Below are positions 1-31,413 of a stretch of DNA of 31,413 bases, in pieces (position 1 is the first letter of the stretch; the number at the start of each line of letters is the position of its first letter). The notes beneath the pieces were generated by a model, which worked only from the letters and a program-made list of their open reading frames with translations, searched no databases and had not been told where the DNA came from. This DNA comes from Erysipelotrichaceae bacterium (GTDB taxonomy: Bacteria > Bacillota_I > Bacilli_A > Erysipelotrichales > Erysipelotrichaceae). The stretch is from assembly GCA_030604855.1 (NCBI GenBank), contig JAUVVC010000012.1:1-31413 (forward strand), in the 5' to 3' direction. The position numbers and the translations under genes are program-made.

Positions 1-151
1 AAACCATAGCGCTTATATACATCGCCTTCATCTTTCAATCTCATTTACTTTTTGAGTGCGTTCACATCAGCGCTTCTTTTAATTTGTTTTCTGAGATTTA
101 GAGAACTTTCCTATAAGATGAAAAAATATATACTATTTTTTAAATTATACC

Positions 152-180
152 TTGACAGGCGAAGTAACTATTTGTATTAT
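152..180 (+). promoter_or_regulatory. sigma-A-type promoter of the padR operon
   Basis: TTGACA (152-157), 17-nt spacer, TATTAT (175-180). GAGGAG SD at 191-196, 7 nt before the ATG at 204. Confidence 0.5.
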
Positions 181-203
181 AGTATTGCGAGAGGAGATAC
201 GCC

Positions 204-524
204 ATGAGCATCACATCCGATCTCTTGCGTGGACATACCGAAACCATCATCTTAAAACTATTGATTGAAAAAGATAGTTACGGTTATGAAATCAATAAGT
301 CCATACAGGAGAAAACAAACAACTTATTTGAATTAAAAGAAGCCACCCTCTACTCAGCCTTCCGACGTTTGGAAACAGCTGGCTTGATCGCATCCTACTG
401 GGGAGATGAAGCAACAGGAGCGCGTCGTCGCTACTACACCATTACCTATGAAGGCCGACAAGTATACCAACAAAATAAAGTCGATTGGGAAAGTGCAAAA
501 GCACTGATCGATCAATTGATCTAG
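204..524 (+). CDS. PadR-family transcriptional regulator
   Basis: 106 aa. N-terminal winged-helix pattern LLRGHTETIILKLL...SYGYEI...EATLYSAFRRLE..GLI is typical of PadR. Good SD. Confidence 0.9.
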   Translation: MSITSDLLRGHTETIILKLLIEKDSYGYEINKSIQEKTNNLFELKEATLYSAFRRLETAGLIASYWGDEATGARRRYYTITYEGRQVYQQNKVDWESAKALIDQLI

Positions 525-532
525 GAGGACAT

Positions 533-1195
533 ATGATCCAGAAATTAAGAGCTTACATCAACCGCTCCTTTGAAAACGTACCAAAAACAAAAAAATCCAT
601 TGAAATGCAGGAAGAACTCATTGCCAACCTCATTGAGAAATACAATGATCAGTGCGCTCAAGGTAAATCCGAAGAAGAAGCTTATAACTTTGTGATCGCA
701 TCGATTGGCGATCTCAGTGAATTGACTGAAGGGTTGAAAGAACGTCATGTGCTTTCTAGCATCAGTCCTGAAGAACGTAAACGCAGTGCACGTTTGGTTG
801 CCATCGCCGTCATGATGTACATCCTCAGTCCAATGATCTTGATTGCGACCTCTGAGTTGTATGGCAATGGAACCCTCGGCCTTGTCTTGATGTTCATGTT
901 TATTGCGATTGCGACAGGCTTATTGGTCTATAATGGCGCAAGCAAACCGAAATATCAAAAAGAAGAAGAAACAATGATTGAAGAATTCAAAGAATGGAAA
1001 AGCAAGAAACAGCACGAGGATAGTTTGAGTGCAAGTTTGAGTTCAGCCTATTGGTTGATCGTCACAGCCATCTACTTGTATGTCAGCTTCACGCAAATGA
1101 TCTGGCATTATTCATGGATCATCTTCATCATCGCATCCGCACTCTTCAATATCATCAAAGCTTTGGTTGCTTTGGGAAGGAGAAATGATGCGTAG
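533..1195 (+). CDS. DUF1700-like membrane protein (PadR-associated permease-prefix protein)
   Basis: Start moved to the ATG at 533, behind AGGAGG (523-528). A soluble N-terminal helical domain is followed by about 4 hydrophobic segments. This is the usual partner gene downstream of PadR. Confidence 0.75.
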   Translation: MIQKLRAYINRSFENVPKTKKSIEMQEELIANLIEKYNDQCAQGKSEEEAYNFVIASIGDLSELTEGLKERHVLSSISPEERKRSARLVAIAVMMYILSPMILIATSELYGNGTLGLVLMFMFIAIATGLLVYNGASKPKYQKEEETMIEEFKEWKSKKQHEDSLSASLSSAYWLIVTAIYLYVSFTQMIWHYSWIIFIIASALFNIIKALVALGRRNDA

Positions 1196-2087
1196 TATCC
1201 TGAATGTACTCAAAATCCTATTGTGGGCTTTGATCTTAGTCGCAGCCATCTATCTCTTCATGATGTTTAGAGATGGCGGTTCCTTGATTCAAAGTATGAA
1301 TAATCCGAAAGACTTGGAGGTTGTTCAAGACTTGAGCTTTGACGCTGAAGTACAATCCATTCAGATTGACTGGATCAGCGGTGGTATTACTGTAACACCA
1401 AGCTCAGACGGTATGATTCATGCGCTTGAGAAAGCGGAAAAAGGCTTGAGTTCATCGAAGTATGCTTCGATTGATGCATCCAATGGAAAGTTAACGATCC
1501 GCAGTAAAAACAAAAACAATGTTTGGTTCTTCTTCTATCGTACCCCTTTGACATACTTAGAACTTCAAGTTCCTCAAAATGATTATGAAGAAGTCATCTT
1601 GAATCTCACTTCTGGCAGTCATAAGTTATCAAACTTGAATACTGAAGACATGATTATTGATTTGACATCCGGTGAACTTAGACTTTCAAACGCTAACATC
1701 TCACGTTTGAATATGACCATGACCAGCGGCAACACACGCCTTAACGATGTCATGGGTGAAGATCTTCGTGTTGAAATGACCTCGGGTGAACTTCGCACGA
1801 CAGGCTCTTTCTCGAATCTGATTCAAATCGACATGACCAGTGGAAATCTCAGTTTGGATGCACATTTGGATTCGCCTGAGCAATTGGCACTAGAAATGAC
1901 CAGCGGCAATGCCGAACTCATTCTAAGTCAAGCCGAAGGTTTCCTATTCGATGTGGATAAGACATCGGGTAACTTCACACCAAGTTTCAACTATACAGGT
2001 GATTCGGATGATCCAATTTATCTTGAAGGGGATGCACGTTATACGGTTGATATGACAAGTGGCAACGTCTCTGTCAAAGTAAAATAA
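1185..2087 (+). CDS. DUF4097-family beta-repeat protein with N-terminal TM anchor
   Basis: Start moved to the ATG at 1185, behind GGAAGGAG. It overlaps the upstream stop (1193-1195). One N-terminal TM segment, then repeated (M/L)TSG(N/E) units. Confidence 0.8.
   Translation: MMRSILNVLKILLWALILVAAIYLFMMFRDGGSLIQSMNNPKDLEVVQDLSFDAEVQSIQIDWISGGITVTPSSDGMIHALEKAEKGLSSSKYASIDASNGKLTIRSKNKNNVWFFFYRTPLTYLELQVPQNDYEEVILNLTSGSHKLSNLNTEDMIIDLTSGELRLSNANISRLNMTMTSGNTRLNDVMGEDLRVEMTSGELRTTGSFSNLIQIDMTSGNLSLDAHLDSPEQLALEMTSGNAELILSQAEGFLFDVDKTSGNFTPSFNYTGDSDDPIYLEGDARYTVDMTSGNVSVKVK
1602..2066 (+). repeat. Intragenic periodic repeat (about 19-21 aa units carrying a TSG motif)
   Basis: TSG occurs at residues 148, 167, 186, 205, 224, 245, 266 and 298 of the track ORF. 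Spacings are 19, 19, 19, 19, 21, 21 and 32 aa. The DNA shows recurring atgaccagcggcaa-like strings. Confidence 0.6.
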
Positions 2088-2095
2088 AACACCGC

Positions 2096-3514
2096 TTAAG
2101 CGATGTTCAAGAATGCATGCAACAGTGTTTCAAAACGCTGTTGTTTTTTTGTGTAATATTCCACAGCTTTAGCTTGTGGTTCAAGATGCGATTCCGATTG
2201 AGATTTCTCATCTGTAAACATATCACTTATTCCAAGCGCTGCTCGTGCCACATGATAGGCACCCTTTAAAGCCGCATTTGCTCCATCATCCACAAACACG
2301 TTCGTCCCAAAGACATTGGCTAAGAGCTGAACCCAAGCTTCAATCTTACTCAAGCCACCACTGACATACAAGGGTTCATTCCCTGCATCAAAACTGTTGG
2401 CGATTGCTTTTAGATTCATCGTAATCCCCTCGATGACTGCGACCAATTGATCATCTGGTGTGGTGAGATGGGTCAATCCCCACATCATTCCTTTCGCATC
2501 ATTGGACCACAGTGGTGCGCGTTCCGCAAACAAGTACGGTAAGAAGATCAAATCATTTTGTGTTGTTTGTTTTAAGAGTGATTCAAGCTTGGCATAGGGT
2601 TTATCTGTTTTAAGTGCGTATTGCTTCATTGCCCATTCGATGACATTCCCCCCATTGTTGGTAGGTCCACCCACGATCCAATGATCTTCACTAAAGGCAT
2701 AGCAGAAATGATTTGCTTTAGGATTCAAGATCGGTGATTTACTGAAACGACGAATCGCACCAGACGTGCCTACGGTCAACGTTCGAGCTTGATTATTTTG
2801 AGTCGTACCTAAACTTGATAAAGGTCCATCGCTTGCGCCGACAACGACCGTCAACTGCCGACTAAACAACGGTGAATCGATTTCGAAATGATGCGTGATC
2901 GGCACGGGGTTGGATAGTTGTGATATTTGAATGCCTAAGGCATCGATTAAGGGTTCGTGCCATGCATGGCTGTGGATGTTCAATAAACCACTGGATGCGG
3001 CAATGGACACATCGATGATGCGTTGATTGAACCAGCGCAACAAGAGATATTCCTTGAACGAAAGTAAACGATCATTGGTCTGTAGTTTACCTTCTGATTT
3101 CAACCATAGGATACGAGGAATCCAGGACATGGTATGTAAAGGTGTTCCTGTTTGCTGGAAGATTTGCATCTGTTCATAAGTAATACGAAAAGCTTCCACA
3201 TGATCTTTGGCTTGTTGGTCTGAAAAAATCAAGCATTCGCTGACCGTACGATCGTGCGCATCCAATACCATGAAGGTATGCATGGCAGAGCCTAATGATA
3301 AAATAACTTCATCATTGGGCACACGATTCAACATTTCTTGAATCAAATCAAAACACGACGCCAATACCGTATCGGGATGAAATGATATTTCTCCCTGAAT
3401 CGTTTCCTTTAGTTGGACTGGACGCGATGAAACATGCATCAGATGCCCTTCTAAATCATATAAACCTGCTTTAAGATTGCTTGTGCCAATATCGATGGAA
3501 ATTATTGTTTTCAT
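2096..3514 (-). CDS. gntK: FGGY-family gluconokinase
   Basis: Start moved to MKTIISIDIGTSNLK (ATG 3514), the normal FGGY N-terminus. Motifs GASDGPLSSLG, GTSGAIR, GGPTNNGG and ERAPLW match Bacillus-type GntK as I recall it. Confidence 0.8.
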   Translation of the reverse strand: MKTIISIDIGTSNLKAGLYDLEGHLMHVSSRPVQLKETIQGEISFHPDTVLASCFDLIQEMLNRVPNDEVILSLGSAMHTFMVLDAHDRTVSECLIFSDQQAKDHVEAFRITYEQMQIFQQTGTPLHTMSWIPRILWLKSEGKLQTNDRLLSFKEYLLLRWFNQRIIDVSIAASSGLLNIHSHAWHEPLIDALGIQISQLSNPVPITHHFEIDSPLFSRQLTVVVGASDGPLSSLGTTQNNQARTLTVGTSGAIRRFSKSPILNPKANHFCYAFSEDHWIVGGPTNNGGNVIEWAMKQYALKTDKPYAKLESLLKQTTQNDLIFLPYLFAERAPLWSNDAKGMMWGLTHLTTPDDQLVAVIEGITMNLKAIANSFDAGNEPLYVSGGLSKIEAWVQLLANVFGTNVFVDDGANAALKGAYHVARAALGISDMFTDEKSQSESHLEPQAKAVEYYTKKQQRFETLLHAFLNIA

Positions 3515-3613
3515 ATCAATTATTATAGTTGATTTCCTTTCACTATATTCCAAATTTGAAAAAATTGGAGACATGCTTGAGCAGATTTCCAATCTTTTTC
3601 ATGATTTAACAAT

Positions 3614-3641
3614 GATGTTGGGATGGGCAAACACCAACATC
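3614..3641 (-). other. Stem-loop just downstream of the HAD gene stop (weak terminator or processing site)
   Basis: GATGTTGG (3614-3621) pairs with CCAACATC (3634-3641): 8 bp with a 12-nt loop. No U-run follows on the minus strand. Confidence 0.3.
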
Positions 3642-3649
3642 TTGTAACA

Positions 3650-4309
3650 TCACTTCATCATCGGTGCGATGATTTTCATCGCTTCACTAAAATCTGAAAC
3701 AGTATGAAATATCTTTAGTCCGCTTTGATCGATTAAATTACGATCCGGAACATAAACAACGTCCAAATCCGCTTGATTACATGCAACAATTCCATGATAA
3801 GAGTCTTCAAATACAAGTATTTTTTCTTTATTTATACCTGACAATGTAGTGGCTTCTAAATACAAAGCTGGATCGGGCTTCGTCTTTTTAACTTGATCAC
3901 CATAAAGAACGAACTGAAAGCGATCAATAAGATTAAAATGTTCTAAAATTCGTTTTGCCTTAACTTTGAATGTCGATGTGACACAGGCATAAGGAATTCC
4001 TTTGTGATCCAAATCATCTAAGATCTCAAGAGCATAAGGTTTCAATTGAACTTCACCCAGTGCAAGTTTCTCCCAAAACAATCGGTCACGAATATCCCTT
4101 AGCGACATCGCAAAATCAAAATTATGGGTATGTTCGTTGATGATATCCACGATTTCCAGGTAACTACGCCCACGCCAACTGTTTATTTCTTCGAGTCCAA
4201 TTGGAATCTGATATTGATCGAAAACCTGCTTCCAAAGTTGAACATAGAGATATTCACTATCAACCAAACATCCATCCATATCAAAGAAAACCATCTCAAT
4301 ATTTTTCAT
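3650..4309 (-). CDS. HAD-superfamily sugar-phosphate phosphatase / beta-phosphoglucomutase-like hydrolase
   Basis: FFDMDGCLVDSE (HAD motif I, DxD) near the N-terminus, with a later ...FEDS... motif. 219 aa. Confidence 0.85.
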   Translation of the reverse strand: MKNIEMVFFDMDGCLVDSEYLYVQLWKQVFDQYQIPIGLEEINSWRGRSYLEIVDIINEHTHNFDFAMSLRDIRDRLFWEKLALGEVQLKPYALEILDDLDHKGIPYACVTSTFKVKAKRILEHFNLIDRFQFVLYGDQVKKTKPDPALYLEATTLSGINKEKILVFEDSYHGIVACNQADLDVVYVPDRNLIDQSGLKIFHTVSDFSEAMKIIAPMMK

Positions 4310-4938
4310 CGAATCGCTTCTACGAACTTTTGTGCTTCGCGAACAACAGCATCATAATCACCTGTTTTTGCACCGGCTGTTAGATTTCCACCAATTCCAA
4401 CCGCAACTGCACCACTTTGAATCCATTCACGAATGTTTTCAATGTTCACACCACCTGTTGGCATAAAATTGGCTTGAGGCAAGGGTGCTTTGAAGTCCTT
4501 GATGCCTTTCGGTGAAAACAGGTTTCCAGGAAATAATTTAACAATATCGACACCGAGTTCAAGACAAGCAATGATTTCATTAACCGTTGCGGCACCTGGG
4601 ATGATTGGAATACGATATCGATTGCATAAGCGTACTACATCTGGATTCAAATTTGGGGCTACAACAAACTGTGCTCCTGCAAGGATGCACGCACGGGCTG
4701 TTTCTGGGTCGAGAACAGTTCCAGCACCAATGACCACATCTTTGTCTTTGTAAACACGTGTAAGTTCTTCAATAATCGAAACTGCACCCGGAACGGTCAT
4801 CGTGACTTCTAAAAACTTGATGCCTCCACGATATACGGCATCCACGATCTTGATGCCTTGTTCCTTTGATTCAGCACGAATGACCGCAACTAATTTCTCA
4901 TCCATCAATTTCTTAATGATATCAATCTTGTCCATCAA
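4306..4938 (-). CDS. eda: KDPG / 4-hydroxy-2-oxoglutarate aldolase
   Basis: 210 aa. Family hallmarks: VAVIR..., ...FLEVT..., GAGTV and VKLFPG (Schiff-base Lys region). ATGA overlap with the HAD gene. Confidence 0.85.
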   Translation of the reverse strand: MMDKIDIIKKLMDEKLVAVIRAESKEQGIKIVDAVYRGGIKFLEVTMTVPGAVSIIEELTRVYKDKDVVIGAGTVLDPETARACILAGAQFVVAPNLNPDVVRLCNRYRIPIIPGAATVNEIIACLELGVDIVKLFPGNLFSPKGIKDFKAPLPQANFMPTGGVNIENIREWIQSGAVAVGIGGNLTAGAKTGDYDAVVREAQKFVEAIR

Positions 4939-5888
4939 ATAACTCCTTTATTTCTTAAATCATTGAGTAAGTTCACAACTGCAAAATTACTCATGTTTTC
5001 AACTGCGCCTTCCGTAGAAGCAGCTGTATGTGATCCAGCGATGACATTTGGAAGACTCAAAAGTGGAGAATCCCCGGCCGGTTCACGTTCAAAGACATCT
5101 AAGCCAACTCCATAAATCTGTTTGTTTACCAATGCCTCATAGAGTGCATCTTCATCAATGATTCCACCTCGAGCAGTGTTGATGATGATCGCATTCTTAC
5201 GCATTCTAGCAAGCACTTCTTTATTGATGAGATATCTTGTCTCAGGTAATAGAGGTAAGTGAATGCTTATGAAATCACAGCTTGTAAGAATCTCATCTAA
5301 ATTTGCATATCGAATCCCATGATTCGATGCAAATGCATGGTCTGGATTAACATCATAAGCAAGAACATCCATTGCAAATCCTTTTGCCCTTAATGCAACA
5401 CCTTTTCCAATGTGACCAAATCCAAGGATTCCCAATCGCTTACCATAAACATCCACAGCTATATTCTTTGACCAATCATTCTGATGACACGCATGATTGA
5501 TTTCAGTGATTTTTCGTGCAACACCCAATATTAATGCGAACGCATAATCAGCGACAGCATCCATATTCGCATTCTGGGTGATGCTTACAGGAATATCATG
5601 TAATCGGCAATAATCAAGGTCGATATTATCAACACCAACACCATATTTTGCAACTGCCTTTAGTTGTTTTGCCTTGCTAAGAACACGTTCACTTAATGGA
5701 TCGACACCAATGATGACACCATCCACATCTTTAATAAGTTCAATCAACTCATCTTCATTCAGAATCGATCCTTTTTGATTATTAACAATTGTAATACCAG
5801 CTTCAAGCAATTGATTCTTTGCCACATCACTGTACTTACCAAAAGATCGTGGCGTGATCAAAACTTTAATCATTTTAGAAATGACCAT
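4935..5888 (-). CDS. D-isomer-specific 2-hydroxyacid dehydrogenase (phosphoglycerate-dehydrogenase-like)
   Basis: GILGFGHIGKGVA Rossmann motif, NTARGGIIDE, LDVFEREP, and GSHTAAST for the catalytic His. An alternative start at 5873 (MIKVLITP) is possible. Confidence 0.85.
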   Translation of the reverse strand: MVISKMIKVLITPRSFGKYSDVAKNQLLEAGITIVNNQKGSILNEDELIELIKDVDGVIIGVDPLSERVLSKAKQLKAVAKYGVGVDNIDLDYCRLHDIPVSITQNANMDAVADYAFALILGVARKITEINHACHQNDWSKNIAVDVYGKRLGILGFGHIGKGVALRAKGFAMDVLAYDVNPDHAFASNHGIRYANLDEILTSCDFISIHLPLLPETRYLINKEVLARMRKNAIIINTARGGIIDEDALYEALVNKQIYGVGLDVFEREPAGDSPLLSLPNVIAGSHTAASTEGAVENMSNFAVVNLLNDLRNKGVI

Positions 5889-6282
5889 CGAAGCCTTTAA
5901 TATGCTCTTTTGCTGTTTCTAATGATTTGGCGTACAGTTCGTCCAAACCGCAATAGTTGCGAGCATCAAGCGCTTCGATCAGCATGGGTAAATTAATCCC
6001 TGTAATTAAACGTACTTCAATATTCTCCTGCTTGAAACGTGGATAATTAAAGACAACACTGTTGTAAGGTGACGCTCCGAAGAGATCCACAAGCACAAGA
6101 ACTCCATCCGAATCATTTAAGCTCAGAACATTATCATACACACGCGTTTTTAATTCTTCAAAGTCATCCCCATGGAATAAACCTTCAATCTCAAATTTTT
6201 TTTGTTCACCAATAATGAGTTCTATACTATCTTTTAAGCCCTCGGCTAATTTGCCATGGGTCACTACCAATACACCTATCAT
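5875..6282 (-). CDS. PTS mannose/fructose/sorbose-family EIIA component
   Basis: MIGVLVVTHGKLAEGL N-terminus with the phospho-His (THG). 135 aa. Strong GGAGG SD. Confidence 0.85.
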   Translation of the reverse strand: MIGVLVVTHGKLAEGLKDSIELIIGEQKKFEIEGLFHGDDFEELKTRVYDNVLSLNDSDGVLVLVDLFGASPYNSVVFNYPRFKQENIEVRLITGINLPMLIEALDARNYCGLDELYAKSLETAKEHIKGFDGHF

Positions 6283-6290
6283 AGTTCCTC

Positions 6291-7280
6291 CTAGGGTTGG
6301 ATCAGTTCGATGTTGATTAAATGACCAGGTACGTCACCTTGCACAACTTTTTCACAATCAGAAACACACTTATCACCCATTCCCTCTAAACACTCATAGG
6401 TATACGCCGATATGTGTGGTGTCACGATGATCCGTGGTTGGTTTAATAAATGATGCGTTTTTATGATGGGTTCACCTTCAACCACATCTGCACCATAACC
6501 AAAGATTTTACCTTGTTTAACAGCATCGACGATGGCGTGGTCATCCACCAATTCACCGCGTGCTGTGTTCACAATGATCACATGATCTTTCATTTGTTGG
6601 ATTTCAGCTTCGCCCAACAAATGATAATTTTCATTACTTAAGAATGCATTCAATGAAATGATGTCTGCTTTCTTCAGTAATGTACTCAAATCAACAACTT
6701 CTGCACCTGCATCTTGAATTGTTTTAACATCTTGATAAGGATCAAACGCAAGAATTCGACAGTTAAATCCACCTTTAAGTATCGAGCCAACACGTGAACC
6801 AATATTGCCATATCCAATGATGCCTACGGTTTTATTTCGAACCTGATATCCGAGGTAGTTTGCACGTGTATTCCACTCACCTTTATTACAAGCATCCTCT
6901 GCAGGACTTTGCATCCGGGTTAGATTCATTAAAAGTGCGATTGCATTTTCCGCAACAGCATCTTGCTCAACAATCCCTTCTACCTTTGATACAAAACAAC
7001 CGTGTTTTGTCGCACTTGGAAGATGGATGTTGTTATAGCCGATCCCATGACGTGTGATCAACTTACAACCAGGATGATTCGCGAAGAAGGCTTCTGTAAA
7101 AAATGGCGTGACACTTGCGATGATAAGGTTATAGTCCTTCAATGCCAGTGCCAACTCTTTGCCTTCTATGTCACTCGGAAAGGTAAAGAATTCAATCTCG
7201 CCCAATGCTTTTAATCGCGTCAAATGATCTGGAAAGTATTTCCCAAAACTACTCGAATTAACGATAGCGATCTTATTCAT
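6291..7280 (-). CDS. D-isomer-specific 2-hydroxyacid dehydrogenase (glyoxylate/2-ketoaldonate-reductase-like)
   Basis: GIIGYGNIGSRVG Rossmann motif, NTARGELVD, ADVVEGEP, TPHISAYT. Confidence 0.85.
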   Translation of the reverse strand: MNKIAIVNSSSFGKYFPDHLTRLKALGEIEFFTFPSDIEGKELALALKDYNLIIASVTPFFTEAFFANHPGCKLITRHGIGYNNIHLPSATKHGCFVSKVEGIVEQDAVAENAIALLMNLTRMQSPAEDACNKGEWNTRANYLGYQVRNKTVGIIGYGNIGSRVGSILKGGFNCRILAFDPYQDVKTIQDAGAEVVDLSTLLKKADIISLNAFLSNENYHLLGEAEIQQMKDHVIIVNTARGELVDDHAIVDAVKQGKIFGYGADVVEGEPIIKTHHLLNQPRIIVTPHISAYTYECLEGMGDKCVSDCEKVVQGDVPGHLINIELIQP

Positions 7281-7281
7281 A

Positions 7282-7773
7282 TCAGAATTGTTTCAAAGCA
7301 TCTGCAAGACTGACTTTGCTGCTGTCAGGAATCATCTGGAAGAAGACTTCAACCTGATGTTGCTCATGGAGTTCTTTTAACAATTTCGCTTCATCTTCAC
7401 CAATGGAAACACTGGTAATGATAAATTTAGTGTCCTTCCTTTTGGCTATACCTCCGACGTTAATCAAATTCACCGGTAAGCCTTTTTTCACTGCTTCATA
7501 TACGCCATAAACTGTTTTAAATAATAGAATTGCCTTATATTCATCAAAATTCTTTTCGTTCCAATAGGCCACAGCTTCATCGATACTCAAAACCTTTACC
7601 GCTAATCCAGAACGTGAGCCGGAACTAATAAAAATCTGTTTCATGAAATCATCTTTCGCAACTTCATTATCAATGATGAAAATTGCGTTGATTCCTAATC
7701 CTTTTGACCACTTTGTCATGACTTGTCCATGTACCAAACGATCATCAATGCGTGTTAATTGTATTTTGCCCAT
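7282..7773 (-). CDS. PTS mannose-family EIIB component
   Basis: IQLTRIDDRLVHGQV N-terminus (phospho-His of EIIB-Man). 163 aa. AAAGGAG SD. Confidence 0.9.
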   Translation of the reverse strand: MGKIQLTRIDDRLVHGQVMTKWSKGLGINAIFIIDNEVAKDDFMKQIFISSGSRSGLAVKVLSIDEAVAYWNEKNFDEYKAILLFKTVYGVYEAVKKGLPVNLINVGGIAKRKDTKFIITSVSIGEDEAKLLKELHEQHQVEVFFQMIPDSSKVSLADALKQF

Positions 7774-7791
7774 ACGAGTTGCTCCTTTTTA

Positions 7792-7825
7792 AATATACTC
7801 CCATAATAGCATATGGGAGTATATT
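7792..7825 (-). other. Strong intercistronic stem-loop between the EIID and EIIB genes
   Basis: AATATACTCCCATA (7792-7805) pairs with TATGGGAGTATATT (7812-7825): 14 bp with a 6-nt loop. No U-run. The EIIB SD follows immediately. Confidence 0.55.
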
Positions 7826-7834
7826 CCACGTCTT

Positions 7835-8680
7835 CTAAAGAAGACCGATTGCTGCTAAACCACCTAGAATCAAGGATAACCACAACAATGCATTGGTAAC
7901 TTTAATCCCCTTCTTAGAGAAGTAGAAATAAGTGCCCAGAATTGTAACGAGTGGTAGTAAACCAGGTAATAAACCATCTAGAATATTTTGTAAGACGAAT
8001 TCTTTACCAGATAAGGATAATGTCAAGATGGTTGAAACTTTGACATAGTTAGCCGCAATAACACCCATCATGAATAGACCAAGTACCGATAAACCTTCGA
8101 TAATTGCCTGCATGCGTTGTCCACTGACCAACTCAGCTGCTGCACTACGACCTAAGCGATAGCCCATCTTTGTGAAATAGAAGCCATACAAGTAAGTTAC
8201 TAATGTGAAGCCGATCCAAGGGAACAAGGAACCTAATGGATTTCCTTCTTGAGCCCAAGGCAATGCAATAGCGATAAAGATATACTGAACGGTACCGGAG
8301 TCGATCGCATCACCAATCCCTGCCAAAGCACCCATCAAGCCTAATTTTGTATTGTTAATCAAATCACCACTAACCGTAACTTCTTCATTATTCGCAATTT
8401 GTTTAGCACGTGTCTCTTCAAGAGAAGTAACAATACCAGTGATGGTACCACCACCCCAAATTGCTTGTGTATTAAAGAACATCAAGTGTCTGCGATATGC
8501 ATCGCGAAGATCATCATCATTCTTATACAATTTTCTTAAAGTCGGCATTAATGCGAACAATAAGGAAGGTGCAATATAGCGGTCAAATGCATGTGGGACT
8601 TCATTTGCCCACCACCAACGGAACCAAGACTTGTGTAAGTCTTTATTCGTCAATGTTTCTGGAGTTAAATCTTTTGCCAT
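7835..8680 (-). CDS. PTS mannose-family EIID component
   Basis: 281 aa. The N-terminus (...SWFRWWWANEVPHAFDRY...) and overall hydrophobic profile are typical of EIID-Man. Confidence 0.9.
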   Translation of the reverse strand: MAKDLTPETLTNKDLHKSWFRWWWANEVPHAFDRYIAPSLLFALMPTLRKLYKNDDDLRDAYRRHLMFFNTQAIWGGGTITGIVTSLEETRAKQIANNEEVTVSGDLINNTKLGLMGALAGIGDAIDSGTVQYIFIAIALPWAQEGNPLGSLFPWIGFTLVTYLYGFYFTKMGYRLGRSAAAELVSGQRMQAIIEGLSVLGLFMMGVIAANYVKVSTILTLSLSGKEFVLQNILDGLLPGLLPLVTILGTYFYFSKKGIKVTNALLWLSLILGGLAAIGLL

Positions 8681-8694
8681 GTTTCTGTCCTCCC

Positions 8695-9459
8695 TTACTC
8701 TTTATTCTGCATTCTGGTCACTAGGACATAGACGAATGCAATAATTGAACCCAAGACTGCGTAGGTAACCATTGTAACGTTTAATGGTTTCAATACGAAT
8801 GTTAGGAAATACGCTAATAAGAAGAAAGCGATGTATTCACGTTTACCAATAACATGAATGGTTAATGCAATACCGATTGCTGCCAAACCACCACCAATTA
8901 CAGAGAGGATATGGAAGAACCAACCGCCTGCATATTGTGCAGTCAAATCCGCAATGAATGGAGCACCATAATACAATGCAACGAACATAACAGGAACATA
9001 CAATGCAAAGCTTACAAGAATCGGTAAGCCCATGATGGAGAAGAATAGACCTTTGTCATTGAGTTCTTCTGCATATTTATCCGATAAACGAATAATGAAT
9101 GTATTGATGAAGAAACGGAATTGGTATAGGTAACCCCCAACCAAACCAACAGGAACCGCAATTGCGATGGCTTCTGTAGGTTCAAGATTTGCCAAAATCG
9201 CAACCGGAACTGCAATCGCAGTTGCTACGGCAGGTTCAGATGGCATCGAACCTCCTGGTGCGAAAACTCCCATGTAAATCAACTGAATGGTCGCCGTGAC
9301 GATCATCGCTTGAGGAACATTCCCCATGACGATCCCAACAACCAAACCAGTCATCATTGGGCTGAAACGCATTGTCAACGTTGCATAACCCAGACCACGT
9401 GATTGAACTGCAGCAACCCACAGTGCAATTAACAAGGCTTGAAGAACTGTAAATTCCAT
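8695..9459 (-). CDS. PTS mannose-family EIIC component
   Basis: 254 aa polytopic membrane protein with an MEFTVLQALLIALW-type N-terminus, adjacent to EIID. Confidence 0.9.
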   Translation of the reverse strand: MEFTVLQALLIALWVAAVQSRGLGYATLTMRFSPMMTGLVVGIVMGNVPQAMIVTATIQLIYMGVFAPGGSMPSEPAVATAIAVPVAILANLEPTEAIAIAVPVGLVGGYLYQFRFFINTFIIRLSDKYAEELNDKGLFFSIMGLPILVSFALYVPVMFVALYYGAPFIADLTAQYAGGWFFHILSVIGGGLAAIGIALTIHVIGKREYIAFFLLAYFLTFVLKPLNVTMVTYAVLGSIIAFVYVLVTRMQNKE

Positions 9460-9485
9460 AATTTCCTTTCTTACCCTCTTAGGGT

Positions 9486-10382
9486 CTACTTACTCTTGAC
9501 GGCATGACCGCCAAAGGCATTTCTTAGTGCCGCAACAACCTTACCGCTAAACGTATCCTCTTGCTTTGAACGATAACGCATCATCAATGAAAGCGAAATA
9601 ACGGGCGTAGGCACTTGATATTTCAATGCCGTCTCTACCGTCCACTGCGCTTCACCACTTGCGTCCACCGATCCAATGAGATCATTCAGTTTAGGATCTT
9701 TAATAAAAGCTCCTTCTGCCAACTCCATTAACCAAGAGCGAATGACCGAACCATGATTCCATACATGTGCCACACGGGGGAAATCAAAGTCGTATTCACT
9801 GGCTTCAAGAACTTCAAACCCTTCGCCAATCGCTTGCATCATGCCGTATTCGATTCCATTGTGGACCATTTTTAAGAAATGACCACTGCCTGAAGGACCA
9901 GTGTACAAACATCCCCCTTCAACAGTAATGGCTTCAAATACGGGTTCCAATTGATGATAAATACTTTGTTCACCACCAACCATCAAACACAAGCCATGGC
10001 GAGCACCACTGGTGCCACCTGAAGATCCAACATCTAAGAAATGGATACCTTTTGCTTTAAGCTCGGTTGCGTTACGTTTCGAATCCTCATAATGTGAATT
10101 CCCACCATCGATCACAATATCTCCCGCTTGGGCATATGCACTTACCTTTTCAATTACTCGATTGGTAATATCCCCAGCAGGAACCATGATCCAGATGATT
10201 CGTGGAGAAGATAAGCTTGCCATGAATGCAGAGAATTCAATTTCAGCTTGGATGCCAGCTTCTTGTAAGCGTTGCACGCTTTCCAAACTCGCATCGTAGC
10301 CAACAACTTCAATCGCTTTTGACTGCAAATTCAGAGCTAAATTATATCCCATCTTCCCTAATCCAATTAGACCAATCCGCAT
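9486..10382 (-). CDS. Short-form decarboxylating 6-phosphogluconate dehydrogenase-like protein (YqeC/Gnd-like)
   Basis: MRIGLIGLGKMGYNLALNL Rossmann N-terminus and GHFLKMVHNGIEYGMMQ signature. 298 aa. GGAGG SD at 10388-10392. Confidence 0.85.
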   Translation of the reverse strand: MRIGLIGLGKMGYNLALNLQSKAIEVVGYDASLESVQRLQEAGIQAEIEFSAFMASLSSPRIIWIMVPAGDITNRVIEKVSAYAQAGDIVIDGGNSHYEDSKRNATELKAKGIHFLDVGSSGGTSGARHGLCLMVGGEQSIYHQLEPVFEAITVEGGCLYTGPSGSGHFLKMVHNGIEYGMMQAIGEGFEVLEASEYDFDFPRVAHVWNHGSVIRSWLMELAEGAFIKDPKLNDLIGSVDASGEAQWTVETALKYQVPTPVISLSLMMRYRSKQEDTFSGKVVAALRNAFGGHAVKSK

Positions 10383-10435
10383 CTCAACCTCCTGTTGTTG
10401 CTCAGGTAATGAAGACTACCTGTTGCCACACTCTA

Positions 10436-10463
10436 ACTATACAAAAATTGTAAGCACTTACAA
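10436..10463 (-). promoter_or_regulatory. Promoter of the PTS/sugar-acid operon
   Basis: Minus strand: TTGTAA (10463-10458), 16-nt spacer, TATAGT (10441-10436). About 50 nt upstream of the ATG at 10382. Confidence 0.5.
10449..10462. promoter_or_regulatory. cre-like palindrome (CcpA/LacI-family operator) overlapping the -35
   Basis: TGTAAGTGCTTACA on the minus strand. One central mismatch to WTGNAANCGNWNNCW (TG instead of CG). Confidence 0.5.
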
Positions 10464-10489
10464 CACACAAGTTTTTCGCTTGACTATAG

Positions 10490-10515
10490 AAAAAAATGCA
10501 TTCATTCATGCATTT
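10490..10515 (-). terminator. Intrinsic terminator of the regulator gene
   Basis: Minus-strand AAAUGCAU (10515-10508), 6-nt loop, AUGCAUUU (10501-10494), then a U-run (plus-strand A-run 10490-10496). The stem is AU-rich and overlaps the stop codon. Confidence 0.45.
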
Positions 10516-12419
10516 GTCTCTAATATTTCTTCTTTGAACGCTTTCAAATCACGTTTTCGAATTAGGCTGTTGATTAAGTTACTATTCATGATAATGCGCG
10601 AAAAAGGACTCGCTAACAAATTTAAAGCCGGAAATCGATTTGGCATGATAAACAAGAAAATAAGTTTTACCTTATGGCTATCCAGTGCTAGTGCCTTGTG
10701 TGGAATCAAGACATGCGTTTCTGCTTGTGTACGTTCTGAATCGTAATACCTTAAAACCGCTATTTGATTGACTAAAACCGTATTGAATCGATTATGAGAG
10801 TCCATTATCCTACGTTTGAACTGTTGTTTTAATCCAAAGGAGAACCCACACTTCTCAGCCAAGTAATTCAAGCCATCCTCAAATGTCTTAAGAAGTACAT
10901 TTGGATAGAACCGTGATTCATCAAAATACTTTAAAAGATCTTGATTCCGCTCATTTTTATCCAATAGACGATAACGAACACTTGGAATAATCATGTCATA
11001 CTCAACTAGACTCGGGAAAACCATCACAGATTCGTCTAAGCTCTCAAAATGTTCCACATCCGTTAAAACCAGCTGATTCTGACGCAGAAAAGGTGTATTC
11101 CCATCATAATTCTCAATATTTATGGCATAAGTATACTGCGCCAACTCTTGTCTGAGTCGACGGGCTAAAGCAGCTGCGCGAACCTCACCCATCTCTGAAA
11201 TGATAACAATGGATTTTCGATCAATAGTTGGGGCGACTGAAAAGCCTAGATTAAAATGATAGGCAAGTGTATAGATATCTTGTTGGTTGAATTTGAGTTT
11301 GATGTTTTCTTCAATATTCTCTGCAAAAAGCATGGCACATTCGATGGCAATCACCATCTCATCGTCAATCGTTCCCAATTCTAACTTACGCTCGAGATAA
11401 CCAACTTTCTTTTGATAGGTCATCATGATCAAAAGTAGCGATAGACTCTTATTCAACTCAATAGGTGAAGCTATCAAATAGTTATAGGGTTCAAAATACT
11501 GCTCCATGAAATTGGAAACAATATCAGCAATTGAGGCATAAGAACTCATAAAATGATGATTGTATAAACGATCTAAATGATTCTTCTCATAAAGAAATGC
11601 TAAAACCAAAGCCAATAGAATCGTCTCTAGTTGCTGATCTTCATTGAGCAAAATAAGAATGATGAGTTGTGCCGGTATCTTTAGCGCATCAAACTCTCGT
11701 ATTTTTAGTGTTTTCTCATCTAAAACATGCTTTTTTGCAATCCTTAACAATACAAAGGATAGATAAATATTGAGTCGTTTGAAATTTACTTCTGAGATTT
11801 CAACATTATGCTGTCTTAGAATTTTTCGTATTTCCAGAATGTAACGATGATTTGCTTCCATACAGTGGAAATGAAAAAATGTGTTGAACAACTGAACGAG
11901 TGTCTGATGGGTACAAATCATTTCGTAATAATGAATGAACGTCAAACGCTTTGCGTATTCATCTCCTTCAAATTGGTATCCTTTACCTGGTTTAATGATG
12001 AGTTCCAATTGATGGTAACGAACCATTTCTTTGATTTGCTGCATCAAGTCCACAATGATTCGTTTATTGGAGTACAGATGCATTGCCAATATATCTTGTG
12101 TAACATAATCTTCATACAAAAGTAAAAAACAGATGATAAACGCTTTCTGTGTTGGTATATCTTCTAATGGTGAAATATCATGAACAACCTTAAAAAAAAC
12201 TTCTTTATCTTGACTGTTTTTGTACGATAAAGCAAAGCCAAAACCTCGTCTTGAAAGCAGCTTCACAGCTGTTTTATCCAAATAGGTTTCGATTGCTTTC
12301 ATTTCATTTTGAACGGTCTTGGTGCTAACATTTAAGCGAACCGCGAACTCGTCACTATCGATATAATTGTCCGTCTCGAGTAGGTAACGGAGTATGATCT
12401 TTTGTCGATGCGTTAACAT
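10506..12419 (-). CDS. PRD-containing PTS-controlled transcriptional activator (HTH / PRD / EIIB-like / EIIA-like; MtlR/LicR/ManR class)
   Basis: N-terminal HTH (RQKIILRYLL...STKTVQNEMKAIE). Length fits the class. The C-terminal EIIA(Mtl/Fru)-type motif HVLIPH is present. Start set to the ATG at 12419; the track's TTG at 12443 lies inside the predicted promoter/cre. Confidence 0.75.
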   Translation of the reverse strand: MLTHRQKIILRYLLETDNYIDSDEFAVRLNVSTKTVQNEMKAIETYLDKTAVKLLSRRGFGFALSYKNSQDKEVFFKVVHDISPLEDIPTQKAFIICFLLLYEDYVTQDILAMHLYSNKRIIVDLMQQIKEMVRYHQLELIIKPGKGYQFEGDEYAKRLTFIHYYEMICTHQTLVQLFNTFFHFHCMEANHRYILEIRKILRQHNVEISEVNFKRLNIYLSFVLLRIAKKHVLDEKTLKIREFDALKIPAQLIILILLNEDQQLETILLALVLAFLYEKNHLDRLYNHHFMSSYASIADIVSNFMEQYFEPYNYLIASPIELNKSLSLLLIMMTYQKKVGYLERKLELGTIDDEMVIAIECAMLFAENIEENIKLKFNQQDIYTLAYHFNLGFSVAPTIDRKSIVIISEMGEVRAAALARRLRQELAQYTYAINIENYDGNTPFLRQNQLVLTDVEHFESLDESVMVFPSLVEYDMIIPSVRYRLLDKNERNQDLLKYFDESRFYPNVLLKTFEDGLNYLAEKCGFSFGLKQQFKRRIMDSHNRFNTVLVNQIAVLRYYDSERTQAETHVLIPHKALALDSHKVKLIFLFIMPNRFPALNLLASPFSRIIMNSNLINSLIRKRDLKAFKEEILETNA

Positions 12420-12430
12420 ACTTCTATTTA

Positions 12431-12459
12431 AGCATAAAAGCAAACGTTTACAAATCTAA
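12431..12459 (-). promoter_or_regulatory. Candidate promoter of the regulator gene
   Basis: Minus strand: TTAGAT (12459-12454), 17-nt spacer, TATGCT (12436-12431). Confidence 0.35.
12439..12452. promoter_or_regulatory. cre box (full consensus match) within the regulator promoter spacer
   Basis: Minus strand tTGTAAACGTTTGCT matches WTGNAANCGNWNNCW at every constrained position. Confidence 0.5.
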
Positions 12460-13787
12460 ATTAATCCATTCAAGGCATTAATCAAAGCCTTGAAGAACTG
12501 AATCCCCTGATAATAAGACGAAATCGCAACACGTTCATTGTCCGCATGGATCGTTGGTCGATCATCCTTAATGCTCATGAAGGGTTGAATACGATAGACC
12601 CCTTCAGCTTGATCATGATAAATACGACTATCCGTAGCTGCAATCATCAAATACGGCGCAACAACTTTAATATCTGGATAAACTTCTTTAATCACCTTAT
12701 CAATCGACGTATAACAACGACTCTCGACCGAAGATACTGAAGTGGGATTGTTTCCATTGATGGGTGTCACCGTGAAGCGCGAACCAATTCTACGCTTGAT
12801 CCTTGACACCACTTCCTCCACAGAATCGCCGGGAACGATGCGACAGTTCAAATTCACCTTCGCATCTTGTGCTAATACATTTGGTGCTTTAGAACCGGAT
12901 GCCATTGTCATTACTGCGGTCGTTCGAACAGTTGCGGCTGTTTCAGGATTCTTCGTCATCACGTTGAGTAAAATTGGTTTGAAGATATCTTTGTATTTGA
13001 AAAGAAACTTTAAAGGTTGGTCCATGGCAGGAACCAAGGCTTCAAACATTGCACGGGTTGCCGGATTGAAATCCGCTTTGAACTTATTGGATTCCATTAG
13101 ACCTGCAGCTTGAGTCACTTCAAAGAGTGCACTCCGCTCTGGTGGTGTTGAGGCATGACCGCCTTCACGACGTGCCATGATTTCCACATCAAGATAGCCT
13201 TTTTCCGCAACTCCAATAAGCGCGACAGTCCCATTCACGCCTAACTTCTTTCCATCAATGAAGGCTCCACCTTCATCGAGAACACACTCAAATGTTATTC
13301 CTCGGGAAATAAGCAACTCTTTAATAGCTTTGGCACCTGAATCTGCCATGGCTGACCCTGTCTCTTCATTGTGTCCCAACATGATGTAAAGATCACGTTC
13401 AAATGTTTTGCCTTCGACCAATAAAGATTCAATTGCTTCAAGCATGGCCACCACATGGCCTTTCATATCCAAAGCGCCACGGGCATAGACATAATCTTCA
13501 TACACCTCAGCCCCAAAAGGTTCATGGTTCCATCCTTCTGGATTCACAGGCACCACGTCGTAGTGTCCCATCCAACCAATGGGGTTCAAGTCTGTCGTTC
13601 CTTTAATCACATACAAGAGACTATACATCCCCACACGTTCTACCACAGCTTTTTCATGAAACAAAGGATAGTATTGTTTAATCAAACTTATGAATTTCTC
13701 ATACTCGCTAAAATCAATCCGTTCACGTTCAGCGTACGAGATGGTTTTTGTTTGTAAAATGCTTTGTAAACGCTCAAGCGCATCCAT
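12456..13787 (-). CDS. M20/M25/M40-family metallohydrolase (carboxypeptidase/amidohydrolase-like)
   Basis: 443 aa. HYDVVP, ARGALDMKG, GHNEETG and DEGG metal-binding and catalytic motifs of peptidase family M20. Confidence 0.85.
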   Translation of the reverse strand: MDALERLQSILQTKTISYAERERIDFSEYEKFISLIKQYYPLFHEKAVVERVGMYSLLYVIKGTTDLNPIGWMGHYDVVPVNPEGWNHEPFGAEVYEDYVYARGALDMKGHVVAMLEAIESLLVEGKTFERDLYIMLGHNEETGSAMADSGAKAIKELLISRGITFECVLDEGGAFIDGKKLGVNGTVALIGVAEKGYLDVEIMARREGGHASTPPERSALFEVTQAAGLMESNKFKADFNPATRAMFEALVPAMDQPLKFLFKYKDIFKPILLNVMTKNPETAATVRTTAVMTMASGSKAPNVLAQDAKVNLNCRIVPGDSVEEVVSRIKRRIGSRFTVTPINGNNPTSVSSVESRCYTSIDKVIKEVYPDIKVVAPYLMIAATDSRIYHDQAEGVYRIQPFMSIKDDRPTIHADNERVAISSYYQGIQFFKALINALNGLI

Positions 13788-14446
13788 TATTTTACCCAGC
13801 CTTTCTTAAACATCCAACGTGCCGTCACCATCGATAACAAAGAAGCGATGGGAACGAATACGGGTTGAATCGTTGGATCTTTGATCACAAACGCAAAAAG
13901 CAGTAGCATTACCGTCAAGGGTACGATGGTTAATTTCCAATGCCGTACCACAAAGACCAAGCCCAATGCTCCGAAAATCGCTGGAACCAAGTAATCTGTT
14001 ACGGGTCCTAGAAATTCTTGAACAATGCCTAAATACGGTAGCAACAAGACAACCCCTACAAAAATAATAATCGTTGTAACAATTGAAGATGACGCAACCG
14101 ATAAAGTCGCGATAATCTCTGCCTCATCACTCCCAGGTTCCACATTCGCTTGTTTCATCGCACTGAGTGCTGCAGGAAGTTTCATGTTTGAAATGTTCCC
14201 TGTCACATGTGAGATATAGGTCGCCCCAACCCCAAGCATAGGCGCATAGTTCAAGGTTTCAATAATTCCGATGGGAATATAAATCGCTCCAACGGTCATG
14301 AAGCCCTTAACAATCAGATCCCAAGTTGGCCAAGCATTGTTGATCCAACTGAACACGAAGGGCACAAGCAACATCAGCACAGTCGATATGATCATGAAAC
14401 GGCGTCCATGACGATGCAGTTTTTCAATATATTGAGCTTGGGTCAT
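13787..14446 (-). CDS. Uncharacterised polytopic membrane protein (about 6 TM)
   Basis: Start moved to the ATG at 14446, behind GGGGGTG. It lies 1 nt after the upstream stop. Its own stop overlaps the M20 start (TAATG). No family recognised by eye. Confidence 0.6.
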   Translation of the reverse strand: MTQAQYIEKLHRHGRRFMIISTVLMLLVPFVFSWINNAWPTWDLIVKGFMTVGAIYIPIGIIETLNYAPMLGVGATYISHVTGNISNMKLPAALSAMKQANVEPGSDEAEIIATLSVASSSIVTTIIIFVGVVLLLPYLGIVQEFLGPVTDYLVPAIFGALGLVFVVRHWKLTIVPLTVMLLLFAFVIKDPTIQPVFVPIASLLSMVTARWMFKKGWVK

Positions 14447-14447
14447 T

Positions 14448-15125
14448 TCACACCCCCATGATGAAGTAGAGCGCAATCAAGGTTCCCAACATTGAGACCG
14501 GAAGTGCAAACTCCTCCATCCACTTGAATTTTCGAGATATCAAAGCAAGAACAGCCATGATGGCAATACTGATGAACAGCGCCAAGGCGTTGTATCCACC
14601 CATGGTGATTTGCTGGGCTCCAATTGTCCCAACCAAACCCATGAATAAGGCCGCTATCAAGAGTTCGGACCATCGTGGATTCTTGATCTTAATGGCTTCA
14701 AGCTTATTGGTGTATTGCTTGTAAAAGAAGATAAGGATGATCATTCCACTCAAGATGGACAAGGTCATCGTCCAGATTGCCGTCGAATACACCTGTAAAT
14801 TCTCCGTCAAACTTGCCACACCCGCAGCTTGTTTGATCTGCGATGCAGCATAGGTTTCATAACTTACGGAGCCAATGACGCTCAAACGAATCCATGGAAT
14901 CACCACATTCCCAAACAAAGGAATCATGGTGACCAATCCAATTAAAATCGGAAGGGATGGCACAATCGAGAAAATCGCACTGCTGCGTGTCGTCTCATTG
15001 AGTTGTGTCTTCGTCATTCCTAACTCCAAACCTCTTTTGTAGGCTTTGCGGTAGATGACAACAGACTCGAAAAGCACATAGCTGATCAAGATGGCCCCAA
15101 TGATGTATAAGGAAAAAAAGTTCAT
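14448..15125 (-). CDS. Uncharacterised polytopic membrane protein (about 6-7 TM; possibly DUF5058-like)
   Basis: Start moved to the ATG at 15125, behind AGAGGT. Hydrophobic profile. The family assignment is from memory only. Confidence 0.6.
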   Translation of the reverse strand: MNFFSLYIIGAILISYVLFESVVIYRKAYKRGLELGMTKTQLNETTRSSAIFSIVPSLPILIGLVTMIPLFGNVVIPWIRLSVIGSVSYETYAASQIKQAAGVASLTENLQVYSTAIWTMTLSILSGMIILIFFYKQYTNKLEAIKIKNPRWSELLIAALFMGLVGTIGAQQITMGGYNALALFISIAIMAVLALISRKFKWMEEFALPVSMLGTLIALYFIMGV

Positions 15126-15145
15126 AAGCTTACCTCTTTGTTTCA

Positions 15146-15174
15146 ATGATAGACAATTCAAAGTCTAAATACAA
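15146..15174 (-). promoter_or_regulatory. Promoter of the membrane-membrane-M20 operon
   Basis: Minus strand: TTGTAT (15174-15169), 17-nt spacer, TATCAT (15151-15146). Confidence 0.45.
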
Positions 15175-15176
15175 CT

Positions 15177-15201
15177 TAAAAAGAACCTCGCACGAGGTTC
15201 T
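15177..15201 (-). terminator. Rho-independent terminator after the SRPBCC gene
   Basis: Minus strand: AGAACCUC, loop GUGC, GAGGUUCU, then UUUUU (plus-strand A-run 15177-15181). Confidence 0.7.
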
Positions 15202-15618
15202 CTAGTCAATTAGACAGTATTCTTTAAAATTATCCAAGATTGCTTGCCAACCCATCGCTTGAAGTTCAATAGAATTCTCCGATTCCGCTTCGAATGTTTC
15301 CACAAGTTCAATGCCATTTGCTCGTTCAATAAATTGAACACTTACAAAGCGATCATCGTCCAAACGATACTCAATAAGCTGATGTTCTACGATATTTGTG
15401 TAACGCCCCGTGAAATCGAAACCAAAACTGCCATCCTTAGCTTCCATCCGCCAACTGAAACGACCCTCCACAAACAAGTCATTTGTCGCAGACGGACAAT
15501 GCCAATCCTCGGACGCAAAGTTCCAATGAATGATGTGTTCAGGCTTTGTCCAACAATCCCATACGCAGGCTACTTGCTTTGGTATCAACGTGCTTACAGT
15601 AATGCTTTGATGTGTCAT
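15202..15618 (-). CDS. SRPBCC/AHSA1-family small protein
   Basis: 138 aa. ...VWDCWTKPEHIIHWNFAS.DW...GRFSWRMEAKDGS.GFDF.G.Y is typical of Aha1-like SRPBCC proteins. Confidence 0.8.
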   Translation of the reverse strand: MTHQSITVSTLIPKQVACVWDCWTKPEHIIHWNFASEDWHCPSATNDLFVEGRFSWRMEAKDGSFGFDFTGRYTNIVEHQLIEYRLDDDRFVSVQFIERANGIELVETFEAESENSIELQAMGWQAILDNFKEYCLID

Positions 15619-15676
15619 GCTTTACCTCTATTTAAACTGAGTTTAACACAGCTCAATCTTAGATAAAAGAAAGATG

Positions 15677-16525
15677 CTAGTCGATTTGAATGCCCATTCC
15701 AATCAAACCAGGACCGGTGTGTACACCCAAAGCAGGCGATACTTGACCAACATAGATTTTTACTCTATTCCCATACTTCGTAATCAATTGTTCTTTCAAC
15801 TTCAGAACCTCATCCAAGGCTTGTCCATGAGCCAATCCAATCGTAAACGATTCCGCATCTTTTACGAAATCCAAAGCCATTTGTAGACAACGTTTGATCG
15901 AAACCATACGACCACGTGCTTTCGCAACAGTCGTATAGATGCCCTCATCATTACAGGTAATGATGGGTCTTAAGTCCAAAGCATACCCGATCAATGCGGT
16001 AACTTTACCTATGCGTCCACCCTTTTGTAGATACTCCAAGGTATCCAAAACAAAGTAAACTTTTGTCTTATCAATGGTTTCTTTAACTTTGGCTATGACT
16101 TCTTCAAAACTCAAACCCGCTTTGATGAATTCAGCTGTTTTGATAACCGTTAAGCCACTGCCAATCCCAATGTTCTTAGTATCCAATACTTCCATCGGTA
16201 ATGGCGCTTCTTTCGCCATCAAGTTAATGAGATTATACGTACCCGATAAACCACTGGATAAGACGACCGCTATGATATGCGTATAGCCTTCTGCTTTAAT
16301 TTGTTCAAAAATCTTAGTGATATCCTCACCTAAGGGTAAAGATGTGGAAGGAACTTCAATCGGTAGACGTTCATACATCGTTTCCGCGTCGATATCGACC
16401 CCATCACGATAGCTGTGATCTTTGTAGTTGACCTGTAAAGGTGCGACAAAAATACCAAGTTCTTTAACTAAATAATAGGGGACATCACTACCCGAGTCTG
16501 TTAATAATGCGATTTTATGCTTCAT
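15677..16525 (-). CDS. DegV-family fatty-acid-binding protein
   Basis: MKHKIALLTDSGSDVP N-terminus, ...STS.PS.G..., ...SSGLSGTY.... 282 aa. Confidence 0.9.
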   Translation of the reverse strand: MKHKIALLTDSGSDVPYYLVKELGIFVAPLQVNYKDHSYRDGVDIDAETMYERLPIEVPSTSLPLGEDITKIFEQIKAEGYTHIIAVVLSSGLSGTYNLINLMAKEAPLPMEVLDTKNIGIGSGLTVIKTAEFIKAGLSFEEVIAKVKETIDKTKVYFVLDTLEYLQKGGRIGKVTALIGYALDLRPIITCNDEGIYTTVAKARGRMVSIKRCLQMALDFVKDAESFTIGLAHGQALDEVLKLKEQLITKYGNRVKIYVGQVSPALGVHTGPGLIGMGIQID

Positions 16526-17003
16526 GAATGATACCTTCTCTTTCTAACAATAAGTTGCGTGTAAAACGATGCAAGGCAAACGATAATGCTGTATAGCGTA
16601 AGATACGATGCGCATTGGGCAATTGATTCAAGCTAAAAGCTTCTTCAATCTTCTCAATTGAAACCAATTTGACTGCTCGCTCAACTTCATTAACGAAACA
16701 GTCAAAGGCCACATCCAAACCCAAAGCCTCTTTACTCAGATGGATACCTTTGACGATCTCAGAGAGTTCAAAGATATCCTTGAGGAGTGCGATGACCATA
16801 ATGTGCGATACATGCCTACGACTATATTTTTTCTTGATCGGAGCAGGGATCCATTTCAACTTCGTATAGTTGTTGATCATGGACGCTGTTATTGGACGCA
16901 CACCGAGTTGATTTAGGTTTAGATTCACTAAATCAATGACTTGTTCCTTGTAAAGATCAATAGAAGGTAATTCAGCCCATCGGGCAATATGCAGTTCGTC
17001 CAT
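16515..17003 (-). CDS. DUF1836 domain protein
   Basis: LP.IDLY..QVI... and MINNYTKLKWIPAPIKKKYSR.HV motifs. It is in the usual position upstream of degV, with an 11-nt overlap. Confidence 0.75.
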   Translation of the reverse strand: MDELHIARWAELPSIDLYKEQVIDLVNLNLNQLGVRPITASMINNYTKLKWIPAPIKKKYSRRHVSHIMVIALLKDIFELSEIVKGIHLSKEALGLDVAFDCFVNEVERAVKLVSIEKIEEAFSLNQLPNAHRILRYTALSFALHRFTRNLLLEREGIIHEA

Positions 17004-17028
17004 AGTTCTCCTTAATCTTTATAACTGT

Positions 17029-17056
17029 ATTATATAGTTATCATAACTAGATGCAA
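17029..17056 (-). promoter_or_regulatory. Promoter of the DUF1836-degV unit
   Basis: Minus strand: TTGCAT (17056-17051), 16-nt spacer, TATAAT (17034-17029). AAGGAG SD before the ATG at 17003. Confidence 0.55.
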
Positions 17057-17067
17057 GCATAATAAGC

Positions 17068-17088
17068 AAACAAGTCTTAAACTTGTTT
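17068..17088 (-). terminator. Candidate terminator after the GH13 gene
   Basis: AAACAAGT (17068-17075) pairs with ACTTGTTT (17081-17088): 8 bp with a 5-nt loop. Only a moderately U-rich tail follows on the minus strand. Confidence 0.4.
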
Positions 17089-18604
17089 ACTTTCTTTGCA
17101 ATACAACAGAATTGGATGCTTCTATTTCTATATACTGTGGATTGAGTCGAGCTTTCTTTGTACTTAAATGATAGATCTGCTCAACAATCTTGTATTCACT
17201 GAAATCATATTTAAGCGTCACTTTTTCTTCTGCTAAGTTATGGATCACAATCACAGCATCAGTTTCATTGGATGATTTGATGGCATACACATTCGGGTGG
17301 AGCTCAAGCGCTTCCAAATCACCTTCTGTAATCACATCGAATGTATTCTTGATGCGTGTAAGATTTTTGTAGTGATTCAACAAGGAATTTTTATCCTTCA
17401 ATTGTTCATCAACACCTGCTGCCAACTCATTCTTATAGTCTGCAGCACTTGGACCAAGTGTCTGCCCTGTTTTATCACTTAAACTCCAGATCATCGGCAA
17501 GCGCTTGTTTTCATCTTTACCACTGCCACGCATCGCAATCTCTTCACCATAATAGATGAAAGAACGTCCAGGCATCAAGAGATAAAGACTCGCCATTTGT
17601 TTCATTGCGATGACTTGGTCACTCTTGAAATAAGCAGCACTTCGACCTTGGTCATGATTAGAAATGAACGGCGCATCCAGCGCATCGGGATTGATAGCCT
17701 TGACTTGCGCTTGATAATTAACCAAAGCTGTCGCAAGGTCTTGACCTTTCTTCGATCGTATCGTCGACGCAATCTTACCATCTGCCGCAGACAAGCCAAA
17801 ATTGAAGAAACTTTCAACACCACTTTGATAGTACTTCAATACCGTACCTTCACTGGACCATGCCTCGCCAATGATATAGGCATCTTCTTTATAGCTTTTG
17901 GCAGTATCACTTACCCAAGCTAAGAATTCATTGTTTCGAGGCACATCTTGATTGTAGAAGGATGTGACCGCATCTAAACGGAAACCTTTGACACCCTTGT
18001 CCAACCAAAATTTCATGATGGACGCGAATTCTTCACGAAGCTTAGGATTATCTAAGTTGAAGTCAGGCATCTTATCCCAAAATAAGGCTTCATAGTAATA
18101 ACCTTTACCAATTGGATAGTATTTACCCTGAGCTTGTTCACTAAAGACATAATAATCACAGTATGATGGTTCCAAATCACATTCATCATTCAGCACCTGT
18201 CGTTTTGCTTCAATGAACCAAGGATGTTCACTAGAACTGTGATTCAAAACCAAATCAATAATGATATCGATTTTGTATTCATTTGCTTTTGCGATGAGAT
18301 TATCAAAGTCTTCCATCGTTCCATATTTCGGGTCAATCGCTTTGTAATCTGTCACATCATATTTATGATACGTTGGCGATGGGTGGATGGGCATCAACCA
18401 TAAGCCGCCAACACCCATCTCATTGAGATAAGGCAGTTTCGCTTCGACACCCTTAAGATCACCCATTCCATCCTCATTGGTATCATAAAAAGATCCAACA
18501 AAGATTTCATAATACACATAGTTCTTATCCGAACGAATCGGCGTGCTTGTACACGCCGTTAATAAGCCGATTATCAATGAAAGAAAAAATAGTTTTTTTA
18601 ACAT
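17087..18604 (-). CDS. GH13 alpha-amylase-family glycosidase, lipoprotein
   Basis: Lipobox LLTAC. GH13 regions DLVLNHSS, GFRLDAV, IIGEAW and FISNHDQ. Confidence 0.9.
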   Translation of the reverse strand: MLKKLFFLSLIIGLLTACTSTPIRSDKNYVYYEIFVGSFYDTNEDGMGDLKGVEAKLPYLNEMGVGGLWLMPIHPSPTYHKYDVTDYKAIDPKYGTMEDFDNLIAKANEYKIDIIIDLVLNHSSSEHPWFIEAKRQVLNDECDLEPSYCDYYVFSEQAQGKYYPIGKGYYYEALFWDKMPDFNLDNPKLREEFASIMKFWLDKGVKGFRLDAVTSFYNQDVPRNNEFLAWVSDTAKSYKEDAYIIGEAWSSEGTVLKYYQSGVESFFNFGLSAADGKIASTIRSKKGQDLATALVNYQAQVKAINPDALDAPFISNHDQGRSAAYFKSDQVIAMKQMASLYLLMPGRSFIYYGEEIAMRGSGKDENKRLPMIWSLSDKTGQTLGPSAADYKNELAAGVDEQLKDKNSLLNHYKNLTRIKNTFDVITEGDLEALELHPNVYAIKSSNETDAVIVIHNLAEEKVTLKYDFSEYKIVEQIYHLSTKKARLNPQYIEIEASNSVVLQRK

Positions 18605-18605
18605 A

Positions 18606-19460
18606 CTAACCCTTTACTGAGCCACCTGTAATTCCACTCACATAATACTTTTGCATATAGATAAAGAGAATGGTGATTGGGATGGCAATCAAGACCGCAC
18701 CTGCCGCAAAGCGTGTGAAGTATTGATAGATATTTTCACGCGATAACATTTGGAACAAACCTAAAGCAACCGTGTAATTTTGATAATTATCCTTCATGAT
18801 GACACTTACGAAAATGAAATCAACCCAAGGGCCAATGAAAGCCATCAAAATCGTATAAACGACAATTGGTTTGGATAATGGCAAGGTGATCTTCCAGAAA
18901 ATGGTATTCTTACTAGCCCCATCCAACATCGCGGACTCATCAATCGCCTTTGGAATCGTATCGAAGAAACCCTTCGAGATGTAATATCCCAAAGCAGCGC
19001 CTCCAGAGTAAACCAGAACCAAAGCGAATAGACTTTGCGTCAAACCAAATGCTTTAAGAATGTGATAGATTGCGATCATCGACATGAATCCTGGAAACAT
19101 CCCCAATACCAAAGCAATGTTCATCATCGGTTTACGCATCTTGAAACGTAAGCGACTCAAAGCATAACTTGTCAATAACACAATAACCGTTGAAATGATA
19201 CAACTGAAGATCGCCACAATCAAGGTATTCATGAACCAACGTGGATAATTGAAGAGCGTCGTCTCTGTAAATAAACGCGTATAGTTATCTAAAGTAAATT
19301 CCTTGGGAATGATATAGGCTGTATAAGCACCTGGTTCCTTGCGGAAGGAAGACATGATCAACCAAACAATCGGAAGTAGCCAAATGAAGGACAAACCAGA
19401 TAAAATCGCATAAATTAAGGCGTTGCCAGCTTTCGCGCGTGCTTTCATGCTTTTCATCAT
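18606..19460 (-). CDS. CUT1 sugar ABC transporter permease (MalG-like)
   Basis: 284 aa with 6 TM segments. EAA-like loop ...DESAMLDGASKNTIFWKITLP.... Confidence 0.9.
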   Translation of the reverse strand: MMKSMKARAKAGNALIYAILSGLSFIWLLPIVWLIMSSFRKEPGAYTAYIIPKEFTLDNYTRLFTETTLFNYPRWFMNTLIVAIFSCIISTVIVLLTSYALSRLRFKMRKPMMNIALVLGMFPGFMSMIAIYHILKAFGLTQSLFALVLVYSGGAALGYYISKGFFDTIPKAIDESAMLDGASKNTIFWKITLPLSKPIVVYTILMAFIGPWVDFIFVSVIMKDNYQNYTVALGLFQMLSRENIYQYFTRFAAGAVLIAIPITILFIYMQKYYVSGITGGSVKG

Positions 19461-20830
19461 TGGAAATCATCCTCCTTTTGTGTTGAAGCGGTCTTATTGA
19501 ATACGATTAATGAGAAGAAGGCACTCAACATGAAGATGAAGATCCCAATCGTTGAAGCCAATGAATAGTTTTGTTCATTCACCGTCAGTTTATAAAGCCA
19601 AGTAACCAAGAGGTCGGTCTTCCCCGCTTGGAAGTATTCCAAGGAAAGTGGACCACCACGGGTCAAGAGATAAATGACATTGAAGTTGTTAATATTACCA
19701 ATAAACTGCGTAATCAAATAGGGTCCCGTCACAAACAACATATACGGTAAGGTGATCTTCCAGAACTGGACCCATGCGTTTGCCCCATCAATCTTGGCGC
19801 TTTCATAAAGATCCGTAGGAATGTTCATCAAGATACCGGATGTGATCAACATCGAATAAGGTACCCCTACCCAAAGGTTGACGACGATGACCGTGATTTT
19901 CGCCATGGTCGGATCGGATAAGAACGGTAAGAACTTATCAATCAGATTCATCTCTTGCAAGATGACATTCAAAGTTCCTTGGTCTGCCAACAATTGCGAC
20001 ATCAACATCAAACTGACGAATTGAGGTACGGCAATCGTAATGACGAAGATTGTTCGCCAGAATTTCTTGAGCTTGATGCCCTTTTTATTGATCATGATTG
20101 CCAGAACCATACCAAAGATATAGTTCAAGACTGTCGCAAACACGGCCCAAATCAGCGTCCAAATCAATAAATCAATAAAGGTCTTGGACTTCAGTGGATC
20201 TTTCCATAAAGCAGCGGTAAAGTTTTCAAACCCGACCCACGTAAACAGATTTCCTGGAGGTTGGTGAAAACGGTCAAAGTTCGTAAATGCAAGCAGAATC
20301 ATGAACACTAAAGGAACGATGGTAAACAAGAAGGTCAGAAAGACAGGTAATGTTAGTACCGTGATGTGATATTTTTCATTCAAATACACATCAATCTCTT
20401 GTCTGAAATTCAGAGGTTTCTTGCCAGCTTCCAAGGTCATCTGGTTCTGATAGGAGCCCGAGACACTCATCCAATAGACCATCACGAAAGCAAGGACCAC
20501 GAAAATCGCCGCAACCCCAAACAACAACATCAACATCGAGTTGTCTCCAGCTTGGACGACGAAGATGCCACGTTCTTCACTCCAGACACGTTCTTGAAGT
20601 TTGGTTCCCAGTGTTCGCAAACCAAGAATGCTGGAAATACCCGACACCAACATGTAATAGATGAAAATAAGTTGAACCCCTAAATAAGCTGCACCTTTTA
20701 CCCATTGCCCGCGCAAAAATTGTCCCAAGCCCATGACAAAATAAGATGCCTTGGTGATGATGTCTCCTTGCGAGAAATGCGTAAAAAATAAACCAATCCG
20801 TTTCCCAAATGCTTTAAGTCCATTCGTCAT
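19457..20830 (-). CDS. CUT1 sugar ABC transporter permease (MalF-like, extended N-terminus)
   Basis: EAA loop ...YESAKIDGANAWVQFWKITLP.... Start set to the ATG at 20830, behind AAGGGTGG. The track's TTG at 20863 lies inside the upstream hairpin. Confidence 0.8.
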   Translation of the reverse strand: MTNGLKAFGKRIGLFFTHFSQGDIITKASYFVMGLGQFLRGQWVKGAAYLGVQLIFIYYMLVSGISSILGLRTLGTKLQERVWSEERGIFVVQAGDNSMLMLLFGVAAIFVVLAFVMVYWMSVSGSYQNQMTLEAGKKPLNFRQEIDVYLNEKYHITVLTLPVFLTFLFTIVPLVFMILLAFTNFDRFHQPPGNLFTWVGFENFTAALWKDPLKSKTFIDLLIWTLIWAVFATVLNYIFGMVLAIMINKKGIKLKKFWRTIFVITIAVPQFVSLMLMSQLLADQGTLNVILQEMNLIDKFLPFLSDPTMAKITVIVVNLWVGVPYSMLITSGILMNIPTDLYESAKIDGANAWVQFWKITLPYMLFVTGPYLITQFIGNINNFNVIYLLTRGGPLSLEYFQAGKTDLLVTWLYKLTVNEQNYSLASTIGIFIFMLSAFFSLIVFNKTASTQKEDDFQ

Positions 20831-20857
20831 TTGCGTACCACCCTTCATTAAGAAGAA

Positions 20858-20881
20858 GGGCAATATGAAACCATATTGCCC
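20858..20881 (-). terminator. Intra-operon hairpin/attenuator between the binding-protein and permease genes
   Basis: GGGCAATAT (20858-20866) pairs with ATATTGCCC (20873-20881): 9 bp with a 6-nt loop. UUCUUCUU follows on the minus strand. Confidence 0.55.
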
Positions 20882-20905
20882 TTGATAAGAATCCTTGTAT
20901 TAAGC

Positions 20906-22102
20906 TTATTCGCCAGCAGCTTGTGATACTAAAGCGTCAAGCATTGCTTGAATGGACATTGTGTAGTCTTTGTTTTCAAGTGCTAAACCGAAGGCTTCAG
21001 CAGGTCCCCAATAGGTTCCAGCCACACTGTTTTGGCTGATTGCAAATGGTGCTTGTTGAGCCAAAGCGGACAACGCAACGTCTGCAAGAACAGCTTCATT
21101 TTGAGCCGCATTCTTGTTGGAAGGACCTAATTTACGCGTTTCGAAACGTTTGATTTGGTTTGCTTCATTGGTCAAGAATTCAGCTAAAGCCATTGCTTCT
21201 TCTGGGAAAGCCGTTAAGCTGTTGACACCCATCAATTTGAAACCAGCAAAGCTGCCCAATTGAGTCGCAACACCACCCAAAGTGTATTCAGGCAACTTTG
21301 TCGCCGCATAGTTCGCACCTAGGATTGTGGAGATATCGCCAGCATTCCAAGTTCCGGAAACACCAGCCGCAATGGTTGTGCCCATGCCAGCTTTGAAGAT
21401 GTTGTCGTCGCCTGTTAAGAAAGCAGGATGTGCTGTGAATGCTTTGATCGCTTCACCGACTTTGACGCCTGTTTCATTGTTGAAGTCCAAGACTTGTTTG
21501 CCATCAACCATCGAGAAGGTATTACCTGCACCGATGAAGAATGAAGCAATATACCAACCGTTGGATACATCGAAGAATACCTTCTTACCCGCAGCTTGAG
21601 CAACTTCCAACATTTTGTCTAAAGATTTGACATCTTCTTCACTGTAGACACTCTTGTCATAATACATGAAGTAACCATTGTCAGCAGTCATTGGGTAACC
21701 GTAAAGTTTACCATCAACTGTCGCAGCATCAACTGCAGATTGGATGTTAGCAGCAACAATCGCATCTTTGTTGATTGTGACTTCATACAATGCACCAGCA
21801 TTGACGAGGTCCATGACCTGGTCATTTGGATAAGCGAATACGTCAGCTGCAGCTTCTGGATCTTCCAAATACTTTGTACGTGCGTCAGGTTCACCAACGA
21901 CGCCCAATTCGATCGTCCAATTGACGCCCGTATTGGCAGCTTTAAACGCTTCAACCATTTCGCCAAGCATTGCTTGGTCATCTTGAGAACCCCACACTTT
22001 CAAGGTGACGTCCTTCACTTCCGCAACAGGTTCTTCAGCTTTACATGCAACAAGTGATGTAGCCAAGAGAAGTGTCGCTAAAAGAATAAGTAACTTCTTC
22101 AT
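20906..22102 (-). CDS. CUT1 sugar (maltodextrin-type) ABC substrate-binding lipoprotein
   Basis: Lipobox LVAC. 398 aa family-1 SBP. Substrate inferred only from the linked GH13 gene. GGGAGG SD. Confidence 0.8.
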   Translation of the reverse strand: MKKLLILLATLLLATSLVACKAEEPVAEVKDVTLKVWGSQDDQAMLGEMVEAFKAANTGVNWTIELGVVGEPDARTKYLEDPEAAADVFAYPNDQVMDLVNAGALYEVTINKDAIVAANIQSAVDAATVDGKLYGYPMTADNGYFMYYDKSVYSEEDVKSLDKMLEVAQAAGKKVFFDVSNGWYIASFFIGAGNTFSMVDGKQVLDFNNETGVKVGEAIKAFTAHPAFLTGDDNIFKAGMGTTIAAGVSGTWNAGDISTILGANYAATKLPEYTLGGVATQLGSFAGFKLMGVNSLTAFPEEAMALAEFLTNEANQIKRFETRKLGPSNKNAAQNEAVLADVALSALAQQAPFAISQNSVAGTYWGPAEAFGLALENKDYTMSIQAMLDALVSQAAGE

Positions 22103-22126
22103 TATATGCCTCCCTATCTAAACACA

Positions 22127-22140
22127 TGTAAGTGTTTACA
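22127..22140. promoter_or_regulatory. cre-like / LacI-family operator at the predicted transcription start of the mal-type operon
   Basis: TGTAAGTGTTTACA on the plus strand. One central mismatch to the cre consensus. It differs by a single base from the 10449-10462 site. Confidence 0.5.
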
Positions 22141-22145
22141 TCTAG

Positions 22146-22174
22146 AATATAGCATTATAAAAACAAGTATACAA
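22146..22174 (-). promoter_or_regulatory. Promoter of the mal-type operon
   Basis: Minus strand: TTGTAT (22174-22169), 17-nt spacer ending in TGc, TATATT (22151-22146). Confidence 0.5.
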
Positions 22175-22239
22175 CCGATTTACCCAATGAATCTTATTAC
22201 ATTAATCTGAAAATTTTCACACAATTTTCACCGTAAAAT

Positions 22240-22857
22240 CTATTTTTGACTTAGTTTTTCTTTAAAAACACGTATCGGCTGAGCTCCCCTGATGCTTGTC
22301 CCATCTTCAAACAAGAAGTAAGGTACGCCTGAAATGCGTAAGTTCTGAGCTTCCAATAAATCACTCTGAAGTTCAGACGCATGGACCTTTGATGCAAAAA
22401 GTTCTTGAACAGCTTCCATTGTAATACCAAAATCTTGTGCAATAATGCTCAAATCATTCACATCCGAGAGATTCTTACCTTCAATGAAATACGCATGATA
22501 CAGCGCTTCATTCAATGCTTTCTTGTGTTTGTTCTTTGCCAGCTTTAGTAAACGGTGAGCAGTGCTTGTGTTTGTCGCCTGAACCAAATCATAGCGATAA
22601 TGTAAACCCACGGTCTTTGCACGCTGAACGACACCATCCACCATCTGCTTTGCTTCATCCTGTGAGACACGATATTTACGCGCCAATGCTTTCTCTGTGC
22701 TTTCAGAACTCACCAAAGGTGCATTGGGATCCAATAAAAAGGCTTTGTATTCAATTTCCACATCATTCAAATTCAACTCATCGATGGCTTGTTGCAAAAC
22801 CGTCTTTCCGATGTAACAGAAAGGACAACTGTAATCTGCCCATATTTTGATTTTCAT
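22240..22857 (-). CDS. DsbA/FrnE-family thiol:disulfide oxidoreductase
   Basis: IWADYSCPFCYIGK thioredoxin-fold CPxC motif at the N-terminus. 205 aa. Confidence 0.85.
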   Translation of the reverse strand: MKIKIWADYSCPFCYIGKTVLQQAIDELNLNDVEIEYKAFLLDPNAPLVSSESTEKALARKYRVSQDEAKQMVDGVVQRAKTVGLHYRYDLVQATNTSTAHRLLKLAKNKHKKALNEALYHAYFIEGKNLSDVNDLSIIAQDFGITMEAVQELFASKVHASELQSDLLEAQNLRISGVPYFLFEDGTSIRGAQPIRVFKEKLSQK

Positions 22858-22925
22858 CGTTAATCACCTCATGACTAGCTTAACGCAATTACTTTCTTTT
22901 TAATAGTAATTTGACTTGAGCTTTA

Positions 22926-22934
22926 TGCTAAACT
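22926..22934 (+). promoter_or_regulatory. Extended -10 element placed for a leaderless GNAT transcript
   Basis: TGcTAAACT (22926-22934), then 6 nt, then the A of the ATG at 22941. No SD upstream. TTGACT at 22911-22916 is only 12 nt away, too close to serve as a -35. Confidence 0.35.
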
Positions 22935-22940
22935 AAAAGC

Positions 22941-23480
22941 ATGATACAGGGTGAGCGAATCTACTTAAGAGCTTTTAATCAACACGATGATCAACGAATC
23001 TTACAATATGAGCTTAAGAATCGTCTTTTTTTCAAGCCCTATGTTTTCACACGTTCGGACCAATACTACACCCTTGCCAACATCCGTAAATACATACAAT
23101 CCTATGCTCAACAAGCACAAAACAAAGAAAGTTACCGCTATGGCATTTTTCTCAATGCGAATCACCAACTCATAGGAACCATCGCCTTGAACGATATCCT
23201 ATGGCCACTACGTTGTGCCTACATCGGTTACGCCTTGGACGAAGACCATAATAAAAAGGGCTATATGAGTGAGGCCCTTAAACTTATGATTCACGAAGCA
23301 TTCATCACCCTTAATCTCCATCGCTTAGAAGCCGGCGTCATGCCCAGCAACACAGCCTCTTGGCAACTGCTGGAGAAACATGGTTTCGAGCGTGAAGGCT
23401 TGATGCGCAAGAACGTGCATATCAACGGTCAGTGGGAAGATCACTATCACTATGCCCTTATCAATCCTAACGACCAGTAA
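22941..23480 (+). CDS. GNAT-family N-acetyltransferase (RimJ/RimL-like)
   Basis: 179 aa. ...IGYALDEDHNKKGYMSEAL... acetyl-CoA-binding region. ...LHRLEAGVMPSN.AS..LLEK.GFEREG... tail typical of the RimJ/L subgroup. Confidence 0.85.
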   Translation: MIQGERIYLRAFNQHDDQRILQYELKNRLFFKPYVFTRSDQYYTLANIRKYIQSYAQQAQNKESYRYGIFLNANHQLIGTIALNDILWPLRCAYIGYALDEDHNKKGYMSEALKLMIHEAFITLNLHRLEAGVMPSNTASWQLLEKHGFEREGLMRKNVHINGQWEDHYHYALINPNDQ

Positions 23481-25512
23481 TGATGTCCACGGGATCCAGG
23501 ATGTTGATGTGATAGGTCAAGGTGAATACGATGACCAAGTTGACCAATGCAAGCAGACTGATGACTTCGATAAAGTGACCCATTCCTAAACTGAAGACAT
23601 CATAGTGAAAGTACGCGATGAAGGTATCGTAGAAATGCACCTTGAATATGAAATTCAAGACATCGATCATATACGGAACCATCCCTAAAACCAACAACAC
23701 AATCAATAAACCAACAAAGAGGACTTCGATCATAAAGATCCATTGAACCTCTTTTATTTCGGCTCCCAACGCCCGTAGAATCCCAATCTGCTTCTTACGT
23801 TTCAAGATGCTCGACGCAATATAGTTCCCAAGGAAGATGAGCGCAAAATAACCAATAATCGGAACCAATACCGCCATGATCAAGGTCAACTCATGCCGTG
23901 TGTAACGATTCAAACGATCACTCACACGAGGCAGAAGCGTTATCGAACCCACCGTTTTCAAAGCTTCAATCAAGGCATGTGTATCTGTCTTCTCCGTCAT
24001 CTGAACACCATAACTCTCCAAGCGTGTCGGCAAGGGATTATAGCGTAGAAAACTGGCGTGGACATAAAGATTCGTGTAGCTGGTGTTCAAGATGCTTTGT
24101 TCTTTTCTTAAAAGCAGAGCCTCATCATAGACAATGCCCACGATCTTCAGGCGATGAAATGAACCCACATTCAGGAATTGATTGAGCAAAGCGGAATAAT
24201 CATGGATTGGCTTATTTTGAGACACCAGGATATATTGCGCTAAAGCACTTGAAATGACGACTTCAAAACGGTCTTCAGGCAAACGCCCGATTCTTTCGCG
24301 ATCCAATACTTTTATATTTGACACAAAGGTCAATGTCGCATCCTCAATGGCTTCCAGCAATGCTTCATTAGGCCGGATGACCACATCGCTTGCCAAAGCT
24401 TCGGGTCTATCAATCTTCAAACCGAGATCTTTGACACGCAACCAATCCTCACCCAGCCATAAATGTGTTTTGGGAAATAAGATGGCATGATTCTTTTCTG
24501 CAATACCTCGCAGTTTTAACACAGCTTCAGCGTTTAGCTTCTTTGGCGTAGAGGGATTAAGTTTAGGCGCAATGGTTTCTGCTAGCGTAAAAGGAATGGG
24601 CTCACTGAGCACCAACTGCGTCTGATGACTGAGATCCATCAAATCCCCCGTCACATCCGCACTGACATACAAGGCCGTATACACCGTCGAAAGAACCGCG
24701 ACTAAAAAGGATACGATCATGACCGTAACCAACAATCGCAGTTTATTCTGAACGATGTTTTCAAAACTCATTTTTGCTTTGAGTGATAAAGGCAAGCGTG
24801 CACGGATGGGCTTCGCCAACGTAATCACATCATCAAACGCATTGATCTGTGTATCTTCCTCCACACGCCCATCCTTGAGCGTGATGATTCGATCGCCATA
24901 CTGTTCAGCGTATTCACGGTCATGGGTAACGACAATAACCAATTTTTCTTGACTCAAACGTTTGAGAACCTCAAAGATCTGCTTAGAGCTTTGCGAATCC
25001 AGATTCCCTGTCGGTTCATCCGCCAAAATAATGGTTGGATCCTTAATCAAAGCTCGTGCAATGGCGACACGTTGTTTCTGCCCTCCGGAAAGCTCATCCA
25101 AACGTCGTTTTTCCAAACCATTCAAGTCCACGACTGAAAGCATATCCAAGATTTGCGATGGTTCTACGGGCTTGTTTTGTAAATGCAAGGCAAGTGCGAT
25201 GTTTTCATACACATCCAGGTTGTTCATCAAATTGTATTCTTGGAAAACAAAACCGATGTGGGTGTTGCGATAGATGGAACAGGTACGATCATCAAAGCGT
25301 TTCAATTCTTGACCATTGATGAGGATCTTACTGGTATTGGCAGAATCCAAGCCTCCCAAGATGTTCAAAAGACTGGATTTCCCACTTCCACTTTTACCCA
25401 AGATGAAAACAAGTCCACGTGCATTGAACTCTAAATTGATATGATCCAAAGCTTTGACTTTGATGCCAGACTTGCTTGTATAAGTTTTGTTTGCATTTAT
25501 GAGTTGAATCAT
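23467..25512 (-). CDS. Fused ABC ATPase / FtsX(MacB-type) permease with large extracytoplasmic domain
   Basis: Walker A GKSGSGKS, signature LSGGQKQR, Walker [13 protein letters not shown]-loop VTHD. TM1 lies near aa 258-283, followed by a roughly 258-aa non-hydrophobic domain. The FtsX core ([12 protein letters not shown]...) provides three C-terminal TM segments. Confidence 0.85.
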
Positions 25513-26841
25513 CTAGCTTTCCTTTAAAATTGAAATCACGCTATTTTTACGTAAGGTATTGAGCGTCAAACCAACCATGAATAGACTGGGGAGAAATAAA
25601 GATATGTACCCATGGAAAAGAATCTGAGGTAGATATAAGCCGAGCACACTGAGTCCATCATAAAACTTTTTATTGATGTCCAGTAGATAGGCATAGGCCA
25701 CCAAACTCGATAAGATGAACGAACCGATACCCAGCAATAAAGCTTCCCATATGAAGATCTTCAACACATCTTGATGACGCGCTCCAATCGCTTTGAAGAT
25801 GCCCAATTGTTTGATGCGTTGTTCAACGCTGATGGAAAGGAATACATAGAAGATGCCAAGCAACAAGACATAGGTCCCTAGGATCAAAACTTCCGCATGG
25901 GCTTGGGTGAGGTATCCTTGTAGATCTGTAGCAATCGCTTTGATTTGCTCAGAATCGAGTATTTCAAACAGCCGCATATCCGGATCATTGAGAAAATGCA
26001 GATACGCACCCAATAGATTGGAAACCATCAAACTGAATGTCAACAATAAACTCGTCATGATGACTTGAAGTCGTTTAGGACGCAAGGCATGGATGCCATA
26101 CTTGATACTAGAGGATAACTTTAAAAAGCCCTTGTGTTCATGCACTTTTGACAACTTATCTTCTGATACATGAATAAGCTCATCTTTTGAGATGCGTCCA
26201 TCCTTAATGTATATGATGCGATCGCCAAACACTTTCGCCTCTTCTGGATCATGGGACACCACCACAACCAACGTCTCTTTTGATATTTCCTTCAACAAGT
26301 TCATGATTTGATCCGATGTGTTTGAATCCAGATTCCCGGTTGGTTCATCCGTAAGAATCAAGCGGGGTCGCTTGATCAAAGCACGCGCAATGGCGATACG
26401 TTGTTTCTGCCCACCCGAGACTTCATTACCTTTGCGATTCTCAAAATCCTTAAGATCCACCAACTCTAAAGTGTTCCGCATCAACTTTGATTCGATGGTC
26501 TTGCCTTGCAATTCCAATGCCAAACCCACATTCTCTCGAACCGTATAGTGCTCAATGATGTTGAAGTCTTGAAACACGAAACCCACGTCATGACAACGAT
26601 AAGCATCGAGTTCTTTTCCTTTTTTAGCGCTCAGATCCATTCCGTCCACCAAAATCCGACCTGAATCAGCTCGATCCAAACCACCTAAGAGATTCAGTAA
26701 GGTAGATTTACCACTACCACTTTTACCCAAGACAAAAATCATGCCCACATCGGGTAAGTTTAAACGGATCGAATCAAGCGCTTGGGTTTTGACACCCAAG
26801 CGCGTTGTATACGTTTTTGTCAGATCAATAAGTTCAATCAA
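25513..26841 (-). CDS. Fused ABC ATPase / FtsX(MacB-type) permease with minimal extracytoplasmic loop
   Basis: TTG start behind AAAGG, N-terminus [11 protein letters not shown]. The full ATPase motif set sits at the same residue positions as in its neighbour. TM1 is followed by only about 34 aa before the FtsX core ([12 protein letters not shown]...). The stop abuts the next ATG (TAGATG). Confidence 0.85.
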
Positions 26842-26853
26842 AATAAAACCTTT

Positions 26854-27789
26854 CTAAGCCTGATTCAAACGTTGTACCGTCTCTTTGATCAAAGCCACAA
26901 ACCCTTCGCGATTCGACGCTAGGGCTACCCAAGCATTCAAGGGTCGTCCTGTGACGCTGTGTTGGTCGACGATGGTTTGACCACGACTGTAACTTCCACT
27001 CAAATCAACCACCACATTGAGATGTTCCAGGGTGAAGAGTTCCGGTTGAATCAAATAGGCAACCGCACAACTGTCGTGCGATGGATCCCCTTTAAAGAAA
27101 GGAAGATCTTGATAATTCTTGAAATGATAACGTAAACAATCCGCAGCCAAAGCTCCAAACTTACCAAGCTTGGAAATTTCATCCATCTCACTAGGATAGA
27201 TCACGGTTTGATACGTCACATTCAAGCCAAACATCGCAATTTTAAGCCCTGAATTAAAGACGATGTGTGCCGCTTCAGGATCATTCTTGGTATTGGCTTC
27301 CATGACCGCACCGACATTACCGACATGGACCGATCCCCCCATCAGTGAGATCATATCAATTTTATCGAGAATCTCAGGATACAAACTGATGGCCATCCCC
27401 ACATTGGTCAGGGGACCCGTCGCAATGATTGTGATTTTTTCTGATGATGCCTTAAGTGTCTGTGCGATCCATTCATGAGCTCTTAAGGGCTCAATCTCTC
27501 GTTTGGCTTTGGGCAGTTCAATGTTCGCAATGCCCTTGGATCCATGGACATGGGAACCGGAGGAAAAGCGTCCCAAAATCGGATTGCTCGAACCTTGTGC
27601 CACTGGAATATCCGGCCTTCCATAATATTCCAATAGATCGAGCGCATTTTGGGTCGTGTACTCAATCAAAGAATTTCCTGCGATGGTGGTGACTCCTAAG
27701 ATCTCCCAATCCTTTTGTCCCACCGCTAACAATAAAGCTAGGGCATCATCCAAGCCTGGATCACAGTCAAATATGATTTTACGTTTCAT
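26854..27789 (-). CDS. Nucleoside hydrolase (IUNH family)
   Basis: FDCDPGLDDALAL N-terminal DxDxxxDD fingerprint. 311 aa. Confidence 0.9.
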   Translation of the reverse strand: MKRKIIFDCDPGLDDALALLLAVGQKDWEILGVTTIAGNSLIEYTTQNALDLLEYYGRPDIPVAQGSSNPILGRFSSGSHVHGSKGIANIELPKAKREIEPLRAHEWIAQTLKASSEKITIIATGPLTNVGMAISLYPEILDKIDMISLMGGSVHVGNVGAVMEANTKNDPEAAHIVFNSGLKIAMFGLNVTYQTVIYPSEMDEISKLGKFGALAADCLRYHFKNYQDLPFFKGDPSHDSCAVAYLIQPELFTLEHLNVVVDLSGSYSRGQTIVDQHSVTGRPLNAWVALASNREGFVALIKETVQRLNQA

Positions 27790-28256
27790 TGTTTATTCCT
27801 TTTCGCTTTGATTTCAAGATATTTCGCTTCACCCAAGGCATACAGTTTATGTTCCAAGGCTGTTGTCGGATGTAAGGAATCTACTCTTGCGACCTTCTTA
27901 TCCTTAAGATGCACCATCGTAAAAAATGCCGACAGTGCCAATTTCATATCACTGGCGTTACTGAGGTTATTCACATAGACACTGACCCAGATCTGCATCG
28001 AACTGTTCCCCACATAACAAAGTTGTGCGATGCAAGTCACGATATCCCCGATCAACACAGGATTGTGGAATTCCAACTCATCCACCCGTGCCGTGACCAC
28101 CGCACCTTTAGCGTGTTTGGCCGCTGCGATCCCCGCTGTATTGTCCATCAATCGCATCAATTCACCACCATGGACATGGCCATGGATGTTGGCATGCATC
28201 GGTTCCATTAGAATGCATGTTTCTGCTTGTGAGAAGCTATTATCTTGTTTGTTCAT
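27786..28256 (-). CDS. Hotdog-fold acyl-CoA thioesterase (YciA/Acot7-like)
   Basis: ...MHANIHGHVHGGELMRLMDNTAGIAA... 156 aa. ATGA overlap with the nucleoside hydrolase gene. Confidence 0.85.
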   Translation of the reverse strand: MNKQDNSFSQAETCILMEPMHANIHGHVHGGELMRLMDNTAGIAAAKHAKGAVVTARVDELEFHNPVLIGDIVTCIAQLCYVGNSSMQIWVSVYVNNLSNASDMKLALSAFFTMVHLKDKKVARVDSLHPTTALEHKLYALGEAKYLEIKAKRNKQ

Positions 28257-28302
28257 AAGGTTTCCTTACTTCAACAATACCATAAGAAAACCAGCATGCA
28301 TT

Positions 28303-28327
28303 AAAAAAACGTCCCATTGGAACGTTT
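28303..28327 (-). terminator. Rho-independent terminator of the PF04392-type ABC operon
   Basis: Minus strand: AAACGUUCC, loop AAU, GGGACGUUU (9 bp, one GU), running into a U7 tract (plus-strand A-run 28303-28309). It overlaps the stop codon. Confidence 0.7.
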
Positions 28328-29120
28328 AACCTAAAATCAAAGAATCATTCAATTCATTCATGAGATTCAAGGCATTGAACTTCGCAATCAAATCCATGAC
28401 ACTCAATTTATGTTTTTCTTCACCACTTAAATCCAAGACGATCTGTCCTTTATGAAACATGATCAAACGATCCCCGACATCTAAGGCCTGTTTCAAGTTG
28501 TGTGTGACCATGACCGTTGTGATCTCCTTCTCACGTACCAAGCGTTGCGTCAAGTCAATGATCAATTCCGATGTCTTGGGATCCAAAGCAGCGGTATGTT
28601 CATCCAGCAACAACAACTCAGGTTGAACCAGGGTAGCCATCAAGAGGCTCAAAGCCTGGCGTTGACCCCCGGACAAGGTTCCGACACGATTGTTTAGTTT
28701 TTCTTCCAAGCCGAGATTCAGGGCTTTAAGCTCTTGTTTGAAGTGTTCAATCAAAGCTTGGTCCACACCACGCGATAAATTGAACTTTTTCCCCTTGTTA
28801 TAAGCCATGGAAAGATTCTCAAGAATCGTCAACGAAGGTGCCGTACCCTTTAAAGGATCTTGGTAGACACGAGCGATGTGTCGCGACCGAAGATGTTCCG
28901 GCTGATGAGCGATGTCATGACCCTTGAAGAGGATGGAACCCTGATCTGGCTGAAGTGTCCCCGCAATGATGTTGAAGAAGGTAGACTTGCCACTGCCATT
29001 TGAACCAATGACCGTAATGAACTCCCCATCTTTGATGTGAATATTCAGATCCTGGTAAAGTTGATTCTCATGGGGTGTTCCGACATAGAAACGCTTTTCA
29101 ATGTTTGAGAGTCTAAGCAT
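28326..29120 (-). CDS. ABC transporter ATP-binding protein (KEGG-style putative tryptophan/tyrosine transport system ATPase)
   Basis: GSNGSGKST Walker A, LSGGQRQ signature, LLLDEHTAALD Walker B. 8-nt overlap with the permease gene. Confidence 0.9.
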   Translation of the reverse strand: MLRLSNIEKRFYVGTPHENQLYQDLNIHIKDGEFITVIGSNGSGKSTFFNIIAGTLQPDQGSILFKGHDIAHQPEHLRSRHIARVYQDPLKGTAPSLTILENLSMAYNKGKKFNLSRGVDQALIEHFKQELKALNLGLEEKLNNRVGTLSGGQRQALSLLMATLVQPELLLLDEHTAALDPKTSELIIDLTQRLVREKEITTVMVTHNLKQALDVGDRLIMFHKGQIVLDLSGEEKHKLSVMDLIAKFNALNLMNELNDSLILG

Positions 29121-30039
29121 GTTTGTCCCTTCCTTTCAGTAACTTAGGTCTAAGCTCTTTATTATTCAAAACCAAAGCCAAGACGAAGATAATAGCCGTA
29201 ATCAGTTTTAGATTACTTGGTGGAAGCTTAAGCGCCAAAGCCACTGAGATGCTTAAGCGATACAGAATCGATCCCAACACAACCAATGTCGTGATTTTCC
29301 ATGACTTCATAAACCCCAATACGCTGGTTCCCAAGACCACCGAAGCCAAACCAACAACGACGATGCCACTGCCCAATGAGATGTCATAGAAACGAAACAT
29401 CTGCATGGCAATCGCTCCGGAAAAGGCTGCGATGCCATTGGACAACATTAGACCCAGAATCTTTGTTTTCCCAATATCTTCACCCAAAGCGATGACTAAT
29501 TGCGGGTTATCCCCAGTGATTCTAAGCAAGAATCCAAGCTTGGTTTCCAAGAACCAATCCATCACCAACTTTAGGACAATGATCACCAACAACAACACAA
29601 TACTCGGATAGAAACGGATCACCCAAACTTGTAGATCTTGAGGTAGATTTTCAACCCAGGACCCCACCGTAAACATCGTTTTGACATTGAAGATGGGGAG
29701 ATTGGATCGGTTGTTCGCAATCATGAGATTGATGGAGTACAGTCCTGTCATGACCAAGATGCCACTGAGTAGATTGGAGATTTTGAGTTTGACATGAAGG
29801 AAACCCGTTAACAAACCCGCACCCAAACCACCGATAAAAGAAAGAAACAAGGCCAAGGGAATATTGCCCCACTTTAACAAAACCACAGCTGCAATAACCG
29901 ATCCCAAGGGGAAACTCCCATCCACCGAGAGATCCGGGAAATCCAAGATTTTATAGGTCAAGGTCACCGCAATGGCTAAGACACCATACGCCAAACCTTG
30001 ATTCAACACCTCAATACCAAAGGACAACATATCAATCAA
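29113..30039 (-). CDS. ABC transporter permease (BPD_transp_2 / branched-chain type)
   Basis: 308 aa polytopic protein with N-terminus ...LNQGLAYGVLAIAVTLTYKILDFPDLSVDGSFPLG. Overlaps both neighbouring genes. Confidence 0.9.
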   Translation of the reverse strand: MIDMLSFGIEVLNQGLAYGVLAIAVTLTYKILDFPDLSVDGSFPLGSVIAAVVLLKWGNIPLALFLSFIGGLGAGLLTGFLHVKLKISNLLSGILVMTGLYSINLMIANNRSNLPIFNVKTMFTVGSWVENLPQDLQVWVIRFYPSIVLLLVIIVLKLVMDWFLETKLGFLLRITGDNPQLVIALGEDIGKTKILGLMLSNGIAAFSGAIAMQMFRFYDISLGSGIVVVGLASVVLGTSVLGFMKSWKITTLVVLGSILYRLSISVALALKLPPSNLKLITAIIFVLALVLNNKELRPKLLKGRDKHA

Positions 30040-31009
30040 TCAATGTCGCACGCGCCTTCAAGGCGTCCGAAATGGTGATATTCAAAGTGTTGGCGATCGT
30101 TTGATTGATGATCAATGAAGTATCGGTTGCGGTACTGACTTTTAAGTCTTTAGGTGAAACACCTTCAAAGAGAATCTTGGCAACCAAGCTTGCGGCTTGA
30201 CTTCCCAATTTCAAGTAACTCAAACCCTCTACCGCAAGCAAACCTTGATCCATCGCACCTTCCTCAGCCGCAAAGACAGGTATGCCGACTTGAGCCGCTT
30301 TGTCGGTCACGATCGCCGTATTGGATACCACAAGATTGTCGGTGATGTTATAGAATGCATCGACTTCACCCGCGATCTGTTGAGCGGCACTTGCCATCTC
30401 AGAAGCCGTGGTGATACCGGTCGCAACCACTTCCAAACCAAATTGAGGTGCCAAAGCTTTTACTTGTTCAACTTGAATCAAACCATTGACTTCACCTAAG
30501 TTGTATAACATCCCAATCTTCTTCGCTTCTGGCATCAAATCTTTAATCAATTGAAGTTGAAGATCTAAAGGTGCCGCATCGGATACACCGGTGACATTGC
30601 CCCCTGGTGCCTCATTGGATTCTACGATCCCCGCCGCAACCGCATCGGTTACCGCATTAAAGACGACCGGAATATCACTCCCTTGCGTCGCATTGAACGC
30701 CGCCTGCGCAGCCGGTGTTGCAATCGCATAGATCAGATCTACTTTATCGCTTACGAACTTCTTAGCAATCAAATCTGCTGTAGGCGCATCCCCATTCGCA
30801 TTTTCAATCACAATCTCAAATTTACCCGTATGCCCCATGGCTTCAAGTTCAGCAACCATGCCTTCAATCGTCGCATCCAGAGCTGGGTGTGTAACCAATA
30901 AAAGGACACCAATCACTTTCACATCATCTCCATCTGTCTTAGGCTCAGCCGACGTACATCCAACCATCCATAACAACAATACCAATGCCAGTGTGATTAT
31001 CTTTTTCAT
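30032..31009 (-). CDS. ABC substrate-binding lipoprotein, PF04392 (ABC_sub_bind) type
   Basis: Lipobox MVGC. ...VIGVLLLVTHPALDATIEGM... is typical of this family. GGAGG SD at 31020-31016. Confidence 0.85.
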   Translation of the reverse strand: MKKIITLALVLLLWMVGCTSAEPKTDGDDVKVIGVLLLVTHPALDATIEGMVAELEAMGHTGKFEIVIENANGDAPTADLIAKKFVSDKVDLIYAIATPAAQAAFNATQGSDIPVVFNAVTDAVAAGIVESNEAPGGNVTGVSDAAPLDLQLQLIKDLMPEAKKIGMLYNLGEVNGLIQVEQVKALAPQFGLEVVATGITTASEMASAAQQIAGEVDAFYNITDNLVVSNTAIVTDKAAQVGIPVFAAEEGAMDQGLLAVEGLSYLKLGSQAASLVAKILFEGVSPKDLKVSTATDTSLIINQTIANTLNITISDALKARATLID

Positions 31010-31029
31010 AAGTTCCCTCCCCTCAACAA

Positions 31030-31056
31030 TAAAAAAGCCGCGAATCTATGCGGCTT
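31030..31056 (-). terminator. Leader terminator directly upstream of the SBP gene SD
   Basis: Minus strand: AAGCCGC (31056-31050), 8-nt loop, GCGGCUU (31041-31035), running into U6 (31036-31031). It sits 10 nt upstream of GGAGG. Confidence 0.7.
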
Positions 31057-31139
31057 GTTGAGGAAGATGAATTTGGACCAGCATAGATTTATTTTTAACC
31101 AAGTAAAACAGGTTAATATCTATACCGATATCAACCGAG

Positions 31140-31226
31140 CTACCTAAAATAAAAATAAACGTAATATGCTTGATGCTGAATCTGTAATGTTTGTGTCGTT
31201 CTCATAATCAGCACCCGGCCTTTCAT
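31140..31226 (-). CDS. Candidate leaderless leader peptide MKGRVLIMRTTQTLQIQHQAYYVYFYFR (28 codons)
   Basis: Translated by hand and too short for the ORF track. The ATG at 31226 lies 6 nt after the -10 hexamer, with no SD. The Tyr/Phe run is encoded at 31166-31146. The TAG stop (31142-31140) is 3 nt before the first helix. Confidence 0.4.
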   Translation of the reverse strand: MKGRVLIMRTTQTLQIQHQAYYVYFYFR

Positions 31227-31232
31227 GAAATA

Positions 31233-31261
31233 AATCTAACACAGCACAATGTAACTTTCAA
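31233..31261 (-). promoter_or_regulatory. Promoter of the ABC-importer leader
   Basis: Minus strand: TTGAAA (31261-31256), 17-nt spacer ending in TGt, TAGATT (31238-31233). Confidence 0.5.
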
Positions 31262-31319
31262 TACTTTTTCTGAAAATATTTAGATTACGTGAAATGAAAA
31301 TGTAAATTCCGCATGGGTA

Positions 31320-31366
31320 TGGAATTTAGCTTTACAAATGGAAAGGTGGAATTAAGCCTTACAAAT
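31320..31366. repeat. Two 20-nt direct repeats (18/20 identical) in 27-nt register
   Basis: TGGAATTTAGCTTTACAAAT (31320-31339) and TGGAATTAAGCCTTACAAAT (31347-31366). A partial inverted copy lies at 31301-31310. Confidence 0.65.
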
Positions 31367-31413
31367 TCAGTATAATGCCAATCAAGAAGGTGTCGGGAAA
31401 ATCATTGGAAAGG

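Follow-up and report, generated by a model that had tools for sequence, protein, structure and literature searches.

The window, as we call the whole 31,413-nt stretch of Erysipelotrichaceae DNA analysed here, carries on its minus strand an operon (28326-31009) whose three genes were identified from their Pfam domains: a PF04392 substrate-binding lipoprotein (SBP; 31009-30032), a BPD_transp_2 permease (30039-29113) and an ABC ATPase (29120-28326). The ATPase gene is followed on the same strand by a 4HBT thioesterase gene and an IU-nucleoside hydrolase gene. Against the NCBIfam TrpX model the SBP scored 243 bits, which is under the 390-bit equivalog cutoff; its nearest solved structure was that of the tyrosine-binding protein CD0873 (6HNI), and it retains the CD0873 selectivity residues Glu and Tyr. 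As judged from its sequence, the importer is probably of the aromatic-amino-acid ABC type, with tyrosine as the preferred substrate. The SBP homologues CD0873 of C. difficile and TrpX of S. suis matter for host colonisation.

Upstream of the SBP gene, a promoter scan and a check of minus-strand coordinates identified a sigma-70-type promoter (31233-31261) with a TTGAAA -35 element at 31261-31256, a 17-nt spacer and an extended -10 element, TGtTAGATT, at 31241-31233, which bears out the promoter given in the first-pass annotation of this DNA. Transcription is predicted to start near 31226, and a matching promoter layout was seen in the related leaders L001-L003, L010 and L013. Two in-frame ATG codons follow on the minus strand. 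The upstream one (31224-31226) opens a 28-codon ORF, MKGRVLIMRTTQTLQIQHQAYYVYFYFR (31226-31140), that had been described correctly, including its lack of a Shine-Dalgarno (SD) sequence, and that had been read as a leaderless leader peptide. We found this ATG in the window, L004, L013/L101 and L100, but it was missing from L001-L003 (where AAG and a 1-nt insertion occur), L010, L015, L020, L102 and L104. What all relatives retain instead is the second ATG, preceded by an (A/G)GGUG or GGAG SD. In the window this second codon, ATG 31205, opens a leader ORF of 21 codons plus stop, MRTTQTLQIQHQAYYVYFYFR (31140-31205), and is preceded 6 nt upstream by the SD GGGUG (31212-31216), which pairs with the anti-SD CACCUCCU at -7.9 kcal/mol. 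Of the 19 leaders examined, 18 have an equivalent SD 5' of the ORF (-6.1 to -9.7 kcal/mol), the value for L024 being -3.0 kcal/mol at its first ATG. A leaderless start at ATG 31226 is not supported by this pattern of conservation, the conserved start being ATG 31205 with its GGGUG SD. A predicted hairpin, H0 (31172-31215), formed by GGUGCUGA (31215-31208) and UCAGCAUC (31179-31172), encloses the leader SD as well as the start codon and first nine codons of the ORF. RNAalifold on 11 leaders gave eight pairs for H0, which is conserved with mostly one-sided GC/GU changes and weak covariation.

An ORF of 20-22 codons was present at the same place in 13 of 13 distinct Erysipelotrichales leaders (SBP identity 55-92%). 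The N-terminal residues of these ORFs are variable, none contains a frameshift, and the other two frames are stopped in nearly every leader. Towards the end of the ORF lies a putative regulatory codon run (31146-31166, minus strand), TAT TAC GTT TAT TTT TAT TTT, encoding Y Y V Y F Y F. As first noticed, aromatic residues are encoded by six of the final eight sense codons of the leader ORF; the runs of relatives hold 5-7 Tyr/Phe codons. Substitutions within the run were confined to TAT/TAC, TTT/TTC or Tyr/Phe exchanges, and in 12 leaders every C residue within the runs (10/10) fell at codon position 3, where it is synonymous. By this substitution pattern, the aromatic codon run is under codon-level selection. 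The stop codon (31142-31140) lies 3 nt before the first of several pairing segments, a distance of 1-4 nt in 16 leaders (the 13 from Erysipelotrichales plus L024, L029 and L107). Also conserved among the Erysipelotrichales peptides are an Arg or Ser encoded by the final sense codon, the position of the stop and a Gln-His pair 5' of the run. No further leader-like ORF with an aromatic run emerged from a scan of the other 31 kb of the window.

The segments downstream of the stop codon can form a series of competing helices, each of which we located on the minus strand as first annotated. Segment 1, GGUUGAUAUC (31127-31136), has as its partner the upper 5' arm of the hairpin P1, GAUAUUAACC (31120-31111), with which it forms 10 bp including one G-U. 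In 12 leaders 120 of 120 cells (100%) of this helix, 1:2, pair, compared with 30-46% when the partner is slid. RNAalifold found three pairs with two-sided changes in helix 1:2 after the Peptacetobacter leaders had been added; in the Erysipelotrichales set variation was mostly one-sided, with one two-sided pair, a result equalled by 43 of 500 shuffles. P1 itself (segments 2:3; 31077-31129) has a 5' arm at 31129-31111, a loop at 31110-31101 and a 3' arm at 31100-31077, and would act as an anti-antiterminator. It appears in minimum free energy (MFE) folds, and four of the 11 pairs given by RNAalifold have two-sided changes. Within the clade the sequence of the P1 loop, CCUnUUUnACwUGG, is fairly conserved, beyond what a passive spacer needs, so a factor or ligand might bind there.

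Segment 3 can alternatively invade the terminator. In this antiterminator pairing (31043-31089), AAUCUAUGC (31089-31081, extended by GG at 31079-31078) faces the terminator 5' arm and loop, CCGCAUAGAUU (31053-31043), and is fully complementary to GCAUAGAUU (31051-31043). The pairing is made by 86.5% of cells, five of its nine pairs show two-sided changes, its covariation score of 0.397 compares with 0.234 in shuffles (0/500), and RNAalifold recovered the helix on 11 leaders. The intrinsic terminator that follows (31029-31056), identified by a terminator scan, consists of a hairpin at 31056-31035, AAGCCGC-AUAGAUUC-GCGGCUU, and a U run; 98.8% of its cells pair, and three pairs carry two-sided changes. 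When cognate duplexes were compared with non-cognate ones, the permutation counts for the four helices were 9, 1, 0 and 0 of 20000, with 9 for helix 1:2 and 0 for the antiterminator. A further, outer helix around the terminator (31019-31066) pairs CUUCCUCAACAA (31066-31055) with UUGUUGAGGGG (31029-31019) and averaged -7.5 kcal/mol for cognate versus -5.0 kcal/mol for non-cognate duplexes (permutation 0/20000). Here it overlaps the 5' part of the SD of the SBP gene. A general role in sequestering that SD did not hold up: conservation of the helix extends beyond the window/L010 clade, but only there does the helix reach the SD.

Among relatives that come mostly from one order (Erysipelotrichales) with a few outliers, and whose sequences are not independent, comparison indicates that the four mutually exclusive helices (1:2, 2:3, segment 3 with the terminator 5' arm, and the terminator) are conserved, as are the ORF, its frame, its aromatic codons and the position of its stop. 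The first-pass annotation had proposed conservation and compensatory change in these helices as its test: P1, the antiterminator and the terminator clearly show such compensatory change, and 1:2 does so only marginally. The whole leader folds at -70.6 kcal/mol (z = -6.15), and 0 of 200 shuffles were as good. In the MFE fold of the unmasked window P1 is present and 1:2 is not, and masking the first 13 nt past the stop codon left the terminator in the MFE fold of every leader. Since MFE folds keep the terminator whether masked or unmasked, the switch must be kinetic.

The leader combines an SD-led ORF, a run of relevant codons, an intrinsic terminator and a mutually exclusive antiterminator that alternative pairings connect to the stretch which the ribosome would cover, which are among the features of an attenuator. 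We propose, with a probability of roughly three in four, that it is a ribosome-mediated transcription attenuator through which the supply of charged tRNA-Tyr and tRNA-Phe governs an aromatic-amino-acid ABC importer. Transcription would begin near 31226, and a ribosome would load at GGGUG/ATG 31205 and read the 21-codon leader. With Tyr and Phe ample, the ribosome would reach the stop codon, where its footprint would cover most of segment 1; segment 2 would then pair with segment 3 to form P1, and the terminator would fold before the SBP gene, leaving the operon OFF. If charged tRNA-Tyr or tRNA-Phe were scarce, the ribosome would stall within 31166-31146, at least 12 nt 5' of segment 1, so that segment 1 could take segment 2 as it emerges; segment 3 would be free to form the antiterminator, and readthrough would turn the operon ON. 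This ON/OFF logic, which had been put forward with the first annotation, fits the conserved geometry, the stop codon always lying 1-4 nt before segment 1. Translation of the ORF, ribosome stalling, the fold adopted under each condition and the kinetics are what we infer from sequence and predicted structure. Readthrough would also be expected from an untranslated leader, and this prediction carries a caveat in that H0, as modelled, sequesters the leader SD.

We also searched for known RNA families. At the gathering threshold Rfam gave no match in the whole window, and at E <= 10 the leader gave only a sub-threshold match to the trpB motif (RF04312) and noise; no T-box or riboswitch model reached threshold, a match to which would have counted against the reading in the first-pass annotation. 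The trpB motif is an orphan "strong riboswitch candidate", SRC-39-1, one of ten (Narunsky et al. 2024, PMC11109978), that is described as a hairpin whose right shoulder holds an antiterminator and which precedes a terminator, and that occurs in Firmicutes, mostly 5' of an amino-acid-type ABC transporter (PMC11109978). Genome "39" of that study is apparently a Streptococcus. No bona fide trpB motif (at least 59 bits), which could have been examined for an upstream ORF, turned up in 9 genome, 20 metagenome, 10 further and 4 plasmid-collection loci. The window scored 33.9 bits against RF04312 (E = 0.0049 in a 464-nt search; cutoff 59 bits), and sub-threshold matches recurred in relatives (L104, 40.5; L029, 37.3; L010, 29.1; L004, 28.4 bits), spanning helix 2:3, where P1 aligns with the P1 of the model, and the terminator, with the ORF and segment 1 outside. 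The two RNAs share the trpB-type layout, namely a P1 with the antiterminator in its 3' shoulder and then an intrinsic terminator, as well as a lower stem A-Y-AGAU / AUCU-R-U.

The leader could, on this evidence, be a divergent member of the trpB-motif family, in which P1 would bind a small molecule linked to aromatic metabolism and, thus stabilised, withhold the antiterminator and cause termination, the ORF being incidental or merely modulatory. Besides the recurrence of the matches over P1 and the terminator in independent leaders and the agreement with the published architecture (PMC11109978), the conserved P1 loop speaks for such a ligand. Yet all scores, at 28-40 bits, fall well under 59, a generic terminator supplies a large share of them, and in the window, L010, L004 and L104 the alignments show mismatches or gaps at the conserved upper-P1/loop nucleotides of the model (GAC ... 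G..U..UC). A single hairpin with variable internal loops makes a poor aptamer. This explanation, whose model includes neither an ORF nor segment 1, also leaves unaccounted for the conserved ORF, the confinement of C changes to position 3, the fixed distance from stop to segment 1 and helix 1:2, and the discoverers of the motif themselves left a classic attenuator open (PMC11109978). We regard it as unlikely.

The ribosome might alternatively respond to the nascent peptide, in the manner of TnaC: the sequence ...YFYF(R/S)-stop, perhaps with the Gln-His pair, would arrest it near the stop codon at high free Tyr/Phe, and the arrested ribosome would mask segment 1 to give P1 and the terminator, the signal being the free amino acid rather than tRNA charging. 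For the OFF state the ribosome must stay at the stop codon for as long as transcription of about 45 nt takes, a pause that programmed arrest would supply, and the Arg/Ser last codon, the stop position and the Gln-His pair are conserved at the peptide level in Erysipelotrichales. The Gln-His codons, however, double as the 3' arm of H0, which accounts for conservation at the nucleotide level, and distant versions of the peptide are wholly different outside the aromatic run. Identical regulatory codons in runs are the hallmark of tRNA-charging sensing. We consider peptide-dependent arrest to be very unlikely.

The regulators of homologous transporters were sought in the leader as well. The T-box model RF00230 had no match in it at E <= 10, and no T-box core sequence was present; an identical search recovered T-boxes at 98-141 bits in homologous loci. 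For a TRAP site, which we took to require about 9-11 (G/U)AG triplets 2-3 nt apart, the region 31232-31010 offered only seven scattered triplets and no run of three at 2-3-nt spacing. Binding of a protein factor or a tRNA to P1 or its loop (TRAP-, PyrR- or T-box-like), with the ORF a by-product of a U-rich tract, is therefore highly improbable despite the conserved P1 loop and the use of T-boxes and TRAP-like repeats by homologous transporters, the more so as the conserved frame and SD and the third-position pattern of the codon run show that the ORF is no by-product.

To our knowledge, nearly all known cases of leader-peptide attenuation, a textbook mechanism, come from biosynthetic operons in Proteobacteria and Actinobacteria. 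With E. coli trpL, pheL/pheA and hisL (Rfam Trp_leader, Phe_leader and His_leader) the proposed attenuator has in common the SD-led ORF, the regulatory codon run, overlapping alternative hairpins, the intrinsic terminator and a fold that would be chosen by ribosome position; pheL also relies on runs of Phe codons (PMC3082878). It differs in its low-GC Firmicute host, in its target, an uptake ABC transporter and not a biosynthetic operon, and in its mix of Tyr and Phe codons, and it has neither sequence similarity to the classic leaders nor a match to an Rfam leader family. Classic attenuators have three helices built from four segments; here there are four helices built from five, so that, relative to the E. 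coli trp attenuator, one helix is added and the register moves by one segment. The codon run correspondingly lies 5' of segment 1 and not within it, masking would fall to the terminating rather than the stalled ribosome, and without translation the leader should be read through, in contrast to the super-attenuation of the classic design.

The first-pass annotation took low-GC Gram-positives to lack leader-peptide attenuation, a view that the literature has overtaken. Predictions of His-leader attenuators cover Firmicutes, Erysipelotrichales among them (PMC9413887), and Bacillus hisS/hisZ (PMC2965389), and in S. aureus a Leu-rich attenuator peptide of ilv-leu has been studied (PMC5794164). The present leader shares with these the phylum (and, for PMC9413887, the order) and the use of a leader peptide with an antiterminator and terminator in the T-box's stead, but its codons are Tyr/Phe, its genes are others and its sequence is unrelated. 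In the literature searched we found no description of an aromatic-codon leader of Firmicutes transporters. TrpXYZ-type transporters are known to be under T-box or TRAP control (S. suis TrpX; PMC9382623), where the same transporter family and the same signal are involved and limitation for aromatic amino acids likewise turns uptake ON by antitermination; the sensor proposed here is the translating ribosome, not uncharged tRNA or TRAP.

The layout recurs in distant leaders, with the run FFFFF in L024 and YYYYY in L029 and L107 of Peptacetobacter, the ORFs ending before the stop in FFFFFT in the first case and in YYYYYNLYI or YYYYYSLFI in the Peptacetobacter leaders. A model built from the Erysipelotrichales leaders alone (R1) found L024 (37.8 bits, E = 2e-4). 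As the same search did not find the Peptacetobacter, Enterococcus and Streptococcus leaders, their kinship rests on layout and short sequence blocks. Nor is the element universal in Erysipelotrichales, since neither ORF nor terminator is present in the short leader of the [Clostridium] innocuum-type homologues L016-L019 (55% identity). A search of viral contigs with the SBP alignment gave no relatives. In the homologous operons of C. difficile and C. argentinense (L105, L108) the SBP gene is last, and the leader lies outside the DNA compared. Homologous transporter loci elsewhere carry T-boxes with specifiers that we read as UAC, UUC or UGG, others carry TRAP-like repeats, and still others have different aromatic leader ORFs, ending in ...YFSYFR-stop in Enterococcus and ...YFYGYFR-stop in S. 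suis and containing WWW in Ilyobacter. The homologous transporters are, in short, regulated by aromatic amino acids.

The Enterococcus leader coincides with a known RNA. In E. gallinarum a match to RF02863 (L112; 89.5 bits against a cutoff of 61) lies directly 5' of the homologous SBP-permease-ATPase operon and follows, with an overlap, an SD-led ORF ending in ...AYFSYFR-stop; the S. suis leader L111 scored 36.2 bits, and the window gave no RF02863 match at the gathering threshold or at E <= 10. RF02863 corresponds to sRNA_2410 of E. faecium (Aus0004), a Northern-validated transcript of about 195 nt (PMC5593968), a length as expected of a prematurely terminated leader. The E. gallinarum ORF ends in UAU UUU AGA UAG, compared with UAU UUU AGG UAG in the window, and its pairing partners, ...UAUCUAUAAUGGCU and AGCCAUGUAGA, are nearly identical to those of L004 and L102. 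The Lactobacillales version differs in that the end of the ORF itself forms the P1 5' arm, P1 encloses two extra hairpins and a further hairpin precedes the terminator; sRNA_2410, moreover, was described as an sRNA and not as an attenuator.

If the proposed mechanism is correct, it would place a ribosome-mediated attenuator with Tyr/Phe codons on an uptake system of gut Firmicutes, a kind that we did not find described in this phylum, and the extra "anti-anti-antiterminator" helix would invert which ribosome state does the masking. One transporter family would then be governed by T-boxes, TRAP-like sites or Tyr/Phe/Trp leader peptides according to lineage, a natural case of sensor swapping on one expression platform. 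The leader also offers a concrete and testable explanation for the Rfam "sRNA" RF02863 and a lead for the orphan RF04312. More tentatively, and with less than even confidence, we suggest that a widespread and unrecognised family of aromatic-codon attenuators controls TrpXYZ/CD0873-type importers in Firmicutes and Fusobacteria, of which RF02863 and possibly RF04312 would be fragments. In that event RF02863 would not be a trans-acting sRNA and RF04312 might not be a ligand-binding RNA, and exchange of the codon run would retune specificity, from the Tyr/Phe mix of Erysipelotrichales and Lactobacillales to five Tyr codons in Peptacetobacter, five Phe codons in L024 and three Trp codons in Ilyobacter.

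A coordinate check recovered every element that the first-pass annotation had named, all on the minus strand. The promoter at 31261-31233 (TTGAAA, 17-nt spacer, TGtTAGATT), with which a promoter scan agrees, precedes a 28-codon ORF that opens at ATG 31226, ends at TAG 31142-31140 and contains the codon run TAT TAC GTT TAT TTT TAT TTT (31166-31146). Segment 1 (31136-31127) starts 3 nt past the stop codon and forms with segment 2 a 10-bp hairpin, 1:2, that was also listed by a terminator scan. Segments 2 and 3 form the alternative hairpin P1 (31129-31111 with 31100-31077), whose 10-nt loop is UGUUUUACUU (31101-31110), and the terminator follows at 31056-31035, ahead of a U run. All 9 nt of the segment 3 core, AAUCUAUGC (31089-31081), are complementary to GCAUAGAUU (31051-31043) inside the terminator, a pairing referred to herein as the antiterminator. 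An outer helix of complementary CUUCCUCAACAA and UUGUUGAGGGG brackets the terminator (31019-31066), and a hairpin around the ORF start, H0 (31172-31215), pairs GGUGCUGA (31215-31208) with UCAGCAUC (31179-31172). The folding energy of the 228-nt leader is -70.6 kcal/mol versus a shuffle mean of -45.6 (z = -6.15), a value equalled by 0 of 200 shuffles.

Leaders were gathered upstream of homologues of the substrate-binding protein (SBP) gene in genomes, metagenomes and assemblies. The element was present in 13 distinct Erysipelotrichales leaders (SBP identity 55-92%), the nearest genomes being Erysipelotrichaceae MAGs at 91%, and was missing from [Clostridium] innocuum-type homologues. All 13 leaders carry an ORF of 20-22 codons that starts at the equivalent of ATG 31205 and is preceded, at Shine-Dalgarno (SD) distance, by (A/G)GGUG or GGAG (anti-SD pairing -6 to -10 kcal/mol); stops interrupt both other frames in nearly all of them. 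The encoded peptides are MRTTQTLQIQHQAYYVYFYFR (window), MKTTKTLKIQHQAYYFYFYFR (L001), METTKTLTIQYQAYYFYFYFR (L002), METTKTLLIQHQAYYFYFYFR (L003), MQSTKTLLIQHQAAYYYFYYS (L010), MKTSMNQQIKHQANYYYFYFS (L004), MKSMNIDQIQHQVNYYYFYYS (L102), MNHELITTLHQVNYFFFYFS (L104), MKDQNKMLIQHSTQYYFYFS (L013), MKDQNELLIQHSTQYYFYFS (L101), MKDQKDMLIQHSTRYYFYFS (L020), MTCIKSQIINQHVVSYFYFYFS (L015) and MNNAKLKLNQHAASYFYFYFS (L100). As ATG 31226, originally read as a leaderless start, is missing in L001-L003, where its position holds AAG and a 1-nt insertion, and in L010, L015, L020, L102 and L104, it is not the conserved start. The earlier caveat that a T-rich tract would give hydrophobic codons in any frame is answered by the substitution pattern: with the exception of one Val (GTT) in the window, changes within the runs are only TAT/TAC, TTT/TTC or Tyr/Phe exchanges, and 10 of 10 C residues lie at codon position 3.

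A covariance model built from Erysipelotrichales leaders only found the more distant L024 leader (37.8 bits, E = 2e-4), which has the same layout and a run ending ...ELSFFFFFT before its stop. Two Peptacetobacter leaders also share this layout, with peptides MKTRLYYYYYNLYI (L029) and MKSLSLTNIKTYYYYYSLFI (L107), each closed by a stop codon. Across all 16 leaders (13 Erysipelotrichales plus L024, L029 and L107), the stop codon lies 1-4 nt 5' of segment 1. Since no permease or ATPase genes follow the Tyr5-leader SBP gene in Peptacetobacter (L029:884-1888; L107:1-2163), this SBP is either an orphan or an accessory binding protein, with a putative attenuator of its own. The next gene there is an opposite-strand dUTPase gene, and in L107 the SBP gene lies just after another SBP gene.

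Pairing was counted in a 12-leader MAFFT alignment (A7), in which the relatives are phylogenetically clustered, so that individual sequences cannot be counted as independent events. Helix 1:2 was paired in 100% of 120 cells, versus 30-46% for a slid partner, with two-sided changes at one pair and a covariation of 0.205 versus 0.170 in shuffles (reached by 43/500). P1 and the terminator were paired in 86.7% of cells (slid partner 30-46%), with seven pairs two-sided and a covariation of 0.208 versus 0.153 (1/500). Segment 3 and the terminator 5' arm were paired in 86.5% of cells (slid partner at most 58%), with 5 of 9 pairs two-sided and a covariation of 0.397 versus 0.234 (0/500). RNAalifold, run on separate sub-regions so that each alternative helix could form, returned 10 bp with three two-sided pairs for 1:2 when the Peptacetobacter leaders were included, 11 bp with four for P1, and 8 bp with three for the antiterminator. 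In an alignment-free test comparing duplex energies of cognate segment pairs with those of pairs across different leaders, the cognate mean was reached in 9 of 20000 re-pairings for 1:2, 1 for 2:3, and 0 for both the antiterminator and the terminator. With energies between -8 and -19 kcal/mol, antiterminator duplexes are on a par with the terminator stems.

H0 encloses the leader SD, start codon and first nine codons, and is conserved with little covariation; its 3' arm consists of conserved Gln-His codons, and a role in timing or limiting leader translation is possible. The outer helix is conserved and covaries (CAACAA/UUGUUG versus CAACGA/UCGUUG). Since it overlaps the SBP SD in the window/L010 clade only, general translational control by this helix is doubtful. 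The P1 loop has the consensus UnUUUnACwU flanked by CC/GG in Erysipelotrichales leaders, a conservation that exceeds the need of a passive loop.

Rfam at gathering thresholds gave no match in the whole window. A permissive scan of the leader gave one notable match, to the trpB motif (RF04312) at 31126-31026, which scored 33.9 bits against a cutoff of 59 (E = 0.0049 in that small search) and aligned hairpin 2:3 with the motif's P1 and the leader terminator with its terminator. More than 900 representatives of the trpB motif, an orphan "strong riboswitch candidate", are described from Firmicutes and Fusobacteria, mostly 5' of an uncharacterised ABC transporter; the motif consists of a hairpin whose right shoulder carries an antiterminator and then a terminator, and its authors leave room for a protein factor or a classic attenuator (PMC11109978). 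The architecture is thus the same, but membership is not established, because relatives also score below threshold (L104 40.5, L029 37.3, L010 29.1 and L004 28.4 bits) and the motif's conserved loop nucleotides found no match in the leader alignments. A T-box was not matched in the leader by searches that detect T-boxes at 98-141 bits in homologous loci.

A second family, RF02863 (Enterococcus sRNA_2410), matches directly 5' of PF04392 SBP-permease-ATPase operons in Enterococcus gallinarum NZ_CP116511.1 (L112:2132-2360; 89.5 bits, full-score) and Streptococcus suis NZ_CP135066.1 (L111:2215-2475; 36 bits, sub-threshold). In both, the 3' end of a Tyr/Phe-rich ORF that is preceded by an SD (MKLLLSPQLNIAYFSYFR and MLQMCQNHSANHTYFYGYFR, respectively, each followed by a stop) makes up the 5' end of the match and also serves as the 5' arm in the first hairpin. 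The RF02863 segments ...UAUCUAUAAUGGCU and AGCCAUGUAGA are nearly identical to the segment 3 and terminator partners of L004/L102. In E. faecium, Northern blotting has validated sRNA_2410 as a transcript of ~195 nt (PMC5593968), which is how a prematurely terminated leader would be expected to look. RF02863 was described as an sRNA family, and it resembles a terminated leader from an aromatic leader-peptide attenuator.

The genes 3' of the leader encode a PF04392 substrate-binding lipoprotein, a BPD_transp_2 permease and an ABC ATPase. The SBP scores 243 bits with the NCBIfam TrpX model, under the equivalog cutoff of 390, and among solved structures it is closest to C. difficile CD0873 (6HNI, E = 8e-70), a tyrosine-binding protein of a family in which a pocket Glu and Tyr set Tyr/Phe/Trp preference (PMC6816091). 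Because CD0873 is closest and both selectivity residues are kept, in AAEEG and LSYLKLG, we infer that the importer takes up tyrosine, or tyrosine and phenylalanine. On the same strand, 3' of the transporter genes, lie genes for a 4HBT thioesterase (28256-27786) and an inosine-uridine nucleoside hydrolase (27789-26854), then an ORF in which an ABC ATPase is joined to an FtsX-like permease domain (26841-25513); the L010 locus has no intervening thioesterase gene, its nucleoside hydrolase gene being directly 3' of the ATPase gene.

Elsewhere, SBP homologues are controlled by several other kinds of aromatic-amino-acid sensor. T-box specifiers, read from cmscan alignments, are UAC (Tyr) in L025, L030, L039, L041 and L070, UUC (Phe) in L051, L054, L084 and L088, and UGG (Trp) in L008, L061 and L073; because they differ between loci, all three amino acids are served by the transporter family taken together. 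S. suis TrpX, under a Trp T-box, is by experiment a Trp uptake component (PMC9382623). Clostridium/Peptoclostridium homologues have TRAP-like (G/U)AG triplets 2-3 nt apart that continue into the SD and the start codon (GGAGGATGGTAGTATG), and these clusters look like TRAP-binding sites (L005:~2770-3000; L031 and L033, upstream of 1001; L110:2370-2500 and 3650-3780). On Ilyobacter polytropus pILYOP01 (NC_014633.1; L109:1123-1212), an SD-preceded ORF, MMAKFTWWWQNKIDQYNKSQVNQVLSKSA and a stop, contains three consecutive Trp codons (MMAKFTWWWQNK...) and is followed by two tandem terminator-like hairpins and a tandem-SBP/permease/ATPase operon of the same family, making it a candidate Trp leader-peptide attenuator in Fusobacteria.

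Leader-peptide attenuation is a textbook mechanism class. The first-pass premise that low-GC Gram-positives lack such attenuators is outdated, since His leaders have been predicted in the B. cereus group, Peptostreptococcaceae and Erysipelotrichales (PMC9413887; PMC2965389) and work on S. aureus has examined a leader-peptide attenuator (PMC5794164). The full-text literature searched contained no description of a Tyr/Phe-codon leader peptide in Firmicutes, of control of a TrpXYZ/CD0873-type importer by such a peptide, of the extra helix with inverted masking logic, or of the link to RF02863 and possibly RF04312.

The ON/OFF logic first proposed for the segments is supported by the conserved geometry, with the start codon moved. 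A ribosome whose A site contains the stop codon should protect ~12-13 nt downstream, going by ribosome footprints in general. It would thus mask 7-8 nt of segment 1 (10 nt in all), leaving segment 2 to segment 3, so that P1 and the terminator would form and the operon would be OFF. The footprint of a ribosome stalled within 31166-31146 would extend no further than the first base of segment 1; 1:2 would then form, and the freed segment 3 would pair with the loop and 5' arm of the terminator before its 3' arm is transcribed, turning the operon ON. As the terminator persists in MFE folds with or without segment 1 masked, the modelled switch must be kinetic. All support for the attenuator is comparative, and it is from this that we infer leader translation, stalling and a Tyr/Phe response. 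Read in this way, the design is a classic attenuator in a five-segment, four-helix form shifted by one register, and it predicts a distinctive trait: an untranslated leader would read through rather than be super-attenuated.
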